Source of the DNA: a virus
Lineage: Duplodnaviria; Heunggongvirae; Uroviricota; Caudoviricetes
IMG/VR virus record: IMGVR_UViG_2574180227_000017
Reading direction: 5' to 3' (one strand)
Length of the DNA stretch: 12,061 nucleotides
Shown here: one piece after another, positions 1 through 12,061 of the stretch
Numbering within the stretch: the first letter of the stretch is position 1
Layout of the letters: each line of letters starts with the position of its first letter
The notes under the pieces: generated by a model
Database searches by the model: none
What the model was told of the DNA's origin: nothing
Seen by the model: the letters and a program-made list of their open reading frames with translations, nothing else
Position numbers and translations under genes: made by a program

Positions 1-1242
1 ATGGCGAGAAAAACACACCCATTAACCACAGTGCAGATCAAAGCAGCCAGACCAGCGCAAAAGGAGTACACCCTGCAGGACGGCGGAGGGCTTTTTCTCC
101 TGGTCAAACCGTCTGGATCAAAACTCTGGAGATTTTCCTACTACCGACCATCGGACAAAAAAAGAATATTGCTGAGTTTTGGATCGCTTGAAGATGTTTC
201 CCTGGCTGATGCCAGAAAACGCCGTAGCGAGTACAGGACGTTAATCAGTGCCGGAACTGACCCGCAGGACCACGAGAGGCAAAAAAGAGAGACAGAGGCC
301 CGAAGACAAGGGAACACGTTCGAAAATGTGGCGGCGGCATGGTACCAGGTGAAAATCAGCCAGAATCTGGCCCCCAACACGATTAAAGACATCTGGCGTT
401 CGCTGGATAAATATGTATTCCCGTTCATCGGCAACACGCCAATAGATACCCTCACCGCCCGAAGGTTCGTTGAAGTGCTTACCCCCATCAAGGAGCGCGG
501 CAACCTGGAAACACTCAAGCGGGTTTTACAGCGCGTTAATGAGGTAATGGATTACGCCGCCAACAGTGGGCTGATTGATGCCAATCCGGCTATGAATGTG
601 CGTAAGGCGTTTCCCTCACCTGTAAAAAAACATATGCCAACAATCCGCCCCGAACAGCTGCCCGAGCTTATGCAGGCTTTATCAGTATCGGCAACAGAAC
701 GGCAGACCAGATTACTGATTGAATGGCAGTTACTGACCGTAACCCGTCCCGCCGAAGCGTCATCAACGCGGTGGGATGAAATCAACCTGGACGCGAAGCA
801 ATGGACGATACCTGCCGGACGCATGAAGATGCGCAGGGATCACGTTATCCCGCTTTCCGGTCAGGCTATGGCGGTGCTGGAGGCCATGAAACCAATCAGC
901 CACCACCGCAATTACGTTTTCCCAAGTCTGAAAGACCCACAGCAGCCGATGAACAGCCAGACAGCTAACGCAGCATTGCGGCGTATGGGATTCGCTGGCG
1001 TGCTGGTGTCTCATGGATTACGCGCCATATTCAGCACAGCAGCGAACGAGGAAGGATTCGAGCCGGACGTAATAGAGGCGGCACTTGCCCACGTCGACAC
1101 CAACGAAGTTAGACGGGCATACAACCGGAGCAACTACATAGAAAAACGCATCGTGCTGATGCGCTGGTGGGGCGAATTTGTCGAGGCTGCGGCGACGGGC
1201 GTAACCCTCGCCAGTGGTAAAAGGGGTATCCGAGCCGTGTAG
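1..1242 (+). CDS. int: tyrosine site-specific integrase, P4/CP4-57 type
   Basis: 413-aa ORF. C-terminal catalytic region carries HGLR and AHVDTNEVRRAY motifs (His/Arg/Tyr of tyrosine recombinases). Overall architecture matches P4-family integrases. Sits at the element edge, so attL and the target are expected just upstream of the window. Confidence 0.9.
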   Translation: MARKTHPLTTVQIKAARPAQKEYTLQDGGGLFLLVKPSGSKLWRFSYYRPSDKKRILLSFGSLEDVSLADARKRRSEYRTLISAGTDPQDHERQKRETEARRQGNTFENVAAAWYQVKISQNLAPNTIKDIWRSLDKYVFPFIGNTPIDTLTARRFVEVLTPIKERGNLETLKRVLQRVNEVMDYAANSGLIDANPAMNVRKAFPSPVKKHMPTIRPEQLPELMQALSVSATERQTRLLIEWQLLTVTRPAEASSTRWDEINLDAKQWTIPAGRMKMRRDHVIPLSGQAMAVLEAMKPISHHRNYVFPSLKDPQQPMNSQTANAALRRMGFAGVLVSHGLRAIFSTAANEEGFEPDVIEAALAHVDTNEVRRAYNRSNYIEKRIVLMRWWGEFVEAAATGVTLASGKRGIRAV

Positions 1243-1248
1243 CTGTAC

Positions 1249-1295
1249 AGAAAACCAGTAAAAACTACGAAAACCATGTAAAACCGTCGTATAAT
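1249..1295 (+). promoter_or_regulatory. candidate promoter: four AAAAC tracts phased at about 10 bp (1251, 1261, 1270, 1280) ending in a TATAAT -10 (1290-1295)
   Basis: Read directly from the sequence. Helically phased A-tracts resemble an UP-element or bent DNA. No clear -35. Confidence 0.3.
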
Positions 1296-1319
1296 TGCAT
1301 CAAATTTAACGACAAGGCC

Positions 1320-1571
1320 GTGAAACATGAAACCGTTAAGATGCAAAAAAATATCAGATGCAATTGCGACGGGCTGCAACTGGCCCTGATGGTTCAGCAT
1401 GAATTTTGGTCAACCTACGATCCGGAGGACAGAACGACGGCCCCATCAAAAAAACAGGTAGTAGATTTTCTGGTATCCCGTGGCGCTTCCAGAAATCTGG
1501 CGGTAAGTATTGATAAGGTCGTACGTCCGGCATCTATGAAGATCGGAGGCAGGCCCAAAAAATGGCGGTAA
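1320..1571 (+). CDS. hypothetical small protein (start uncertain: GTG 1320, ATG 1341 or ATG 1389)
   Basis: ORF between int and alpA, flanked by a candidate promoter and a strong intrinsic terminator. No convincing Shine-Dalgarno. The transcript could instead be a small RNA. Confidence 0.3.
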   Translation: MKHETVKMQKNIRCNCDGLQLALMVQHEFWSTYDPEDRTTAPSKKQVVDFLVSRGASRNLAVSIDKVVRPASMKIGGRPKKWR

Positions 1572-1580
1572 CAATCCTGG

Positions 1581-1606
1581 AAGCGGCAGAAATGCCGCTT
1601 TTTTTA
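1581..1606 (+). terminator. rho-independent terminator
   Basis: Hairpin AAGCGGCA-GAAA-TGCCGCTT followed by a run of 7 T. Confidence 0.7.
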
Positions 1607-1632
1607 TAATTCCATTTCAAATCATCAATATA

Positions 1633-1725
1633 AAAAACGGTGTATACCGTTTAAAAACGGTGGGAACTGTTTTTACCCATATCTGATGATTTACCGTATT
1701 TGTCACCGGAATACACCGGATTCAC
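1633..1725 (+). promoter_or_regulatory. operator-like repeats upstream of alpA
   Basis: Inverted repeat AACGGT-GTAT-ACCGTT (1636-1651). Direct repeat AAAAACGG at 1633 and 1653. Direct repeat ACCGGA at 1705 and 1715. Confidence 0.3.
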
Positions 1726-1738
1726 AAGGTAAATCACG

Positions 1739-1945
1739 ATGGAAGCAATCAGAAAAATTATCTTTCGCCAGGAAGTAAAAAAAATTATCCACATCAAGGC
1801 AGACAGCACGCTGCAAAGCATGATCAACGCCGGAGAATTTCCGCAGGGTTTTCGCGTTGGTTTACGCCGTCGCGGATGGTATGAGGATGATGTGTTGTCC
1901 TGGCAGAAAGAACGCGAAGAGGAAGCACGCGGAACGGCTGCTTAA
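1739..1945 (+). CDS. alpA: AlpA-family phage regulatory protein (excisionase-like HTH)
   Basis: 68-aa protein. The ...INAGEFPQGFRVGLRRRGWYEDDVLSWQ... region matches the AlpA/Vis-type pattern (FP ... GW.E.E...W). Position immediately downstream of int is typical for PICI and P4-like elements. Confidence 0.8.
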   Translation: MEAIRKIIFRQEVKKIIHIKADSTLQSMINAGEFPQGFRVGLRRRGWYEDDVLSWQKEREEEARGTAA

Positions 1946-2093
1946 CGGGTATCACAGATATGACAAACACGAAAAAAGCGGCCCCGATATGGAGCCGTCT
2001 TTCTGAACAGATAACCCGCTGCGCTGTTTGTGTGTGTGATCCCAAACATAAGCACGGGGATGATAGCCGCTATCAGGCTAGTGGGCAATGCAA

Positions 2094-2432
2094 TCAGTCT
2101 GGTTCAGTTCGTTGCCATAACTGCGAAGCTCTCTCCTTTGATGAGTATTCTTTAAGGTACTTCTCAAGGGCAAAAGAACACGGCGCGAATCGTTCTGATT
2201 CATGCTCTTTCTTTCTGCGTCGTCTTTTTCGTGCAGGTGATGTTTTTTCGGTTGATTCTTCGTTGGTCATTGTGTGCGCCTGTAAAGCAATGCGCCGGAG
2301 TACCTCACACCACGGCGCTGATAGTTTTTATCCTTTGGGTTCTATGCCGCGTTGCTGTAATTCTTTGCGGATTATTCGCTTTATCCAGGCAGCAAGAGAA
2401 TCATCGCCGTCCTGTTGTTGTGCCTTTTCCAT
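2094..2432 (-). pseudogene. possible interrupted small ORF (34-aa ORF from ATG 2432, in-frame TAA at 2328-2330, frame then stays open into a 58-aa ORF from ATG 2270)
   Basis: Hand translation of the minus strand gives a charged, helix-like sequence (MEKAQQQDGDDSLAAWIKRIIRKELQQRGIEPKG * ... MTNEESTEKTSPARKRRRRKK...) in one frame with a single internal stop. It is divergent from the candidate promoter at 2501. Could equally be two unrelated short ORFs. Confidence 0.25.
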
Positions 2433-2500
2433 CTTTTCCCGTAAGTCAGGATCTAAACGGAACTGGAACGGAGGATTACCACGCCTTTCGTTTTTGTGTG

Positions 2501-2556
2501 TTGACACGTTAATTACACCTCATGTAATGTATTTATGTGTAATGACACATTACACA
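2501..2556 (+). promoter_or_regulatory. candidate early promoter (TTGACA 2501-2506, 16-nt spacer, TGTAAT 2523-2528) with a perfect palindrome TGTGTAATG-ACA-CATTACACA (2536-2556)
   Basis: Perfect -35 hexamer, imperfect -10. A 9-bp inverted repeat sits just downstream, and a third TGTAATG half-site overlaps the -10. Confidence 0.35.
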
Positions 2557-2635
2557 CAATCAACACAAAAAGCAAAGCCCCGCACTGTAGGAGCAGTAAC
2601 GGGGCTTCTAACCAACAACGTAAACTAGGAGCCGT

Positions 2636-3194
2636 TATGGTTGCCGTAAATCATATACCACACCTTGTACACACACAAACGGCCTTTGTGTGGCGTTTTC
2701 TGGCACTGAGTGCCGGAGAAAAAAACCGCTTGATCGCCACCAGCAAAAATGGCTATGATTCCCGCGCACCTCATAAAACGGGTGTCGGGATTAGCCTCCT
2801 GAAAACAACTGAAGCGCACAGCACGCGCCCCGCGTGTTTTTTTGTGCCGCATAGTCACACCTTATCAATGGTGGGCTGTACGGGGGCGGAGCAATCCGCG
2901 CCGGTTTCTTCAGTGTCCGGTAAGGCTAACCCTGTACAGTCCGCCACCAGCGAAATTAGCCTTTTGCGTGGCGGTTATCTTAACCACACTGAGGAGGCTG
3001 CCAACATGGCTACTATCCCTACCCTTGTACATTCTCAAACCGCATTTATCTGGCGCTTTATCATCTTTGGCGCGTCAGAATCTCAAATCATCCACGTAAC
3101 CGCCTGGACGGAACGCGAAGCGCGTAGCCGTTGCCCGTCCGGTTGTGTTGCTGTATTCGCCGCCCGTATTCGTCAGGGGTCACATCATGCGTAA
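2636..3194 (+). CDS. hypothetical protein with C-terminal ~60-aa module, possibly Icd-like (internal SD+ATG at 3006 could express the module alone)
   Basis: SD TAGGAG before ATG 2636 and SD GAGGAGG before in-frame ATG 3006. C-terminal module MATIPTLVHSQTAFIWRF...TEREAR...FAARIRQG is paralogous to the C-terminus of ORF 3187-3654, and a degenerate copy (HLVHTQTAFVWRF) sits near the N-terminus. Differences between copies are enriched for synonymous changes. Confidence 0.4.
2822..2843 (+). terminator. intrinsic terminator-like hairpin inside the leader/ORF (possible attenuator)
   Basis: CACGCG-CCC-CGCGTG followed by TTTTTTT. A related G-TTTTTTT-GTG element recurs at about 3310-3325. Confidence 0.45.
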
Positions 3195-3654
3195 AAACCG
3201 CTTGCAAAAAATTATCACGGGGCTGTATGCTTCCCCCGTCGCCCACATGGCGACCGGGTTTGACAGCCTGAATACTACAGCGGACAGCCGCTTACATTCC
3301 GATATGCGGTTTTTTTGTGTCCGTAAACCTACCCATACCCGCATTATGGCGGGGCGTAACGGGGGAGCCTTTGCGCTCGCTGGTTCCTGTAGTGCCAGTC
3401 TGTCAACCCTGTTACGTCTCGCCACCATGTTTGACAGCGTAGTAGCGAGACTCCTTAATTTCACTACAGGAGCCTTTCACATGGCTGTATTCGCACGCCC
3501 TTATTTTGTCTGGCGCTTTATGCAGTGCCTGACAGACAGCATTGCAATATTCACCGTTACCGCTGCCACTGAGCGCGAAGCACGTGCACAGCTGCCGCAC
3601 GCACATCTGATTTTTGTCGCCCGTATTCGTCAGGGGGAAACCTATGCACAATAA
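3187..3654 (+). CDS. hypothetical protein with C-terminal ~58-aa module, possibly Icd-like (internal SD+ATG at 3481)
   Basis: ATG 3187 overlaps the stop of the upstream ORF. C-terminal module MAVFARPYFVWRF...TEREAR...FVARIRQG is paralogous to 3006-3194. The N-terminal half has poor protein-like composition and may be RNA rather than coding. Confidence 0.4.
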   Translation: MRKNRLQKIITGLYASPVAHMATGFDSLNTTADSRLHSDMRFFCVRKPTHTRIMAGRNGGAFALAGSCSASLSTLLRLATMFDSVVARLLNFTTGAFHMAVFARPYFVWRFMQCLTDSIAIFTVTAATEREARAQLPHAHLIFVARIRQGETYAQ

Positions 3655-3865
3655 AACCACACCGGACGCAGCCGCCGCCGCACTCACTACGCTGATGCAC
3701 GCGCTTATTGATATTGAATGCACAGCAGAGCTTGCACAAAAGGAAGAAAGGGAAGAATACACACTATTCGCCCTGGAATGTATCCGATACACCGCCACGC
3801 GGTCGCTGAATGACGCTAAAAATATTCTTATTGCTGATTGTAAAAATGGCGGTGGTTATGCGTAA
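3644..3865 (+). CDS. hypothetical small protein (73 aa)
   Basis: SD GGGGGAAA before ATG 3644. Start overlaps the end of the upstream ORF, and the same CGTCAGGGG-N-ATG junction occurs at 3180-3189. The ORF track extends this to 3614. Confidence 0.4.
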   Translation: MHNKTTPDAAAAALTTLMHALIDIECTAELAQKEEREEYTLFALECIRYTATRSLNDAKNILIADCKNGGGYA

Positions 3866-4091
3866 TATTTATCTTGAAACAATAGACCGCGCATTTATTG
3901 CACTTTCTCACAGTGAAAGCATGATGGAAATATTGCGCATATGGCTTGAAACACTTGGCGACAATGAACGCGACAAACAAAAATCAAGAATTGCCACGGC
4001 ATTAATAACGCTTCTTGAGCCTGTAATAAATGAGTTGCAGGAAATAGAGACATTACACGACCAGTATAAAGCGCCCCACACCGGAGAATAA
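3858..4091 (+). CDS. hypothetical small protein (77 aa from ATG 3858; ORF track start 3810)
   Basis: ORF with GGTGG upstream of ATG 3858, overlapping the stop of the upstream ORF. Part of a chain of overlapping small genes. Confidence 0.35.
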   Translation: MRNIYLETIDRAFIALSHSESMMEILRIWLETLGDNERDKQKSRIATALITLLEPVINELQEIETLHDQYKAPHTGE

Positions 4092-4096
4092 AAATA

Positions 4097-4396
4097 ATGA
4101 AACTTAAATATTCTGGCTTAACTGCCAGTGGCAACACTCACCCTAAATTTACGCGCGGTGATATTTACCGCGACCAGTACGGCGGCACGGTAATGATTAA
4201 GGGCGTGGCGGGACGGTGCGTAACTTACCGCCGTGAAGGTTACGAATATGATTGCGTGATGCCTGTTTATCAGTTCCGGCGTGATTTTTCTCTGGTACAG
4301 ACCGCGCCGCATAACGTGCCCACCAGCAGGGAGAAAGCACGCGCCAATATTCAGGAAATAAAAAAGATGCTTAACGTATTCAGGGGTAAAAAATGA
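4097..4396 (+). CDS. hypothetical protein (99 aa), translationally coupled to the primase gene
   Basis: SD GGAGAA upstream. Stop overlaps the primase ATG (ATGA at 4393-4396). Confidence 0.55.
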   Translation: MKLKYSGLTASGNTHPKFTRGDIYRDQYGGTVMIKGVAGRCVTYRREGYEYDCVMPVYQFRRDFSLVQTAPHNVPTSREKARANIQEIKKMLNVFRGKK

Positions 4397-6141
4397 AACT
4401 GGCACCGAACGTAAAAAAACAGCCACGCGGAATAAAACACAAAGACACAGAGGTAATTATCTTTGCGGGTAGTGATGCCTGGTCACACGCGGAACAATGG
4501 CAGGAGCAGGATGGCCCCGCATCCGGCGATAATGTGCCGCCTGTGTGGCTTGGGCCAAATCAGCTTGCCGAACTTGATGCACTGAAAATTGTTCCGGATG
4601 GAAAAAAACGCGTAAGGCTGTACCAGGCCGGAGAACTGGATTTGGTGGAGACCAAAAAGATTGGTCAGAAGCTGGCGGCGGCAGATATTCAGGACGCAAA
4701 TTTTTACCCCGAAGGAATGCACGTCCAGAAGTGTGAAAACTGGCGGCGCTATCTGAATGCTGAGCGTGAAAATATTGCCGCAGGGCTTACCATGCCGGAG
4801 CAGAAAAATACGCAACTGGCACAAATGGCAGACAGTGAGCGCGCGCAGCTGCTTGCCGAGCGCTTTGATGGCGTTTGTGTGCATCCGGAAAGTGAAATCG
4901 TTCACGTATGGCGCGGCGGGGTATGGTGTCCGGTCAGCACAATGGAACTTAGCCGCGAAATGGTGGCGATCTATTCAGAGCACAGGGCCACTTTCAGCAA
5001 GCGCGTAATCAATAACGCCGTGGAAGCGTTAAAAGTTATTGCCGAACCAATGGGCGAGCCGTCCGGCGATTTGCTGCCGTTTGCCAATGGTGCGCTTGAC
5101 CTGAAAACGGGGGAATTTTCCCCGCACACGCCGGAGAACTGGATCACCACGCACAACGGCATTGAGTACACGCCACCAGCACCAGGGGAGAACATCCGCG
5201 ATAACGCGCCAAACTTTCATAAATGGCTTGAGCACGCAGCCGGAAAAGACCCGCGCAAGATGATGCGTATATGTGCCGCGCTGTACATGATTATGGCGAA
5301 CCGGTACGACTGGCAGATGTTTATTGAGGCCACCGGAGACGGCGGGAGCGGCAAAAGTACATTCACCCACATCGCCAGCCTTTTAGCGGGGAAACAAAAC
5401 ACGGTAAGCGCGGAAATGACATCGCTTGATGATGCTGGTGGGCGTGCGCAGGTTGTCGGGAGTCGTCTTATCGTCCTGGCAGACCAGCCGAAATATACAG
5501 GCGAAGGCACGGGCATCAAGAAAATCACGGGCGGCGACCCCGTGGAAATCAACCCGAAATATGAAAAGCGTTTCACTACGGTAATCAGGGCGGTGGTGCT
5601 GGCGACCAATAACAACCCGATGATATTCACCGAACGGGCCGGAGGCGTGTCACGTCGTCGGGTTATTTTCCGCTTCGACAATATCGTAAGCGAGGCAGAA
5701 AAAGACAGGGAGCTACCGGAAAAGATCGCGGCTGAAATCCCTGTCATTATCCGCCGCTTGCTGGCGAACTTTACCGACCCTGAGAAGGCACGGGCTTTAC
5801 TACTGGAACAGCGTGACGGTGATGAAGCTCTGGCAATAAAGCAACAGACGGATCCGGTTATTGAGTTTTGCCAGTTCCTGAATTTTCTGGAGGAAGCGCG
5901 CGGCCTGATGATGGGTGGCGGTGGCGATTCAGTGAAGTATACGACCAGGAACAGCCTTTACCGCGTCTATCTGGCGTTTATGGCGTACGCAGGCAGGAGC
6001 AAACCGCTAAACGTAAATGACTTTGGCAAGGCTATGAAGCCAGCCGCGAAAGTTTACGGACATGAATATATTACGCGGAAAGTTAAGGGAGTAACGCAGA
6101 CTAACGCAATAACAACAGACGATTGCGACGCGTTTTTATAA
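4393..6141 (+). CDS. replication primase/helicase, P4-alpha-like (D5_N-type domain plus SF3 P-loop NTPase)
   Basis: 582-aa ORF. Walker A GDGGSGKST, Walker B-like LIVLADQ, motif C VVLATNNNP. Followed immediately by an iteron array, as in P4 alpha/ori and PICI pri-rep/ori. Confidence 0.9.
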   Translation: MKLAPNVKKQPRGIKHKDTEVIIFAGSDAWSHAEQWQEQDGPASGDNVPPVWLGPNQLAELDALKIVPDGKKRVRLYQAGELDLVETKKIGQKLAAADIQDANFYPEGMHVQKCENWRRYLNAERENIAAGLTMPEQKNTQLAQMADSERAQLLAERFDGVCVHPESEIVHVWRGGVWCPVSTMELSREMVAIYSEHRATFSKRVINNAVEALKVIAEPMGEPSGDLLPFANGALDLKTGEFSPHTPENWITTHNGIEYTPPAPGENIRDNAPNFHKWLEHAAGKDPRKMMRICAALYMIMANRYDWQMFIEATGDGGSGKSTFTHIASLLAGKQNTVSAEMTSLDDAGGRAQVVGSRLIVLADQPKYTGEGTGIKKITGGDPVEINPKYEKRFTTVIRAVVLATNNNPMIFTERAGGVSRRRVIFRFDNIVSEAEKDRELPEKIAAEIPVIIRRLLANFTDPEKARALLLEQRDGDEALAIKQQTDPVIEFCQFLNFLEEARGLMMGGGGDSVKYTTRNSLYRVYLAFMAYAGRSKPLNVNDFGKAMKPAAKVYGHEYITRKVKGVTQTNAITTDDCDAFL

Positions 6142-6159
6142 TTTTTTGTAATTGCTGTC

Positions 6160-6390
6160 TACCCTGTCTACCTGAGTAAAGAAAAATACATTTAATTCAG
6201 TATATTAACTTAGGTAGACAGCCTTTTTTCACTGTCTACCTACTATCTACCCTCTCTACCTGATTTTACCTGAATCAGACAGGGAGGTAGATACGGGGTA
6301 GATAGTGGATAAAAGCACTCTACCCCGCTGAAAGCCGCGCCATTACTGGTATGAGGGCCACTAAGGTAGATAAGGTAGACAAGGGGAGGC
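6160..6390. repeat. replication origin iterons: about 11 copies of the 8-bp motif TNTCTACC / GGTAGANA in both orientations, plus an AT-rich segment
   Basis: Copies at about 6164, 6172, 6213 (inverted), 6235, 6243, 6251, 6287 (inverted), 6297 (inverted), 6320, 6366 (inverted), 6375 (inverted). AT-rich stretch 6186-6212. Confidence 0.7.
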
Positions 6391-6429
6391 ACAACTCAAA
6401 ACTTTTTAAACGAGGGGGTAAAAATAAAT

Positions 6430-6708
6430 ATGCACACTTCAGGGAAATTTAATAAATCACTCAAAAAACGCAGAGACAGAACAGAACCGAAATATCGCGC
6501 GTTAGACATGACAGAGCACGCTTTAAAGGTGGCAATCAGAACGATAGACCGCCACGCGGGGGAAGGATACGCGAAAGCACATCCCGAACTGATAAGCGCA
6601 TTCATGACCACGACGGCGGCAAATTTTGCCACGCTGACAGAGCGGGAGATTGCCGAAGCGGAACAGGTAACAACCATCAACGTTAAAACCGGAGAGGTGG
6701 AATCATGA
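6430..6708 (+). CDS. hypothetical protein (92 aa)
   Basis: SD GAGGGGG upstream of ATG 6430. Stop overlaps the ssb start (ATGA at 6705-6708). Confidence 0.5.
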   Translation: MHTSGKFNKSLKKRRDRTEPKYRALDMTEHALKVAIRTIDRHAGEGYAKAHPELISAFMTTTAANFATLTEREIAEAEQVTTINVKTGEVES

Positions 6709-7127
6709 CAGCACAGATAGCCGCTTACGGGCGGCTGGTGGACGACCCGCAGGTAAAACAGACCAGCAAGGGTACACCGATGACGCTGGCGCGTATGGCG
6801 GTATCTTTGCCATGCAGTCAGGCACAGGACGGACAGGCAGCGTTATGGCTATCAGTCCTGGCATTTGGTAAGCAGGCCGACGCGCTGGCGAGACATGAAA
6901 AAGGCGACCTTATCAGCGTGGCGGGTAACATGCAGATCAGCCAGTGGACCGGACAGAACGGAGAAACGCGGCAGGGCTGGCAGGTTATCGCAGACAGTGT
7001 AATCAGTGCGCGAACGGCGCGACTGGGCGGCAAAAAAGGTCAACAGGGCCAGGCTACTGACGCGCTGAACAGGGCAAAACAACAGGCGGGGAATGATGAT
7101 CCGTACGGGGATAACATACCGTTTTAA
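6705..7127 (+). CDS. ssb: single-stranded DNA-binding protein (SSB-like)
   Basis: 140 aa. OB-fold-like pattern alignable to E. coli SSB (G.L..DP ... FGK.A ... KGD..V.G ... W...NGE.R). Ends in the acidic tail DDPYGDNIPF, resembling the canonical SSB tail DDDIPF. Confidence 0.75.
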   Translation: MTAQIAAYGRLVDDPQVKQTSKGTPMTLARMAVSLPCSQAQDGQAALWLSVLAFGKQADALARHEKGDLISVAGNMQISQWTGQNGETRQGWQVIADSVISARTARLGGKKGQQGQATDALNRAKQQAGNDDPYGDNIPF

Positions 7128-7142
7128 GCGACGAGTGACAGA

Positions 7143-7165
7143 AGCCGGAGCAATCCGGCTTTTTT
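7143..7165 (+). terminator. rho-independent terminator
   Basis: AGCCGGA-GCAA-TCCGGCT followed by TTTTTT. Near-identical copy at 9584-9607. Confidence 0.7.
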
Positions 7166-7346
7166 ACGGGTCCTCCTGGCGGGGTGGGCCTGAACACGGG
7201 GCGGGAGGCGCGGAAAAAAGCGCATTTTTGTGATTTTATCGTCATCATCATCATGAGCGTAATTTATTGTTTTTAATTGTTTTGATGCAAAAAAGATGAT
7301 GGTTTTGGTTAATTTTCGTTCGACATCTTTGCAGGCAGATAAAAAA

Positions 7347-7377
7347 GCCCGATAAGGTCAGAGGTGGCTTATCGGGC
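7347..7377. terminator. hairpin with flanking A/T runs (terminator-like on both strands, stronger on minus)
   Basis: GCCCGATAAG-GTCAGAGGTGG-CTTATCGGGC, preceded by AAAAAA and followed by TTT. Confidence 0.45.
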
Positions 7378-7458
7378 TTTTGCATATGAGGCTTTTTGGT
7401 GCACTGACACACATGATCGGGATAATCATTTCATAATTTGCAACGCAATTCAATATCA

Positions 7459-7510
7459 TTGCACAAAATGCAATCATGATTATAATCATAACTGGATGAA
7501 CATCCAGTTA
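7459..7510 (+). promoter_or_regulatory. capsid-operon promoter (TTGCAC 7459-7464, 16-nt spacer, TATAAT 7481-7486) with palindromic operator ATAACTGGATG-AA-CATCCAGTTAT (7487-7510)
   Basis: Read from the sequence. The -10 lies inside the palindrome ATGATTATAATCAT. The operator overlapping the predicted start has the form CTG-N10-CAG. Confidence 0.45.
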
Positions 7511-7542
7511 TGATTTTTTAAGTCAAAGAGGAATTTCTTACT

Positions 7543-7749
7543 ATGGCTGAAGAGAAAAAAGGCGGTGTTTCGGTGTACATAAGCCCCGACATCGTGAAGG
7601 CGCTCAAGGAACGCCACCAGCAGAACGTAAAAGCAGGCATTGCGGCAGGACTTGATCCGCTGGCGATGGTTGAGCCGTCAACAGGCTGGCAGGTACGCGC
7701 CTATTTACGCGCGGCGCTGGGTATGAATCAGGTTCACGGGGGTGAATAA
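7543..7749 (+). CDS. hypothetical protein (68 aa), first gene of the capsid operon
   Basis: SD AGAGG upstream. Stop overlaps the capsid gene start (TAATG at 7747-7751). Confidence 0.5.
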   Translation: MAEEKKGGVSVYISPDIVKALKERHQQNVKAGIAAGLDPLAMVEPSTGWQVRAYLRAALGMNQVHGGE

Positions 7750-8804
7750 TGACAGTAAAAGCAATAGCACTTAACACTAACCAGCTTTTTGCGTACCTGA
7801 ATCGCGAGGATATTGCGGAATTTAAATTCAGTCCGCTGTTTACCGCGCTGTTTTTCCCGAACGTGGCGACATTCAACACACAGGACATCATGTTAGATAA
7901 CCTGGATATTGAAGAAGTCACTATGTCGGCGTTTTGTTCGCCTATGGTTGGTAGCCAGGTTCAGCGCGATAAAGGGTACGAAACAAGCATTATTCGCCCT
8001 GGCTACATGAAGCCAAAACACGAAATCGATCCATTAAAAACAATAATGCGCATGGCTGGAGAAGATCCGGCACAGCTTAACGACCCTACCTACCGCCGTA
8101 TGCGCCTGATTACTGGCAACATGCGCCGCCAGATAAACGCCATTAAAGCGCGCGTGGAATGGCTGGCGGTGAATGCGATAACGACCGGAAAAAACATCAT
8201 TGAGGGCGAAGGCATAGAACGCTATGAAATCGACTGGAAAATACCGGAAAACTGCATCATAGAGCAGGCCAAGGGTAAAAAATGGTCTGAGCAGGATAAA
8301 GACATACACGACCCAATATATGACATTGAACTATACGCAGATCAGGCAGGTTGCCCCGCCAACGTCATGATTATGGGCGTTGATGTATGGCGCATGTTAC
8401 GCAGCTTTAAAAAATTCCGTGAACTGTACGATCTCTCCCGTGGTTCAGAATCCGCCGCAGAGCTGGCATGTAAAAACCTGGGAGAAGTGGTGAGCTTTAA
8501 AGGCTATCTTGGTGATCTGGCCCTTATCGTCTATTCCGGCAAATACACTGACAGCGACGGCACAGAAAAATATTTCCTTGAGCCTGATTTGCTGGTCCTG
8601 GGCAACACCAACAATAAAGGGCTGGTGGCCTATGGTGCGATTATGGAACAGGAAGCGGTAAGAACGGGCGCAACGCAAAACATGTTTTACCCGAAAAACT
8701 GGATTGAAGACGGCGATCCGGCGATTGAGTACGTGCAGACACACAGCGCACCGCAGCCTGTTCCGGCAGATATTCGCAAATTTGTTACCGTCAAAATTGG
8801 TTAA
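7749..8804 (+). CDS. major capsid protein, lambda gpE family
   Basis: 351 aa. Multiple blocks align with lambda gpE as recalled: FKFSPLFTALFF vs FKFDPLFLRLFF, PGYMKPKHEIDP vs PGYVKPKHEVNP, EDPAQLNDPTYRRMRLI vs EDPQNLADPAYRRRRII, LGDLALIVYSGKY vs YGDVAIVVYSGQY, YPKNWIEDGDPA vs YPKNWVTTGDPA. Confidence 0.92.
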   Translation: MTVKAIALNTNQLFAYLNREDIAEFKFSPLFTALFFPNVATFNTQDIMLDNLDIEEVTMSAFCSPMVGSQVQRDKGYETSIIRPGYMKPKHEIDPLKTIMRMAGEDPAQLNDPTYRRMRLITGNMRRQINAIKARVEWLAVNAITTGKNIIEGEGIERYEIDWKIPENCIIEQAKGKKWSEQDKDIHDPIYDIELYADQAGCPANVMIMGVDVWRMLRSFKKFRELYDLSRGSESAAELACKNLGEVVSFKGYLGDLALIVYSGKYTDSDGTEKYFLEPDLLVLGNTNNKGLVAYGAIMEQEAVRTGATQNMFYPKNWIEDGDPAIEYVQTHSAPQPVPADIRKFVTVKIG

Positions 8805-8815
8805 CGGTGGATTCT

Positions 8816-9151
8816 ATGAACACTCCATACATTGAGTTATTTGCAGGCAGTCAGCAGGTATCAACGACGCTGGTACATTTTGCCGCTGATGCTGGCGTTA
8901 TTCAGGAATTTACCCCGCTGATGCTGGCGGACAATGGCGAGTTTAAGCCGTGGGATGGTCAGGAATCTGGCAAGGCTGTTTATCTGACCTCGTACCCCGT
9001 TGACACGTCGACGCAGAAATCAGCACAGTGCTATAAGACGGGGATATTCAATATCGCCGCCGTTAACTGGCCTGAGAGCGTCGACACCGATGCGAAAAAA
9101 TGCGCCGCCTTTGCGGGTTCTGGCGTATCCGTTCAGCCGCTGGCCCGATAA
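8816..9151 (+). CDS. head decoration protein, lambda gpD family (alternative GTG start at 8807)
   Basis: About 111 aa. Conserved gpD blocks TPLML, WDG, YKTGIF (lambda YKSGTF), WPE, KK.AAFAG. SD GGTGGA before ATG 8816. Confidence 0.85.
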   Translation: MNTPYIELFAGSQQVSTTLVHFAADAGVIQEFTPLMLADNGEFKPWDGQESGKAVYLTSYPVDTSTQKSAQCYKTGIFNIAAVNWPESVDTDAKKCAAFAGSGVSVQPLAR

Positions 9152-9163
9152 GCAGGGGGAACG

Positions 9164-9577
9164 ATGGCAACGAATGAAAGCATCATGGCGCTACCGCTGG
9201 CGAGTAAATTTAAAGCCGAAGCGCGGGCAATGGCTGACAGAGGGTTATCAACCTACGAGGCCGTATATCAACTCAACAAACTGGAAGAACAGGACAAGCC
9301 GCGCGCTGATGCGATTATGGCGCTTCATGAACATAACGACTATCAGCCGCTGTTACGTGCAATGGCAAACGTGCCATGTATTAGCGTCGATAATGCTCGT
9401 GAAATCCTGAACATGACCATAGAGCAGGAGCGCCCAAAGGTTGCACCAGAGCTTACCGCAGCCTTTGAAAACTTTATGGACATGCACAGCCCGCAAGCCG
9501 TATCAGCTGGCATGGCGTACGATGGCAGAAACCAGGGCGATGACGGCGACATCGATCGCATACTGAAAACCATCTGA
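9164..9577 (+). CDS. hypothetical protein (137 aa), last gene before cos
   Basis: ORF with SD GGGGGAA upstream, followed by a terminator. Similar in size and position to a head-completion or packaging accessory protein, but no motif recognised. Confidence 0.5.
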   Translation: MATNESIMALPLASKFKAEARAMADRGLSTYEAVYQLNKLEEQDKPRADAIMALHEHNDYQPLLRAMANVPCISVDNAREILNMTIEQERPKVAPELTAAFENFMDMHSPQAVSAGMAYDGRNQGDDGDIDRILKTI

Positions 9578-9583
9578 GACAAG

Positions 9584-9607
9584 GCCGGAGAAATCCGGCT
9601 TTTTTTT
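9584..9607 (+). terminator. rho-independent terminator
   Basis: GCCGGA-GAAA-TCCGGC followed by TTTTTTTT. Copy of the terminator at 7143. Confidence 0.7.
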
Positions 9608-9608
9608 A

Positions 9609-9675
9609 CGGGTCCTTTCCGGCATATGGACCCGTTACGGGGCGGCGACCTCGCGGTTTTTCGCTATTTATGAGC
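9609..9675 (+). other. cos site: cosN 12-nt cohesive-end sequence GGGCGGCGACCT at 9640-9651 with lambda-like flanks
   Basis: ACGGGTCCTTTCCGG...GTTACG-GGGCGGCGACCT-CGCGGTTTTTCGCTATTTATGA matches the lambda right-end/left-end junction as recalled (…GTTACG | GGGCGGCGACCT | CGCGGGTTTTCGCTATTTATGA…). Sequence after about 9675 diverges from lambda cosB. Confidence 0.75.
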
Positions 9676-9799
9676 CTTTTCAGGGGGGTGGTGGTGGTTT
9701 TGTTGTTTGCTCTATCTTTATGAATGAAAAGGGAAAGATGCAAACAATACACCAACCTGAAGCAGTAATTAAGTTGGTGTATTAATGAAATCGCACCTG

Positions 9800-10327
9800 A
9801 TGAACAAAAAAAACATGGCGAAAAGCTGCCGTGTAAGTGCGACAGCGTTCGACAAGTGGGGAGTGACTCCCGTTGAACGTAAAGGCCGTGAGGCGTTTTA
9901 TGATGTTGCCAGCGTGATAGACAATAGGGTTAACAATGCAATTAGCCAGCTTACAAACGACAAAGGCGATATTGACGATGATGAACTATTACGAGTCAGG
10001 ATCAGATTACTGACAGCGCAGGCGGAGGCGCAGGAGCTTAAAAACGAGCGCGAACGAGGCGACGTTATTGATACAGGGTTTTGCCTGTACGCGCTTTCAA
10101 AGCTGGCGAGCCAGATTTCTTCAATCATGGACAGCATCCCGCTTACTATGCAAAGGAGCTTTCCACACATTACCCCAGCCATGCTGGATGGGCTTAAAAG
10201 GGAAGTGGTTAAAGCCTGTAATGCCAGTGCCAGAGTTGCCGACAACCTCCCACAGATACTGGCTGATTACTTGAAAGAAACAACCGGAAACGTACCGGAA
10301 AAGTTGCAGCAGAATAAAGATAAGTAA
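9800..10327 (+). CDS. terminase small subunit, lambda Nu1 family (start taken at MNKKN by alignment; ORF track start 9785)
   Basis: Aligns with lambda Nu1 over its full length: NKK start, YD.A.VI, RLLTAQAEAQELKNERERGDVIDTGFCLYALSKLASQISSIMDSIPLTMQRSFP vs RLTRAQADAQELKNARDSAEVVETAFCTFVLSRIAGEIASILDGLPLSVQRRFP. The N-terminal DNA-recognition segment is the most diverged. Confidence 0.8.
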   Translation: MNKKNMAKSCRVSATAFDKWGVTPVERKGREAFYDVASVIDNRVNNAISQLTNDKGDIDDDELLRVRIRLLTAQAEAQELKNERERGDVIDTGFCLYALSKLASQISSIMDSIPLTMQRSFPHITPAMLDGLKREVVKACNASARVADNLPQILADYLKETTGNVPEKLQQNKDK

Positions 10328-10338
10328 CGTAGTACGCT

Positions 10339-10620
10339 ATGACTGAATCCGAAATACTGCGATTAATCCGCCGCGTCTCTGGAATCAGCCAGCAGGCTGA
10401 CGAACAGACCACGCAGCCGGACAGCGTGACAGCCGAAAACTATGCGCGTGTGGTTGCTGAGGTGATGCGCCGTGATGGTATCCAGCTTAATGATGTGGAT
10501 ATGCGCGACATACGGATCCGCGTTCTTGAAATGCTGGCCTACAATCGCCGCGTTGAGATGTATCGGGAGAAAGAAAAAATAACGTACCACTGGAAGAAGC
10601 CGGAGCGGTTGCGGCGGTAA
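10339..10620 (+). CDS. hypothetical protein (93 aa) in the position where lambda has terminase large subunit gpA
   Basis: ORF 11 nt downstream of the Nu1-like stop. Weak resemblance of residues about 5-40 to the gpA N-terminus (LRLIRRVSG / NRLRHFVRAG; VTAENYA / VEWADANYY). Not conclusive. Confidence 0.4.
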   Translation: MTESEILRLIRRVSGISQQADEQTTQPDSVTAENYARVVAEVMRRDGIQLNDVDMRDIRIRVLEMLAYNRRVEMYREKEKITYHWKKPERLRR

Positions 10621-10677
10621 CTGGTTGATATTTTCGGAAACCTCAATTTGAGGAGGCCGGAAGCGTCACCCTTTAGA

Positions 10678-10962
10678 TTCTGAATGGTGATAATCACCAC
10701 GCCCAATCGTGACGGAGAGTGACAGCCAGTGACACGCCGTGACAAAAGACGGTTTAACCGTTAATTAAAAATCGACGGGATTTTGTGTTTTCCGGACGAC
10801 GTAGCCAACGTCATTTTTTAGCGAAAAATTCTGATTAAGGTCATTGTCTGAATGGTCATAATGACCACGCAGACCATCAAGGCAACCATAACGATTTTCG
10901 TTACGGTTGATGTGTGCCTTCGTCCGGCATTCGGACGATATAAGGGATGGTCATAATGACCA
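10678..10962. repeat. three copies of a palindromic motif TGAATGGT(G/C)ATAAT(G/C)ACCAC (10681-10700, 10848-10870, 10945-10964)
   Basis: Near-identical 20-24 bp units read directly. Cores TGGTGATAATCACCA and TGGTCATAATGACCA (x2) are imperfect palindromes about an odd centre. Confidence 0.6.
10709..10743 (+). repeat. four GTGAC pentamers at exact 10-bp spacing (10709, 10719, 10729, 10739)
   Basis: GTGACGGAGA GTGACAGCCA GTGACACGCC GTGACAAAAG. Helically phased direct repeats. Confidence 0.6.
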
Positions 10963-11112
10963 CTCCTACAGAACAGGTAAAACCCACCAGCCTGATTAAC
11001 AGTTAACCGGAAAAAAAATCCGGCATGGGGGGGGAGTGGTTAGCCACGAACAACGAATAAGCTGGACACCGCGCCCCCTCTCACGCAGAGAAAAAATTAC
11101 CGTTTCGTAGTA

Positions 11113-11235
11113 GTTAACATGTTAACTGCCTGATGAAGCGTTGTTGTTGATTTTGTCTTTATGATTCATCTGGTTGCGAGCAAAAAATGTTAACTACCTT
11201 TTTGGTAAAAATGTTAACAGGGCAGAGGTTAACAT
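11113..11235. repeat. cluster of ATGTTAAC / GTTAACAT octamers, including the perfect palindrome GTTAACATGTTAAC (11113-11126)
   Basis: Copies at 11113, 11119, 11187, 11211 and 11228 (inverted). Confidence 0.55.
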
Positions 11236-11250
11236 TAACCTAGCGTAAAT

Positions 11251-11276
11251 CCCGATATGGTGATCACCATATCGGG
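11251..11276. repeat. 26-bp perfect palindrome CCCGATATGGTGATCACCATATCGGG
   Basis: Read directly. Contains a GATC site at its centre and a TGGTGA/TCACCA core related to the motif at 10685. Confidence 0.6.
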
Positions 11277-11487
11277 GAACATCCACCAGCTTAAAAACGA
11301 ATGAGCGAAAAAAAATCCAGGTAGAATCATGGAAGTCGCTAGGGCAATCGCCGTTTAAATTGTGCATTTTTTCAGCAAATTATTTTAGTTATACGTTTGG
11401 TTATACGGTTTAAAAGTTGAATCAATAATATTTATTAAAATCATGCGGTTACATGCTAAATTAAACTACTCTCGTGAATCCCAAGAA

Positions 11488-11514
11488 AACCAACCTATTG
11501 CGGTTGGTTTTTTT
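11488..11514. terminator. hairpin with T-run (terminator-like; plus-strand T-run stronger)
   Basis: AACCAACC-TATTGC-GGTTGGTT followed by TTTTTT. A second hairpin AAACAGACCG...CGGCCTGTTT (11535-11564) directly abuts the stop of the minus-strand gene. Confidence 0.5.
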
Positions 11515-11575
11515 ATATCTGCATTTAATTCGATAAACAGACCGCGACACATCACGGCCTGTTTATTTTCTGTTA

Positions 11576-12061
11576 TCAGAACGTCCAGACCACACCCGCC
11601 TGAGTTGTGCTGCTTTCTTCACGGGAGAAACGGCTGTCGATACCGAGCGTCAGGCCCGTCAATGTTTGCTCAAAGCCAGCTCCCGCATCAGTGTTCACGT
11701 TGTTGCGGCTGTTAATTACCGAACTCCACATCGCCGTATCGTAATTAACGCCTTTTACGCTACCAAGACGCCCACGCACGGTGTCCAGTTCTGCATCAAA
11801 TACCAGCGGTTGTGCTGCCGCCATATTCAGCACATCCGTGGTTGAAGGGGGCATTTGTACGCGATTCTCTGCGAGACTCCAGCTATGGTTGCCATTATCC
11901 AGCAAGGTATATTCATACGTACTGATATCAACAACGCTTCCGGCATTGCCCAACGTAAATGCCGCATCACCGCGCCCTCCTTTAATCGTGGGATCAGTCG
12001 CCGCGCCATAAACCTGTAGCACTCCATTATTGATCGTAGTCTGGTTTACCGCGCCACCCAT
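11576..12061 (-). CDS. 3' portion of an autotransporter-like (type V secretion, Ag43/AIDA-like) gene; ORF runs off the window at its 5' side
   Basis: Passenger-like repeats (GGAVNQTTINNGVLQVYGAATDPTIKGG). YTLLDNGNHSWSLAEN resembles the Ag43 junction motif YSLNRDSDESWYLRSE as recalled. Ends in the aromatic terminus VWTF typical of outer-membrane beta-barrels, but only about 95 aa follow the junction motif, so the beta-domain looks too short. Confidence 0.45.
   Translation of the reverse strand: MGGAVNQTTINNGVLQVYGAATDPTIKGGRGDAAFTLGNAGSVVDISTYEYTLLDNGNHSWSLAENRVQMPPSTTDVLNMAAAQPLVFDAELDTVRGRLGSVKGVNYDTAMWSSVINSRNNVNTDAGAGFEQTLTGLTLGIDSRFSREESSTTQAGVVWTF

Follow-up and report, generated by a model that had tools for sequence, protein, structure and literature searches.

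A capsid-gene-carrying member of a published Escherichia coli PICI family beside a proline tRNA gene

Genes for lambda-family shell proteins, a cos site and a small terminase, found together with an integrase and a replication module, raise the question of whether the DNA that carries them is a phage satellite or the remains of a prophage and, if a satellite, of which class and whether it is new. For the 12,061-nucleotide stretch analysed here (the window), the answer is that the element belongs, as an ordinary member, to a family of E. coli phage-inducible chromosomal islands (PICIs) that is already in the literature; its islands are found next to a proline tRNA gene and depend on lambda-type phages to spread. 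The window very probably represents a nearly complete classical Gram-negative PICI of ~11.7 kb, inserted in the 3' end of proL and helper-dependent, with its own small terminase (TerS).

Pfam and PHROG profile searches of the proteins and motif scans of the DNA recovered the predicted int, alpA, pri, iteron, ssb, capsid, decoration, cos and TerS set where the original prediction had placed it, and the layout reads int, alpA-like gene, immunity-RNA zone, primase-helicase, iterons, ssb, capsid, decoration, orf137, cos, TerS and a 93-aa ORF. All assigned genes except one small ribbon-helix-helix ORF lie on the plus strand, with rightward transcription. The core (capsid-morphogenesis gene, terS or rpp with cos) and forbidden (tail, lysis, TerL, portal) components of PICIs were taken from the SatelliteFinder definition (PMC10085698). 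The integration, regulatory and replication features are:

1-1242, plus strand: tyrosine integrase, int (Pfam Phage_integrase 5.7e-29, Phage_int_M, Arm-DNA-bind_3; phrog_1).
1739-1945, plus strand: AlpA-like HTH regulator/excisionase (Pfam AlpA; PHROG; positioned as alpA of published PICIs).
2328-2507, minus strand: Arc-like ribbon-helix-helix protein (phrog_228 Arc-like repressor, 2.1e-6; annotated in the relative L001).
2535-3194: Ash-family frame (Phage_ASH 3e-11).
2766-3654, plus strand: immunity-RNA zone (Rfam; PHROG repressor families), made up of the next six features.
2766-2842, plus strand: isrK/seqA-like leader (Rfam).
2864-2951, plus strand: first C4/CI-type RNA (Rfam).
3006-3194, plus strand: first Icd-like ORF (PHROG repressor families; 'Icd-like' in RefSeq for relatives).
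3225-3274, plus strand: a1b1 target (Rfam zone).
3342-3429, plus strand: second C4-type RNA (Rfam).
3484-3654, plus strand: second Icd-like ORF (evidence as for the first).
3614-3865 and 3810-4091, plus strand: small early ORFs (PHROG families of unknown function).
4097-4396, plus strand: DUF4222 protein (DUF4222 2e-23), overlapping the start of pri.
4393-6141, plus strand: primase-helicase, pri-rep (D5_N, DUF5906, Pox_D5; phrog_864 2.8e-170).
6149-6386, no strand: replication origin (AT-rich stretch 6172-6215 surrounded by TCTACC iterons of either orientation).
6430-6708, plus strand: 92-aa ORF, function unassigned (phrog_1231).
6705-7127, plus strand: single-strand DNA-binding protein, ssb (SSB 8e-16).

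The window begins at the ATG of int, which marks the left end of the gene set, and arm-binding and central domains were detected besides the catalytic family match. An alpA-type regulator follows; its Pfam match is weak (17.9 bits, E = 0.0028, under the 21-bit cut-off), and its match to a PHROG 'excisionase and transcriptional regulator' family (2.5e-6) and its position agree with the assignment. The Arc-like ORF is the sole candidate minus-strand gene of the island. What had been read as a small-ORF regulatory region contains two P4/P1-type immunity RNAs, with Rfam matches in the zone at gathering level (75.4, 72.3, 61.8 and 46.8 bits); C4/isrK matches and a four-zone plan are both present in the published PICI literature. 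The primase-replicase is followed directly by the iteron origin, where 11 of the 12 TCTACC/GGTAGA hexamers in the window fall in 6158-6380 beside a stretch of 77-80% AT, a layout as published for Gram-negative PICI origins.

The late region combines capsid-morphogenesis genes, cos and terS:

7336-7542, plus strand: late-operon leader (alignment, terminator scan, RNA fold).
7543-7749, plus strand: 68-aa ORF (phrog_3255).
7749-8804, plus strand: major capsid protein homologue, gpE family (Phage_cap_E 7.7e-48).
8807/8816-9151, plus strand: head decoration protein homologue, gpD family (HDPD 3.7e-18).
9164-9577, plus strand: orf137, a 137-aa protein (phrog_1999 4e-64; phrog_53 residues 494-567).
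9581-9784, plus strand: cos region (comparison with lambda and EcCICFT073, terminator scan), with a terminator-like hairpin at 9581-9602 and a cosQ-like block at ~9610-9625.
9785-10327, plus strand: TerS, predicted full-length Nu1-family small terminase of 180 aa (Phage_Nu1 9e-23; phrog_57 over 1-178).
10339-10620, plus strand: 93-aa conserved ORF, function unassigned (phrog_1561 1e-55).

These matches uphold the predicted gpE, gpD and Nu1 assignments. The leader is near-invariant in an alignment of five islands, has an RNA fold z of -4.2 and contains a hairpin (7336-7388), a perfect TATAAT (7481-7486) and an 11-14 bp hairpin with a T-run (7484-7521); it gave no match to phage DNA. The 68-aa ORF terminates on the start codon of the capsid gene, whose product is, along the full length, 42% identical to lambda gpE, and the decoration protein, which likely starts at the ATG at 8816, is 37% identical to gpD. 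orf137 matches Gifsy-1 gpC residues 411-480 (E = 1e-8), Gifsy-1 gpC itself matches phrog_1999 over 362-493 (1.7e-52), and a further orf137 match was found in phage 204576. As judged from these alignments, orf137 is a homologue of phage-21/Gifsy-type gpC/Nu3 proteins in their C-terminal, scaffold part, and it resembles the scaffold end found in such phages rather than that of lambda. None of the capsid, decoration and scaffold-derived genes is interrupted, and the late genes are under purifying selection (dN/dS 0.1-0.25; 0.11-0.19 for the capsid gene, ~0.2 for orf137 and 0.15-0.18 for TerS).

The remaining structural genes had all been predicted to be absent. This holds for portal, large terminase (TerL), protease, tail and lysis genes, none of which was found within the window by ORF, Pfam and PHROG scans, but needs qualifying for the scaffold, as the ORF at 9164-9577 is a homologue of the scaffold portion of gpC-type proteins. 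Only the int, pri and capsid ORFs exceed 222 aa, which leaves no ORF in the window for a TerL or portal.

As predicted, cosN (GGGCGGCGACCT, exact at 9640-9651) is identical to lambda's. The sequence around it, from cosQ to +35, is lambda-like too, and the cosB-equivalent region (~9676-9784) is unlike that of lambda or EcCICFT073; among the islands compared, cosQ/cosN is conserved whereas cosB is particular to each packaging protein. A second, inverted cos present in relatives is missing in the window. TerS aligns with Nu1 from end to end (34% identity, residues 3-180, C-terminal TerL-binding end included), its closest phage protein is N15 gp1 (46.6%), and its sequence places it in the Nu1 family as opposed to Rpp.

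Comparison with the K-12 empty site identified the dedicated chromosomal att site of the element: the insertion point is in proL, a tRNA-Pro gene, at its 3' end, and the right end lies at ~11476, inside a remnant of that 3' end, instead of at 10620, where the element had been thought to stop. The additional right-hand sequence comprises:

10621-11476, no strand: non-coding right arm (motif scans, K-12 empty-site comparison).
10684, 10852 and 10947: palindromes TGGTSATAATSACCA.
11113-11235: ATGTTAAC motifs.
11384-11407: GTTATACG motif, doubled.
11461-11476: junction with the tRNA-Pro 3'-end remnant (K-12 empty-site comparison).

The attL side is outside the window; according to the left flank of relatives, ~218 nt of island, with four GTTATACG motifs, lie upstream of the window start. 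Portal, TerL and tail genes beyond the window were sought through near-identical relatives, in which the island is flanked by tRNA-Pro/yejM on one side and yejO/narP on the other, with no further phage genes nearby. The right junction of the window has a 9-nt deletion relative to these relatives, and either this deletion or the missing second cos could lower mobility.

A life cycle can be proposed from EcCICFT073, the only one of these islands for which helper-dependent induction, replication, high-frequency cos-dependent transfer and helper interference have been shown, including AlpA activation and excision, and whose replication proteins are 77-91% identical to those of the window. The resting island would probably be silenced in part by the P4/P1-type antisense-RNA immunity module; induction of, or infection by, a lambda-type helper would switch AlpA on, leading to Int-mediated excision and to replication from the iteron origin via the primase-helicase and SSB. 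The island cos has the cosQ and cosN of lambda-like phages, and therefore a helper large terminase can cut it. In EcCICFT073, the adaptor RppA retargets helper TerS; here, the island TerS would most likely bind its own cosB and recruit helper TerL by its conserved C-terminal end, such that terminase would be diverted from phage to island through the island TerS. The helper would have to supply portal, protease and connectors as well as the tail and lysis functions.

Other readings of the same genes were weighed against this one. The capsid, decoration, scaffold fragment, cos and Nu1 genes might be head-cluster leftovers of a decayed lambda-like prophage with no joint function: all late genes belong to lambda head/packaging families, the order E, D, Nu3-like, cos, Nu1 could stem from deletions and rearrangement, and PICI late genes have been proposed as captured from prophages (PMC10111431). 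We consider such decay extremely unlikely, given that hundreds of genomes have the compact set, with its reading frames intact, at various att sites (the late module is present at >=80% coverage in 493 of 5426 complete E. coli genomes), that dN/dS is 0.1-0.25, that the capsid protein and TerS are at most 47% identical to any phage's, that int, alpA, primase and iterons are not lambda-like, and that a near-identical module sits in EcCICFT073, an island with demonstrated transfer. Neither contiguous head, tail and lysis genes nor lambdoid immunity and replication were found in the window or in the relatives' flanks. With housekeeping genes on both sides in relatives, published PICIs at the same locus and a late module whose proteins are 90-98% identical to those of EcCICFT073, the original prediction of a satellite rather than a degraded prophage stands. 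A P4-type satellite exploiting a P2-like helper would share the tRNA-adjacent integrase, AlpA-type regulator, Ash-family frame, CI/C4-type RNA immunity with an isrK/seqA-like target, and D5-type primase-helicase, but the combination of ash/epsilon, alpha-type primase and CI RNA is common to P4 and Gram-negative PICIs. P4 has psu, sid, delta and a P2-type cos, whereas the window has lambda-family capsid, decoration and TerS genes and the lambda cosN; Pfam and PHROG searches of all candidate ORFs gave no Psu, Sid or Delta match, and the P2/P4 cohesive-end sequence is absent, which together make this reading highly improbable.

A further reading takes the element as a capsid-forming island in the making, in which the capsid, decoration and scaffold-derived proteins would assemble on the helper portal a shell that is specific to the satellite and possibly small, to be loaded by TerS. 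Consistent with this, constraint acts on all three shell-related genes, which are intact, an island decoration protein would be needed only if the island capsid protein were in the shell, 11.7 kb is ~86% of the capacity of a T=3 shell (our estimate, scaled from lambda), and PmCI172, which has a capsid homologue, makes small capsids. The likeness of orf137 to the 21/Gifsy scaffold end also bears on it, the published capsid-size test having used lambda only. However, deletion of the 94-96% identical c1499 or c1500 from EcCICFT073 left both transfer by the CFT073 resident prophages and lambda interference unchanged; among its post-ori genes expressed singly, only rppA inhibited lambda; the DNA packaged with lambda was all phage-sized; and the window has no portal or protease gene. 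We therefore regard this reading as unlikely. It is similarly doubtful that TerS-type classical PICIs build their own shell only with natural phage-21/N15-type helpers, possibly a small one holding a single 11.7-kb genome; if so, the negative results from lambda and an Rpp-type island would have missed such a shell, and TerS-type islands would stand functionally between the classical and the capsid-forming PICIs.

The preferred reading, a classical PICI, accords with the comparison with known systems: set against PICIs, cf-PICIs and P4, the gene order matches classical PICIs at the tRNA-Pro locus. The cf-PICI EcCIEDL933 resembles the window in its int-alpA-pri front, in encoding a capsid protein and TerS and in its need for helper tails, but additionally has genes for TerL, portal, protease, HNH and the connectors between head and tail, and builds its own small capsids; TerL, portal, protease, HNH and adaptor/connector genes were not found in the window by ORF size, Pfam or PHROG, and of a gpC-type protein the window has the scaffold end alone. 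Functional precedents come from capsid-remodelling proteins of staphylococcal SaPIs: SaPIbov5 Ccm, a precedent for the island capsid homologue, is a satellite-encoded relative of the helper capsid protein. For orf137, SaPI1 CpmB is said, in work by Dearborn et al. from 2017, to resemble the coat-binding end of the helper scaffold. Ccm and CpmB have no sequence relationship to the island proteins, and size redirection has not been seen in E. coli islands.

Closer to the window, EcCICFT073 shares the four-zone plan, identical cosQ/cosN, the conserved late-operon leader and proteins at 91% (the functional pri), 94% (capsid, c1499), 96% (decoration, c1500), 93% (orf137), 98.5% (the 68-aa ORF) and 90% (the 93-aa ORF) identity. 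It differs in its integrase (only 24% identical), att site (ycfD-phoQ), cosB, two cos sites and perC gene, and has RppA (144 aa), without detectable similarity, in the slot of the full-length TerS (180 aa). The capsid-carrying arrangement, the novelty of which had been left open, is already described, because c1499 and c1500 were named capsid and decoration homologues (Fillol-Salom 2018), 21 of 29 reference Gram-negative PICIs have a capsid gene (PMC10111431), and the SatelliteFinder PICI core components include capsid morphogenesis and terS (PMC10085698). EcCIATCC25922 and EcCIED1a.1, PICIs listed at yejM-luxR (Fillol-Salom et al. 2018, ISME J, Table S1), are closest of all, with the chromosomal site, flanking GTTATACG motifs and int-to-93-aa-ORF order, TerS included, of the window. 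Sequence comparison, which covered EcCIATCC25922 of this pair, gave nucleotide identities of 97.6% over 1-2325 and 93.6% over 3857-10328; the intervening immunity-RNA/small-ORF zone (~2330-3850) is a different mosaic, EcCIATCC25922 has a 250-bp spacer with the second, inverted cos that the window does not have, and its right junction has the 9 nt deleted in the window. Because this published family shares both the site and the gene order, the element is not new.

Six-frame ORF calls, family scans and comparisons with lambda recovered every gene named by the original prediction (int, alpA, primase-helicase, ssb, gpE-like capsid, gpD-like decoration and Nu1-like TerS, together with a 12-nt cosN identical to that of lambda), nearly all on the plus strand in one unidirectional string. 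The window contains no ORF of sufficient size for TerL or portal, so the predicted gene set and these two absences are confirmed. The string comprises:

1-1242, plus: int (family scans)
Between int and the AlpA-like gene, plus: small ORF (six-frame ORFs)
1739-1945, plus: AlpA-like HTH gene (Pfam score below cut-off, supported by a PHROG excisionase/regulator match and by position)
2328-2507, minus: Arc-like ORF, the single minus-strand member (family scans)
Zone after the Arc-like ORF, plus: Ash- and Icd-like small ORFs (family scans)
Overlapping the primase-helicase start, plus: DUF4222 protein (family scans)
4393-6141, plus: primase-helicase (D5_N/DUF5906/Pox_D5)
Between the iteron stretch and ssb, plus: 92-aa ORF (six-frame ORFs)
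6705-7127, plus: ssb (family scans)
7543-7749, plus: 68-aa ORF, first in the late operon
7749-8804, plus: capsid protein, gpE family (family scans)
Next in the late operon, plus: decoration protein, gpD family
9164-9577, plus: 137-aa ORF, followed by cos
9785-10327, plus: TerS, Nu1 family (family scans)
10339-10620, plus: 93-aa ORF, last in the late operon

In the early region, a 222-aa plus-strand ORF without a family match (1960-2628) overlaps the Arc-like ORF; RefSeq annotation of relatives varies between the two, and either may be the true gene here. Two full-length C4/CI-type antisense RNAs (Rfam; 2864-2951 and 3342-3429, 75.4 and 72.3 bits) follow in a zone starting at 2766, each with a target element of isrK or a1b1 type before it and an Icd-like ORF after it. 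Matches of the C4/isrK type have been reported previously in Gram-negative PICIs (PMC10111431), and the zone (2766-3429) is a tandem duplicate of a P4/P1-type RNA immunity unit. Downstream of the primase-helicase gene is a non-coding stretch with a segment of 77-80% AT, around which TCTACC/GGTAGA hexamers are grouped; of 12 in the window, 11 are found here. After ssb, two relatives (S1-CAM-02-A, here L001, and L002) and the experimentally characterised E. coli PICI EcCICFT073 have a perC-family regulator gene, where the window (7127-7340) and the ATCC 25922 island have unrelated non-coding DNA. RefSeq still labels most island genes 'hypothetical', NCBIfam gave no match for the ten ORFs scanned, and PADLOC found no defence-system match, and thus no recognisable defence cargo.

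The E. coli chromosomal matches of the window fall at a single locus; relatives carry the island there, flanked by yejM/tRNA-Pro on one side and yejO/narP on the other, and no further phage genes were seen nearby. At its right end (11576-12061, minus strand) the window itself runs into yejO: this segment encodes the C-terminal portion of the autotransporter, with Pertactin and Autotransporter domains, and is chromosomal flank outside the island. In several relatives yejO is a pseudogene. No complete genome contained, as a contiguous stretch, the hypothetical empty site that the published att core would predict, and that site was discarded. Direct comparison with the K-12 empty site placed the junction at the end of the tRNA gene instead: the element is inserted after the proL (tRNA-Pro) 3′ end, and a degenerate repeat of those nucleotides (TTAAACTACTCTCGTG, 11461-11476) bounds it on the right. 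This 16-nt remnant stands alone, as no 23-nt tRNA-Pro 3′ copy was found in the window. The end first assigned to the island, at 10620, was therefore wrong; the K-12-defined junction extends it by ~850 nt on that side, and another ~218 nt lie beyond the left edge of the window, for a total of ~11.7 kb. Compared with L001 and another relative, L003, the window lacks 9 nt at the right junction (the GACCAAAAA region, directly after CTCTCGTG), a deletion that might affect excision.

What was published as the 26-nt 'att core' here is a doubled GTTATACG motif. Two copies of the motif lie at the right end (11384-11407), and relatives have four upstream of int (L001 5917-5966; two direct, two inverted); EcCICFT073, whose integrase differs, has none. 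From this distribution we infer putative integrase-binding sites rather than the crossover point, a reading that agrees with the remapping of many reference PICIs to tRNA genes (PMC10111431). The published core would thus be a flanking integrase-site motif, with insertion itself in the proL 3′ end. The non-coding right arm also carries three TGGTSATAATSACCA palindromes (TGGT(C/G)ATAAT(G/C)ACCA, spaced 95-168 nt within 10679-10965), five ATGTTAAC motifs (11113-11235) and a related GGTGATCACC palindrome (11251-11276). Of these right-arm elements, L001 has the ATGTTAAC motifs, the GGTGATCACC palindrome and, from the other three palindromes, the two at window 10852 and 10947; in ATCC 25922, neither the ATGTTAAC motifs nor the GGTGATCACC palindrome occurs.

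The late operon is preceded by a leader of ~200 nt (7336-7542) that hardly varies among five islands. It contains a hairpin (7336-7388) and a perfect TATAAT (7481-7486), and the TATAAT is overlapped by a strong hairpin of 11-14 bp with a T-run (RNA fold z -4.2). Searches of phage DNA gave no match to this leader, and for that reason the idea that it copies a phage Q-dependent late promoter region was dropped.

Within the operon, the capsid protein shares 42% identity with lambda gpE over its full length, and the decoration protein 37% with lambda gpD. The capsid genes are not decaying; against three relatives, the capsid protein has a dN/dS of 0.11-0.19, TerS one of 0.15-0.18 and the 137-aa ORF one of ~0.2. 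The family of this last ORF, phrog_1999, matches residues 362-493 of the Gifsy-1 gpC homologue end to end (1.7e-52). A stand-alone protein of 195 aa, which itself hits 'head scaffolding' and 'capsid assembly' families, matches phrog_1999 too. In pairwise comparisons, residues 49-119 of the 137-aa protein align with Gifsy-1 gpC residues 411-480 (E 1e-8) and with the corresponding stretch of phage 204576, which lies upstream of its decoration gene. BLASTP against lambda Nu3, gpC and FI showed no similarity (nor did the 68-aa protein match lambda gpW), PDB sequence searches returned nothing meaningful, a whole-library phmmer search retrieved eight proteins only, and AlphaFold gave an all-helical model from a shallow alignment (pLDDT 47), of insufficient quality for fold comparison, so the scaffold link is one of PHROG profiles and pairwise comparisons. 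On that evidence, besides its capsid and decoration proteins the island encodes a homologue of the scaffold end found in 21/Gifsy-type phages, and the predicted absence of a scaffold needs qualifying accordingly.

In EcCICFT073, deletion of either c1499 or c1500, its capsid and decoration homologues, left transfer by resident prophages and interference with lambda unchanged, DNA packaged with lambda was entirely phage-sized, and when the post-ori genes were expressed singly, lambda was inhibited by rppA only. That the capsid, decoration and scaffold-like genes build or remodel shells with natural helpers is possible but unlikely. The conserved 137-aa homologue gives a starting point for testing why these islands retain capsid genes that seem dispensable in the laboratory.

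That the element is a defective lambda prophage is highly improbable: the front end is non-lambdoid, the same compact set recurs at several att sites, and its genes are under purifying selection. A P4-type satellite, to which the early region is clearly related, seems just as improbable, because Pfam and PHROG scans of all candidate ORFs gave no psu/sid/delta match and the cos type differs. Membership of the capsid-forming PICIs (cf-PICIs) was rejected on TerL, portal, protease and connectors.

Instead, the proposed satellite nature of the element is supported by locus, gene order and protein identities, all of which match published PICIs. The same site is listed for EcCIATCC25922, EcCIED1a.1, EcCI11128, EcCI11368.1, SdCI1012 and SbCISb227 (Fillol-Salom et al. 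2018, Table S1), and EcCIATCC25922 agrees with the window in gene content and order, TerS included (nucleotide identity 97.6% over 1-2325 and 93.6% over 3857-10328). EcCICFT073 follows the same plan, with protein identities of 91% (pri), 94% (capsid), 96% (decoration), 93% (137-aa ORF), 98.5% (68-aa ORF) and 90% (93-aa ORF), and 24% for the integrase; its capsid and decoration homologues were already published (Fillol-Salom 2018). Gram-negative PICIs are organised in integration, Bro/immunity-RNA, replication and late zones, with a capsid gene in 21 of 29 reference islands (PMC10111431), and PICI core components include capsid morphogenesis and terS, complete 'type A' sets being almost confined to E. 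coli (PMC10085698). Close relatives have been shown to be activated through alpA by the helper, to excise and replicate from pri-ori, and to undergo cos-dependent transduction by lambda, phi80 and resident prophages. The late module was present at ≥80% coverage in 493 of 5,426 complete E. coli genomes. Together, these results make the element a member of an established, catalogued family; the island is already known, its prediction was a correct re-identification, and its value lies mainly in annotation.

The cos block is conserved from a cosQ-like TTTACGGGTCCTTTCCGG to ~+35 and then diverges, with a cosB unlike that of lambda or the EcCICFT073 cos1 or cos2 types. Directly downstream, a complete TerS shares 34% identity with lambda Nu1 (Nu1 residues 3 to 180), its C-terminal region aligning with the TerL-binding end of Nu1; the closest phage TerS is N15 gp1 (46.6%), and PDB sequence searches returned nothing meaningful, recovering neither RppC nor the Nu1 DNA-binding domain. 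In relatives and in EcCICFT073, terS/rpp is separated from the 93-aa ORF by ~250 bp that include another cosN in inverted orientation (L003 11489-11744; L009 11095-11373); the window has an 11-nt gap at this point (10327-10339) and a single cos. Strain N10 has the same single-cos form. S1-CAM-02-A (L001 15452-16113) lacks terS, and its cos1 bears the cosB type found at EcCICFT073 cos2, an arrangement that suggests cassette exchange at the packaging locus. Since the slot after cos holds TerS in the window and RppA (144 aa) in EcCICFT073, and cosB differs as well, the two seem to be alternative cassettes, each accompanied by a cosB of its own, in line with the published proposal that Rpp arose from TerS. 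In the simplest model from sequence, the island's cos would retain a helper-compatible cosQ and cosN with a cosB of its own, to which its TerS would bind, recruiting helper TerL directly; EcCICFT073, in contrast, packages indirectly, via RppA-TerS heterodimers.

What the first reader, a model, noticed from the sequence alone, without database searches (positions are those of the whole stretch)
2094..2432. Possible interrupted minus-strand gene divergent from the early promoter; the long plus-strand ORF 1960-2628 looks like its antisense shadow
On the minus strand one frame is open from about 2500 to 2094 except for a single TAA (2328-2330). It encodes a charged, helix-like sequence, unlike the Cys/Ser/Arg-rich translation of the overlapping 222-aa plus ORF, and the two share third codon positions, the classic shadow-ORF relationship. 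A small divergent gene at this position, next to a palindromic operator, would fit a repressor-like regulator that has acquired a nonsense mutation, or two short genes.
Basis: inference. Interest (0 to 1): 0.4.

Follow-up and report, generated by a model that had tools for sequence, protein, structure and literature searches.

The report
Repressor gene hidden inside translated leader ORF
The "interrupted" minus-strand gene is really two intact small genes, the first a widely conserved repressor-like protein, and they sit antisense inside a long plus-strand reading frame that evolution keeps open, as in the eta gene of satellite phage P4, rather than being a mere shadow.

Summary
One minus frame is open from 2507 to 2094 apart from TAA 2328-2330, and it shares third codon positions with plus ORF 1960-2628.

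1. TAA is not a nonsense mutation. ORF 2328-2507(-) is a complete 59-aa ribbon-helix-helix (RHH) protein. Its stop sits at about the same place in 73 loci from about 36 genera. Substitutions show strong selection on its frame.

2. Its N-terminal strand occurs in several variants. Each variant goes with different repeats over the adjacent rightward promoter, which fits a repressor and its operator.

3. ORF 2094-2270(-) is a second, Escherichia-only small gene. It has a conserved 21-aa core, a fixed 57-nt spacer after the RHH gene, and a minus-strand terminator after it. It is probably real.

4. The plus ORF shows no amino-acid constraint but is not a plain shadow. In relatives this frame stays open for 200-600 codons, far beyond the minus genes. 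It often runs in frame into the Icd/Kil-like gene. Synonymous codons in the RHH gene that would create TGA in it are about 3-fold depleted.

This matches phage P4 eta/kil, where translation protects read-through transcription. The window is an EcCICFT073-like phage-inducible island. All function is inferred.

The parts
2328..2507 (-). Intact 59-aa RHH (Arc/CopG-like) regulator gene, with GTG start at 2505-2507 and native TAA stop at 2328-2330. A GAGG Shine-Dalgarno lies about 10 nt upstream.
2094..2270 (-). A 58-aa small basic protein gene, with a disordered Lys/Arg-rich N-terminus and one long helix. It is probably co-transcribed with the RHH gene and is restricted to Escherichia and Shigella.
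   Evidence: It has 94 clusters, mostly 57-66 aa, all from Escherichia or Shigella. It is intact in every E. coli locus examined. In the core EHESERFAPC..LKEY the substitution rates are NN 0.38 against SS 2.82, and SN against NS is 6 against 1. Overall SN against NS is 21 against 14, p=0.024. AF2 gives a helix at residues 29-55 with pLDDT 70-87. PGAP annotates it in some genomes.
2271..2327 (-). A 57-nt (19-codon) spacer between the two minus genes. Being a multiple of three, it keeps both genes in the one antisense phase that is compatible with the plus ORF.
   Evidence: The same 57-nt spacing is seen in loci L002, L079, L080, L086 and L087. The downstream genes of other genera are mostly also in frame 0 relative to the RHH gene.
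1969..1997 (-). Intrinsic terminator of the minus-strand unit: stem at 1979-1997, followed by a U-run.
   Evidence: The terminator scan finds it. The RNA fold is -17.3 kcal/mol with z=-4.2. The same hairpin, or a different one with a U-tail, lies at this position in diverged E. coli loci.
1960..2628 (+). An eta-like plus-strand ORF of 222 codons, open from 1891. It starts 14 nt after the alpA stop and runs antisense through both minus genes and across the rightward promoter. It ends at TAG 2626-2628, which overlaps the Shine-Dalgarno of the next ORF.
   Evidence: There is no amino-acid constraint on it (SN rate is about equal to SS rate). In relatives the co-phased plus frame stays open for 100 or more codons rightward of the RHH start in 38 of 82 loci, against 1 and 5 of 82 for the other two frames. 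Leftward it does so in 31 of 82, against 4 and 1 of 83. It ends exactly at the Icd-like stop in 8 of 14 E. coli loci. Within RHH genes, NNT codons before CA number 22 against 70.2 expected; the control is 19 against 19.2. P4 eta has the same layout.
2501..2530 (+). Rightward promoter-like site in the position of P4 PLE: -35 TTGACA at 2501-2506 and a weak -10 TAATGT at 2525-2530. The -35 hexamer is the reverse complement of RHH codons 1-2.
   Evidence: Coordinates are from direct reading of the sequence. TTGACA lies at the RHH start in 38 of 44 distinct type-1 loci. The consensus scan did not call this promoter because the -10 matches only 3 of 6.
2512..2555 (.). Candidate RHH operators. O1 is ATTACA(2512)-N5-TGTAAT(2523). 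O2 is TGTAAT(2538)-N5-ATTACA(2549). Hexamer centres within each are 11 bp apart. They cover the spacer and -10 of the promoter and the region around +1.
   Evidence: The repeats are found. An O2-like palindrome is kept in 40 of 44 distinct type-1 loci. Other variants of the RHH N-terminal strand have different repeats at the same place, for example ATGGTAATTACCAT twice with the KRSPPYQMRL variant.
2637..3194 (+). Next plus ORF of 185 aa, with SD AGGAG at 2627-2631 and ATG at 2637. It reads through the isrK and C4 RNA genes and ends in an Icd/Kil-like domain. Its start is 8 nt after the stop of ORF 1960-2628.
   Evidence: The ORF and its translation are. NF033153 matches it at E=5.8e-18. Rfam places isrK at 2766-2842 and C4 at 2864-2951. 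The same arrangement, a stop 8-15 nt before an ATG, occurs in 12 context-distinct loci of this class.
1739..1945 (+). alpA/vis-type HTH gene immediately upstream of the eta-like ORF.
   Evidence: It matches Pfam Phage_AlpA at E=0.0028, below the family cut-off. PGAP calls it 'helix-turn-helix transcriptional regulator'. P4 vis occupies the same position before eta.

Best explanation
The window is an EcCICFT073-type phage-inducible chromosomal island, related to P4 in its early region.

Between alpA and the island's constitutive rightward promoter lies a small leftward operon. It consists of a 59-aa RHH protein gene (2328-2507), a 58-aa basic small-protein gene (2094-2270) and an intrinsic terminator (about 1969-1997).

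Inferred: RHH dimers bind the paired TGTAAT/ATTACA hexamers (2512-2555). These overlap the -35/-10 spacer, the -10 and the start region of the rightward promoter, and also the RHH gene's own promoter region. The RHH protein would therefore repress the rightward promoter and regulate itself. The sequence of its N-terminal beta-strand would set which operator it recognises.

The whole operon is embedded antisense in plus ORF 1960-2628. This ORF is the positional counterpart of phage P4 eta. It starts just after alpA (vis in P4) and crosses the internal promoter. In many relatives it is fused in frame to the Icd/Kil-like gene. In this window it instead stops 8 nt before that ORF's ATG.

Inferred from the published account of P4: when AlpA switches on transcription from upstream, ribosomes translating this ORF keep the transcript from being terminated in the C4/isrK immunity leader, so replication and packaging genes are reached. 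On this view the act of translation matters, not the product. That would explain three things:
- the plus ORF looks like a shadow, with no amino-acid constraint;
- it is nevertheless kept free of stops;
- the minus genes sit in the one antisense phase, with a 57-nt spacer, that allows the plus frame to stay open.

Shown here: gene integrity, conservation, fold, direction of selection, covariation of operator with strand variant, maintenance of the open frame, and stop avoidance. Inferred: DNA binding, repression, translation of the plus ORF and protection from termination.
For: RHH gene:
- 117 homologous clusters of about 59 aa.
- Stop position conserved in 73 loci.
- Top fold matches are all RHH proteins.
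- Weak matches to YlcI/YnfO and VapB in NCBIfam, and a strong YlcI/YnfO match for the sister variant in CFT073.
- Selection acts on the minus frame: rates SN 27.7 against NS 5.6, p=1.7e-50.

Operator:
- Repeats at 2512-2555.
- Each N-terminal strand variant has its own repeat set at the same position, while the C-terminal halves of the protein stay nearly identical.
- The O2 palindrome is kept in 40 of 44 type-1 loci.

Minus-strand unit:
- Terminator, replaced by different hairpins at the same site in other loci.
- Base composition is reversed at 2001-2500, with AT skew -0.26.

Small ORF.

Eta-like ORF:
- Long open frames in the co-phased frame only.
- In frame with the Icd-like domain and contained in the open stretch in 11 of 22 loci where the domain was detected.
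- The open frame ends at the annotated Icd-like stop in 8 of 14 E. coli loci.
- TGA-creating codon pairs are depleted, 22 against 70.2 expected, while the control is 19 against 19.2.
- The stop lies 8-15 nt before the next ATG in the window's class of loci.

P4 comparison:
- The P4 ORF 8168-8812 ends in Kil, which is an Icd-like family member at E=1.6e-21.
- The published description says eta translation is coupled to the alpA homologue and prevents termination, and that CI/seqA homologues occur in PICI Bro zones (PMC10111431).
- AlpA activates its own promoter and downstream genes in EcCICFT073 (PMC6092414).
Against: - There are no expression data of any kind for either strand.
- The -10 of the rightward promoter is weak, and no good minus-strand promoter was found.
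- In this window the plus ORF is not in frame with the Icd-like domain.
- In 21 of 75 RHH homologues the plus frame is broken inside the gene, so an open frame is not universal.
- The plus ORF has no detectable sequence similarity to P4 Eta.
- Counts across loci are not phylogenetically independent.
- Support for the small ORF is only moderate (p=0.024, 16 sequences).
- P4 itself has no antisense gene within eta.
Confidence: 0.62

Rival explanations
1. One reading: a single minus-strand regulator gene of about 111-138 aa was split by a recent nonsense mutation (TAA 2328-2330).
For: One frame is open across both parts, with a single stop.
Against: Nearly all homologues of the upstream part are 55-71 aa. 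The few longer ones carry N-terminal extensions or unrelated C-termini, and none continues into the downstream ORF sequence. The stop lies 16-23 codons after the conserved Trp, usually 19, in 73 loci and uses all three stop codons. The downstream ORF has its own ATG, is confined to Escherichia, and is replaced by unrelated genes in other genera.
Confidence: 0.02
2. The plus ORF 1960-2628 is a pure antisense shadow with no function. The long open frames in relatives arise from the permissive phase, composition and shared ancestry.
For: There is no amino-acid constraint on the plus frame. The phase that shares third positions is the one most prone to shadow ORFs. The frame is broken in 21 of 75 homologues. 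In the window it ends before the Icd-like ORF and in a different frame. PGAP often does not annotate it.
Against: The frame stays open for 100 or more codons to the right of the RHH start, where there is no minus gene, in 38 of 82 loci, against 1 and 5 of 82 for the other frames. It is in frame with the Icd-like domain in many operator types and genera. TGA-creating codon pairs are depleted about 3-fold inside RHH genes but not in control genes. The stop always falls at the next gene's ribosome-binding site. P4 provides the precedent.
Confidence: 0.2
3. The two minus genes form a type II toxin-antitoxin pair, with the RHH protein as antitoxin and the small basic protein as toxin, rather than a promoter repressor plus cargo gene.
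For: The order, RHH first and small protein second, is typical of toxin-antitoxin operons. There are weak matches to VapB and a VapB12 fold match. JGI names some relatives 'HicB family' or 'RelE'.
Against: The small protein matches no toxin family. It is absent outside Escherichia, whereas the RHH gene persists alone or with unrelated neighbours. A 57-nt gap separates the genes instead of an overlap. The operators overlap the island's rightward promoter and covary with the RHH strand variant. The RHH gene always sits at the same place in the island's regulatory region.
Confidence: 0.08
4. The plus ORF encodes the real, functional protein (an Eta/Bro-network protein), and the minus ORFs are its shadows.
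For: Gene callers and PGAP annotate the plus ORF in some genomes. 178 representative proteins match it.
Against: The direction of selection is unambiguous for the RHH frame, and for the core of the small ORF. The RHH protein folds confidently and matches a curated family in sister loci. The boundaries of the plus ORF vary from 130 to 600 codons.
Confidence: 0.03

Closest known systems
Phage P4 eta/kil nested genes. Eta is an ORF of 197-199 codons starting after vis and upstream of the PLE promoter, and ending with the 65-aa Kil. (Forti et al. 1999, J Bacteriol 181:5225, recalled from memory; described in PMC10111431.)
   Same: The ORF starts right after the alpA/vis gene, crosses an internal constitutive promoter and the immunity RNA region, and ends in or is coupled to an Icd/Kil-like domain. 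P4 Kil belongs to the same NCBIfam family. Only openness of the frame appears to be selected.
   Different: P4 eta has no antisense genes inside it. The window's ORF has no detectable sequence similarity to Eta. In this window it is a separate cistron that stops 8 nt before the next ATG, rather than an in-frame fusion. Its role against termination has not been tested here.
Arc and Mnt of phage P22 immI, and RHH repressors in general (CopG, AmrZ, NikR N-domain)
   Same: It is about 55 aa with strand-helix-helix architecture. Arc and AmrZ are among the top fold matches. The operators consist of paired hexamers 11 bp apart overlapping a promoter. Like mnt, the gene is divergent from the regulated operon. 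The regulated operon is of the immI type, with C4-like RNA and an icd-like gene, as in P1 and P7.
   Different: There is no significant sequence match to any of them. DNA binding has not been tested. The gene is embedded antisense in a translated ORF.
YlcI/YnfO family (NCBIfam NF041551), uncharacterised proteins of the E. coli DLP12 and Qin prophages
   Same: Sister variants at the same locus, such as CFT073 C_RS30120, match at 67 bits and PGAP gives them this name. The window's protein shares a near-identical C-terminal half with them.
   Different: The window's protein scores 20 bits against a cut-off of 30, because its N-terminal strand is a different variant. The family has no assigned function.
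EcCICFT073 and other Gram-negative PICIs (Fillol-Salom et al. 2018, PMC6092414)
   Same: The gene order is the same: int, alpA, Icd-like/Bro zone, DUF4222, primase, SSB, capsid E, decoration D and a Nu1-like protein. The CFT073 island has the same pair of minus genes.
   Different: That paper describes these islands as transcribed in one direction and says the existence of a repressor is unclear. The leftward RHH operon is not part of that description.

Membership tests
Ribbon-helix-helix (Arc/MetJ/CopG) superfamily | A fold of about 45 residues: N-terminal beta-strand, then helix A, then helix B | tested here: met
Ribbon-helix-helix (Arc/MetJ/CopG) superfamily | Significant sequence match to a curated RHH family | tested here: not met
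   No Pfam RHH family matched at E<=1. No PDB sequence matched at E<0.4. Only sub-threshold matches to YlcI_YnfO_N and VapB were found.
Ribbon-helix-helix (Arc/MetJ/CopG) superfamily | Dimer that binds repeated operator half-sites through the paired strands | not testable with these tools
   The evidence is indirect only: hexamers 11 bp apart, and covariation between strand variant and operator.
YlcI/YnfO family (NF041551) | HMM score at or above the curated cut-off of 30 bits | tested here: not met
   The window's protein scores 20 bits, E=5e-4. The sister variant in CFT073 scores 67.4 bits.
P4 eta-type ORF | Starts immediately downstream of the vis/alpA gene and upstream of the internal constitutive promoter | tested here: met
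   The alpA stop is at 1945. The ORF's ATG is at 1960 and the frame is open from 1891. The TTGACA hexamer at 2501 lies inside the ORF.
P4 eta-type ORF | Ends in frame with the Kil/Icd-like coding sequence (nested genes) | tested here: not met
   In the window the ORF stops at TAG 2626-2628, 8 nt before the ATG at 2637, which starts an ORF in another frame. The feature is met in relatives: 8 of 14 E. coli loci and 11 of 22 loci where the domain was detected.
P4 eta-type ORF | Frame kept open by selection without constraint on the amino-acid sequence | tested here: met
P4 eta-type ORF | Translation of the ORF prevents premature (Rho-dependent) termination of transcripts from the upstream promoter | not testable with these tools
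   This feature is known for P4 only (PMC10111431).
P4 eta-type ORF | Sequence homology to P4 Eta upstream of Kil | tested here: not met
   A tblastn search with the plus ORF against 50,697 phage records hit only Pasteurella phage Pmp8, not P4.
Shadow ORF (non-functional antisense ORF) | The open frame is confined to the extent of the real gene on the other strand | tested here: not met
   The frame extends 121 nt beyond the RHH start and 134 nt beyond the end of the small ORF in the window, and by hundreds of nt in relatives.
Type II toxin-antitoxin module | The downstream gene belongs to a toxin family | tested here: not met
   The 58-aa protein has no Pfam or NCBIfam match. The CFT073 homologue also has none.

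The most novel reading that the evidence does not exclude
The 59-aa RHH protein is the missing repressor and immunity-specificity determinant of Gram-negative phage-inducible islands, with its operator specificity swapped through its beta-strand. It is encoded as a genuine antisense overlapping gene inside an ORF that is selected only for ribosome transit, to shield the transcript from termination. If so, one stretch of DNA is under protein-level selection on one strand and under 'stay open' selection on the other.
Probability: 0.35. Interest if true: 0.75.

Novelty: new variant of a known kind. Interest (0 to 1): 0.55.

Why it matters
Gram-negative PICIs have been described as transcribed in one direction only, with no identified repressor (PMC6092414). 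A conserved leftward RHH gene beside the internal promoter, in interchangeable specificity variants, is a concrete candidate that can be tested by deletion and by DNA-binding assays.

The locus also offers a clear, statistically supported bacterial case of antisense overlap in which the two strands are under different kinds of constraint. It explains why RefSeq annotates the same locus in three incompatible ways.

In practice, genome annotation of these islands should call the 59-aa gene. The long plus ORF should be treated as an eta-like translated leader, not as an 'Icd-like pseudogene'.

Tried and rejected
- Pfam and PDB sequence searches gave no usable match for the RHH protein.
- The pairwise Nei-Gojobori dN/dS comparison on the small ORF (0.32 for the sense frame, 0.46 for the antisense frame) discriminated too weakly, because the two frames share third positions. 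I replaced it with a four-class test (synonymous or non-synonymous in each frame), counted on a tree.
- A tblastn search with the window's Icd-like peptides found the domain in only some of the loci, and not in P4. BLASTP of P4 Kil against the window's Icd-like ORF found nothing. The NCBIfam HMM did link them.
- The consensus promoter scan found neither the rightward promoter nor a leftward one in 2500-2600, so the promoter assignments rest on TTGACA conservation alone.
- Forti et al. 1999 could not be retrieved. The P4 eta account therefore rests on my memory, on the P4 sequence and on the summary in PMC10111431.
- The literature search found no functional work on YlcI/YnfO or on RHH genes in PICIs.
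- The toxin-antitoxin reading was considered and judged unlikely.
- My first regular expression for operator O2 was wrong and returned 0 of 44. The corrected one returned 40 of 44.

Full report
**1. Observation**

Reading 2507-2094 on the minus strand gives one frame with a single stop, TAA at 2328-2330. The ORF list splits this frame into 2328-2507(-), 59 aa with a GTG start, and 2094-2270(-), 58 aa with an ATG start. The overlapping plus ORF 1960-2628 is 222 aa and rich in Cys, Ser and Arg. Both frames place their third codon positions on coordinates divisible by three, so the stated phase relation is correct. AT skew reverses to -0.26 over 2001-2500, whereas the plus-strand genes of the window have positive skew.

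**2. Context**

The window matches an E. coli chromosomal island inserted next to tRNA-Pro and yejM, at 99.9% identity. Its gene content is:
- integrase, an alpA-type HTH gene and Icd-like ORFs;
- DUF4222, a D5_N/DUF5906 primase and SSB;
- capsid E, decoration protein D and a Nu1-like protein.

This is the organisation of EcCICFT073-type Gram-negative PICIs. The CFT073 island itself is a relative. Rfam finds isrK at 2766-2842, C4 RNAs at 2864-2951 and 3342-3429, and a C4 target at 3225-3274. This is a P1/P4-type RNA immunity leader just to the right of the finding.

**3. The upstream minus ORF is a complete, conserved gene**

- It has 117 homologous clusters, nearly all 55-71 aa, across the Enterobacterales, Orbales and Pasteurellales.
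- The few longer entries carry N-terminal extensions or unrelated C-termini. None continues into the downstream ORF sequence.
- In 73 genomic loci from about 36 genera, the ORF stops 16-23 codons after its conserved Trp, usually 19. TGA, TAA and TAG are all used. TAA 2328-2330 is therefore the native stop, not a nonsense mutation.
- NCBIfam gives a sub-threshold YlcI/YnfO match for the window's protein and a strong one (67 bits) for the sister variant in CFT073.

Because the two frames share third positions, I classed each substitution by its effect in both frames and counted events on a neighbour-joining tree:

| Class (RHH frame / plus frame) | Events | Rate |
|---|---|---|
| Silent / amino-acid-changing | 335 | 27.7 |
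| Silent / silent | 790 | 31.5 |
| Amino-acid-changing / silent | 88 | 5.6 |
| Changing / changing | 545 | 4.7 |

The comparison of 335 against 88 gives p=1.7e-50 (the pairwise version is). Selection acts on the minus-strand protein. The plus-frame protein sequence is essentially unconstrained.

**4. Repressor-like features**

The protein's C-terminal half is nearly invariant. Its N-terminal strand region, the DNA-reading element in RHH proteins by established knowledge of the fold, occurs in several variants: RRGNPPFQFRL, GKGNKQIALRV, KRSPPYQMRL and KERLVVQLRL.

Directly upstream of the gene, the window has ATTACA(2512)-N5-TGTAAT(2523) and TGTAAT(2538)-N5-ATTACA(2549). Hexamer centres within each pair are 11 bp apart. 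These repeats overlap a perfect TTGACA at 2501-2506 and the region downstream of it.

Each strand variant has its own repeat set at the same position. The KRSPPYQMRL variant, for example, has ATGGTAATTACCAT twice. The O2-type palindrome is kept in 40 of 44 distinct loci of the window's variant. TTGACA, the reverse complement of RHH codons 1-2, is present in 38 of 44.

DNA binding and repression are inferred, not shown. The -10 is weak and no convincing leftward promoter was found.

**5. The downstream minus ORF**

- Its homologues come only from Escherichia and Shigella: 24 clusters with the single sequence and 94 with a profile. Most are 57-66 aa, and identity falls to about 40%.
- It is intact in all E. 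coli loci examined, always 57 nt after the RHH stop.
- On 16 distinct sequences the class test gives 21 events against 14, p=0.024.
- In the 21-codon core (EHESERFAPC..LKEY), double-non-synonymous changes run at 0.38 against 2.82 for double-synonymous changes. The termini evolve fast.
- AF2 predicts a disordered basic N-terminus and one long helix.
- A strong minus-strand terminator follows at 1979-1997. Diverged loci have different hairpins with U-tails at the same place, which argues for a leftward transcript covering both genes.
- In other genera the slot after the RHH gene holds unrelated genes: peptides of about 50 aa with a TM segment and Cys residues, a second RHH gene, or proteins of 147-192 aa.

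I conclude that this is probably a real, fast-evolving accessory gene of unknown function.

**6. The plus ORF is not just a shadow**

Searching the 222-aa translation against 1.84 billion representative proteins returned 178 hits of 49-500 aa. Many cover only the part antisense to the RHH gene. This prompted a closer look.

- In E. coli relatives this plus frame is open for 166-433 codons. In 8 of 14 loci it ends exactly at the stop of the annotated Icd-like gene.
- Across 84 loci the median open stretch is 191 codons, and 41 loci have 200 or more.
- Rightward from the RHH start, where there is no minus gene, the co-phased frame stays open for 100 or more codons in 38 of 82 distinct loci. The other two plus frames do so in 1 and 5 of 82.
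- Leftward from the RHH stop the figures are 31 of 82, against 4 and 1 of 83.
- Where an Icd-like domain was detectable, it was in frame and inside the open stretch in 11 of 22 loci.
- Inside RHH genes, a T-ending codon before a CA-starting codon would create TGA in the plus frame. Such pairs occur 22 times against 70.2 expected from the same amino acids elsewhere in the gene. The window's other genes show 19 against 19.2.
- In 21 of 75 homologues the frame is nevertheless broken.

In the window's own class of loci, the plus ORF ends about 120 nt right of the RHH start. The stop lies 8-15 nt before the ATG of the first gene of the leader. Here TAG 2626-2628 overlaps AGGAG at 2627-2631, ahead of the ATG at 2637. 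That ORF runs through isrK and C4 and ends in an Icd-like domain.

**7. Comparison with P4**

In P4 (NC_001609) the ORF 8168-8812(-) follows vis. It contains the three-Met start of Eta and ends with the 65-aa Kil. Kil matches the Icd-like family at E=1.6e-21.

PMC10111431 summarises the P4 biology as follows. A constitutive promoter lies inside eta. The CI RNA and seqA cause early termination. Eta translation is coupled to the alpA homologue and prevents termination of transcripts from the upstream late promoter. CI and seqA homologues (Rfam C4 and isrK) occur in PICI 'Bro zones'. PMC6092414 shows that AlpA activates its own promoter and downstream genes in EcCICFT073. It also states that these islands are transcribed in one direction and that a repressor is not known.

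The window's plus ORF has the position and the selective signature of eta. It has no sequence similarity to Eta. Here it is coupled to the Icd-like ORF rather than fused to it. P4 has no antisense gene inside eta. The embedded RHH operon is the new element.

The minus genes and their 57-nt spacer sit in the single antisense phase that lets the plus frame stay open, so the minus frame appears continuous apart from the RHH stop.

**8. Verdict**

The finding is real and more interesting than proposed, but for a different reason. It is not a broken gene with a shadow. It is two intact leftward genes, one a repressor-like RHH protein with operator specificity variants, overlapped antisense by an eta-like ORF that is kept open.

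The components are of known kinds: RHH repressors, P4 eta/kil, C4/isrK immunity and PICIs. Their combination appears to be undescribed in the literature I could search.

RefSeq annotates the locus inconsistently: as minus genes, as a long plus ORF, or as an 'Icd-like pseudogene'.

All functional statements are inferences that need the experiments listed under next steps.

Noticed in passing
window 2766-3654: The RNA-immunity module is duplicated. The first copy is isrK 2766-2842, C4 2864-2951 and an Icd-like domain at 3039-3191. The second is a C4 target (a1b1) at 3225-3274, C4 3342-3429 and a second Icd-like domain at 3502-3651. Long plus ORFs (2637-3194 and 3145-3654) read straight through the RNA genes.
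   Followed up: partly
window 2575-2607 (+ TCTAACCA 2608-2615): A stem-loop, AAGCCCCG...CGGGGCTT followed by TCTAACCA, is conserved in the leader of every operator type and genus examined. It is probably a leader RNA element. It did not reach any Rfam gathering score.
   Followed up: no
window 2076-2089: The block GGCT(A/G)GTGGGCAAT, just 3' of the small minus ORF, is almost invariant (one A/G difference) in 8 diverged E. coli loci whose flanks differ. It overlaps a minus-strand promoter-like site, TTGCCC-17-TATCAT at 2088..2060. Its function is unknown.
   Followed up: no
L001-L003, L077-L096 (E. coli loci homologous to window 1700-3200): RefSeq/PGAP annotates the same locus in three incompatible ways: the minus-strand 59-aa gene with or without the 58-aa gene; the long plus ORF as 'hypothetical' or as a 310-aa 'Icd-like protein' (L089, L090); or a plus-strand 'Icd-like/hypothetical pseudogene, missing C-terminus' (L003, L077, L078, L084).
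   Followed up: partly
window 2501-2507: The first two codons of the RHH gene (GTG/ATG TCA) are the reverse complement of the -35 hexamer TTGACA(C/T) of the rightward promoter. The RHH mRNA must therefore start inside the rightward promoter region. This holds in 38 of 44 distinct loci of this variant.
   Followed up: partly
L006, L010, L019, L045, L046 (about 4-170 nt after the RHH stop); L041, L043, L052; L011, L013, L029: The slot downstream of the RHH gene carries varied cargo in other genera: peptides of about 50 aa with a TM segment and two Cys, a second RHH paralogue, or proteins of 147-192 aa. Most are in the same reading frame as the RHH gene. It looks like an accessory-gene ('moron') site expressed together with the repressor.
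   Followed up: no
L026, L034, L052, L061, L079, L083: Some islands carry two RHH paralogues of different strand variants in tandem or nearby. This suggests stacked or recombined immunity regions.
   Followed up: no

Follow-up and report, generated by a model that had tools for sequence, protein, structure and literature searches.

In P4, antisense-RNA immunity is carried by a single cassette, in the order PLE - seqA - t1 - cI (the CI RNA) - seqC - kil within eta - epsilon and so on to the alpha primase, PLE being a constitutive-type promoter located just 5' of seqA/isrK. In terms of Rfam and NCBIfam models, this order appears as an isrK match at 8692-8615, a C4 match at 8507-8420, the Icd-like kil and then overlapping genes up to the primase. 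The P4 kil frame is open over 218 codons and its ATGs give an eta of 197-199 aa and a kil of 65 aa; eta is a long frame which begins 5' of an internal promoter and runs across seqA and CI. The immI region of P1 and P7 (c4 - icd - ant) has a C4 RNA with two determinants, complementary sites flanking it on both sides, a b2 site lying over the icd ribosome-binding site and an icd coupled to the gene downstream, which is an antirepressor gene. P1 has one such cassette. P1 and P7 are heteroimmune, and here too different elements bear different a and b alleles.

Two further descriptions come close. In the isrK - orf45 - anrP locus of Gifsy-1 (Salmonella), the IsrK sRNA terminates at an intrinsic terminator with partial read-through, a stable RNA encoded 3' of isrK (STnc1160) has sequence complementary to IsrK, the small orf45 is translationally coupled to anrP, and IsrK was named a structural homologue of P4 SeqA by its authors (PMC4825925). 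It differs from the locus described below in that the short IsrK activates translation of its own read-through mRNA and in that the downstream gene is an antirepressor (PMC4825925). The sections of Mageeney et al. 2023 (PMC10111431) that cover Gram-negative PICIs report Rfam C4 and isrK matches in several of them, inside eta-like genes of the Bro network, and treat the P4 eta/kil/CI mechanism; tandem cassettes, differing specificities and reassortment of a and b are not mentioned in these sections.

We analysed a stretch of 12,061 nucleotides from a Caudoviricetes record (IMGVR_UViG_2574180227_000017), called the window hereafter; features are on its + strand unless stated otherwise. An initial annotation, made from the letters alone, had likened part of it to the RNA immunity regions of P1 (c4-icd-ant) and P4 (seqA-cI-seqC). 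The main features it had listed all lie at, or close to, the coordinates it gave. Rfam supports this likeness with two C4 matches, one isrK/seqA-like match and one c4-a1b1 match. We consider it probable that the window contains the early control ("Bro/immunity") zone of a phage satellite of the Gram-negative PICI type, integrated at tRNA-Pro, and that in this zone two complete, tandem and orthogonal antisense-RNA immunity cassettes of the P4/P1 type stand in series ahead of the replication operon.

The satellite and the operon behind the cassettes

PICI-type elements are characterised by an inward-facing integrase with alpA, a Bro/immunity zone, a primase/SSB zone and a small late set; they span ~10-15 kb and are integrated at tRNA or gene-specific sites. 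In the window we found int, an alpA-like excisionase/regulator gene, a primase, a major head protein, a head decoration protein and terS, while a near-identical island of E. coli S1-CAM-02-A shows SSB as well, and an insertion at tRNA-Pro, between yejM and yejO. The gene content is thus that of a Gram-negative PICI-type element (int and alpA, Bro/immunity zone, primase/SSB zone, few late genes, tRNA site), and dependence on a helper is predicted. The zone order Integration - Bro - Replication - Late is common to the window and to the Gram-negative and helper-embedded PICIs in the parts of PMC10111431 devoted to them. SatelliteFinder defines P4-like satellites by psu, sid, delta, alpha, epsilon, alpA and int; the annotation of the near-identical island lacks psu, sid and delta. 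Hence the element is not P4-like: it has capsid, decoration protein and terS genes instead, its late region consisting of a lambda-like major head protein, the decoration protein and terS.

The operon placed behind the cassettes (3644..6141, from the list of open reading frames) comprises orf73 (3644-3865), orf77 (3858-4091), a DUF4222 gene (4097-4396; Pfam DUF4222) and the primase (4393-6141; phrog_864 DNA primase, E 3e-170). From 2637 to 6141 the genes form a chain whose stops and starts overlap or are near-adjacent throughout. A replication operon therefore stands 3' of icd in the window, where P1/P7 have the antirepressor.

At the other end of the zone, a small divergent gene on the - strand (2328..2507) encodes an Arc-like ribbon-helix-helix repressor (phrog_228, E 2e-6), with a weak YlcI/YnfO match as well, and it is possible that this protein adds a further layer of control over the rightward promoter. 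A promoter/operator had been proposed at 2501-2556. Its palindromes were recovered as inverted repeat I10, with operator-like TGTAATG/CATTACA half-sites at 2512-2529 and 2538-2554. The promoter-like site TTGACA-16-TGTAAT (about 2501-2529, read from the sequence) must be taken with a caveat: it matches the consensus at 11 of 12 positions with a poor -10 (TGTAAT), and it is missing from the promoter scan because this hexamer has no A at position 2. The same promoter/palindrome block is also found ahead of two relatives without C4 (L017 and L039).

Two C4 cassettes and their Icd-like reading frames

Cassette 1 begins with a promoter-like site TTGATC-18-TATGAT (2730..2759, promoter scan), in the position held by PLE in P4. 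The start predicted from it, near 2766, is the first base of an isrK/P4 seqA-like element (2766..2842; RF01394, 61.8 bits against a gathering threshold of 50), and the T-A-T...T of its -10 is unchanged among satellite, Stx-phage and P1-like cassettes. An isrK/seqA-t1 element has two 5' hairpins bearing a1 and b1, then an intrinsic terminator, and scores above gathering; cassette 1 reaches this score and has a terminator of this kind (stem 2820-2838, T7 2837-2843), which is the terminator part of the Rfam match and was called independently by the terminator scan. The sites a1 (GGG 2787-2789 and UUAGCCU 2791-2797) and b1 (ACUGAAG, 2808-2814) were obtained from inverted repeat I17 and pair counts. 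An anti-terminator hairpin placed over b1 and controlled by C4 was envisaged as well and dropped, the terminator of cassette 1 being far more stable than the alternative fold. The first C4/CI-type antisense RNA gene, C4_1, follows (2864..2951; RF01695, 75.4 bits against 45, full length). Its hairpin-2 loop GUUUCUUCAGUGU (2904-2916) constitutes b', its junction strand AGGCUAACCC (2923-2932) constitutes a', and its 3' end is GCCACCA. Downstream lie a2, UUAGCCUU (2956-2963), and b2, ACACUGAGGAGGC (2986-2998), both given by inverted repeat I18 and by covariation. This b2 includes GAGGAGG, the Shine-Dalgarno of the first Icd-like frame, 8 nt ahead of ATG 3006.

Cassette 2 is laid out in the same way, and both cassettes are headed by a promoter sequence of the sigma-70-like type. 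Its promoter-like site TTGCAA-18-TATGCT (3201..3230, from alignments) matches at 8 of 12 positions, under the threshold of the scan, and its -10 is the positional homologue of the cassette-1 and P1-like -10 elements in these alignments. The isrK model does not reach its threshold in cassette 2, where Rfam gives a borderline c4-a1b1 element (3225..3274; RF03163, 46.8 bits against 46.7) and where only a weak hairpin and U7 are present. The site a1 (GGG 3256-3258 and UUGACAG 3260-3266; inverted repeat I7, pair counts) lies within this match and b1 (ACUACAG, 3274-3280; pair counts) directly 3' of it. C4_2 (3342..3429; RF01695, 72.3 bits against 45, full length) has GGUUCCUGUAGUG (3382-3394) as b', CUGUCAACCC (3400-3409) as a' and again GCCACCA as its 3' end. 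It is followed by a2 (UUGACAG, 3431-3437; inverted repeat I14, covariation) and by b2, CACUACAGGAGCC (3462-3474; inverted repeat I8, covariation), which includes AGGAG, the Shine-Dalgarno of the second Icd-like frame, 8 nt ahead of ATG 3481.

A hairpin with a T-run had been proposed for each of the two units. In unit 1 the terminator scan finds it. In unit 2, weak hairpins at about 3279-3309 followed by T7 at 3310-3316 can be read from the sequence (3279..3316), and the scan does not call them; they are mostly conserved among a1b1-type cassettes, with few variable columns, and possibly form an attenuator, situated as t1 is in P4. The direct repeat and complementary segment that the initial annotation had seen in unit 2 were recovered by the repeat search, at 3250-3267/3421-3438 (D10) and 3396-3409 (I7, I14), together with the b'/b2 pair of this unit (I8) and the complementary pairs I17 and I18 of unit 1. 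That annotation had overlooked that its "B" segment is inside a full C4 gene and that the a/b layout recurs in unit 1.

The Icd/Kil-like ORFs 1 (3006..3194, 62 aa) and 2 (3481..3654, 57 aa) match the profile NF033153 (E 2.2e-16, 59.6 bits, and E 1.6e-14, 53.6 bits, against 25), as do P4 kil and the P1-like Icd; the Icd-like label of the initial annotation is thereby borne out. They are paralogues, as had been claimed, agreeing at 26 of the 56 residues aligned and sharing WRF, TEREAR and ARIRQG, and both have a strong Shine-Dalgarno (GAGGAGG and CAGGAGC, each 8 nt from its ATG). At their conserved residues, 18 codons are identical and 8 synonymous. The synonymous pairs listed beforehand have to be corrected in part: GAA/GAG for Glu is right, Thr is really ACG/ACT, Ala is really GCC/GCT and GCG/GCA, and no conserved residue of the alignment shows the pairs given for His (CAC/CAT) and Arg (CGT/CGC). 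Among orthologues, dN/dS is 0.36 for the first ORF and 0.33 for the second. The two ends are alike: the junction CGTCAGGGG-N7-ATG is present twice (3171-3189 and 3628-3646), the first stop overlapping ATG 3187 by 8 nt and the second overlapping ATG 3644 by 11 nt, which agrees with the shared junction already described. The exact tandem ARIRQG junction pattern was found in none of the species-representative genomes; a degenerate version gave 37 matches in unrelated phyla, which we took as chance. From the literature on P4 Kil and ECOR61, the Icd/Kil-like products are predicted to inhibit cell division or to kill.

Both Icd-like frames are prolonged upstream, in the manner of eta and kil, to ATGs (2637 and 3187) situated 5' of the -10 elements of their cassettes. 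Eta-like ORF 1 (2637..3194, with its own Shine-Dalgarno TAGGAG) crosses the cassette-1 promoter, isrK, the terminator and C4_1 before entering icd-like 1 in frame; its frame is open from 2505 to 3194, with a probability of 0.006 by shuffling. A relic Icd-like N-terminus, which P4 does not have, makes up the first ~27 codons of this ORF, and Pfam Phage_ASH (PF10554) matches its residues 40-122, that is the translated isrK and C4 region. Eta-like ORF 2 (3187..3654) begins within the last codons of icd-like 1, 5' of the cassette-2 promoter, crosses a1b1, the U-run hairpin and C4_2 and enters icd-like 2 in frame. This frame is open from 3100 to 3654 (probability 0.02 by shuffling), and PGAP annotates a long Icd-like CDS there. 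It is open in 13 of 13 distinct a1b1-type cassettes, some with compensating -1/+1 indels. The icd frame is open back to an ATG 5' of the cassette promoter in all 22 satellite cassettes and in neither of the two phage cassettes; in the P1-like phage it is closed 53 nt 5' of C4, so that this phage has no eta-like ORF. Since the start codons lie 5' of the internal promoters, the long eta-type products can be expected only from a promoter further upstream.

In all, the Rfam and NCBIfam matches of the P4 immunity region are the same as those of the window and come in the same order, up to the overlapping genes and the primase, with the same layout of eta, and the Shine-Dalgarno and start of P4 kil are nearly identical to those of icd-like 1. 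P4 differs by its ~77 extra nt between t1 and CI and by its single cassette; in the window, two cassettes of differing specificity follow one another. The P1-like phage aligns with cassette 1 base for base.

Pairing, covariation and specificity of the two C4 RNAs

Both RF01695 matches span model positions 1-87 of 87, and the E-values of the RNA elements in the window range from 1e-13 to 2e-9. Each 88-nt C4 segment has a minimum free energy fold with a three-way junction (-47.1 and -46.0 kcal/mol), with the long closing stem, the two hairpins, the single-stranded junction and the tRNA-like 3' CCACCA of the C4 architecture. The unit transcripts as a whole fold with z = -5.1 and -4.5; like the E-values, this speaks against a chance resemblance. 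On the same transcript, b' and a' (seqB in P4) are complementary to a1/b1 upstream and to a2/b2 downstream, and in both cassettes b2 overlaps the ribosome-binding site of the Icd-like ORF, the first one to be translated. The best site for b' of C4_1 on the transcribed (+) strand of the window is its cognate b2 (-18.7 kcal/mol); the same holds for C4_2 (-23.4 kcal/mol).

If these complementarities matter, they should be conserved in related elements, as the initial annotation had pointed out. They are kept, by means of compensatory changes, among 24 distinct cassettes. In this set 93.9% and 99.6% of cells are paired between C4 and the downstream targets, and 99.5% and 97.3% between C4 and the upstream ones. 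Compensatory change is heavy in the C4-target pairs, whose covariation scores are 0.40-0.58, compared with at most 0.14 when the partners are slid, and 0 of 500 shuffles attained the observed values. The related cassettes do not represent independent lineages, the mean identity within the a1b1-type set being 94%, and the statistics on open frames and covariation therefore exaggerate how many independent events there were. Pair counts were made for each cassette type separately because a joint alignment of both types shifts the b'/b2 register by one column.

Duplex energies were calculated with the C4 loop and junction segments only as query. Under these terms the cognate C4-target duplexes reach -28.3 and -31.7 kcal/mol, whereas the cross duplexes reach -12.3 and -11.8. 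The two cassettes of the window are mutually orthogonal and have different RNA specificities. The pairing of b' with the Icd Shine-Dalgarnos, the promoter-like site of each unit, the differing specificities and the eta-like frames had all escaped the initial annotation.

Proposed mechanism, alternatives and meaning

From the precedents of P1 c4 and P4 CI, we expect that each C4 RNA would be cut from its longer transcript; its tRNA-like stem and 3' ACCA suggest that RNase P may process it. C4 would then pair in trans with a2/b2 and prevent its own Icd-like ORF from being translated. As the coupled translation of the genes behind it would fail too, the primase operon would be kept off, probably by Rho-dependent polarity or termination, while pairing with a1/b1 beside the terminator would exert a feedback on C4 synthesis, as at P4 t1. 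By analogy with P4 eta, transcripts from the regulated upstream promoter (about 2501-2530) would include the start codon at 2637: ribosomes could read from 2637 to 3194, restart at 3187 and read to 3654, and restart at 3644 and go on to the primase. Translation of a long ORF may suppress immunity-dependent termination, in the manner of P4 eta, and read-through translation of both cassettes would put such transcripts beyond the reach of the terminators and of either C4 RNA, providing a route of induction. With one promoter per cassette, the last cassette would set the sensitivity of the element itself, and each cassette would add one type of immunity imposed by the resident satellite on incoming relatives.

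The cassettes could also be mainly modules of toxin control or abortive infection, in which a toxic Icd/Kil is silenced by its cognate C4 as in a type I toxin-antitoxin system, the arrays killing or arresting the cell upon phage perturbation rather than gating replication. P4 Kil "functions in cell killing" in the summary given by PMC10111431, an Icd-like protein of ECOR61 is the likely effector of a growth inhibition set off by a phage accessory gene (10.1101/2023.04.06.535777), and the cassettes are accessory and mobile, placed ahead of different replicases. However, all of them are translationally chained to replication genes, the P4 precedent links this layout to the control of alpha expression, and the ECOR61 locus could not be linked to this type of cassette. 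We therefore regard this as an unlikely account of their main role. Toxin and replication-gating roles are mutually compatible.

C4 copies in related loci were located by an iterated nhmmer profile; 42 of 59 close relatives of the satellite have no C4 cassette, so the cassettes are dispensable for its basic life cycle. Rfam found C4 in none of the 16 loci which nhmmer had scored negative. Matches to parts of the cassette region occur in 918 of the 5426 complete E. coli genomes, and such cassette sequences are therefore common; tandem arrays are rare (18 of the 5426), and the region is highly mosaic among relatives. Cassette 1 lies within a former icd gene, of which one relative (L012) keeps the intact form, made of the relic N-terminus of eta-like ORF 1 and the C-terminus of icd-like 1, and the 12-nt left-junction repeat AAAAACCGCTTG is found at 2721 and 3193. 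The rarity of arrays, the mosaic region, the former icd gene and the junction repeat would fit a neutral by-product of recombinational cassette exchange between icd genes, with a single working cassette, probably the promoter-distal one. Yet both cassettes retain a promoter-like site, a full-length C4, four target sites, an open eta-like frame and an intact Icd-like ORF under purifying selection. The pair occurs also on two divergent backbones (L086 and L093), which share just 68% identity with the window in the DNA of the primase region, and one E. coli strain has an array of three cassettes with three specificities, all different. Hence a purely neutral origin seems to us quite improbable. 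As for ordinary protein-coding sequence with incidental RNA motifs, to which the long open frames, the PF10554 match of the translation and the PGAP annotation (CDS only here, as "Ash family protein" and long Icd-like proteins) might point, it is hardly credible in view of full-length covariance-model matches 27-30 bits over threshold, of compensatory changes tying sites 60-130 nt apart that coding leaves unexplained, and of the same P4 stretch being recognised as CI RNA, not CI protein, in the P4 account of PMC10111431.

We thus retain two immunity cassettes in series. The system is of a known kind, with a mechanism known from P1 and P4, and only its stacked layout appears undescribed: in the literature we found no description of arrays of two cassettes, or of three as in one E. 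coli strain, whose specificities differ and reassort. We counted at least 8 a alleles and at least 14 b alleles, some of them common to Stx and P1-like phages. An exact search of viral contigs for the window's own C4 specificities gave satellite-like loci only, one of them in a 59.6-kb contig, and no matching helper phage. We tentatively suggest that PICI-type satellites may build arrays of 1-3 orthogonal C4/CI cassettes whose a and b determinants diversify and reassort independently, as stackable RNA "immunity barcodes"; the satellite itself would be sensitive to none but the last cassette, and a single chain of translated eta-like frames would bypass all locks on induction.

The core mechanism is not new, as it was described decades ago in P1 and P4, and C4/isrK in Gram-negative PICIs were reported in 2023. 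The identity of such loci as antisense cassettes alters the reading of genetic screens which pick up these "proteins". The cassettes offer a natural supply of orthogonal translational repressors, and the arrays would be a simple system in which to follow the evolution of orthogonal RNA-RNA recognition. If the proposal is true, with each extra cassette the resident silences more kinds of rival satellites, and possibly more phage antirepressor modules as well. The arrays suggest that satellites compete by means of stackable and fast-diversifying RNA specificities, some of which are common to helper-type phages.

Layout of the two RNA immunity cassettes

At curated thresholds, the Rfam search returned four elements, all on the plus strand: in cassette 1, isrK (2766-2842; 62 bits, threshold 50) and a C4 antisense RNA, C4_1 (2864-2951; 75 bits, threshold 45); in cassette 2, c4-a1b1 (3225-3274; 46.8 bits, threshold 46.7) and a second C4 antisense RNA, C4_2 (3342-3429; 72 bits, threshold 45). 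The small ORFs icd1 (3006-3194) and icd2 (3481-3654) both match NCBIfam phage_ICD_like. When we aligned the two units with those of an Stx2 phage, a P1-like phage and P4, one plan of eight positions was common to all: a -35/-10 promoter, the upstream targets a1 and b1, a hairpin with a U-run, C4 (with its pairing determinants b' in the hairpin-2 loop and a' in a junction strand), the downstream targets a2 and b2, the latter with the Shine-Dalgarno sequence, and the ATG. In P4, the same searches yield isrK, C4 and Icd-like matches in the same order, the last being the C-terminus of the old "cI protein" ORF. Cassette 1 therefore corresponds directly to P4 seqA-t1, CI RNA and kil. The initial annotation had read this region as P1/P4-type RNA immunity; the Rfam and NCBIfam matches and the comparison with P4 support this, and by every feature testable here the system belongs to the P4/P1 antisense-RNA immunity family.

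All the features on which that reading was built were found again, with two details off. The two ORFs of about 60 aa are paralogous (26 of 56 aligned residues in common, 8 conserved residues with synonymous codons), each is preceded by a strong Shine-Dalgarno sequence, and both terminate in CGTCAGGGG-N7-ATG, so that each stop overlaps the next start; the list of synonymous codons was right only in part. The direct repeat and complementary segment described in unit 2 were both recovered by a repeat search, which also recovered their previously missed equivalents in unit 1. Of the two hairpins with T-runs, that at 2820-2843 (plus strand) was called as a terminator, while the second is weak. The promoter proposed upstream has a poor -10 (TGTAAT) and is absent from the promoter-scan list. 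The minimum free energy fold computed for the cassette-1 transcript pairs the icd1 Shine-Dalgarno sequence (AGGAGGCUG, 2991-2999) with the 3' half of the a1 hairpin (UAGCCUCCU, 2793-2800), a possible cis-sequestering structure recalling the inactive "structure A" of isrK.

Pairing and specificity of the determinants

Eighty loci with a closely related primase, together with two phage loci, gave 24 distinct cassettes. For b'-b2 and a'-a2, standard pairs fill 93.9% of the cells in the isrK-type alignment (A3) and 99.6% in the a1b1-type alignment (A4); for a1-a' and b1-b' the values are 99.5% and 97.3%. Covariation scores of 0.40-0.58 were obtained, against at most 0.14 with the partners slid by one to three columns, and none of 500 shuffles reached the observed values. 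Variable columns cluster in the six determinant segments, where they make up 29 of 51 in the a1b1-type set, versus 27 of 238 elsewhere (odds ratio 10, p = 2e-11). The a and b alleles, of which we counted at least 8 and at least 14 respectively, reassort. The Icd-like ORFs are under purifying selection (dN/dS 0.33-0.36).

The two cassettes of the window are orthogonal in predicted duplex energies: C4_1 binds its own a2/b2 at -28.3 kcal/mol versus -12.3 kcal/mol for the cassette-2 targets, and C4_2 its own at -31.7 kcal/mol versus -11.8 kcal/mol for those of cassette 1. On the transcribed (+) strand of the window, the best b' sites are the cognate ribosome-binding sites. Both b' loops have their second-best site, at about -15 kcal/mol, in the leader, at a degenerate duplicate of the SD-start region (TAGGAGCAGTAACGG vs TAGGAGCCGTTATGG; 2578-2602 and 2626-2640), whose CACUGUAGGAGC is the b2 allele of cassettes in other satellites (L001_u2, L016_u2).

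Long frames through the RNA genes

No stop interrupts the icd1 frame from 2505 onwards, and ahead of the cassette-1 promoter, at 2637, it has an ATG preceded by an SD. For icd2 the open stretch starts at 3100; its ATG, at 3187, lies upstream of the cassette-2 promoter and overlaps the stop of icd1. By shuffling, the probabilities of such open frames are 0.006 and 0.02, respectively. The genes form a coupled chain that starts at 2637 and reaches the primase. All 22 satellite cassettes keep the frame open to the upstream ATG, including variants with compensating -1/+1 indels; neither of the two phage cassettes does. The same arrangement exists in P4: the frame is open for 218 codons, eta (197-199 aa) can start at any of three ATGs, and kil (65 aa) starts at an internal SD-ATG. 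There, only transcripts from the upstream late promoter allow translation of eta, and this translation keeps immunity-dependent termination from occurring (Forti et al. 1999, as summarised in PMC10111431).

The match to the Pfam family PF10554 ("Ash protein family") coincides exactly with the translated isrK and C4 stretch of the eta-like frame (2754-3002), and likewise with the corresponding stretches of the related loci L057, L075, L077 and L022; much of what this family models may be conserved RNA sequence in translation. PGAP lists no RNA genes here; for these frames it records an "ash family" pseudogene and a long Icd-like CDS. That Gram-negative PICIs carry homologues of C4 and isrK within eta-like genes has been published before (PMC10111431). 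The ECOR61 growth-inhibition system, set off by a phage accessory gene (10.1101/2023.04.06.535777), would by its description alone fit an eta-like ORF through a C4 cassette.

Origin and arrays of cassettes in satellites

The element begins with an integrase (1-1242), an alpA-like gene (1739-1945) and a divergent Arc-like repressor gene (2328-2507, minus strand); the immunity region, a chain of small ORFs and a DUF4222 gene lead to the primase (4393-6141), followed by SSB, a lambda-type major head protein, a decoration protein and the small terminase, and the window ends in the yejO autotransporter gene (11576-12061, minus strand). A 98%-identical copy in E. coli S1-CAM-02-A lies between yejM and yejO, adjoining a tRNA-Pro on the yejM side. 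This is the organisation of a Gram-negative PICI-type satellite (Integration - Bro - Replication - Late, in the scheme of PMC10111431). As psu, sid and delta are all absent from the element, it is not a P4-like satellite. The int-alpA RNA RF02996 was not detected in the window at the gathering threshold; one related satellite has it (L033, 849-915; 55 bits). Two operator-like palindromes with TGTAATG/CATTACA half-sites (2512-2554) separate the repressor gene from the rightward operon. The same block stands upstream in L017 and L039, two relatives without a C4 cassette, and this points to a separate, protein-based layer of control.

Upstream sequence was sufficient in 59 related loci: 42 of these lack a cassette, 12 contain a single one and 5 contain two. 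A third, truncated Icd-like N-terminus (MVAVNHIPHLVHTQTAFVWRF...; 2637-2716) is fused to cassette 1, and the cassette-less L012 has an intact icd gene made of this relic N-terminus and the icd1 C-terminus. Hence cassette 1 sits inside a former icd gene and, as the gene of L012 is uninterrupted, looks to have been inserted by recombination within icd. At the left end, both cassettes carry the 12-nt repeat AAAAACCGCTTG (2721-2732 and 3193-3204). The pair is also found upstream of a divergent primase gene (68% DNA identity) and of a RepA-type helicase; 18 of 5426 complete E. coli genomes hold both cassettes and 918 some part. E. coli 48 (L134, 1507-2852) carries three tandem C4 genes, at 1608, 2086 and 2543 (spacing 478 and 457 nt), each followed by an Icd-like ORF, with a RepA-type helicase downstream instead of the primase; their three a/b specificities all differ, one being identical to that of C4_2. 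We also compared satellite C4 alleles (L077, 1515-1600; L082, 2616-2703; L135, 1608-1695) with those of phages: L077 has the a' and b' of the Stx2 phage locus F039, and in L135 the a allele is that of the P1-like phage and the b allele that of the Stx phage. Cross-talk through RNA may occur between satellites and phages.

We found no description of arrays of orthogonal cassettes in the available text of PMC10111431 or in the literature searched, and we regard the tandem hetero-specific array with two chained eta-like frames as a modest new variant, whose mechanism we infer by analogy. As for P1 c4 and P4 CI, each C4 would be processed out of transcripts made from its own cassette promoter and would pair with a2/b2, blocking translation of the Icd-like ORF; through lost coupling and polarity the replication operon would stay off, while pairing at a1/b1, beside the terminator, would limit C4 synthesis. 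As for P4 eta, transcripts of the upstream operator-flanked promoter, translated from 2637 through both cassettes, would escape both locks. Because each cassette has its own promoter, the last one would set the element's own sensitivity, and each would add one immunity type imposed on incomers.

Follow-up and report, generated by a model that had tools for sequence, protein, structure and literature searches.

Phage-inducible chromosomal islands (PICIs) carry virulence and defence genes between enterobacteria, and the cos site decides which phages mobilise a given island. The E. coli island EcCICFT073 possesses two cos sites, each of which mobilises plasmids (Fillol-Salom et al. 2018 ISME J, PMC6092414; see also 2019 Mol Cell, PMC6739421), and its cos1 is required for lambda- and phi80-mediated island transfer (PMC6092414). 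This sole E. coli case to have been studied experimentally contains two lambda-type sites, and the locus described below makes the reason for carrying two testable. Among other satellites, SaPIbov5 carries a cos site and SaPIbov4 two putative ones (PMC6092414, PMC10111431), and a 258-bp stretch of the helper-embedded PICI (HE-PICI) 11capE is 90% identical to the cos of its helper 50icd (PMC10111431). In phage lambda, cosB follows the layout R3-I1-R2-R1, with R3 located at bp 50-65 (PMC9026076). We report here that a catalogued island type, that of E. coli Nissle 1917 and ATCC 25922, bears one more cos, which is intact, belongs to a different terminase class and lies upstream of its capsid operon.

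Gene order of the island

The window, that is, the whole stretch of 12,061 nucleotides that was analysed, is a Gram-negative PICI of the EcCIATCC25922 / EcCIED1a.1 type, as indicated by its gene content and its relatives; both islands are named in Table S1 of Fillol-Salom et al. 2018, the former being that of strain ATCC 25922 (PMC6092414). The hallmarks of PICIs are found in it, namely an integrase (1-1242), an AlpA-type regulator, a primase (4393-6141), an SSB and capsid homologs, and its segment 6300-10000 shares 95% identity with the islands of E. coli Nissle 1917 and ATCC 25922. The SSB gene (6705-7127, plus strand) is assigned by Pfam (SSB, E=8e-16) and is annotated as such in the Nissle 1917 and CFT073 islands. 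Downstream, the capsid operon (7543-9577, plus strand) comprises a 68-aa ORF, a gpE-family major capsid protein (7749-8804, plus strand; Pfam Phage_cap_E, 7.7e-48), a gpD-family decoration protein (8807-9151, plus strand; Pfam HDPD, 3.7e-18) and a 137-aa ORF. The island capsid protein shares at most 47% protein identity with any phage gpE. The operon is flanked by two cos sites, referred to hereafter as copy A (upstream) and copy B (downstream). Adjoining copy B is a Nu1-family small-terminase-like gene (9785-10327, plus strand; 180 aa; Pfam Phage_Nu1, E=9e-23), which is followed by a 93-aa ORF and occupies the place taken in EcCICFT073 by the 144-aa RppA. Analysis with blastp reports no similarity of the Nu1-like protein to RppA or to the DUF1441 small terminases, and a PDB sequence search returned no match for its 180 residues, indicating that it is not a close relative of RppC.

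Several further elements were observed along the island. Rfam analysis reports isrK, two C4 antisense RNAs and one c4-a1b1 target at 2766-3429; these are P1/P4-type immunity RNAs of the island early region, lying beside Icd-like genes within a module that repeats every ~360-460 bp (repeat families D5, D10 and D14). They are the sole Rfam matches of the window, and no RNA family is reported at 7100-7550. Directly 3' of the primase gene, the segment 6155-6263 exhibits CTGTCTACC-type direct repeats and an inverted repeat (families D2 and I18), and is probably the island replication origin. Three copies of TCTGAATGGT[G/C]ATAAT[C/G]ACCACGC, each with an internal palindrome, are found at 10679-10965, 3' of the 93-aa gene (family D4). 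Two minus-strand ORFs that run across copy A (7054-7254 and 7251-7412) are unannotated in the RefSeq relatives.

Anatomy of the upstream cos site

Sixteen nucleotides past the stop codon of the SSB gene, and preceding copy A, a hairpin, GCCGGAGCAATCCGGC, with a G+C-rich 10-bp stem (7144-7159, plus strand; -15.4 kcal/mol, z=-4.9) is followed by six T (7160-7165), the whole (7144-7165) being a predicted intrinsic (Rho-independent) terminator. This terminator belongs to the slot and not to the cos insertion, since an identical hairpin is present in islands devoid of copy A (L008 and EcCICFT073).

Copy A itself (7161-7330, plus strand) spans 170 bp, over which it is homologous to an entire phage cos (cosQ-cosN-cosB) of a class termed here type b. 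It contains the 9-mer ACGGGTCCT (7166-7174, plus strand), within which an exact cosQ, GGGTCCT (7168-7174, plus strand), is located 24 bp 5' of the predicted top-strand nick; read off the sequences in the same way, the corresponding distance in both lambda and copy B is 23 bp. A spacer of 21 bp (7175-7195) leads to the cosN segment, ACGGGGCGGGAGGCGCGG (7196-7213, plus strand). Its cosN reads CG/GGGCGGGAGGCG/CG (7197-7212, plus strand; slashes mark the predicted nicks): the left half GGGCGG is preceded by a CG (CG/GGGCGG, 7197-7204), and a second CG follows exactly 12 bp on (GGGCGGGAGGCG/CG, 7199-7212), from which a 12-nt 5' overhang covering 7199-7210 can be read.

The cosB part of copy A begins with an R3-like element, GTCATCATCATCAT (7241-7254, plus strand; bp 43-56 from the nick), a putative small-terminase binding site that is unchanged in phage, PICI-downstream and PICI-upstream copies and is placed much as R3 is in lambda (bp 50-65). 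The ensuing A/T-rich block, TTGTTTTTAATTG (7267-7279, plus strand), lies between the R3-like and R2-like elements, and its core, TTGTTTTTAAT, is unchanged in all three contexts; if we assume that it corresponds to I1 in the lambda cosB layout R3-I1-R2-R1, it is a possible IHF-bend region. The R2-like element GATGATG, inverted CATCATC, is found at 7295-7301 (plus strand; bp 97-103), and AAAAAGATGATG, which represents it, is unchanged in all type-b copies. Lastly, an R1-like element, GTTCGACATCTTT (7318-7330, plus strand; bp 120-132), forms the right end of the phage cos homology. Copy A and the phages share three such stretches, namely the CATCAT block (bp 43-56), GATGATG (bp 97-103) and ACATCTTT (bp 120-132). 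These blocks parallel the lambda elements R3-I1-R2-R1, by analogy with which they are candidate binding sites. Beyond them, a strong hairpin, AAAAAAGCCCGATAAGG...CTTATCGGGCTTTT (7341-7381, either strand; -25.6 kcal/mol, z=-4.0), marks the right border of the insertion. Copy A is very probably a whole lambda-family cos, composed of a cosQ, a cosN with 12-nt ends and a cosB in which an R3-like element, an A/T block, an inverted R2 and an R1 succeed one another, and its packaging-specificity class differs from that of copy B.

A sequence-only reading of this DNA had held that copy A is probably not cleavable, the CGACCT half of cosN being absent from it. This conflicts with published genetics. 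The features conserved in lambda-like cos sites are cosQ, positions 1-6 of the cohesive end and the CG dinucleotides flanking both nicks, while positions 7-12 show natural variation and can be mutated with little effect (PMC4669245). Copy A carries cosQ, bp 1-6 and both CG flanks intact, and a cos site without the CGACCT of lambda is not thereby dead. The reading of a 12-nt stagger also fits mEp213, for which GGGCGGCGCGCT has been deduced to be a 12-nt end (PMC12315714), and phage 606R10 (GGGCGGGAGCGT).

The two cos sites of the window compared

Copy B (9610-9697, plus strand) is a lambda-type cos. It is preceded by a terminator hairpin, GCCGGAGAAATCCGGC (9584-9599, plus strand), with a run of eight T reaching to 9607, and its 9-mer ACGGGTCCT (9608-9616, plus strand), comprising the cosQ at 9610-9616, is followed by a 20-bp spacer and by the cosN segment ACGGGGCGGCGACCTCGCGG (9637-9656, plus strand), in which CG/GGGCGGCGACCT/CG covers 9638-9653. 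An island-specific R3-like element, GGTGGTGGTGG, is found at 9687-9697 (plus strand). Copy B has the cosQ of lambda, the 23-bp spacer length of lambda and the exact lambda cohesive end, and it is near-identical to cos1 of EcCICFT073 from cosQ to about bp 34.

The two copies have the same orientation, lie 2441 bp apart and flank the capsid operon. The sequence-only reading was right to see in copy A another cos-like site, the cosQ of which is perfect, and to have it bracket this operon together with the cos downstream, which is of lambda type. The terminator and cos motifs that it had reported as shared are also present, and the similarity extends beyond the hairpin. The hairpins at 7144-7165 and 9584-9605 share 95% identity (family D6) and are equally stable (both ~-15.5 kcal/mol, z about -5), and the hairpin-plus-cosQ blocks agree at 37 out of 40 positions, with a local score of 52 against a maximum of 26 over 436 other windows of the same sequence. 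GGGTCCT has exactly two occurrences in the 12 kb window, in copies A and B, and so has ACGGGGCGG, the left half of cosN (0.11 expected; two occurrences were reached in 1 out of 200 shuffles). Beyond the T-run, the copies have in common just the two 9-mers ACGGGTCCT and ACGGGGCGG, at matching offsets: local alignment of the post-terminator sequences scores 18, not above the shuffles (mean 16.8), and the spacer, the right half of cosN and all downstream sequence are unrelated. The likeness between A and B is confined to elements conserved in all lambda-like cos sites.

It had been proposed from this likeness that copy A arose from copy B (9584-9656) by duplication of a terminator plus a cos-proximal segment, and has since diverged and been inactivated. 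The 37/40 agreement of the terminator-plus-cosQ blocks and the occurrence of ACGGGGCGG in both copies are what such a duplication would explain; outside those motifs, A and B are unrelated, and the terminator, which islands lacking copy A also possess, did not arise by duplication together with the cos. Copy A is instead homologous over 170 bp to the cos of another phage lineage, with 86-99% identity to type-b phage and island sites over 165 bp, and we consider an origin by duplication highly improbable.

A cos class shared with Stx-type lambdoid phages

The cos of lambda-like genomes is located between Rz and the small terminase gene. The segment 7161-7260 of the window shares 94% identity with the unannotated Rz-to-terS spacer of Stx-converting lambdoid prophages, and over the whole 170 bp (7161-7330) copy A and the phage cos are 86-94% identical with equal spacing throughout; in the alignment with one of the phage sequences (L001 4001-4170), 155 out of 172 positions are equal. 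The phage homology stops exactly at 7330. In the phages, the homologous segment is found in the gap between the endopeptidase and terS genes (L001) or between Rz and terS (L003), and prophages with a matching cos include Stx2_112808 (LC567830), VT1-Sakai (AP000400) and phage 1720a-02. The TerS of type-b phages is a DUF1441 protein, and their TerL comprises GpA ATPase and nuclease domains.

A scan of IMG/VR reports the type-b cos in phages, 3' of a protease-capsid fusion gene in islands, and after the SSB terminator. Over its 165-bp core, copy A is 97-99% identical to the upstream-slot copies, 88-91.5% to the downstream island copies and 86-88% to the phage copies. The cohesive end of type-b phages is GGGCGGGCGGCG, from which that of copy A, GGGCGGGAGGCG, differs at position 8 alone: an A is found there in 16 out of 16 upstream-slot copies, and a C in all 34 phage-context copies (13 + 21) and all 19 downstream-slot copies of a sample that represents 23 distinct type-b sequences. 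Our literature search found no published cohesive ends for type-b phages. Among the GTDB species representatives, the type-b core returned 0 matches, and the terminator-cosQ junction only 4 chance matches, in unrelated bacteria.

Two structural features of these cos classes can be added. Relative to the 606R10-type cos, type b has 2 bp more in the cosQ-cosN spacer and 2 bp fewer just after cosN (L003 1100-1160, L001 4008-4070, window 7168-7230), so that the cosQ-to-cosB distance is constant and cosN has moved. At the position equivalent to R3 of lambda (bp about 43-60), a triplet repeat is present in every cos class seen, namely CATCATCAT in type b (window 7241-7254), CACCATCACC in a class termed type a (L006 about 4830), ACCACCACC in cos1 of EcCICFT073 (L005 about 10610) and, in complementary sense, GGTGGTGGT in copy B (9687-9697); the GGTGGTGGT triplet correlates with the presence of the Nu1-like protein in place of RppA.

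The upstream slot in related islands

Copy A is a clean ~170-bp indel. It is absent from L008, an island with the same capsid operon, and from EcCICFT073; in the islands without it, the terminator of the SSB or PerC gene is followed by 7-8 bp (GCGCCCA or ATGCCCCA) and then by the AAAAAAGCCCGATAAGG hairpin. To place this in the wider family, 100 distinct island loci, which are not phylogenetically independent, were anchored on the 3' end of the SSB gene. A cos-like site is found ~90 nt past the anchor in 72 of them, the slot being empty in the other 28, and a second site lies ~2-3.4 kb downstream in 47 of the 54 loci whose length allows a judgement; a third, inverted site is present in some. 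Most related islands have the slot of copy A occupied, with several cos classes represented among the occupants, and the same architecture holds different classes together with either of two capsid modules (gpE/gpD, or a protease-capsid fusion).

The two slots differ in how well their sites are kept. All 47 downstream sites have an exact cosQ (0 mutated) and 41 are fully intact, i.e. with an exact cosQ and a CG right flank, versus 53 exact, 19 mutated and 46 fully intact out of 72 upstream sites. At least three separate events are visible, and the cosQ mutants GGGTTCT and GGGGCCT occur in close relatives of the window island. In O157-type islands the upstream site has decayed (cosQ AGGTACT, a 1-bp cosN indel and, in L011, a G2-to-A mutation in the left half). 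The earlier description of the upstream site as degenerate therefore suits the same slot in other island lineages and not this copy, in which the critical motifs are intact.

The survey returned further arrangements. In O157-type islands (L006 about 4757-4940 and 15 other distinct loci), the upstream cosB is of type a and the downstream one of type b, two cosB classes that in phages accompany one and the same cosQ-cosN. Three sites are found in the Nissle 1917 island: besides copy A, it carries equivalents of cos1 and, in inverted orientation, of cos2. The window lacks the last of these. The third Nissle site (L004 13211-13247, minus strand) is of lambda type and lies in the 257-bp spacer between the Nu1-like and 93-aa genes; in the window, these genes are 11 bp apart (10327-10339) and the inverted cos is missing. 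One locus, L089, had seemed to carry an upstream cos alone; in it (7464-9424, minus strand), the integrase and AlpA genes of a foreign island directly follow a truncated ClpP-type protease gene, an arrangement that points to nested or tandem PICIs, and, the protease gene being interrupted by a second island, the locus was set aside without inference.

An origin of copy A by recombination is plausible, given the clean ~170-bp insertion relative to islands without it, and to this extent the earlier proposal of a recombination scar left by capsid acquisition stands. Its second half does not: joint acquisition of copy A and the capsid module from a type-b phage was ruled out by the distance of the island capsid protein to any phage gpE (at most 47% identity), and copy A is no sign that the capsid genes were captured recently.

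Cos regions are terminase-cut and recombinogenic, and the main rival to a role of copy A in packaging is that it is a relic, brought after the SSB terminator from an island or a phage, functionless, and intact through youth or through hitch-hiking with the regulatory spacer of the capsid operon. The clean presence/absence polymorphism, the decayed upstream sites of other lineages and the cosQ point mutants among close relatives would all be accounted for, as would the finding that its closest non-identical kin are the type-b sites of other islands (88-91.5%) rather than those of phages (86-88%). Different capsid modules between the same two slots are likewise expected if cos sites act as cassette borders, and both the low diversity across the whole 7128-7542 spacer and the lack of a matching resident prophage in the sampled genomes agree with a relic. 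What such a history explains poorly is that the insertion matches the functional unit exactly, extending from cosQ through the final cosB element without surplus sequence, that all critical motifs are unchanged and 125 out of 129 invariant columns kept, and that the slot is filled by several cos classes in 72/100 loci, for which repeated neutral accidents are hard to invoke. We hold the relic to be possible, if somewhat doubtful.

Possible roles of copy A in packaging

The reading that we prefer, with a probability of roughly 50%, is that copy A may provide an alternative packaging site for a second class of helpers. When a type-b phage grows beside the replicating island, the phage small terminase would bind the phage-type cosB of copy A, and gpA would nick the top strand of cosN at the 7198/7199 junction and the bottom strand 12 bp further, opposite 7210/7211; island concatemers would then be packaged rightward from copy A without any island-encoded redirecting protein. 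Copy B, with its lambda cosN and its island-specific cosB by the Nu1-like gene, would serve helpers of the lambda / phi80 / 21 type, which would use it via the island Nu1-like protein. The net effect would be one island accessible to two helper classes.

This two-helper reading is consistent with the extent of the phage homology, which spans exactly cosQ to the last cosB element and nothing more. [quoted passage not shown] Moreover, 7190-7301 is invariant in 14 distinct islands, the flanking genes of which vary at 10-30 out of 100 columns, and the phage TerS belongs to DUF1441, while the island protein is of the Nu1 family and unrelated. In O157-type islands, over the ~3.5 kb that follow the SSB gene, the only cos found to be fully intact is of type b, indicating that islands do rely on cos sites of this type. 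EcCICFT073, with its two plasmid-mobilising sites, and 11capE, with its near-copy of the helper cos, offer precedents.

Other observations weigh against it. Diversity is low across the entire spacer 7128-7542 and not in the cos block alone, and copy A has only ~7 private changes, so that selection is inseparable from youth or hitch-hiking. Copy A is carried at 95% identity or more by ~157 E. coli genomes, nearly all sampled entries of which gave a single match, and a resident type-b prophage was not seen among them. At the level of the family, copy A is dispensable (absent from L008 and EcCICFT073, and 28 out of 100 loci have no site in the slot), and cosQ is mutated in 19/72 upstream sites versus 0/47 downstream. 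In EcCICFT073, deletion of cos2 raised transfer by lambda (PMC6092414).

The uneven loss of cosQ bears on another proposal, which we regard as unlikely, that copy A acts in termination, a terminase that started from copy B cutting at A and thereby setting or disturbing the packaged length, or in interference, the high-copy island cos titrating helper terminase. Termination in lambda requires cosQ and cosN and not cosB, and TerL tolerates changes in the right half (PMC4669245); the cosQ and left half of copy A are exact, and a loss of cosQ that is specific to upstream sites (19/72 vs 0/47) fits selection against unwanted termination. On the two-helper reading too, by simple arithmetic and with a unit of ~11.3 kb, packaging started at B would meet A at ~42.8 kb and B at ~45.2 kb, both within the packageable range of lambda. 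However, a molecule that starts at B and ends at A would have cohesive ends mismatched at 5 out of 12 positions and a last unit without the capsid operon, which looks costly, and the whole cosB is retained in copy A though termination does not need it. The cost of mismatched ends could explain the recurrent loss of the upstream cosQ. As for interference, a decoy effect is indistinguishable from that of being packaged.

If the two-helper reading is extended to the family, Gram-negative cos-PICIs might maintain several cos sites at set positions about the capsid module, each for a different helper terminase family; here, copy B would operate with Nu1-type lambda / phi80 / 21 helpers via the island Nu1-like protein, and copy A directly with lambdoids that have a DUF1441 TerS. 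This generalization is offered tentatively. Judging from the class of copy A, the island might be open to mobilisation by Stx-type lambdoid phages, a possibility of relevance to the safety of probiotic and reference strains.

Comparison with known systems

Among the described islands, EcCICFT073 shares with the window the nature of a Gram-negative cos-PICI with more than one cos and the order primase, SSB, 68-aa ORF, gpE-like capsid, gpD-like decoration, 137-aa ORF, cos, packaging-specificity gene and 93-aa ORF. Copy B is the counterpart of its cos1, which occupies the same position in the gap between the 137-aa gene and rppA, on the plus strand in EcCICFT073. [quoted passage not shown] Its position 5' of the capsid operon, its location on the plus strand and its cohesive end GGGCGGGAGGCG rule out that copy A is the published cos2, of which a motif search found no counterpart in the window. 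Relative to cos1 and cos2 of EcCICFT073, copy A is a third, undescribed site, and our literature search found no paper describing a cos upstream of capsid genes.

The comparison with lambda reveals a common organization: a 7-bp cosQ, GGGTCCT, ~23 bp 5' of the nick, a CG/GGGCGG....../CG arrangement that fits a 12-nt 5' end, and a cosB whose repeats, some direct and some inverted, surround an A/T-rich block; in the phage homologs, the site is located just 5' of terS. Copy A differs in its spacing of 24 instead of 23 bp, in its cosB repeats, which are CATCAT-type and not the lambda R sequence, and in the cognate small terminase of its class, DUF1441 where that of lambda is Nu1. The cos sites of Stx prophages are closer, with equal spacing and a nucleotide identity to copy A of 86-94% over the stretch that begins with cosQ and ends with the final cosB element, but they are preceded by the lysis region, where copy A has the island terminator, and are followed by terS, which copy A is not.

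As in 11capE and the cos-carrying SaPIs, a satellite here carries a near-copy of a helper-type cos, by which the helper terminase could package it, and, as in SaPIbov4 and EcCICFT073, two cos sites are present on one island. In 11capE and the SaPIs, however, the helper-like cos is the main site, whereas copy A is an additional one, of another class and 5' of the capsid genes. Copy A is therefore a further example of a known phenomenon, the extra helper-type cos of cos-PICIs, and differs from the two published sites of EcCICFT073 in position, orientation and terminase class.

Follow-up and report, generated by a model that had tools for sequence, protein, structure and literature searches.

A predicted LexA operator at the capsid operon promoter of an Escherichia coli phage-inducible chromosomal island

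Introduction

In the pathogenicity islands found in Staphylococcus aureus (SaPIs), operon I, which covers packaging and capsid remodelling, is reportedly under LexA control, a finding attributed to Ubeda et al. in 2007. A host LexA box that overlaps the -10 element or lies just past it is also found in colicin operons, and at antirepressor genes that LexA represses in coliphage 186, N15 and the Salmonella Gifsy prophages. Among Gram-negative phage-inducible chromosomal islands (PICIs), the experimental prototype is EcCICFT073, for which induction and transfer by a helper phage have been shown (PMC6092414). Published work on this island describes a helper-dependent activation by AlpA and a global repressor that is unclear, and deletion of c1499 or c1500 had no transfer or interference phenotype, a point that counts against a ready benefit from regulating these genes. 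For both EcCICFT073 and EcCIMP1, induction of alpA is reported to depend on the helper phage rather than on SOS (PMC6092414, PMC11773190), and the island's master switch is therefore something other than SOS. The E. coli island papers mention the work on SaPI operon I solely as a reference (PMC6092414, PMC6739421). In the searchable literature, we found no report of LexA control for E. coli or other Gram-negative islands, with LexA occurring in reference lists only, and the main texts yielded no transcriptome or ChIP data showing that SOS induces c1498-c1503.

Here we describe a stretch of viral DNA of 12,061 nucleotides (IMG/VR record IMGVR_UViG_2574180227_000017, referred to as the window, and the source of all coordinates given without a locus name), in which the capsid operon of a satellite has a predicted LexA (SOS) box at its promoter. 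This extends to E. coli islands, as a prediction, the control of satellite packaging genes by host LexA that is known in the staphylococcal islands.

The predicted arrangement resembles SaPI operon I in two respects: a satellite packaging and capsid operon would be under the host SOS repressor, apart from the excision and replication switch, and this operon would lie downstream of the replication module with a promoter of its own. The two differ in the LexA consensus (CGAAC-N4-GTTCG type in Gram-positives, CTG-N10-CAG in enterobacteria), in their proteins, which are unrelated (TerS, CpmA/B and Ppi versus homologues of lambda gpE, gpD and Nu1, and Rpp), and in the master switch (the repressor Stl in SaPIs, the activator AlpA in the window island). 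With the colicin operons, 186, N15 and Gifsy, the window would share the coupling of a mobile element's expression to DNA damage via host LexA. However, the sites in those elements control lysis, toxin and antirepressor genes, whereas the target in the window is the structural and packaging operon of a satellite that is unable to form particles alone.

The island and its capsid operon

Judging by its genes, the window is an E. coli PICI, a phage satellite, of the EcCICFT073 type. Pfam matches give the PICI layout of an integrase, an AlpA-type regulator, primase and replication genes, and then a packaging module, in one orientation and over about 10-12 kb (Table 1); all satellite genes of the 12-kb window are on the + strand. 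The gene order matches the annotation in Nissle 1917 and CFT073. The island family, to which EcCICFT073 belongs, is common in E. coli: of 5426 complete genomes of this species, 601 contain the region 7250-7760, and these include Nissle 1917, O157:H7 strains and CFT073. The Nissle 1917 copy of the island adjoins a tRNA-Pro gene.

Table 1. Coordinates of genes and predicted regulatory features in the window
Feature	Position	Strand	Basis or remark
Tyrosine integrase	1-1242	+	Pfam
Second LexA-like box, AGCTGTACAGAAAACCAGTA	1241-1260		Index 7.66, second best in window
AlpA-type match, weak	1739-1945	+	Below Pfam cut-off
Ash-family protein and DUF4222 protein		+	Pfam; listed between AlpA-type match and primase
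D5-type primase	4393-6141	+	Pfam
SSB	6705-7127	+	Pfam
Intrinsic terminator, strong	7336-7388	+	Inverted repeat then T-run; closes replication/SSB unit
TTGCA-N5-TGCAA palindrome, including predicted -35	7459-7473	+	Sole exact match to pattern in window
Predicted -35, TTGCAC	7459-7464	+	3/6 match to consensus
Palindrome ATGATTATAATCAT, perfect, 14 bp, contains TATAAT	7476-7489		Sequence reading
Predicted -10, TATAAT	7481-7486	+	16 bp 3' of TTGCAC; predicted start near 7492-7494
Predicted LexA (SOS) box, AACTGGATGAACATCCAGTT	7490-7509		Covers predicted transcription start
68-aa protein, first operon gene, c1498 homologue	7543-7749	+	phrog_3255, 8.4e-37
Major capsid protein, lambda gpE family, c1499 homologue	7749-8804	+	Phage_cap_E PF03864, 7.7e-48
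Head decoration protein, lambda gpD family, c1500 homologue	8807-9151	+	HDPD PF02924, 3.7e-18
137-aa protein, c1501 homologue	9164-9577	+	phrog_1999, 4.3e-64
Nu1-like small terminase, 180 aa	9785-10327	+	Phage_Nu1 PF07471, 9e-23; phrog_57, 1.9e-52

EcCICFT073 itself (PMC6092414, PMC6739421) has the same order of genes from integrase to packaging, an identical 32-bp palindrome upstream of c1498-c1503, and a nearly identical promoter region and leader. The window differs from it in the integrase and attachment site, in having no PerC-family gene, and in the fifth gene of the shared gene order, which in the CFT073 annotation encodes the 144-aa RppA where the window has the 180-aa Nu1-like protein. 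This Nu1-like terminase is probably in the same operon as the capsid genes, and the window island may carry a true small terminase rather than an Rpp protein.

Of the remaining operon products, the 68-aa protein is a hypothetical protein in RefSeq relatives. The 137-aa protein resembles the C-terminal part of a head-maturation-protease family (phrog_53 positions 494-567 of 583, 7.3e-10), and we infer that it is scaffold-like. A sequence search with the 180-aa and 137-aa proteins found no matching chain among solved structures, crystallised RppC included.

Predicted promoter and palindromes

The terminator upstream of the capsid operon folds well as RNA (region 7330-7400, -25.6 kcal/mol, z -3.25), and its stem and T-run are invariant in eight aligned E. 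coli sequences. By eye, Salmonella and more distant relatives also have GC-rich hairpins with T-runs upstream of this promoter. Termination at this site would make the capsid operon a separate transcription unit. In CFT073, the expression of c1498-c1501 changes together, going up after a shift to 37 °C (PMC12890032), which fits a single transcription unit beginning at the capsid promoter, and also indicates further inputs.

We predict the promoter of this unit, and its transcription start, from the hexamers TTGCAC-16-TATAAT (Table 1). A simple promoter scan did not call this pair because the -35 matches the consensus at only three positions of six. The pair proposed by the scan instead, TTCATA-18-TATCAT at 7430-7459, was rejected, as its -10 varies among close relatives. 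The TATAAT is kept in 26 of the 27 distinct variants of the promoter region.

The predicted start and the -10 element lie in two palindromes, for which the preliminary description proved accurate, and in one respect conservative. It had claimed a 24-bp perfect inverted repeat and a -10 within a second palindrome, and both can be read, the former as ATAACTGGATG-AA-CATCCAGTTAT at 7488-7511 and the latter as ATGATTATAATCAT. The 24-bp repeat is nested in a longer one, AATCATAACTGGATG-AA-CATCCAGTTATGATT, which spans 32 bp at 7484-7515 (15+2+15 bp, with 100% complementary arms), begins within the TATAAT, and has a T-run after it (7514-7519). The CTG-N10-CAG palindrome that it had placed at the promoter of a satellite capsid operon is likewise present at 7492-7507 (CTG at 7492-7494, CAG at 7505-7507), with the downstream genes being capsid genes by Pfam and the promoter being predicted.

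In the -10 palindrome, the core TGATTATAATCA is nearly invariant among relatives, and the outer pair of ATGATTATAATCAT shows weak covariation only (CG in 11, AU in 7, unpaired in 9). We did not accept this covariation as a pairing signal, as it is weak and could be haplotype linkage. The best match to the Fur consensus in the window (14 of 19) overlaps the same palindrome, at 7472-7490, with another in the 7415-7433 region. Four of the seven Fur matches of 13 or more fall in the capsid promoter; the AT-rich promoter sequence may explain this, and a Fur site here is a weak lead only.

Match to the LexA consensus

For scoring, a LexA matrix was built in this analysis from 18 E. coli SOS boxes (PMC3009722), and sites were compared by the Berg-von Hippel heterology index; the indices given here derive from this matrix, and so are not comparable with published index values. 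The 20-mer at 7490-7509 has an index of 6.98, and the 18 published boxes have leave-one-out indices from 0.6 to 12.8 (for example, recA 7.44, cho 7.93, ruvA 8.52, uvrB 9.11, polB 12.6 and dinG 12.8). It is the top match to the LexA matrix in the window, and in 300 Markov-randomised 12-kb windows no site scored as well. At any one position, the probability of such a score is approximately 2.5e-7 to 6.5e-7.

The half-sites, CTGGAT/ATCCAG, are the same as those of the ruvA (ruvAB) SOS box, and the centre, TGAACA, is one base off the TGAGCA of recA, such that the site looks close to a hybrid of ruvA half-sites and a recA centre. Its score falls in the range of the chromosomal ruvAB, cho and recA boxes, from which it differs in being on a mobile element, upstream of virion genes and within a 32-bp perfect palindrome, and in being a predicted site. 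The preliminary description had called a LexA assignment weak on account of CTGG and CCAG. The published boxes do not bear this out: CTGG...CCAG is found in ruvA (CGCTGGATATCTATCCAGCA) and cho (CACTGGATAGATAACCAGCA), and a right-hand CCAG in 7 of the 18. Scoring with a LexA matrix, which had been proposed there as a check, puts the site in the middle of the range of known boxes, and the accompanying suggestion of SOS control with a SaPI precedent is likewise supported at the level of sequence. The LexA reading thus appears to be better supported than was originally proposed.

The predicted box begins 3 bp after the -10 TATAAT of what is a predicted promoter with a partial -35 match. Such a placement is typical of repression. 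We consider it likely that the core at 7490-7509 is an operator of host LexA, through which the capsid and packaging operon would be repressed, with the repression relieved by SOS.

Conservation among relatives

The box is present in all 80 close IMG/VR relatives, in nine variants, and in eight E. coli genomes. Its CTG and CAG are invariant in the 80 close relatives and present in all four of the more distant boxes, and the changes in close relatives are confined to box positions 1, 2, 9, 10-11, 15 and 20. The conserved part is only the core, CTGGAT-N4-AT(C/A)CAG; over half of the close relatives have changes in the outer left arm. At four loci, a C-to-A variant (ATACAG) breaks the palindrome and improves the LexA index to 5.95.

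More distant satellites have the promoter, TTGCA-N5-TGCAAT(C/G)ATGATTATAAT, in common with the window, as well as the ribosome-binding region; the intermediate lineages were obtained by exact-protein look-ups. The box occupies the same place as in the window in Salmonella (L015 and L021; GACTGGATGAAAATCCAGTA, index 6.69), in locus L020 (CACTGTATATAAATTCAGTT, index 5.52) and in Lelliottia (L024; CACTGTTTTTTCATACAGTT, index 5.80), and lies 14 bp further downstream in L022 (TGCTGGATGTTTATCCAGTT, index 4.79). Over five satellite lineages there are thus five distinct box sequences between the promoter and the ribosome-binding site, two of them with a canonical CTGT and all agreeing with the LexA consensus, and in three lineages the box starts 3 bp past the -10. 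When the window box was randomly substituted at the observed number of positions, its score was kept in only 0.03-5% of trials.

These sequences bear on an alternative raised in the preliminary description, an operator for an element- or helper-encoded regulator. A dimeric protein of this kind would recognize CTGGAT/ATCCAG or a longer AATCA...TGATT dyad, and the likeness to a LexA site would be incidental. The perfect symmetry does extend to 32 bp, past the 20-bp LexA box, and there are a few compensatory changes in the outer arms. The window, Salmonella and L020 all have the AATCA...TGATT flanks, L024 has a degenerate form of them, and with TTGCA-N5-TGCAA adjacent, at least one other factor probably acts at the promoter. 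However, CTGGAT/ATCCAG is replaced by CTGTAT/TTCAG in L020 and by CTGTTT/ATACAG in L024, and the displaced L022 box has lost the AATCA/TGATT flanks, so that the host LexA consensus alone is common to all of the relatives. Position 7489, just outside the box, is paired (with 7510) in only 13 of 27 variants and broken in the other 14. In an unsystematic comparison, no candidate regulator gene tracked the presence of the box. We therefore disfavour such a regulator, and regard it as very improbable that the palindrome is its operator. The conserved unit appears to be the LexA consensus, neither one particular palindrome nor a hairpin, and the perfect 32-bp form in the window would be a lineage-specific extension of the box and not a conserved functional unit.

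Three other capsid-protein groups (160 loci), which also served as a negative control for the matrix, have no box with an index of 9 or below within 700 bp upstream, and 117 kb of related loci contain no other site with an index of 9 or below. Type-2 E. coli, Edwardsiella, L023, L025 and clades near 54% capsid identity lack the box and keep the same promoter, and no box was found in Kluyvera, Cedecea, Superficieibacter or Kosakonia. Since sister lineages are without it, LexA control would be dispensable for such operons. A scan of the genome collection with a single capsid protein gave no matches, a profile scan of the same collection gave only seven distant loci, none with a box, and a scan of viral contigs with the Salmonella capsid protein returned only the E. 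coli clade again.

Possible roles of the inverted repeat in RNA

The inverted repeat might also work at the level of RNA, either as a terminator or attenuator (for insulation or helper antitermination) or as an mRNA-stabilising 5' stem-loop. A terminator scan flags 7484-7515 with its T-run as a 15-bp hairpin followed by UUUUUU, and this hairpin, if fully transcribed, has a folding energy of -17.3 kcal/mol (z -5.7). The predicted start is inside the left arm, however, so the full hairpin would be missing from the transcript of this promoter, and the fold from 7493 onward is no better than shuffled sequence (z 0.04). In addition, only 4 of the 15 stem pairs are G-C, a strong terminator is already present 100 bp upstream, and no Rfam family reaches threshold.

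The pattern of substitutions is mixed in this regard. Outside of the 20-mer, there are a few compensatory changes in the outer arms (T-A to C-G; G/A to G-C). A-to-G changes are restricted to the left arm, where they fit G-U pairs in + strand RNA. Over the 27 variants there are four double-change cells versus 1.6 expected, and four was reached in 9 of 500 shuffles. LexA alone does not explain these outer-arm changes, but the signal is modest. It is also the case that the helpers of this island family are lambdoid phages, which use antitermination (PMC6092414). Against this, the ATACAG variant disrupts a central stem pair, and in L020 and L024 the hairpins are weak (-7.7 and -5.7 kcal/mol, respectively) and have no T-run, although the LexA consensus is kept. 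Because the long hairpin and T-run are not conserved, a terminator is unlikely, as is an operator for a regulator other than LexA; we judge a function of the repeat in RNA to be quite improbable as the main explanation, and an added role for RNA or for the extended dyad to be a minor possibility.

Helper Q-type antitermination, with a promoter followed by a hairpin terminator, was considered separately and rejected: the predicted start is within the hairpin, the hairpin is not conserved, and the -10-like hexamers upstream are either not conserved or without a -35.

Proposed regulation by LexA

If host LexA is the repressor, as we favour, then in an undamaged cell a LexA dimer would occupy the box, at about -4 to +16, and occlude RNA polymerase, such that a near-consensus promoter with a perfect -10 would be silent. 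Upon DNA damage, RecA would be activated, LexA would cleave itself and the promoter would be freed, and the operon would be derepressed when SOS-inducible lambdoid helper prophages are induced. LexA would accordingly govern the late module, not the master switch. In this scheme, promoter activity, start site, LexA occupancy and SOS inducibility are all things that we infer.

It might be that LexA binds here with little regulatory effect, and that the real control is by the TTGCA elements, by AlpA or helper factors, or by temperature. Several observations point in this direction: sister lineages manage without the box, the TTGCA motifs are conserved more widely than the box, c1498-c1501 respond to a temperature upshift, and the published control of the island is by the helper via AlpA, not by SOS. 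On the other hand, the box has been kept in 80 of 80 close relatives and, under sequence constraint, in four distant lineages, which is hard to explain without a fitness effect, and it is in the classic occluding position beside a consensus -10. We consider binding without much effect to be unlikely.

Were LexA to control the operon, antibiotics that trigger SOS would directly switch on a module with phage-interference and packaging-redirection genes, which in EcCICFT073 would include rppA, if it is co-transcribed with c1498-c1501. The Gram-negative and staphylococcal islands would have converged on one regulatory design, and engineered islands used as delivery vehicles would gain a simple control point supplied by the host.

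TTGCA motifs and a second LexA-like box

The TTGCA-N5-TGCAA palindrome is conserved in the Salmonella, Edwardsiella and type-2 E. coli relatives, and in the window group there is a further TTGCA 20 bp upstream of it (7438-7473 in all). In distant clades the motif takes the form of three TTGCAY direct repeats at 10-bp intervals, TTGC-N6-TTGC-N6-TTGC (L008 2368-2400, L010 2379-2410, L014 2369-2400, and L334 about 620-655). TTGCA motifs are thus found upstream of the capsid genes in all lineages, with or without a LexA box, and are probably the site of a second regulator. Activation of the lambda CII type, via TTGC-N6-TTGC, was considered and appears doubtful: by eye, the distance from the repeats to any -10 in the distant clades misfits the geometry of CII-dependent promoters, and the window has an inverted, not a direct, arrangement of TTGC.

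The second LexA-like box in the window takes in the final base of the integrase stop codon and is followed, 30 bp downstream, by a conserved TATAAT (1291-1296), with variable small genes beyond. Of 56 relatives of this integrase, 54 have a box at that offset, in most cases AACTGTACAAAAAACCAGTA (index 4.68). The integrase of EcCICFT073 is a different one; this island has exactly two LexA-like sites in 18 kb, and between int and alpA it carries TACTGTTTTTTTATACACTG (L163, 7289-7308; index 5.66), with CAC instead of CAG. This second site adds to the case for LexA at the capsid promoter.

A broader proposal, which we offer as possible but doubtful, is that host LexA is the missing resident repressor of the Gram-negative island family. 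The two conserved SOS boxes, one after the integrase and one at the capsid promoter, would let the island sense DNA damage directly and ready its late genes ahead of the helper-triggered AlpA switch, or without it. Activity of the capsid promoter would require both the loss of LexA and a factor at the TTGCA repeats, and in the CTGGAT lineages the hairpin may have a function in RNA.

Other features of the island

A gene for a PerC-family regulator is located upstream of the capsid promoter in many relatives (L005-L007 and L162; O157:H7 and CFT073). It directly adjoins the promoter in CFT073 and L004, small ORFs intervene in O157-type loci, and the window and Nissle 1917 are without it. In some relatives (L016, L017, L023 and L024), the capsid operon comes with an S49 protease gene, to which Edwardsiella adds a portal protein, and the capsid-operon family thus grades from islands with capsid, decoration and scaffold only towards capsid-forming ones. 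At the right edge of the window (11576-12061, - strand) there is an autotransporter fragment (Pertactin and beta-domain), a pseudogene in the Nissle 1917 annotation, which represents cargo or else flanking DNA.

Approximately 106 bp at 7225-7330 are roughly 88% identical to an unannotated stretch just upstream of the small terminase gene in Stx2-converting phages. This segment is likely the cos site of the island, copied from or shared with a type of helper. Finally, two direct repeats of AAAACGGTG, 20 bp apart (1634-1662), lie upstream of the AlpA-like gene, the first of them inside the palindrome AACGGTGTATACCGTT, and are candidate sites for AlpA autoregulation.

Follow-up and report, generated by a model that had tools for sequence, protein, structure and literature searches.

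Why does a phage satellite that encodes neither a portal nor a protease carry genes for both shell proteins of a lambda-type head? The question is raised by the window analyzed here, a single stretch of 12,061 nucleotides in which genes for a major capsid protein (E) and a decoration protein (D) lie upstream of a cos site. A sequence-only reading of this DNA had proposed that these proteins assemble a smaller, satellite-specific shell on portal and protease supplied by a helper phage. We find that the element belongs to the EcCICFT073 family of Gram-negative phage-inducible chromosomal islands (PICIs) and is of the cos type, and that the window is not new but contains the already-described capsid module of a common E. 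coli phage satellite. What is new here is that the satellite E and D proteins form separate clades, that they are under purifying selection, and that the E-then-D order extends across genera.

The window carries the features by which Gram-negative PICIs are recognized, namely integrase and primase domains, iterons, an att repeat, cosN, and orthologs of the EcCICFT073 genes c1498-c1501. The AlpA-type regulator gives a weak match (E = 0.003), and its ortholog is annotated as PF05930. The att repeats define a unit of ~11.47 kb, and the island is integrated beside tRNA-Pro, between yejM and yejO. The iterons and packaging features are positioned as follows:

6155-6263, iterons
7144-7215, no strand, second, degenerate terminator-plus-cos unit, cos2-like, with cosN GGGCGGGAGGCG
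9610-9672, no strand, cos site, comprising a lambda-like segment left of cosN, cosN and a divergent cosB region, as aligned to the lambda left end
9785-10327, plus strand, full-length Nu1-type small terminase (TerS), 180 aa (PF07471, E = 9e-23; PHROG 57, E = 2e-52)

The cosN of the main site is the exact lambda 12-mer GGGCGGCGACCT, at 9640-9651. The cos2-like unit is an imperfect direct repeat of the segment 9584-9660, lies 2440 bp upstream of it, and brackets the capsid module on its left side. Two sites, cos1 and cos2, are likewise reported in EcCICFT073. A further near-cosN at 5529, with one mismatch, falls within the primase gene and was considered a chance occurrence. The small terminase and lambda Nu1 share 34% identity over 178 aa, in an alignment that extends to the C-terminus. 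We considered whether this protein might instead be an Rpp, but it has no PDB match to Rpp structures and aligns with Nu1 over its full length, and we therefore take it to be a small terminase. The island is thus of the TerS type, as opposed to the Rpp-type EcCICFT073. No helper was identified in tests of two TerS-encoding islands, those of IHE3034 and 18098 (PMC6092414), and helper-dependent induction, packaging and high-frequency transfer have been demonstrated for the EcCICFT073 prototype only.

The capsid module itself comprises four ORFs, all confirmed on the plus strand, which form a tight operon leading into a terminator and then cosN:

7458-7487, plus strand, candidate promoter of the capsid operon, by its motifs: palindrome ATTGCAcaaaaTGCAAT at the -35 position, then TATAAT
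7543-7749, plus strand, orf68, 68 aa (c1498 ortholog), translationally coupled to the capsid gene
7749-8804, plus strand, E, major capsid protein of the lambda gpE family, 351 aa (c1499 ortholog; PF03864, 3BQW)
8816-9151, plus strand, D, head decoration protein of the gpD/SHP family, 111 aa (c1500 ortholog; PF02924, PDB matches)
9164-9577, plus strand, orf137, stand-alone truncated scaffold-like protein, 137 aa (c1501 ortholog; phage 21 gp6 homology)
9581-9610, plus strand, intrinsic terminator at the operon end, a GC-rich hairpin followed by a T-run

Successive genes either overlap or are separated by 9-12 nt, with a Shine-Dalgarno sequence at each junction; the first junction reads GGGGGTGAATAATG, so that the orf68 stop codon overlaps the capsid ATG. 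The promoter motifs and a downstream ribosome-binding site, AAAGAGGAATTT, are conserved 5' of the module in the E. coli, Salmonella and Edwardsiella copies. The E-then-D order that had been noted for this locus is real, and is opposite to the C/Nu3-D-E order of lambda, phage 21 and Gifsy-1. It is kept in islands from Salmonella, Serratia and Edwardsiella despite their different integrases and replication modules.

Both shell-protein assignments hold up in profile and structure searches. The 351-aa ORF matches the Pfam family Phage_cap_E (PF03864) with E = 7.7e-48, scoring 163.7 bits where the cut-off is 22.9, and PHROG 29 with E = 2e-106. It is 42% identical to lambda gpE over 328 residues (E = 2e-90), with 2 gapped positions, and the two proteins are colinear and align without gaps after residue 25, the indels being limited to the N-terminus. 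An altered capsid geometry thus finds no counterpart in the alignment with gpE. Among solved structures it matches PDB 3BQW, the structure of c1499 (~94% identity over 350 residues, E = 2e-226), which is used in the literature as an experimentally determined HK97-type structure of PF03864; the lambda structure 7VI9 is matched with E = 1e-79. By homology, E is a full-length major capsid protein of the gpE family with the HK97 fold, and is predicted to assemble into a shell. A scan of genome contigs with the capsid protein returned one irrelevant match.

The decoration ORF is likewise a true gpD homolog (PF02924 HDPD, E = 3.7e-18, 66.2 bits against a cut-off of 29.1), and it matches both phage 21 SHP (PDB 1TD0, E = 6e-14) and lambda gpD (37% identity over 76 aa, E = 6e-14; PDB 1C5E, E = 1.4e-9). 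D is thus predicted to be a decoration (cement) protein of the gpD/SHP type. An alternative GTG start at 8807 would give a protein of 114 aa. The start is most likely the ATG at 8816, since this is preceded by a GGTGG Shine-Dalgarno sequence 5 nt upstream, all orthologs begin M-x-T-P-Y, and RefSeq annotates 111 aa.

On the head genes missing from the element, the sequence-only reading was correct in part. There are no homologs of the portal, the protease, the large terminase, W/FII or FI within the window, but the scaffold, which had also been listed as absent, is represented by the 137-aa ORF. Among 80 related contigs, homologs of the portal, protease, large terminase, W, FI and FII occur in only 1-3; the portal, protease and large-terminase matches are partial and come from 2-3 contigs, whilst W, FI and FII are full-length in one single contig. 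We read these matches as probable adjacent prophage sequence. Nor do the flanking ORFs resemble head-completion proteins that they might have been mistaken for: no similarity was found to lambda gpW, which is also 68 aa, or to gpFI, which is 132 aa and lies 3' of E in lambda.

The identification of orf137 as the homolog of a shortened scaffolding protein of the phage-21 gp6/Nu3 type is new, and is made by sequence comparison. The protein consists of two 44-aa repeats and a C-terminal tail, with a C-terminal region comprising residues 95-137, and its residues 49-131 align at 37% identity with residues 115-192 of the phage 21 scaffold gp6 (BLASTP E = 3e-11; hhalign probability 96%). It also matches the C-terminus of Gifsy-1 gpC (E = 1e-8) and the C-terminal region of PHROG 53 (7e-10), and shares a C-terminal motif, FxxFMxxHSP, with the scaffold/protease proteins of phage 21 and Gifsy-type phages; no similarity was detected to lambda gpC itself. 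In an exhaustive profile search of 1.8 billion representatives, the only relatives outside satellites were gp6-type scaffolds. Natural 93-aa variants lack exactly one repeat. The AlphaFold2 model is all-helical and of low confidence (pLDDT 45). Genes for Nu3/gp6-type scaffolds are nested in frame in the 3' part of the protease gene, so that the two products have a common C-terminus, whereas orf137 stands alone 3' of D. Several islands that have retained E and D do not carry it. The earlier suggestion that this ORF might be an assembly factor is plausible, because its product is related to the C-terminal part of scaffolds of the phage 21 type.

The other flanking ORF is orf68. Its product matches PHROG 3255, a family of unknown function, and the gene is conserved 5' of E in the sublineage whose capsid identity is 62% or higher but absent from islands L009-L011. 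Its alleles fall to 67% identity even where E is at 95%, and its dN/dS is 0.25-0.6. An AlphaFold2 model (pLDDT 74) has a coil-helix-helix arrangement, for which Foldseek returned nothing below E = 1 in PDB and BFVD. The sequence pattern and the model are compatible with a ribbon-helix-helix regulator.

The sequence-only reading had also argued that the module is not a deletion relic of a lambdoid head operon, and the wider distribution of these genes bears this out. E is full-length in all 80 further IMG/VR copies and D in 77 of them, the remainder being one fusion to orf137 and two genes cut by contig ends. The dN/dS ratio is 0.12-0.14 for E (0.13) and 0.06-0.13 for D (0.10), with the satellite ssb (0.18) and small terminase (0.17) both higher. 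Satellite E proteins are 50-95% identical among themselves, as against 38-46% to those of lambda, phage 21, Gifsy-1 and an Edwardsiella helper prophage, and in the comparison with the lambda and phage 21 head proteins identity is 42-46% for E and 30-38% for D. Twenty residues of E are specific to the satellite clade, and 15 of these lie in segments 128-156 and 330-342. None of 50,697 phage records contains an E or D more than 47% identical to the satellite proteins. The E and D trees are roughly congruent, and the divergences of the two proteins are correlated (r = 0.76). Since these proteins form a satellite-specific clade, have dN/dS ~0.1, and include a capsid gene intact in 80/80 copies, the module is not a decaying relic. 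The comparisons identify the capsid operon genes as an old satellite-specific lineage that is transmitted as a unit and maintained by purifying selection. The E-D module is present in 598 of 5,426 complete E. coli genomes.

Published work on the prototype, whose capsid protein is ~94% identical to that of the window, bears directly on the idea that a smaller shell is needed for transfer. Deletion of c1499 or c1500 left both transfer and lambda interference unchanged (Fillol-Salom et al. 2018, PMC6092414). The DNA encapsidated in EcCICFT073 particles is phage-sized (PMC6092414), and strain CFT073, with the module intact, gave no PICI monomer band (PMC6092414). The marker in the CFT073 strain used for this assay was placed directly after the c1501 stop codon; we considered whether the c1501::tetA insertion had destroyed c1501 but rejected this, as the primer arm stops at the stop codon and leaves the gene intact. 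When c1498-c1501 were swapped for cas9 in a synthetic island, phi80 still packaged the island and delivered it (PMC10530653). The prototype thus packages at phage size and does not depend on its capsid genes for transfer, and a requirement for a smaller shell is not supported; for the prototype, this is the outcome that the sequence-only reading had itself named as refuting its proposal. The 2018 strain table lists a single lambda lysogen that carries the island, and this is c1499::cat, without the capsid gene (PMC6092414), and the lambda DNA-size test was therefore probably made on an island lacking it. When EcCICFT073 genes were cloned, lambda or phi80 plaques were reduced by c1503 (RppA) alone, the others having no visible effect on lambda, and deletion of c1503 restored lambda plaquing.

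What, then, might the module do? We tentatively favor the possibility that it is an accessory, bulk supply of head components assembled on helper portal and protease, and not a size-determination device. The operon would be switched on from its own conserved promoter during helper-induced growth, and would provide the head components that are needed in bulk, namely E, D and scaffold. A lambda head takes about 415 copies of E; those of D are similar in number, and the scaffold too is used in many copies. Assembling on the helper portal and protease, the satellite proteins would give normal lambda-size heads, which satellite small terminase and helper large terminase would fill with a concatemer of about four units (4 x about 11.47 kb = 45.9 kb). 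Such a contribution would be accessory and redundant with helper E and D, and might raise the supply of heads or lessen reliance on helper capsid genes. Since E is just 42-46% identical to helper capsid proteins, its compatibility with helper portal, protease and scaffold is putative. Several observations weigh against a supply role: deletion of E, D or the whole module has no measurable phenotype, orf137 is missing from several E-D islands, and single EcCICFT073 genes other than c1503 did nothing visible to lambda. Moreover, one E-D island lies within a P2-like prophage, whose capsid proteins are expected to belong to a different family.

Redirection of head size is what is usually assumed of the 'capsid morphogenesis' component in enterobacterial PICIs. 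On this account satellite E, with orf137 as an alternative scaffold and D as stabilizer, would form small heads with room for a single 11.5-kb unit, from which the helper genome would be excluded. There are precedents in SaPIbov5 Ccm, a capsid-protein homolog that makes small heads, in CpmB, an alternative scaffold, and in PmCI172, which has a capsid homolog and makes small heads; orf137 retains the scaffold C-terminal region, and the lambda size test probably lacked the satellite capsid gene. We nevertheless judge redirection to be quite unlikely, given the missing monomer band in CFT073 with its module intact, the unaltered transfer after c1499 or c1500 deletion and delivery of the c1498-c1501::cas9 island, an E protein colinear with gpE beyond its N-terminus, and the natural fit of four units, 45.9 kb, to a full lambda head. 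A related arrangement, which we regard as unlikely, is a 'half capsid-forming' PICI, in which the satellite's own E would make a shell templated by the short scaffold, cemented by D and built on a stolen portal, possibly smaller than that of the helper. Such a shell would have been missed, since the island in the lambda test probably had no capsid gene, other markers changed the length of the element, and the packaging tests concerned the Rpp-type prototype.

The proteins might instead act outside the transducing particle, as mimics that poison or titrate lambdoid head assembly. The competition could be for portal, protease or scaffold, could be aimed at helper or non-helper phages, and could benefit host and satellite alike. 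Helper interference is general among PICIs, purifying selection without a transfer phenotype is compatible with a role in defense, and competition with a phage scaffold is conceivable given the FxxFMxxHSP motif that orf137 shares with phage 21 and Gifsy-type scaffold/protease proteins. This too seems unlikely when c1503 alone of the cloned genes cut lambda or phi80 plaques, and when interference survived deletion of c1499 or c1500 whilst lambda plaquing was restored by deletion of c1503, in tests confined to lambda and phi80. Least probable of all, in our assessment, is that the genes were recently captured from a helper prophage, in the manner suggested for the 'late zone' of PICIs, and do little in themselves, or act as spares where a helper head gene is disrupted by the island. 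The capture of late-gene clusters is documented for helper-embedded PICIs, for which a backup role has been suggested (PMC10111431), one E-D island (L012) is inserted in a prophage portal gene, and the module is bracketed, cassette-like, by the duplicated terminator-plus-cos unit. However, E and D of L012 are only 46% and 34% identical to those of its host prophage, and the deep separate clades, the ceiling of 47% identity across 50,697 phage records, the dN/dS of ~0.1 with E intact in 80/80 copies, and the gene order reversed relative to phages all argue against this account.

The puzzle is that deletions have no known effect, yet selection preserves an E-D lineage distinct from every known phage. 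Solving it would show whether head-stealing and head-building satellites form a continuum, and which parts of a PICI cargo can safely replace in delivery vehicles. With c1501/orf137 recognized as a scaffold homolog, there is a concrete way to approach the role of the module.

Among known systems, the closest is EcCICFT073, whose c1498-c1501 genes encode proteins of the same lengths (68, 351, 111 and 137 aa) in the same order as the window (PMC6092414). The two islands also share a backbone of integrase, alpA, primase and ssb genes, have two cos-like sites each and are both ~11 kb long, but 3' of cos EcCICFT073 has the 144-aa RppA where the window has the 180-aa Nu1-type small terminase. Lambda and phage 21 (gp7/SHP, gp5/gp6) have homologous capsid and decoration proteins and a homologous scaffold C-terminal region, and the lambda cosN is identical. 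The phage order is scaffold-D-E as against E-D-scaffold in the satellite, and the phage scaffold has three repeats and is nested in the protease gene, whereas that of the satellite stands alone with two. Unlike these phages, the satellite lacks the portal, protease, W, FI, FII and large terminase.

Other satellites also encode homologs of a helper capsid protein or scaffold, as in SaPIbov5 Ccm and SaPI1 CpmA/CpmB. The SaPI proteins demonstrably yield small capsids, whereas the EcCICFT073-type module is associated with phage-size DNA only and has no deletion phenotype. Capsid-forming PICIs (cf-PICIs, for example EcCIEDL933) share with the window an int-alpA-rep backbone and a capsid protein of their own, but their capsid genes group apart from those of PICIs. 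They also have their own portal, protease, head-tail adaptor and connector, large terminase and HNH. The window, searched for all of these but HNH, contains none of them, and its head and packaging genes are only those for E, D, the scaffold-like protein and the small terminase. A capsid gene is counted among the core components of PICIs; the E homolog is the commonest late gene of Gram-negative PICIs, present in 21 of 29 reference islands (PMC10111431), and transfer is said not to require it (PMC10111431). That study stresses capture from helpers, and L012 belongs to the helper-embedded islands it describes, but the E-D pair reported here represents an old satellite lineage and not a recent capture.

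The window is a Gram-negative PICI, a class of island defined in the paper on EcCICFT073, the prototype from E. coli CFT073 (PMC6092414). Its att repeat gives an island unit of ~11.47 kb, with the following features.

1-1242, integrase
1739-1945, AlpA-like ORF
2766-3429, P4-type C4/isrK immunity RNAs
between the immunity RNAs and the primase, DUF4222
4393-6141, D5-type primase
6155-6263, iterons, with the primase
between the primase/iterons and the capsid operon, SSB
7543-7749, + strand, 68-aa ORF (orf68)
7749-8804, + strand, E, major capsid protein, 351 aa (Pfam Phage_cap_E, E 7.7e-48; PHROG 29)
from a likely ATG start at 8816, + strand, D, decoration protein, 111 aa (Pfam HDPD, E 3.7e-18)
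9164-9577, + strand, 137-aa ORF (orf137)
9581-9610, intrinsic terminator, followed by a lambda-like cos
9640-9651, cosN, exact lambda 12-mer, within the lambda-like cos
9785-10327, full-length Nu1-type small terminase, after cos
11383-11408, attR
beyond attR, chromosomal yejO autotransporter gene

The immunity RNAs form a duplicated P4-like system, with two C4 antisense RNAs (2864-2951 and 3342-3429), isrK (2766-2842) and a c4-a1b1 target (3225-3274), all above the Rfam gathering score. The small terminase is 34% identical to lambda Nu1 over 178 aa, the C-terminal part included, whereas EcCICFT073 has a shorter Rpp in its place. Two E. coli islands encoding TerS have been tested, with a helper identified for neither (PMC6092414). 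Between a 93-aa ORF and attR, a 24-nt unit occurs three times at 10679-10965, each time with a palindrome (TCTGAATGGTGATAATCACCACGC); these units could be protein-binding sites.

The capsid module encodes capsid, decoration and scaffold-type proteins. Its four ORFs were confirmed at these positions on the + strand, and the sequence-only reading of E and D as homologs of gpE and gpD is borne out. In addition to its Pfam and PHROG matches, E aligns with lambda gpE over 328 residues at 42% identity with two gapped positions, and D matches both phage 21 SHP and lambda gpD. The likely D start, ATG 8816, is preceded by a GGTGG Shine-Dalgarno motif and yields a 111-aa product, the same as in the RefSeq annotation. 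In lambda, phage 21 and Gifsy-1 alike, protease/scaffold comes first, then D, then E, and so the E-then-D arrangement is a real reversal, as had been proposed from the comparison with lambda.

The same reading had found no scaffold gene on the element and had put forward the 137-aa ORF as a candidate assembly factor. The second proposal is plausible and the first is wrong, as orf137 is, by sequence, a homolog of gp6, the 200-aa scaffold of phage 21. Over residues 49-131, orf137 is 37% identical to C-terminal residues 115-192 of gp6 (E 3e-11; hhalign probability 96%), and this stretch also aligns with the C-terminal end of the gpC homolog in Gifsy-1. The protein further hits the PHROG 'head maturation protease' family at its C-terminal end. 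When 1.8 billion representatives were searched exhaustively with a profile, satellite orthologs and gp6-type scaffolds were retrieved and nothing else; one of these scaffolds is 51% identical to gp6 along its entire length. The architecture is two 44-aa repeats plus a tail, compared to three repeats in phage scaffolds, and natural variants of 93 aa lack exactly one repeat. Similarity of orf137 to lambda gpC/Nu3 or to FI was not found, indicating that the module is of the phage 21/Gifsy type; in agreement with this, E and D also lie slightly nearer to the phages of that type. Natural fusions are rare: one of E with D (463 aa) and one of D with orf137 (250 aa) (protein P0030; island locus L016, decoration gene region) were each sighted once in metagenome or assembly data and could be sequencing errors.

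The four ORFs are tightly packed as an operon. The end of orf68 (GGGGGTGAATAATG) overlaps the ATG of the capsid gene, and the remaining ORFs are separated by 9-12 nt, with a Shine-Dalgarno sequence at each junction. Both the conservation of orf68 and its translational coupling to E are confined to the sublineage with capsid identity of at least 62%. Between the window and the related loci L014 and L015, orf68 alleles differ at up to 33% of amino acids while the capsid proteins are 95% identical, and orf68 dS is ~2x that of neighboring genes, a pattern suggesting that recombination has replaced alleles at the operon start. Upstream of orf68, the 7458-7515 region contains a palindrome (ATTGCAcaaaaTGCAAT) and TATAAT common to E. 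coli, Salmonella and Edwardsiella islands, together with a perfect 14-bp inverted repeat and T-run (7484-7515) restricted to part of the lineage; this region could serve as a regulated late promoter, an operator or an attenuator. The operon is bracketed by an imperfect direct repeat (7144-7215 and 9584-9660) that duplicates the terminator hairpin and cos-like unit, the upstream copy carrying a degenerate cosN (GGGCGGGAGGCG). The two copies probably correspond to the cos2 and cos1 sites on record for EcCICFT073, and their layout resembles the boundary of a cassette.

E and D are intact and in E-then-D order in all 11 copies compared from E. coli, Salmonella, Serratia and Edwardsiella, despite differing integrases, replication modules and downstream genes. 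The satellite E proteins form one clade, with 50-95% identity inside it and 38-46% identity to the proteins of lambda, phage 21, Gifsy-1 and a helper prophage; no capsid protein more than 47% identical to satellite E was found in any phage (50,697 records). The D tree likewise sets satellites apart from phages, with the same main satellite groupings as the E tree, and the divergences of E and D are correlated (r = 0.76). Among 80 further IMG/VR copies, E is a full-length ORF in every one and D in 77, the other three comprising one fusion to orf137 and two cut by contig ends. Mean dN/dS over this sample is 0.13 for E, 0.10 for D, 0.28 for orf137, 0.25 for orf68, 0.18 for ssb and 0.17 for the small terminase. 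The E, D and scaffold-type genes are co-inherited and selectively constrained. The satellite and phage capsid clades have different fixed residues at 20 positions, 15 of which cluster in segments 128-156 and 330-342 (binomial P ~1e-10). This clustering suggests a lineage-specific surface, and the two segments are candidate interfaces with D or scaffold.

An Edwardsiella island with an E-D pair (L012, 1786-11900) lies within the portal gene of a lambdoid prophage. This prophage retains its own D-then-E pair, with identities to the island pair of only 34% for D and 46% for E. A Salmonella island with the pair (L011, 4292-13978) lies among the tail genes of a P2-like prophage, the capsid protein of which is presumably from another family, posing the question of what role E and D have there.

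E, D and scaffold are head parts required in hundreds of copies. Those missing from the satellite (portal, protease, connectors and large terminase) are used in roughly a dozen copies at most, or work as catalysts. We tentatively suggest, as a quite possible reading, that the satellite adds bulk shell material. Such material, assembling on helper portals, would be the most profitable addition for a satellite able to amplify its own DNA and redirect packaging; four island units (45.9 kb) would fill one lambda head, giving phage-sized DNA.

The sequence-only reading had instead proposed a smaller shell built on helper portal and protease, which matches the default assumption of the field. This idea is unsupported, having so far failed its tests in the prototype. 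The EcCICFT073 authors weighed the analogy with Ccm and deleted c1499 or c1500, the capsid and decoration genes, with no change in lambda interference or resident-helper transfer; lambda-induced particles held phage-sized DNA; and CFT073 with a tetA-marked island showed replication with the PICI monomer band absent (PMC6092414). Packaging and delivery by a phi80 cos mutant persist for a synthetic EcCICFT073 with cas9 in place of c1498-c1501 (PMC10530653). The strain table lists a single lambda lysogen with the island, which is there in its c1499::cat form (PMC6092414), and so the lambda DNA-size test was probably run without the satellite capsid gene. The tetA primer arm reaches the c1501 stop codon and no further; this construct therefore leaves the module intact, though the island is longer, and the window island differs from EcCICFT073 in having a small terminase, not Rpp. 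Redirection of capsid size is, on balance, quite unlikely. We also regard interference or a decoy function as unlikely, the deletions having been silent in lambda interference. Passive capture or a backup role is very improbable for genes constrained across the sampled copies. In the laboratory, the prototype transfers without the module.

The capsid module observation is correct but already published, crystal structure included. The four genes are the same module as EcCICFT073 c1498 (68 aa), c1499 (capsid, 351 aa), c1500 (head decoration, 111 aa) and c1501 (137 aa) (PMC6092414), and the window capsid protein is ~94% identical to PDB 3BQW, a 'putative capsid protein of prophage' from E. coli CFT073. 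The module is present in 598 of 5,426 complete E. coli genomes, 21 of the 29 reference Gram-negative PICIs have a capsid gene (PMC10111431), and SatelliteFinder includes 'capsid morphogenesis' among its five core PICI components.

Follow-up and report, generated by a model that had tools for sequence, protein, structure and literature searches.

Positions 9584-10620 of the 12,061-nt viral stretch analysed here (IMG/VR record IMGVR_UViG_2574180227_000017; hereafter the window) probably form the module that gives a Gram-negative PICI its packaging specificity; the PICI is of the TerS type and belongs to the EcCICFT073 family, an ordinary and widespread kind of element. Judging from sequence comparison, and with a probability of roughly 0.6, the satellite TerS would bind a private cosB and recruit the TerL of a helper phage to a lambda-type cosN. 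The first-pass annotation had proposed that the element's TerS and its own cosB recruit a helper large terminase, and the comparative evidence fits this idea: the DNA-binding domain (DBD) of TerS and cosB are conserved together across satellites, the TerS C-terminus varies and can be exchanged, terL is missing from the element, and one relative resides in a prophage with the lambda terminase.

A packaging cassette exchanged within an EcCICFT073-type backbone

Identity of the window to EcCICFT073 was 94% in 7341-9681 and 92% in 10339-10639. The difference was confined to 9682-10338, which contains cosB and terS and replaces cosB1, rppA and an inverted cos2. The gene order (int, alpA, primase, capsid genes, packaging) extends over ~10 kb, is unidirectional and includes no tail or lysis genes, which fits a PICI. 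The integrase gene (1-1242) starts at position 1, the element being chromosomally integrated, and is followed by an AlpA-like ORF (1739-1945) with a sub-threshold profile score (17.9 bits vs a cutoff of 21) and by a D5-type primase gene (4393-6141), after which come SSB, the major capsid protein (MCP), a decoration protein and TerS. The head-gene block directly 5′ of cos (7749..9577, + strand; 94% nucleotide identity to EcCICFT073) encodes a gpE-like MCP (7749-8804, +; PF03864), a gpD-like decoration protein (8807-9151, +; PF02924) and a 137-aa protein (9164-9577, +) that resembles the C-terminal scaffold end of the lambda-type head protease (phrog_53 positions 494-567); a PDB sequence search with the 137-aa ORF gave no relevant match. 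An intrinsic-terminator-like hairpin with a T-run (9581..9602, +; 9-pair stem with 5 GC pairs, T tail) follows this ORF immediately 5′ of cos. No sigma-70-like promoter was predicted between the hairpin and terS, which counts against the model favoured here.

The module itself consists of cosQ and cosN, the private cosB, terS and a 93-aa ORF, and the window contains no inverted cos2. No terL or gpA-like ORF was found anywhere in the window, and no portal, protease or head-tail connector gene was found among its ORFs. Like this element, cf-PICIs of the EcCIEDL933 type encode a capsid protein and TerS, but membership in that group was rejected because the cf-PICI TerL, portal, protease and head-tail connectors are all missing from the window.

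EcCICFT073 is an Rpp-type PICI whose cos1-rppA region was described previously (Fillol-Salom 2018, 2019). It shares with the window the backbone, cosQ, cosN, their spacing and the downstream 93-aa ORF, and in both elements the private cosB is immediately followed by the specificity gene. The specificity proteins differ: the 144-aa Rpp of EcCICFT073 borrows the helper TerS, whereas the window encodes a 180-aa Nu1-family TerS that is predicted to contact TerL directly. BLASTP of TerS against RppA returned no alignment at E <= 100. Assignment of the window protein to the Rpp group was rejected, given its length (180 aa vs 139-154 aa for RppA/B/C, which have dimerisation helices at the C-terminus), its Nu1 central and C-terminal region and the absence of a match to RppA or RppC. 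The first-pass annotation had stated that packaging redirection by E. coli PICIs operates through Rpp, a TerS-interacting protein, and had set this against the apparently complete TerS seen here. The statement is correct and the contrast holds: TerS has no detectable similarity to RppA and occupies the rppA slot of EcCICFT073.

A lambda-type cosQ and cosN followed by a private cosB

The core of cosQ (9610..9624, +), GGGTCCT at 9610-9616, occupies -30..-24 relative to the cosN nick, which is the lambda spacing; the lambda cosQ is located at lambda coordinates 48473-48479. The cosQ block, GGGTCCTTTC(C/G)GGCA, was invariant in our cross-genus alignment (A3). The 12-nt cohesive-end sequence, cosN (GGGCGGCGACCT; 9640..9651, +), occurred once in the window and was identical to that of lambda. 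Its flanks, ...GTTACG on one side and CGCGG.TTTTCGCTATTTATGA on the other, matched lambda as well, in line with what had been claimed from the sequence at first reading, and the alignment to the circularised lambda cos ran from TTTACGGGTCCTTTCCGG through CGCGG(T/G)TTTTCGCTATTTATGA (bp 13-34). The spacer at bp 13-35 (CGCGGTTTTTCGCTATTTATGAG; 9652..9674, +) is common to lambda, N15 and EcCICFT073 cos1, and CGCTATTTATGAG within it was invariant across the 8 satellite sequences of alignment A3. The near-identical cos sites of EcCICFT073 give plasmids lambda/phi80-mediated transfer (PMC6092414, PMC6739421). At least 9 other 12-mers (e.g. GGGCGTCAGGCG) were found at the cosN position in relatives. 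Co-variation of cosN type with the TerS C-terminus was rejected, since one C-terminus was found with four different cosN 12-mers.

Similarity to lambda stopped at about bp 35-42. The window cosB was unrelated to lambda cosB and no lambda R sequence (CGTTTCC-type) was present, which bears out the earlier remark that the DNA between cosN and the TerS start differs from lambda cosB. When cosB was compared with 50,697 phage records, no match extended beyond bp ~46. A G-rich tract (GGGGGGTGGTGGTGG) had also been reported; the tract exists, but it lies at 9683-9697 rather than at 9664-9678. Its conserved part belongs to a candidate R3 equivalent (GGTGGTGGTTTTGTTGTT; 9690..9707, +; bp 51-68 from the cohesive end). 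The pattern GGTGGTGGT.TTGTT.TT at bp 51-68 was invariant among E. coli, Citrobacter/Enterobacter-type, Kosakonia and Superficieibacter satellites in alignment A3. This element shares its position with the R3 of N15 (GAGGTTGTTGTTT, bp 48-60) and that of lambda (bp 50-65; PMC9026076), and the N15 R3 sequence GTTGTTGTT was found at the same coordinates as the satellite element. The conserved 9-mers at the R3 position of EcCICFT073 (ACCACCACC, bp 55-63) and of the window (GGTGGTGGT, bp 51-59) are exact reverse complements of each other (PMC9026076).

A candidate R2 equivalent lies at 9740..9757 on the minus strand as the inverted partner of the R3-like element, with the core AATACACC(A/C)AC at 9746-9756. 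The 18-nt arms of this pair (9693-9710/9740-9757) are 78% complementary, a level reached by 11 of 1000 shuffles, and the R2-like core was kept across genera, with an inverted partner block at bp 107-119. A third, R1-like copy (GTTGGTGTATT; 9773..9783, +) ends 2 nt before the terS ATG, and its 11 nt are 100% complementary to 9746-9756. It forms the right arm of the 9-bp inverted repeat noticed previously (9748-9756/9773-9781), which not only is present but extends to 11 perfect bp (9746-9756/9773-9783), a length matched in 1 of 1000 dinucleotide shuffles. The role of the R1-like copy is doubtful because this arm was conserved only in close E. coli relatives and not beyond. The three related copies (+,-,+ orientation) exceed the shuffled sequences and are candidate TerS-binding elements; conservation beyond one genus is limited to the first two.

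A possible but weak I1 (IHF-site) equivalent lies between the R3-like and R2-like elements (9713..9725, minus strand), where TGA.T was invariant in alignment A3. An IHF-consensus scan of the window gave no convincing I1, with at least 3 mismatches at the I1-equivalent position. In two relatives (L006 and L009), IHF-consensus matches with 1-2 mismatches were located at the position of lambda I1 (bp 74-86, minus strand).

An N15-type TerS with a conserved DNA-binding domain

The product of the terS gene (9785..10327, +) has 180 aa and is an N15-type small terminase belonging to the Nu1 family. PF07471 matched residues 33-148 (81.1 bits vs a cutoff of 30), and phrog_57 covered residues 1-178 (E 1.9e-52). 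Identity was 34% to lambda Nu1 (E 2e-33), confirming the initial identification of this ORF as a Nu1 homolog, and 46.6% to N15 gp1, the closest phage TerS. The dN/dS ratio of 0.15 overall and 0.08 in the DBD indicates purifying selection on this intact gene. The gene that follows terS is the 93-aa ORF; the adjacent overlapping terL, the usual neighbour of Nu1, is not there.

When TerS was compared with lambda Nu1 by domain, identity was 28% in the DBD, 47% in the central oligomerisation domain and 32% in segment 136-166, the stretch aligned with the TerL-binding end of lambda Nu1. The first-pass annotation had described a most diverged N-terminus and a conserved, gpA-contacting C-terminus; against lambda, conservation of the C-terminal part applies only roughly. 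The description does not fit the satellite clade, in which the N-terminal DBD is the most conserved part (71-96% identity across genera) and the C-terminus the least (29-68%). The DBD was also 60% identical to that of N15 gp1. The extreme C-terminus was 32-35% identical to lambda and N15 TerS, contained the motif (L/I)P..L..Y(L/I) and carried an extra 14-aa tail. The C-terminal region is the presumed TerL-docking region; this divergence and the extra tail count against the model and leave docking to lambda gpA putative.

A structure model (AlphaFold) placed helices at 8-15 and 21-25, a beta-hairpin at 31-40 and a helix at 41-56, an order of helices and strands that would fit a winged-HTH at the N-terminus, with a central helical domain and then a C-terminal region behind it. 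Confidence was low (pLDDT 61), and Foldseek against the PDB found weak MerR-like matches only (E 0.08-0.9), so we did not take the model as proof of the fold. A PDB sequence search with TerS returned no match to the lambda Nu1 DBD or RppC; the sequence was alignable with the lambda and N15 DBDs.

N15 gp1 and the window TerS have in common a short-linker architecture and the recognition-helix motif AFDKWG, and in both systems a T/G trinucleotide-repeat R3 lies at bp ~50-60. They differ in protein and DNA: phage-borne TerS of the N15 type (N15 and the L013 locus) have Q in the recognition helix together with GTT repeats, whereas the satellites have T and GGT repeats. In addition, N15 cosB comprises one R3 within 77 bp, with terL next to it, whereas the window cosB occupies 133 bp, contains an inverted second copy and has no terL behind it. 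With lambda, the window shares an identical cosQ and cosN, and its candidate elements would follow the layout R3-(bend)-inverted R2-R1-like; it differs in lacking lambda R sequences and an adjacent gpA and in the low identity of its DBD.

Proposed packaging route and a natural TerS chimera

Upon helper-phage induction, the winged-HTH at the N-terminus of the satellite TerS would bind the private cosB. It would make contact at the R3-equivalent (bp 51-68), perhaps together with the inverted R2-like element (bp 101-118), an AT-rich bend lying between the two. The C-terminal region would dock the lambda-type TerL (gpA) of the helper, which would then nick cosN, package the concatemer and terminate at the next cosQ/cosN. 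With DNA recognition and TerL docking both provided by one protein of the satellite, the helper TerS should be dispensable, unlike in the Rpp-type PICIs, which depend on it. The TerS of SaPIs is alike in principle, a satellite small terminase being combined with the helper large terminase at a satellite-specific site; it belongs to another protein family and directs headful (pac) packaging, whereas the window has a cos-type system with a Nu1-family protein and defined cohesive ends.

A natural chimera counts in favour of this route. In one relative (the L012 satellite), TerS has the satellite DBD fused to a C-terminal half of lambda type; overall identity to lambda Nu1 is 50%, and residues 97-167 are near-identical. 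In classical lambda-21 chimeras, cosB specificity follows the N-terminal half and TerL specificity the C-terminal half (PMC9026076). The natural chimera mirrors these constructs.

The same comparisons bear on an Rpp-like alternative, which we consider unlikely, in which the satellite TerS co-assembles with the helper TerS through the central domain, blocks helper packaging and re-targets the mixed complex to the satellite cosB, so that the helper TerS is needed. The central domain (residues 70-135) is indeed the part closest to lambda and 21-type TerS (47-48%), and Rpp acts through TerS heterodimers in the sister cassette of the same slot (PMC6739421). However, the window protein keeps the full-length Nu1 architecture, unlike Rpp, which has 139-154 aa and no C-terminal TerL-binding region (PMC9026076), and it has no detectable similarity to RppA. 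Moreover, the lambda-type C-terminal half of the L012 chimera is understandable only if contact with TerL is made by the satellite protein itself, as the recruitment route would have it.

Distribution among satellites and possible helpers

Relatives were collected from genome contigs, where the scan gave 3 loci, and from IMG/VR, where the scan was the productive one. The nearest TerS relatives outside E. coli (57-60% identity), and one E. coli relative at 89%, belong to satellites located inside gene E of lambdoid prophages. Such helper-embedded satellites, of the 11capE type, share the order MCP-decoration-x-cos-terS with the window; the described 11capE is reported to have no terS (bioRxiv 10.1101/2022.07.18.500453), and the window element is chromosomally integrated. 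One satellite of the TerS type (L094) lies inside gene E of a prophage in which Nu1, the first 60 residues of gpA and cos are those of lambda. The cosN of this satellite differs from that of the embedding prophage at 6 of 12 positions, a mismatch that is awkward if the embedding prophage is the helper.

Between terS and the 93-aa ORF, many relatives have an additional site in inverted orientation, cos2, whose phage-type cosB is complete (21-like or from a different R family). Such a site would be usable by an unmodified helper terminase, and it would suit a reading in which the TerS homologue is an interference factor that titrates or mis-targets the helper TerL and lowers helper yield, the island being packaged by the helper terminase through the phage-type cos. 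We regard this as quite improbable. The window has no cos2 and its sole cos carries the private cosB; transfer of EcCICFT073 requires cos1, the private-cosB site (PMC6739421); and the joint conservation of the DBD and the R3-like element across genera points to specific DNA recognition rather than mere titration.

Beyond the route proposed for the window, we tentatively consider a wider scheme, possible though doubtful as a whole, in which satellites in at least 5 enterobacterial genera (PICIs and helper-embedded ones) would share one private packaging specificity that goes back to a terminase of the N15 type. Its constant part would be the conserved DBD (..TAFDKWG) with the GGT-repeat R3 at bp 51-59, which would amount to a Q-to-T/GTT-to-GGT specificity switch; the TerL-docking C-terminus and cosN would have been swapped to suit local helpers, and packaging would be independent of the helper TerS. 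As the R3 core of the Rpp-type cassette is the inverse complement at nearly the same position, the Rpp-type and TerS-type cassettes may share an origin, cross-recognise or compete for cos sites.

Of 5,426 complete E. coli genomes, 763 (~14%) had an intact copy of the cassette. An exact RppA-type cassette was present in 53 of the same genomes by megablast, a count that would miss RppB and RppC variants. TerS-encoding E. coli PICIs were already noted in 2018, without characterisation, and our literature search, whose coverage was incomplete, found no experimental study of a Nu1-type PICI TerS. The TerS-encoding islands of E. coli IHE3034 and 18098 were not mobilised by resident prophages (Fillol-Salom et al. 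2018; PMC6092414), which weighs against the recruitment route. To date, Rpp is the sole packaging mechanism of E. coli PICIs to have been studied. If the recruitment route is correct, most E. coli cos-PICIs would spread by a simpler route in which one protein serves for both DNA recognition and TerL docking; they would be independent of the helper TerS, would have a different helper range and would select escape mutations in TerL rather than TerS. The R3-like element and the DBD/C-terminus chimera offer a concrete handle on how lambda-type terminases read cosB, and the findings bear on the engineering of cos-based transducing particles.

The 93-aa ORF is a PICI backbone gene

The ORF downstream of terS was present as annotated (10339..10620, +; 93 aa) and matched phrog_1561 at E 1e-55. 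Its position had suggested a gpA remnant or decoy with weak N-terminal resemblance to gpA. Neither suggestion survived: BLASTP against gpA gave an insignificant 14-residue match at gpA 310-323 (E 0.42), and the product was 90% identical to that of the ORF downstream of rppA in EcCICFT073, as expected of a conserved backbone gene. This gene would stand outside the packaging steps proposed above. In 70 of the 72 E. coli-family loci it lay behind terS, and it adjoins terS in the window only because of the absence of the inverted cos2 of ~260 bp, which in many relatives stands between the two genes.

These data also dispose of a reading of the region as the functionless left end of a decaying lambdoid prophage (cos-Nu1-truncated A), which has in its favour the positional analogy to cos-Nu1-A of lambda. 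The downstream gene is without gpA similarity and conserved in EcCICFT073, and terS is intact, under purifying selection and present in hundreds of genomes (763, as counted above). Furthermore, the TerS clade and cosB were absent among the 50,697 phage records, and the module always occurred within the gene order of a PICI or a helper-embedded satellite. We consider this reading effectively refuted.

A tblastn search of the 50,697 phage records with the 93-aa ORF returned nothing, and there was no Pfam match and no relevant PDB sequence match. Comparison of its structure model with the PDB and BFVD gave no significant fold match. An exhaustive HMMER search of 1.84 billion proteins identified 38 representatives, none of them informative, which makes this an orphan family. 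The predicted structure is a 3-helix fold (pLDDT 70), and the protein has an invariant basic C-terminus, W-KKPERLRR.

Results

The gene order of the window is that of a Gram-negative PICI. A tyrosine integrase at its start is followed by an AlpA-like ORF (sub-threshold), a duplicated C4-RNA/Icd-like region and a DUF4222 protein, and further genes encode a D5-type primase, SSB, a gpE-like major capsid protein, a gpD-like decoration protein and a 137-aa protein. Sequence comparison with EcCICFT073 (NC_004431) was decisive for the identity of the element: positions 7341-9681 and 10339-10639 are 94% and 92% identical to it, respectively, and 9682-10338 was the only segment without a counterpart there in the direct comparison. 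In EcCICFT073, this slot carries the private cosB of cos1, the 144-aa rppA and an inverted second cos, whereas in the window it carries a different cosB and a Nu1-type terS. Because the same slot holds different content in the two elements, the module is an alternative cassette at one address. The preceding head block (7749-9577, plus strand), comprising the capsid, decoration and 137-aa genes, is 94% identical to EcCICFT073 c1499-c1501. Only the C-terminal scaffold end of the lambda-type head protease was matched by the 137-aa protein (phrog_53 positions 494-567), and no portal, protease or terL was found in the satellite. The EcCICFT073 capsid genes have been reported to be dispensable for transfer (PMC6092414).

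The window has a single copy of the cosN 12-mer GGGCGGCGACCT (9640-9651). In an alignment with circularised lambda cos, it matched from TTTACGGGTCCTTTCCGG onwards and, after a short variable stretch, through GTTACG, GGGCGGCGACCT and CGCGG.TTTTCGCTATTTATGA in succession; similarity to lambda ended wholly past ~bp 35-42 from the cohesive end. This alignment bears out two claims of the first-pass annotation, that the cohesive end and its immediate flanks are those of lambda and that the region between cosN and TerS is unlike lambda cosB. The cosQ core GGGTCCT (9610-9616) lies exactly at -30 to -24, the position of cosQ in lambda. Just before cos, a strong terminator-like hairpin (9581-9602) closes the gene of the 137-aa protein, and no sigma-70-like promoter was predicted ahead of terS within 9581-9784. 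Speculatively, terS may require read-through or antitermination for its expression, or may be autoregulated.

In the private cosB, the G-rich tract of the first-pass annotation exists, but at 9683-9697 rather than at 9664-9678, and the inverted repeat described with it was found to have 11 perfect base pairs (9746-9756/9773-9783), equalled by only 1 of 1000 dinucleotide shuffles. When the cos regions of E. coli and distant satellites were aligned, cosQ, the cosN start TACGGGGCG and CGCTATTTATGAG were invariant, as were an R3-position block, GGTGGTGGT.TTGTT.TT (9690-9707; bp 51-68), and a second block, AATACACC.AC (9746-9758; bp 107-119), while the flanks of the invariant blocks varied freely. 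The elements at bp 51-68 and bp 107-119 are mutual inverted copies with 18-nt arms that are 78% complementary (11 of 1000 shuffles were as good). A third, direct copy (9773-9783), which was not conserved beyond close relatives, abuts the terS start and ends 2 nt before the ATG; the resulting +,-,+ layout is similar to that of lambda R3-R2-R1. The first element occupies the same place as R3 of lambda (bp 50-65) and of N15 (bp 48-60), and coincides with the PICI R3 put at bp 48-65 by Murialdo and Feiss (PMC9026076).

At the R3 position, N15 has GAGGTTGTTGTTT, a marine N15-type prophage has GGTTGTTTAGTT and the satellites have GGTGGTGGT; the recognition-helix residue is Q in N15 and the marine prophage and T in the satellites. 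These paired differences, seen in few sequences, hint at a switch of specificity. Four PICIs share a conserved Rpp-type R3 core, ACCACCACC (bp 55-63 of EcCICFT073 cos1; 2613-2621 in our locus L004) (PMC9026076), and its reverse complement is identical to the satellite 9-mer GGTGGTGGT (bp 51-59; window 9690-9698). Despite these reverse-complement cores, TerS and RppA have no detectable mutual similarity. None of 50,697 phage records matched the window past ~bp 46.

The 180-aa ORF at 9785-10327 encodes a Nu1-family small terminase, as first annotated: it matched PF07471 at 81 bits (cutoff 30), phrog_57 at E 2e-52 and lambda Nu1 with 34% identity (E 2e-33). Its top phage match was N15 gp1 (46.6% identity), with which it shares a short architecture and the recognition-helix motif AFDKWG in the multiple alignment. 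Identities to N15 gp1 and lambda Nu1 were 60% and 28% in the DNA-binding domain (DBD; residues 1-48), 47% and 47% in the central part (70-135), and 35% and 32% in the C-terminus (136-166). These domain-wise values place the conservation in the central oligomerisation domain and not, as had been proposed, in the gpA-contacting C-terminus.

The closest non-E. coli relatives of this TerS (56-60% identical overall) come from records that bear the names Citrobacter, Enterobacter, Kosakonia and Superficieibacter. Each lies in a satellite in which the order is MCP-decoration-x-cos-terS, and most of these satellites sit within gene E of lambdoid prophages and are thus helper-embedded (cf. bioRxiv 10.1101/2022.07.18.500453). 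Between the window TerS and these relatives, identity was highest in the DBD (71-79%) and lowest in the C-terminus (29-39%). The TerS of one Superficieibacter satellite (L012, 2501-3004) is a natural chimera, in which a satellite-type DBD is joined to a C-terminal half nearly identical to that of lambda Nu1. It parallels the lambda-21 hybrids that defined N-terminal cosB specificity and C-terminal TerL specificity (reviewed in PMC9026076). The dN/dS of terS was 0.15 overall and 0.08 in the DBD, and the gene is under purifying selection. Because both dN and dS were raised in the C-terminal part, this part appears to be mosaic.

In 84 related loci, cosN and the terS ATG were always 145 nt apart and cosB and TerS were conserved; the cosN 12-mer took at least nine forms (in L048, L060, L082, L084 and others), and one and the same TerS C-terminus was found with four of the 12-mers. 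At least one of the variants, GGGCGGAAGGCG, is shared with PhiR46_1, a lambda-like phage with the cosB and Nu1 of lambda. Strain UID2309220041 has a prophage with an essentially lambda cos, Nu1 and gpA N-terminus, and gene E of this prophage harbours a TerS-type satellite. The satellite cosN, GGGCGTCAGGCG, differs from the prophage cosN at 6 of 12 positions (L094, 4981-5170 compared with 20096-20240). Either a properly anchored TerL may tolerate variation in cosN, as Murialdo and Feiss argued to be plausible (PMC9026076), or this prophage may not be the helper.

The 93-aa ORF is present at 10339-10620, but the weak resemblance to gpA ascribed to it was absent, the only match being E 0.42 over 14 residues in mid-gpA. 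It is not a substitute for gpA but belongs to the backbone, with 90% protein identity to the EcCICFT073 ORF downstream of rppA. It matched no Pfam family and nothing in the 50,697 phage records. The family is an orphan, for which 1.84 billion proteins yielded 38 representatives; its W-KKPERLRR tail is invariant, and the predicted three-helix fold gave no fold match. The ORF followed terS in 70 of the 72 E. coli-family IMG/VR loci with enough downstream sequence, after a gap of either ~15 nt, as in the window, or ~260 nt. The longer gaps, found in L020-L026 and ~30 other IMG/VR loci, hold cos2, an inverted, complete phage-type cos in which cosQ and cosN are accompanied by a full cosB containing three R sequences. 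The R triplets fall into at least two families, one of them like that of the 21-type prophage of CFT073. Those islands thus have one private and one helper-type cos each. No cos2 was found at 10328-10338 of the window, where it may have been either lost or never acquired.

Discussion

We infer that the satellite TerS would bind its private R3-like element, perhaps together with the inverted partner, and that its C-terminus would dock the helper TerL, which would then cut the lambda-type cosN; satellite packaging would be independent of the helper TerS. The feasibility of such a mechanism is supported by the use that lambda and phi80 make of cloned EcCICFT073 cos sites, whose cosQ and cosN are essentially those of the window (PMC6092414, PMC6739421). 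Against it count the 2018 observation that two E. coli islands encoding TerS failed to be mobilised (PMC6092414) and the C-terminus of the window TerS, which is only modestly similar to that of phage TerS. The main rival is an Rpp-like heteromer, in which the satellite TerS would associate with the helper TerS.

The cosB-terS cassette was present in 763 of 5,426 complete E. coli genomes (coverage of at least 80%), and the EcCICFT073 rppA cassette in 53 of the 5,426 by megablast, RppB and RppC variants not being counted. TerS-encoding Gram-negative PICIs were noted in 2018 (PMC6092414) and SatelliteFinder uses terS as a core marker (bioRxiv 10.1101/2022.09.14.508007), so the element is of a kind already known, which is also extremely common. 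In the searchable literature, we found no description of this TerS as N15-type, of a DBD/R3 pair that is conserved across genera, of the equivalence of rpp and terS cassettes, of a natural TerS chimera with a lambda C-terminus, or of an R3 in inverse-complement relation to that of Rpp. All are modest yet testable additions.

Two further observations concern the arms of the island. On the plus strand of 2766-3429, Rfam matches at gathering level were obtained for isrK (2766-2842), C4 antisense RNA (2864-2951 and 3342-3429) and the c4-a1b1 target (3225-3274), each near an Icd-like reading frame; this part of the left arm resembles a P1/P4-type C4-icd immunity-like module in duplicate. On the right, homology to other islands stops near 10640-10700. 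A partial ORF on the minus strand (11576-12061), which runs past the window end and has Pertactin and autotransporter beta-domain matches, is probably host or accessory DNA outside the right end of the island.

Follow-up and report, generated by a model that had tools for sequence, protein, structure and literature searches.

Why does the non-coding right end of a phage-satellite island carry several copies of one palindrome and, beside the first of them, a row of evenly spaced GTGAC repeats? The question was raised by a 12,061-nucleotide stretch of viral DNA (IMG/VR record IMGVR_UViG_2574180227_000017; the whole stretch is called the window here), in which a sequence-only reading had singled out positions 10678-10964 as a protein-binding architecture and had named integrase arm-type sites, a partition-like site or a set of regulator operators as candidates. 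The repeats are real, specific to a satellite family and only partly explained, and the evidence is set out below from the island itself to the phages that carry a counterpart of the array.

The window is a PICI (phage-satellite island) of the EcCICFT073 type at tRNA-Pro/yejO; a near-identical locus, in E. coli MS 21-1, matches it at 98% over 10600-11580 and lies between tRNA-Pro and yejO. Ten ORFs of the window were scanned against Pfam and PHROGs, and the gene content (Table 1) agrees with the published EcCICFT073 layout (PMC6092414), a type of Gram-negative PICI that has a capsid gene, a head-decoration homologue and lambda-like cos sites (PMC6092414; PMC9026076). In PICIs the iterons of the cognate origin directly follow pri/rep on the 3′ side and change together with the replication protein (PMC6092414). 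The origin of the island, its cosN and the att core with its arm repeats are all placed outside the repeat stretch, which forms part of a non-coding right end of about 850 bp reaching from ORF93 to the att core (10621 to ~11468). The likely arm repeat TTAGTTATACG is also found on the attL side, as two direct and two inverted copies in front of int. The right-end region further contains tandem partial copies of the 3′ end of ORF93 and, at 79% identity, a 175-bp copy of the cos-type region between HNH and terS of Stx phages.

Table 1. Genes, cis elements and repeats of the window
Feature	Position	Strand	Remarks
Integrase	1-1242		
AlpA-like gene	1739-1945		
D5-type primase	4393-6141		
Island origin	6150-6390		Dense GTCTACC/GGTAGAC iterons, directly after the primase
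SSB	6705-7127		
Lambda E-like capsid	7749-8804		
gpD-like decoration protein	8807-9151		
Scaffold-like protein	9164-9577		
Lambda-type cosN	9640-9651		GGGCGGCGACCT; upstream of the Nu1-like terS
Nu1-like small terminase (terS)	9785-10327		
ORF93	10339-10620	+	Satellite-specific 93-aa helical protein, phrog_1561
Palindrome 1	10676-10708		Core TGGTGATAATCACCA at 10685-10699; G allele, both arms changed symmetrically relative to palindromes 2 and 3
GTGAC array	10709-10743	+	Starts at 10709, 10719, 10729 and 10739; exact 10-bp phase
Linker	10744-10842		Conserved, 63% A+T; two terminator-like hairpins
Minus-strand linker hairpin	10749-10761 plus T-run	-	
Plus-strand linker hairpin	10798-10812 plus T6	+	
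Palindrome 2	10843-10877		Core TGGTCATAATGACCA at 10853-10867; extended imperfect stem GTCTG..CAGAC
Cassette between palindromes 2 and 3	10868-10947		Hairpins 10884-10908 and 10921-10937; body of the 34-aa ORF
Palindrome 3	10943-10967		Core TGGTCATAATGACCA at 10948-10962
Conserved block	10974-11023		CAGGTAAAACCCACCAGCCTGATTAACAGTTAACCGGAAAAAAAATCCGG; closes the module in most related islands examined
Likely integrase arm repeats	11384-11407		TTAGTTATACG; 62-85 bp inside the att core
Att core	11469-11476		CTCTCGTG; from empty-site comparison

Neither kind of repeat is expected by chance. Allowing up to three mismatches, TGGTSATAATSACCA gives 8 strand-matches in place of the 0.76 expected, and 8 was reached in none of 200 shuffles. 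The four GTGAC at exact 10-bp intervals were confirmed, and not even a three-repeat phased match arose in any shuffle. A repeat finder places the 24-nt palindromic copies at 10679-10702, 10847-10870 and 10942-10965; the three copies reported by the sequence-only reading are therefore there, with the starts of the first and the third off by one base. At the centre of each is a perfect 7-1-7 core of 15 bp, and a related perfect palindrome of 26 bp, CCCGATATGGTGATCACCATATCGGG, lies at 11251-11276. That no ORF accounts for the repeats holds for long ORFs but not for a 34-aa ORF (10852-10956) whose start lies in palindrome 2 and whose end lies in palindrome 3. Among GenBank phages the palindrome region finds no match, those at E >= 2 in ant and tail genes being chance. 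Fur, dif/Xer and lambda-operator resemblances were judged by eye and gave no fit.

Does the motif belong to the chromosome or to the island? A 35-nt probe around palindrome 2 matches 729 of 5426 complete E. coli genomes, where the number of places per genome ranges from 1 to 4 with a median of 1, and the 341-bp region has matches in 825 E. coli genomes. At least 80% of 10640-10980 is covered in just 3 of the 5426, so that the full three-copy arrangement is rare; the usual state is a single palindrome copy per island. In annotated genomes and in IMG/VR contigs the motif is nearly always located downstream of an ORF93 homologue in satellites, the exceptions being loci L038 and L071. Other parts of its context vary: the insertion site (proL, icd/phoQ and others), the integrase, the replicon (D5 primase or RepA helicase) and the packaging module, which is either lambda E/D with Nu1 or the HK97-type, capsid-forming one with P27-TerS/TerL/HNH. 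A REP- or ERIC-like chromosomal repeat, the outcome that would have undone the original proposal, is ruled out by the few places per genome and by the satellite location. The motif travels with the island family and not with the chromosome, and the notion of a protein-binding architecture keeps its island-borne footing, although two of the three candidates named for it fail, as discussed below.

The usual companion of the motif, ORF93, belongs to a narrow family found mostly in E. coli and has no match in PDB, in fold searches or among GenBank phages. Its AlphaFold models show three helices at pLDDT 68-72, Foldseek returned no match below E = 2, and a contig scan with ORF93 yielded one Shigella locus only. 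We discarded ORF93 as the palindrome-binding protein because it has no sequence or fold relative and also occurs in islands that have no palindrome.

What holds the palindromes together across such different islands? Comparison of their flanks indicates that they appear to be conserved joints between swappable cassettes, with the break point at the centre. Left flanks are of four kinds (a, b, c and d) and right flanks of three (i, ii and iii), in free combination. Some islands lack the 80 bp that separate palindromes 2 and 3; they have one hybrid palindrome, flanked on the left as palindrome 2 is and on the right as palindrome 3 is. Half palindromes are also found, their junction lying exactly at the centre; these orphan halves are mutated (ATGAGC, ATGTCC), and full palindromes are almost invariant in more than 60 instances. 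The core exists as two alleles, GGTCAT-A-ATGACC and GGTGAT-A-ATCACC, which differ by a symmetric double change, are present together in one island, and gave no mixed form among the loci examined; the same double change recurs in an independent context (L245). A third type of site, TTACGATAATCATAA, is 6/7 symmetric and adds two further compensated pairs, and each core has extra imperfect complementarity around it whose sequence differs from case to case, the element of L002 being an imperfect palindrome of 45 bp. This symmetric covariation of the arms indicates that the dyad is under selection. Full palindromes and pentamers are moreover unchanged where ORF93 differs by ~23% and the intervening DNA has been replaced; for the palindromes, this invariance could also come from recent spread and recombination rather than from function. 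Taken together, the data on the palindromes fit three readings, namely a site for a dimeric protein (common to the islands or of the host), a hairpin or cruciform, and a recombination joint maintained by exchange. In an association screen of 40 reasonably complete islands, no gene tracked either the palindrome or the array, save spurious local ORFs.

The array behaves as a unit of its own. Its heptamers read (C/A)GTGAC(A/G), and among 25 island arrays all 20 pentamer positions are invariant; the variable columns number three and every one of them lies in a spacer, which is weak evidence in itself (p ~0.08). In 23 of the 25 array-bearing island loci a full palindrome forms the right boundary of the cassette, always 144-145 bp from the array; in L187 this distance to palindrome 2 is 97 bp, and in L163 no palindrome occurs within 400 bp. 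The left boundary varies, some loci having a complete palindrome there, some half of one and some neither. The array also persists where ORF93 has fallen to 77% identity and the neighbouring DNA has been exchanged, and its presence is independent of the replication, capsid and TerS type of the island. Around two thirds of related islands have no array, and it is therefore dispensable. Patterns for matS (GTGAC-N3-GTCAC), the DnaA box, IHF and Fis are absent from the region. Of the two hairpins in the linker that follows the array, the one on the plus strand probably ends the late operon of capsid, terS and ORF93, which would leave palindromes 2 and 3 beyond it.

A counterpart of the array is found in phages. 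A scan of IMG/VR for four GTGAC at 10-bp phase returned at least 120 stretches, of which 119 loci were analysed. Among the matches listed, the array lies within an ORF of at least 100 aa in 92 of the 119 loci, and 61 of those 92 ORFs are homologous to four seed initiators; some further GTGAC arrays of phage contigs are non-coding repeats. The array-bearing ORFs carry PHROG names such as replication initiation protein, O-like, replisome organizer, DnaD-like loader and primosomal protein, and one of the seed initiators contains a DnaT domain, the gene after it being lambda-P-like. In the E. coli phage Tritos, a gene annotated as 'Replication protein, N-terminal phage replisome organiser' contains GTCACgaaatGTCACgcgagGTCACattgatGTCAC; it carries four GTCAC repeats with a spacing of 10/10/11 bp, and an inverted GTGAC is found ~40 bp downstream. 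The origin iterons of lambda lie inside gene O, and by analogy we infer that the phage GTGAC arrays serve this initiator family as origin iterons.

How closely does the island array resemble them? Its heptamers match those of an E. coli phage group (L127), and at 10728-10744 the window shares, among the matches listed, a 17-nt identity, AGTGACACGCCGTGACA, with two paired iterons from an E. coli phage group of 27 contigs. The island array has four GTGAC-core direct repeats at one per helical turn, as is expected of such phage iterons, which number at least four; it is non-coding and lies neither within nor next to a cognate initiator gene. No homology between the island and the phage genes extends beyond the array, and GTGAC itself is short. 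A moderately A+T-rich stretch accompanies the repeats in L127 and Tritos, and in the island the A+T-rich stretch is on the opposite side with respect to repeat orientation. Palindrome-like sequences ~2.2 kb from the origin of L127-type phages are coding (LRGDYHQS) and were set aside as chance matches. About 40% of complete E. coli genomes (2186 of 5426) encode the N-terminal region of the initiator, in up to five copies, and the window encodes no homologue of the initiator. Because the initiator is common in E. coli and has no homologue here, the island array would be a set of orphan iterons matching a class of resident prophages that is very common, and at most an orphan copy rather than a member origin.

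With these elements in place, a model for the right end of the island can be proposed, in which the array might serve as an orphan landing pad where a helper initiator is hijacked or titrated and the palindromes would be cassette joints with a selected dyad; we regard it as possible, though well short of an even chance. The right end would have been assembled from portable cassettes, and the GTGAC repeats would be an orphan copy of the O-like or 'replisome organiser' iterons of lambdoid prophages. Since the island encodes no such initiator and has a different origin of its own beside the primase, the protein that lands on the array is presumed to be an initiator supplied by a helper phage, whether resident or infecting. 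Two outcomes may follow: the replication machinery of the helper might fire on the island, or the array might sequester the initiator and in this way hinder the helper. Such an arrangement would be analogous to the helper cos sites that these islands carry, and, judging from the copy of the Stx-phage cos region, helper cis-elements accumulate in the right-end non-coding region. At the palindromes, left and right flanks would recombine freely, and the palindromes themselves may be recognised by a dimeric DNA-binding protein, or as a hairpin or cruciform, through a factor common to the islands or supplied by the host; their perfect symmetry and near-invariance fit either a dimeric-protein site or a hairpin/cruciform. 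More tentatively still we put forward a wider version, in which PICIs of the EcCICFT073 and capsid-forming types would possess a portable orphan cassette, the GTGAC iterons bracketed by palindromes, that mimics the replication origin of lambdoid helper prophages and captures or titrates the helper initiator.

Other explanations have to be weighed against this one. The three palindromes might be operators of one dimeric regulator, encoded by the island, the host or the helper, that binds cooperatively through DNA looping and controls either the tiny ORF starting from palindrome 2 or a leftward small RNA ending at the minus-strand hairpin of the linker. An operator set, the one original candidate left standing, is possible, and this form of it seems to us rather doubtful. 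Perfect 7-1-7 dyads are of operator size, within the 14-20 bp of dyad-symmetric repressor sites, and are near-invariant in many contexts. In the window their centres are 168 and 95 bp apart, or 16.0 and 9.05 turns of 10.5 bp, which would set all of them on one face of the helix, but L038 has two copies at 271 bp (25.8 turns), where single-face spacing fails, and most islands hold a single copy. Each core contains a -10-like (C/G)ATAAT, and on the minus strand TTGCCT-16-CATTAT with the terminator-like hairpin downstream would yield an RNA of ~105 nt; yet a promoter scan of the region at a threshold of 9/12 came out empty, the left flanks, and hence any -35 element, vary between islands, and shuffled sequences fold as well as the putative small RNA does (z = -0.47). 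Neither a promoter nor a gene under control nor a matching regulator came out of the promoter scan and the 40-island screen, in which no regulator co-varies with the palindrome, and two alleles coexist in one island.

A reading without any current function comes next in probability after the operators: the palindromes would be recombination hot spots or scars, palindrome centres being break-prone and short identical sequences supporting module exchange, and the array would be a relic of a captured phage origin. The combinatorial flanks with their central break points, the decay of half palindromes, the presence/absence polymorphism of every cassette and the tandem ORF93 3′-end copies, taken as accumulated recombination products, all agree with it. 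What speaks against it is that full palindromes and the 20 pentamer positions stay invariant despite the ~23% divergence of ORF93 and the replacement of DNA around them, and that symmetric covariation implies selection on the dyad. Palindromes and neighbouring stem-loops might also form a chain of RNA or single-strand hairpins at the 3′ end of the late operon, which would stabilise or process the transcript and insulate attP/int from read-through in the excised circle, a proposal that we rank behind the loss of function in turn. Compensatory changes preserve pairing, and in L249 a C-to-T change leaves a G-U pair when read on the plus strand; the stems that extend beyond each core differ in sequence, one of them being the 45-bp imperfect palindrome of L002, the entire non-coding region is a series of short hairpins, and segment 10850-10990 folds with z = -4.2. 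Good folding is however inherent to any palindrome, single palindromes giving z of -1.3 to -3.6 (palindrome 2, -2.8 on the plus strand and -3.6 on the minus strand). The 1-nt centre of the core leaves only 5-6 pairs, no U-tracts follow the cores, the exact sequence is conserved beyond what pairing asks for, palindrome 2 lies past the likely operon terminator, and substitutions in the stem of hairpin 1 are disruptive as often as compensated. Rfam gave no match over 9500-11620 at E up to 1, the sole hit being Atu_C9 noise (16.6 against a 40-bit threshold).

The palindrome can also be read as coding, since ATG GTC ATA ATG ACC AC translates as MVIMTT and opens ORFs of 12, 34 and 19 codons at the three copies; it would then be the start of genes for tiny hydrophobic proteins of 19-45 aa, which we hold to be improbable. 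The 34-aa ORF and its in-frame relatives share MVIMTTQTI(K/E)AT..VTV, some third-position changes are synonymous (ACG to ACT, ACG to ACA, GTC to GTT, CCG to CCT), and such proteins are annotated in two E. coli records, the sole matches of a small-protein homology search. These points are outweighed by the lack of a Shine-Dalgarno sequence, a synonymous to non-synonymous ratio of ~5:10, one-base indels and different C-termini in close relatives, the loss of the first ATG in Shigella and the mere 12 codons at palindrome 1; coding is unlikely as the reason for the palindrome, and it leaves the paired changes of the arms unexplained. Least probable of all, and by our estimate very much so, are integrase arm-type or Xis sites, a partition centromere, terminase sites of cosB or the own origin of the island, even though phased short direct repeats resemble arm-type or centromere arrays and the position after the packaging genes suggests a packaging site. 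The first two include the candidates of the sequence-only reading that fail. Palindromes and array are 500-790 bp from the core, compared with roughly 50-200 bp for arm sites, and the palindromes are unchanged in islands with other integrases and insertion sites; it is TTAGTTATACG that occurs on both arms and co-varies with the integrase. As to partition, the annotations of L001, the near-identical island, and of L002 and L003 list nothing of the ParA/ParB/ParR type, and none was found among the ten ORFs of the window. CosB was rejected on the position of cosN upstream of terS and on the occurrence of the motif with Nu1-type and P27-type terminases alike. The island's own origin was rejected too, as it lies directly after the primase and co-varies with the replication protein, and the GTGAC array does not. 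Islands L001, L002 and L003 have other iterons after RepA, and in RepA-type relatives the iterons that follow the helicase gene are AAGTGGGC, AAGTGAGG or AGTGGGGA; their GTGAC arrays, by comparison, differ from that of the window only at spacers (e.g. L001) or are absent.

What would the landing pad and the joints mean for the biology of these islands? PICIs exploit their helpers through cos sites, redirection of the terminase and capsid genes, and are regarded as replicating autonomously. Should the array really be a mimic of a helper-type origin, a link between satellite and helper would be added at the level of replication, parallel to the theft of cos, and it would represent a new form of piracy or interference at replication initiation, brought about by a simple cis element of ~150 bp. 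It could also help to predict which prophages serve a given island as helpers and which fall victim to it. We found no description of a helper replication-origin mimic in PICIs in the literature searched. The palindromes, for their part, are apparent points of cassette exchange between the right ends of the lambda-capsid and the capsid-forming PICI families and as such would help explain the mosaicism of the islands. Should neither element be functional, the right end would be an ordinary mosaic non-coding region.

Several known systems resemble the locus in part. In the iteron plasmids pSC101, F, R6K and P1, initiator monomers bind the iterons and dimers bind inverted repeats. As in those plasmids, phased direct repeats are here flanked by palindromes that share a core with them (GT[G/C]A); unlike them, the island has no adjacent initiator gene or promoter, the shared core amounts to 4 nt, and the palindromes also occur where there is no array. 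In lambdoid phages, short conserved boundary or linker sequences mark the joints at which unrelated modules exchange, and the island palindromes differ from these in their perfect dyad, their break points at the centre and the symmetric covariation of their arms. For the array, the nearest functional analogies would be the iteron 'inhibition phenotype' of lambda and the helper cos sites of the same islands. The origin of lambda, within gene O, likewise combines four initiator-binding repeats with an A+T-rich stretch (PMC3349717), and iterons placed in trans on another replicon silence phages that use the same initiator (Hayes et al. 2012, PMC3349717): rep-lambda phages are blocked by ITN3-4 on a plasmid when an intact oop gene is transcribed as well (PMC3349717). 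The lambda iterons are 19-bp dyads bound by O dimers, whereas the island repeats are direct repeats of 5-7 bp typical of 'replisome organiser' initiators. The island array is an orphan in a satellite, and the lambda effect also needs transcription of the oop RNA gene. The helper cos sites of EcCICFT073-type PICIs, P4 and cos-SaPIs differ from the array in that they serve packaging; they too are satellite copies of a helper cis-site that is used by a helper protein (PMC6092414, PMC6739421), and the likeness extends to the right end of this island, which holds the copy of an Stx-phage cos region as well as the array.

The right end of the island carries a second cos-like region (11062-11236, see the table), distinct from the first, that shares 79% identity with the stretch separating the HNH endonuclease gene from the small terminase gene in Stx/lambdoid phages, namely YYZ-2008, BP-4795 and PPompW. 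It contains GGACACCGCGCCCCCTCTCACGCAGAG and four ATGTTAAC repeats. Most related islands do not have this segment and, relative to them, it is an insertion. Because the island also has a lambda-type cosN at 9640, two helper types may each be able to package it.

Features in the window and in two related loci (L001, a related island near-identical over the right end; L127, an E. coli phage group)
Feature	Location	Remark
Second cos-like region	window 11062-11236	distinct from first; sequence identity to Stx/lambdoid phages
Perfect 26-bp palindrome CCCGATATGGTGATCACCATATCGGG	window 11251-11276	GATC centre
TTAGTTATACG repeats	window 11384-11407; attL side in L001 2957-3165	both sides of att core
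att core CTCTCGTG	window 11469-11476	within tRNA-Pro 3′ end
Island's own origin	window 6150-6390	directly after D5-type primase
E. coli prophage initiator gene	L127 2916-3400	GTGAC iterons inside own gene

The centre of the 26-bp palindrome is the only Dam site of the non-coding region, and islands with other integrases carry variants of the palindrome, such as CCCCGTTATGGGGATCCCCATATCGAC, in the same relative place. The TTAGTTATACG repeats, present on both sides of the att core, probably serve as integrase arm sites. In L001, three CACCGGA and two TCACCG copies, with 10-bp spacing in each, also lie on the attL side. At the other edge of the non-coding region, the 3′ end of the satellite-specific gene ORF93 is copied downstream of the gene in three related islands (L049, L073 and L102) as 1-7 tandem units, in each of which the copy (ggcgcggtaactNgttgatattttcg) precedes a short hairpin whose sequence varies; a single such unit is present in the window (10606-10660).

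The island's own origin comprises at least 12 copies of GTCTACC/GGTAGAC with an A+T-rich centre between them, and differs in its iterons from the RepA-type relatives (AAGTGGGC, AAGTGAGG and AGTGGGGA). Over its first ~140 residues, the D5-type primase matches the RepA-family helicases of related islands at their N-terminus with 41-60% identity (window 4393-4810 compared with L001 7008-7427), which suggests that two different replication enzymes share an N-terminal domain. In relatives, a PerC-family regulator is encoded 3′ of SSB; no plus-strand ORF of at least 50 aa was found at 7127-7543 of the window, so this gene may have been lost or disrupted here. Of 5426 complete E. coli genomes, 2186 contain the prophage initiator type with GTGAC iterons, in up to five copies; RefSeq mostly labels it as 'DnaT-like ssDNA-binding domain-containing protein' or hypothetical.

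Follow-up and report, generated by a model that had tools for sequence, protein, structure and literature searches.

The window, by which we mean the whole 12,061-bp stretch of DNA that was analysed, is a PICI-type phage satellite inserted at the tRNA-Pro gene proL. In terms of gene content, it carries an integrase (1–1242, assigned by Pfam), a D5-type (D5_N/DUF5906) primase-helicase (4393–6141), an SSB, a DUF4222 protein, a lambda-E-like capsid protein, a lambda-D-like decoration protein, and a Nu1-family protein (9785–10327). The assignment to the PICIs rests on the integrase at one end, the flanking att repeats and the specific insertion site (from comparison of attL, attR, and the empty site), the size of ~11.7 kb, the element's own primase/helicase module, the absence of lysis and tail genes, and a gene order that is that of EcCICFT073.

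The closest complete genome is that of E. coli MS 21-1 (97.4% identity over 10950–11600), where the same island sits between proL and yejO. The corresponding site of K-12 is empty, with proL running directly into the sequence "aaaatcccaag..." and then yejO. Comparison with proL and with this empty site places the attR core, CTCTCGTG, at 11469–11476 on the plus strand, which is the right end of the island; two integrase arm-type repeats, AGTTATACG, lie at 11387–11407 on the same strand and are also present at attL of MS 21-1. Because the empty proL–yejO junction fixes the core at this position, the repeats discussed below lie inside the element, ~190–360 bp to the left of the attR core, and not between the element and the autotransporter-like gene (yejO), where a sequence-only reading of this DNA had put them. 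The empty K-12 site, a comparison that could have spoken against an origin in the element, lacks the repeats, which are therefore element-borne.

At attR itself (11469–11485, compared with positions 770–800 of sequence L003), CTCTCGTG is followed by AATCCCAAG; CCGACCA is missing, and the displaced 3′ end of the tRNA-Pro is damaged. Crossover within the att core at excision would leave proL truncated. A damaged tRNA fragment at attR has been described for PICIs and matches the attR observed here (PMC10111431).

Repeats of other kinds are found further to the left. Four GTGAC repeats with 10–11-bp spacing, in helical phase, occupy 10710–10745 (cGTGACggaga GTGACagcca GTGACacgcc GTGACaaaag) and look like an iteron or a protein-binding array. 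Three 15-bp palindromes of the form TGGT(G/C)ATAAT(C/G)ACCA lie at 10686–10700, 10853–10867, and 10948–10962, the symmetric G-to-C change keeping the dyad; many other PICIs (L199–L201, L282, and L283) have similar palindromes in their right-end tails. The noncoding right-end tails of PICIs also contain ~70–80-bp units in variable number, each comprising CTAACCCGTTGATATTTTC and a short hairpin of variable sequence, with one such unit in the window (10617–10661) and about six in L283 (5700–6500).

The octamer GTTAACAT occurs five times when both strands of the 12,061-bp window are searched, and all five copies lie within 11113–11235. The expected number is 0.56, and none of 200 shuffled sequences gave five, so that the cluster of five GTTAACAT/ATGTTAAC octamers described by the sequence-only reading is real and above chance. 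Boxes 1 and 2 overlap to form a 14-bp palindrome, GTTAACATGTTAAC (11113–11126). Box 3 (11187–11194, minus strand; AAAAAATGTTAAC as read on the plus strand) is invariant between the island and phage types described below, box 4 (11211–11218, minus strand; AAAAATGTTAAC on the plus strand) is defined by its match in the window and by the alignment of island and phage copies, and box 5 (11228–11235, plus strand; GTTAACAT) is inverted with respect to box 4. Although box 5 was absent from the search pattern, the matching sequences that were retrieved contain it. The interval is AT-rich, as had been claimed, with a GC content of 38% compared to 49% for the whole window. A 57-aa open reading frame on the minus strand (11194–11367) overlaps boxes 3–5 and the adjacent 26-bp palindrome and may well not be a gene. 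The octamers and this palindrome had been presented as a single feature; they are distinct and are distributed differently.

The cassette and its phage counterparts

The octamers are part of a cassette of ~225 bp (~11024–11247, plus strand) that is homologous to the HNH–terS gap of phages and is absent from otherwise collinear PICI right ends. Related islands are collinear with the window up to ...CCGGAAAAAAA(T)CC and again from AATCCCGATATGG..., and lack what lies between; the limits of the cassette are drawn from these cassette-free islands, which join the two flanks. The flanks are joined directly in L200 and L283, both capsid-forming PICIs, and in EcCICFT073 (L397), and L201 lacks the cassette except for a retained G-run. 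The content of the cassette is that of cos elements alone, from the G-run to the last box, and includes no phage coding DNA.

The order of these elements is a G-run, the cut site CGCGCCCCCT, an A-tract, the GTTAACATGTTAAC box at +34 to +47, and three more (A)AATGTTAAC boxes. The G-run (G8, 11027–11034, plus strand) sits 27 nt upstream of the cut-site block with the same spacing as in Stx phages; it is similarly placed before the conserved block in most of 64 Salmonella-type relatives, and HK97 also has a G-run upstream of its cos cut. The cut-site block (11062–11106, plus strand; CTGGACACCGCGCCCCCTCTCACGCAGAGAAAAAATTACCGTTTC) comprises the equivalent of cosN and the A-tract (11091–11096), and its phage counterpart includes the physical termini of the Lys8385Vzw genome. 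Within this block, the equivalent of the 10-nt 3′ cohesive end, CGCGCCCCCT (11070–11079, plus strand), is the G variant, shared with YYZ-2008 and the CE10 prophage.

A search of phage records shows that 11062–11236 is ~79% identical to 94 of them, all lambdoid and mostly Stx-converting. On inspection of YYZ-2008 and BP-4795, and also of the CE10 prophage, the match is the noncoding gap between the HNH endonuclease gene and terS, followed by the genes for the large terminase and the head. It is between the HNH endonuclease and small terminase genes that the cos site of HK97-style phages is located. Lys8385Vzw, an Stx1 phage, is a cos phage with 3′ cohesive ends, CGCCCCCCCT, that were mapped with PhageTerm (PMC7946995). 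Its GenBank record (MT225100) ends in ...GGACACCGCCCCCCCT and starts with CTCACGCAGAG, or in longer form CTCACGCAGAGAAAAAATTCCCGTTTCAGGGCAGTTAACATGTTAAC..., and because these positions fall within the block aligned to 11062–11106, the virion ends of Lys8385Vzw lie inside that block. The cohesive end differs by at most one base between the island and phages of the Lys8385Vzw type. The same cut position is seen in an IMG/VR contig of a Salmonella-type relative (L356, 1–72), in which an Illumina adapter is fused to the left end (…GATCT|CTCATTCG…); this junction is an assembly artefact, yet it marks a physical DNA terminus. Among the matches listed, no phage record starts or ends inside the region.

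The homology to mapped virion ends, the intact cohesive end, and the intact cut-site block are thus all found in the island copy, which lies not in an HNH–terS gap but in a noncoding PICI right-end tail. Neither an HNH nor a Terminase_2 match was found among the ten window ORFs scanned, or in the annotation of the closest island; the lack of these neighbors is expected of a satellite copy. The lambda-type cosN, GGGCGGCGACCT, is absent from the octamer–palindrome interval, its sole exact copy in the window being 1.4 kb to the left at 9640–9651. Scanning 9500–11600 with Rfam covariance models gave only a sub-threshold chance match elsewhere (Atu_C9, E = 0.13), promoter and terminator scans of the same segment returned nothing relevant, and no IHF consensus was recognized by eye in the AT-rich spacer.

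Copies of the cassette in complete E. coli genomes fall into two types with nothing between them. The island type (93–99.5% identity) is present in ~50 of 5,426 genomes and the phage type (≤80.5% identity) in ~1,230 of them, which makes candidate helpers common. In about 30 of the 50 genomes with the cassette, a phage-type copy is missing, and these carriers therefore have no co-resident helper. The island-type cassette is found at at least three insertion sites, namely proL/yejO, cspD/clpS (in strain 042), and beside phoQ, and a comparison of the proL and clpS islands gives 23% identity between their integrases. In the 042 island the cassette is present and an exact lambda cosN is missing, so that the cassette may be its sole cos. 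The protease-capsid fusion of the 042 island, for which a match would tie the cassette to a morphogenesis gene, has no significant similarity to the head protein of BP-4795.

Conservation and placement of the boxes

Conservation was measured between the island copy and the phage consensus, the 78 phage copies chosen by terS homology being too alike to be informative among themselves. The cut-site block is identical at 42 of 43 columns (from GGACACC at 11064 to 11106) and the octamers at all 38 of theirs, one alignment gap column being set aside, compared to 57 of the 91 other columns between the block and the last box (63%) and 12 of the 29 nt from the G-run to the block. The contrast is significant (Fisher p = 9e-6), and four segments of the same size placed at random all fall in fully conserved DNA with p ~1.6e-4. 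Across five island-type variants from different insertion sites, 1 of 25 boxes is changed. Some island copies have a cohesive end altered to CGCGCCCACT or an altered box 3; island ends unlike those of the helper might be irrelevant to cutting.

The position of the first box is likewise fixed. GTTAACATGTTAAC lies at +34 to +47 from the left end in Lys8385Vzw and, counted from the predicted left end, in the window, and the same interval is taken up by GTAAACATGTTAAC in the Salmonella phage FSL SP-016 and 64 distinct relatives with small terminases 67–100% identical to that of FSL SP-016. In these Salmonella-type relatives the box overlaps the start of terS (ATG-TTA-ACA), and the leucine codon is TTA in every one. 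The terS gene of the E. coli phages begins ~190 bp farther along, with GTG-CTG-ACA, and yet their box is still at +34 to +47. Because its position holds although terS is ~190 bp away, the first box is kept for a reason at the DNA level that is linked to the cut site. Both groups, E. coli and Salmonella, have small terminases of the Terminase_2 family with a conserved N terminus. From the conservation of the boxes, the fixed position at +34 to +47, and the conserved terminase N termini, we infer that the boxes are putative small-terminase recognition elements.

The two groups also differ in the number of boxes. The Salmonella-type sequences (L198, 1540–1575; L317–L396, upstream of terS) have a single box on the terS start (ATG TTA ACA), whereas the E. 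coli Stx-phage lineage (L004, 3040–3262) has ~190 extra bp with four more boxes between the cut site and terS. This arrangement suggests that the array grew through duplication of a segment comprising the box and the terS start.

The 26-bp palindrome

The palindrome CCCGATATGGTGATCACCATATCGGG (11251–11276), which can be written as CCCGATATGG-TGATCA-CCATATCGGG, is an inverted repeat of the PICI backbone. The perfect symmetry and central GATC attributed to it from the sequence are borne out: the arms are 13 nt long with no spacer, and the longest arm obtained in 300 shuffles is 10 nt. It sits just outside both the cassette and the phage BLAST match, and the phages have only a loose inverted repeat at this place. 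Cassette-free relatives of the island, EcCICFT073 included, have imperfect versions of the palindrome. The variants comprise CCCGATATGTGGATCCCCATATCGGG in L200, ...GGTGATCCCC... in L283, ...GGGGATCACC... in L282, ...GGGAATTCCC... in four IMG/VR contigs, and CCCGTTATGGGGATCCCCATATCG in EcCICFT073, and in 042, L201, and L199 the left arm is degenerate. The best-conserved part is the right arm together with the GGGGAACATCCACCAGCTT that follows it. Most variants have a central GATC, and some lineages have GAATTC or GGATTC instead. The distance from the palindrome to the att core is ~200 bp here compared to ~440 bp in L282. Judged from these sequences, perfect symmetry over 26 bp is peculiar to the lineage of this island.

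These features are most consistent with a site for a dimeric DNA-binding protein of the island or the host, with CCCGATATGG as the putative half-site and a variable 6-bp center, and a hairpin signal acting as RNA or DNA is less likely. The degenerate left arm in several lineages and the lack of the GATC in some weigh on both a strict hairpin and a strictly symmetric operator. The specific proposal that the palindrome is a terminator or mRNA-stabilizing hairpin ending the rightward operon, or else a Dam-controlled switch, is rather doubtful. The predicted hairpin is stable (−18.9 kcal/mol), the palindrome lies downstream of all plus-strand genes, and most variants retain the central GATC; however, neither strand has a U-tract or T-run next to it, the terminator scan does not list it, variant centers such as GGATCA and TGATCC break the symmetry, some lineages replace GATC altogether, and the 042, L201, and L199 types keep the right arm and GGGGAACATCCACCAGCTT with a degenerate left arm. 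We treat the palindrome as neither a part of cos nor an att component, and as not obligatorily Dam-controlled.

Interpretation of the cassette and known packaging systems

We consider it probable, with good confidence, that the octamers are the cosB-like, terminase-recognition half of a complete ~225-bp HK97-style cos that was captured from lambdoid phages, the palindrome being a separate repeat of the backbone. The best reading of the homology is that the donors were phages with an HNH endonuclease, a Terminase_2 small terminase, and a large terminase, many of them Stx-converting. The captured site probably lets HNH-dependent phages package the island.

The main alternative to a working site is a non-functional relic, in which phage DNA left by recombination with a lambdoid prophage is passively carried. 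Such a relic would fit a cassette that is present in so few genomes and missing from many related islands, EcCICFT073 among them, that mostly occurs without a co-resident phage-type copy, and that sits on an island already owning a lambda-type cos. Against a relic, the boxes (38/38) and the cut site (42/43) have been kept although the spacers have diverged to 63% identity, and passive carriage agrees poorly with a cassette that is maintained in islands at at least three insertion sites, that may be the sole cos of the 042 island, and whose boundaries enclose exactly the recognized cos elements with no phage coding DNA. We therefore judge a relic to be unlikely. Still less probable is an operator array through which an HTH regulator of the island or host would control nearby transcription. 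Boxes 4 and 5 do form an inverted pair, and many unrelated bacteria have operator-like tandem pairs of ATGTTAAC-N12-GTTAACAT inverted repeats, but the island has no gene start or promoter-like site beside the octamers, the boxes of the phages immediately follow the mapped genome end within the late operon, and the first box keeps a constant distance from the cut site and not from any promoter. The suggestion of a regulator-binding array thus survives in spirit as a protein-binding array, and the transcriptional regulator does not; the evidence points to the terminase boxes of a cos. When species-representative genomes were searched with the octamer pattern, the matches all came from unrelated taxa and showed operator-like ATGTTAAC inverted repeats; enteric relatives were not among them. 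Many unrelated bacterial and archaeal MAGs (L128–L197) have ATGTTAAC-N12-GTTAACAT as adjacent pairs (~58 bp), often near gene starts, in what looks like a widespread operator type of some DNA-binding family, unrelated to the island locus.

A remnant att region was also proposed from the sequence; that the octamers are such a remnant, or an accessory att region with sites for integrase, excisionase, or IHF, is hardly credible. Their location within 360 bp of attR and the AT-rich, repetitive character of the DNA are typical of att arms, but the true arm repeats (AGTTATACG) and the core lie further to the right, at 11387–11476, and match attL. Moreover, the cassette and palindrome are shared with islands that have a 23%-identical integrase and a different insertion site, the palindrome-to-core distance varies (~200 versus ~440 bp), and the homologous region of the phages adjoins the terminase genes, a long way from their att. 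The further idea of a small non-autonomous repeat element does not hold either: every copy inspected is in a phage HNH–terS gap or at the same place in a PICI right end, and the marks of a MITE-like element (TIRs, target duplication, and dispersed copies) were not found, few of the ~3,000 places having been inspected individually. A captured cos thus remains the reading that we prefer.

The island has a second cos of an unrelated type. An exact lambda-type cosN, GGGCGGCGACCT, lies at 9640–9651 on the plus strand within lambda-like flanks (9620–9680) and is followed by the Nu1-family, small-terminase-like gene at 9785–10327; MS 21-1 has two such sites. The two cos sites of the island point in the same direction and are 1.43 kb apart. 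The N terminus of the Nu1-like protein does not match the lambda Nu1 profile, and the protein matches none of the solved structures in the PDB, RppC included, for which reason we avoid the name Rpp; possible identities are a small terminase specific to the island or an analogue of Rpp. The pair of sites suggests the use of two helper families, and the island is probably packageable by two unrelated terminase systems. We put at about even the chances that both are functional, the lambda-type cos being served by the island's own Nu1-like protein and the HK97/Stx-phage type being cut by HNH-dependent terminases.

For the captured cos, packaging would begin when an HNH-type phage grows in a cell with a replicating island and the phage small terminase attaches to the boxes. 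[quoted passage not shown] Alternatively, the boxes may be bound by the HNH enzyme, IHF, or another factor in place of the small terminase. With phages of ~50–57 kb, the ~11.7-kb island would need multimer packaging or small capsids; multimer packaging has been proposed for EcCICFT073.

If the cassette is functional, it names the helper group as the HNH-dependent lambdoid phages, many with stx, whose type of cos is present in about one-quarter of complete E. coli genomes, and a single island hedges between two packaging systems. If both sites work, one satellite would be mobilized by two unrelated helper families, Shiga-toxin-converting phages included, the spread of such islands would also follow from induction of Stx phages (by antibiotics, for instance), and the five GTTAACAT boxes would define the previously uncharacterized cosB of a large phage group. 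The cassette supplies a testable cos map for Stx phages, consisting of the cut site and five conserved boxes. Satellites that copy a helper signal are already known; for E. coli PICIs, we came across no account of a site of this type, and the cassette sequences were not found in the searchable literature.

In terms of known packaging systems, the cassette is homologous to the cos regions of Lys8385Vzw (MT225100), BP-4795, YYZ-2008, phage 1717, phage 2851, and PPompW prophages, which have the same order of G-run, cut, A-tract, and five boxes. In Lys8385Vzw-type phages the cos lies between the HNH endonuclease gene and terS and is followed by the terS ribosome-binding site, whereas the island copy is an orphan with no HNH, Terminase_2 terS, or terL identified nearby and with spacers that are 63% identical to theirs.

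The HK97 cos has a 10-nt 3′ overhang, its cutting is stimulated by the HNH protein gp74, and the small terminase binds at +15 to +29 beside the cut. It shares with the phage-type cos an HNH gene, a G-run upstream of the cut, and the 10-nt 3′ end, and, with an element for small-terminase recognition a few turns in from the left end and next to an A/T tract, it is laid out alike, although HK97 has one 15-bp site and the cassette five dispersed boxes. Homology to the HK97 cos and small terminase was considered and rejected, there being no sequence similarity (BLASTP E = 1.2 for the small terminase); the resemblance is one of layout only. HK97 is reported to be insensitive to Rpp because of its unrelated small terminase, and HK97-type terminases are stated to be outside the reach of Rpp.

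The R-elements of lambda cosB and the boxes of SPP1 pac are repeated binding sites for a small terminase. Like these, the octamers are short repeats in both orientations over ~120 bp, on the terS side of the cut site and with AT-rich DNA between them; the sequences are unrelated, and the boxes of the cassette are putative binding sites.

P4, SaPIbov5, and EcCICFT073 are satellites that carry the cos of a helper, and cutting of SaPIbov5 by the helper terminase needs the phage HNH enzyme. The island resembles SaPIbov5 and P4 as a satellite that has a helper cos without the matching terminase; it differs from them in hosts and sequences and in having a second, lambda-type cos with a Nu1-like gene alongside. 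The published cos sites of E. coli PICIs are of the lambda type. EcCICFT073, the E. coli PICI prototype, with cos1, cos2, and Rpp, belongs to the same island family and has the same gene order (capsid-like, decoration-like, 93-aa ORF, and right-end tail) and a lambda cosN; in contrast to the island described here, its cos1 and cos2 are both of the lambda type, and the GTTAACAT cassette is wholly absent from it.
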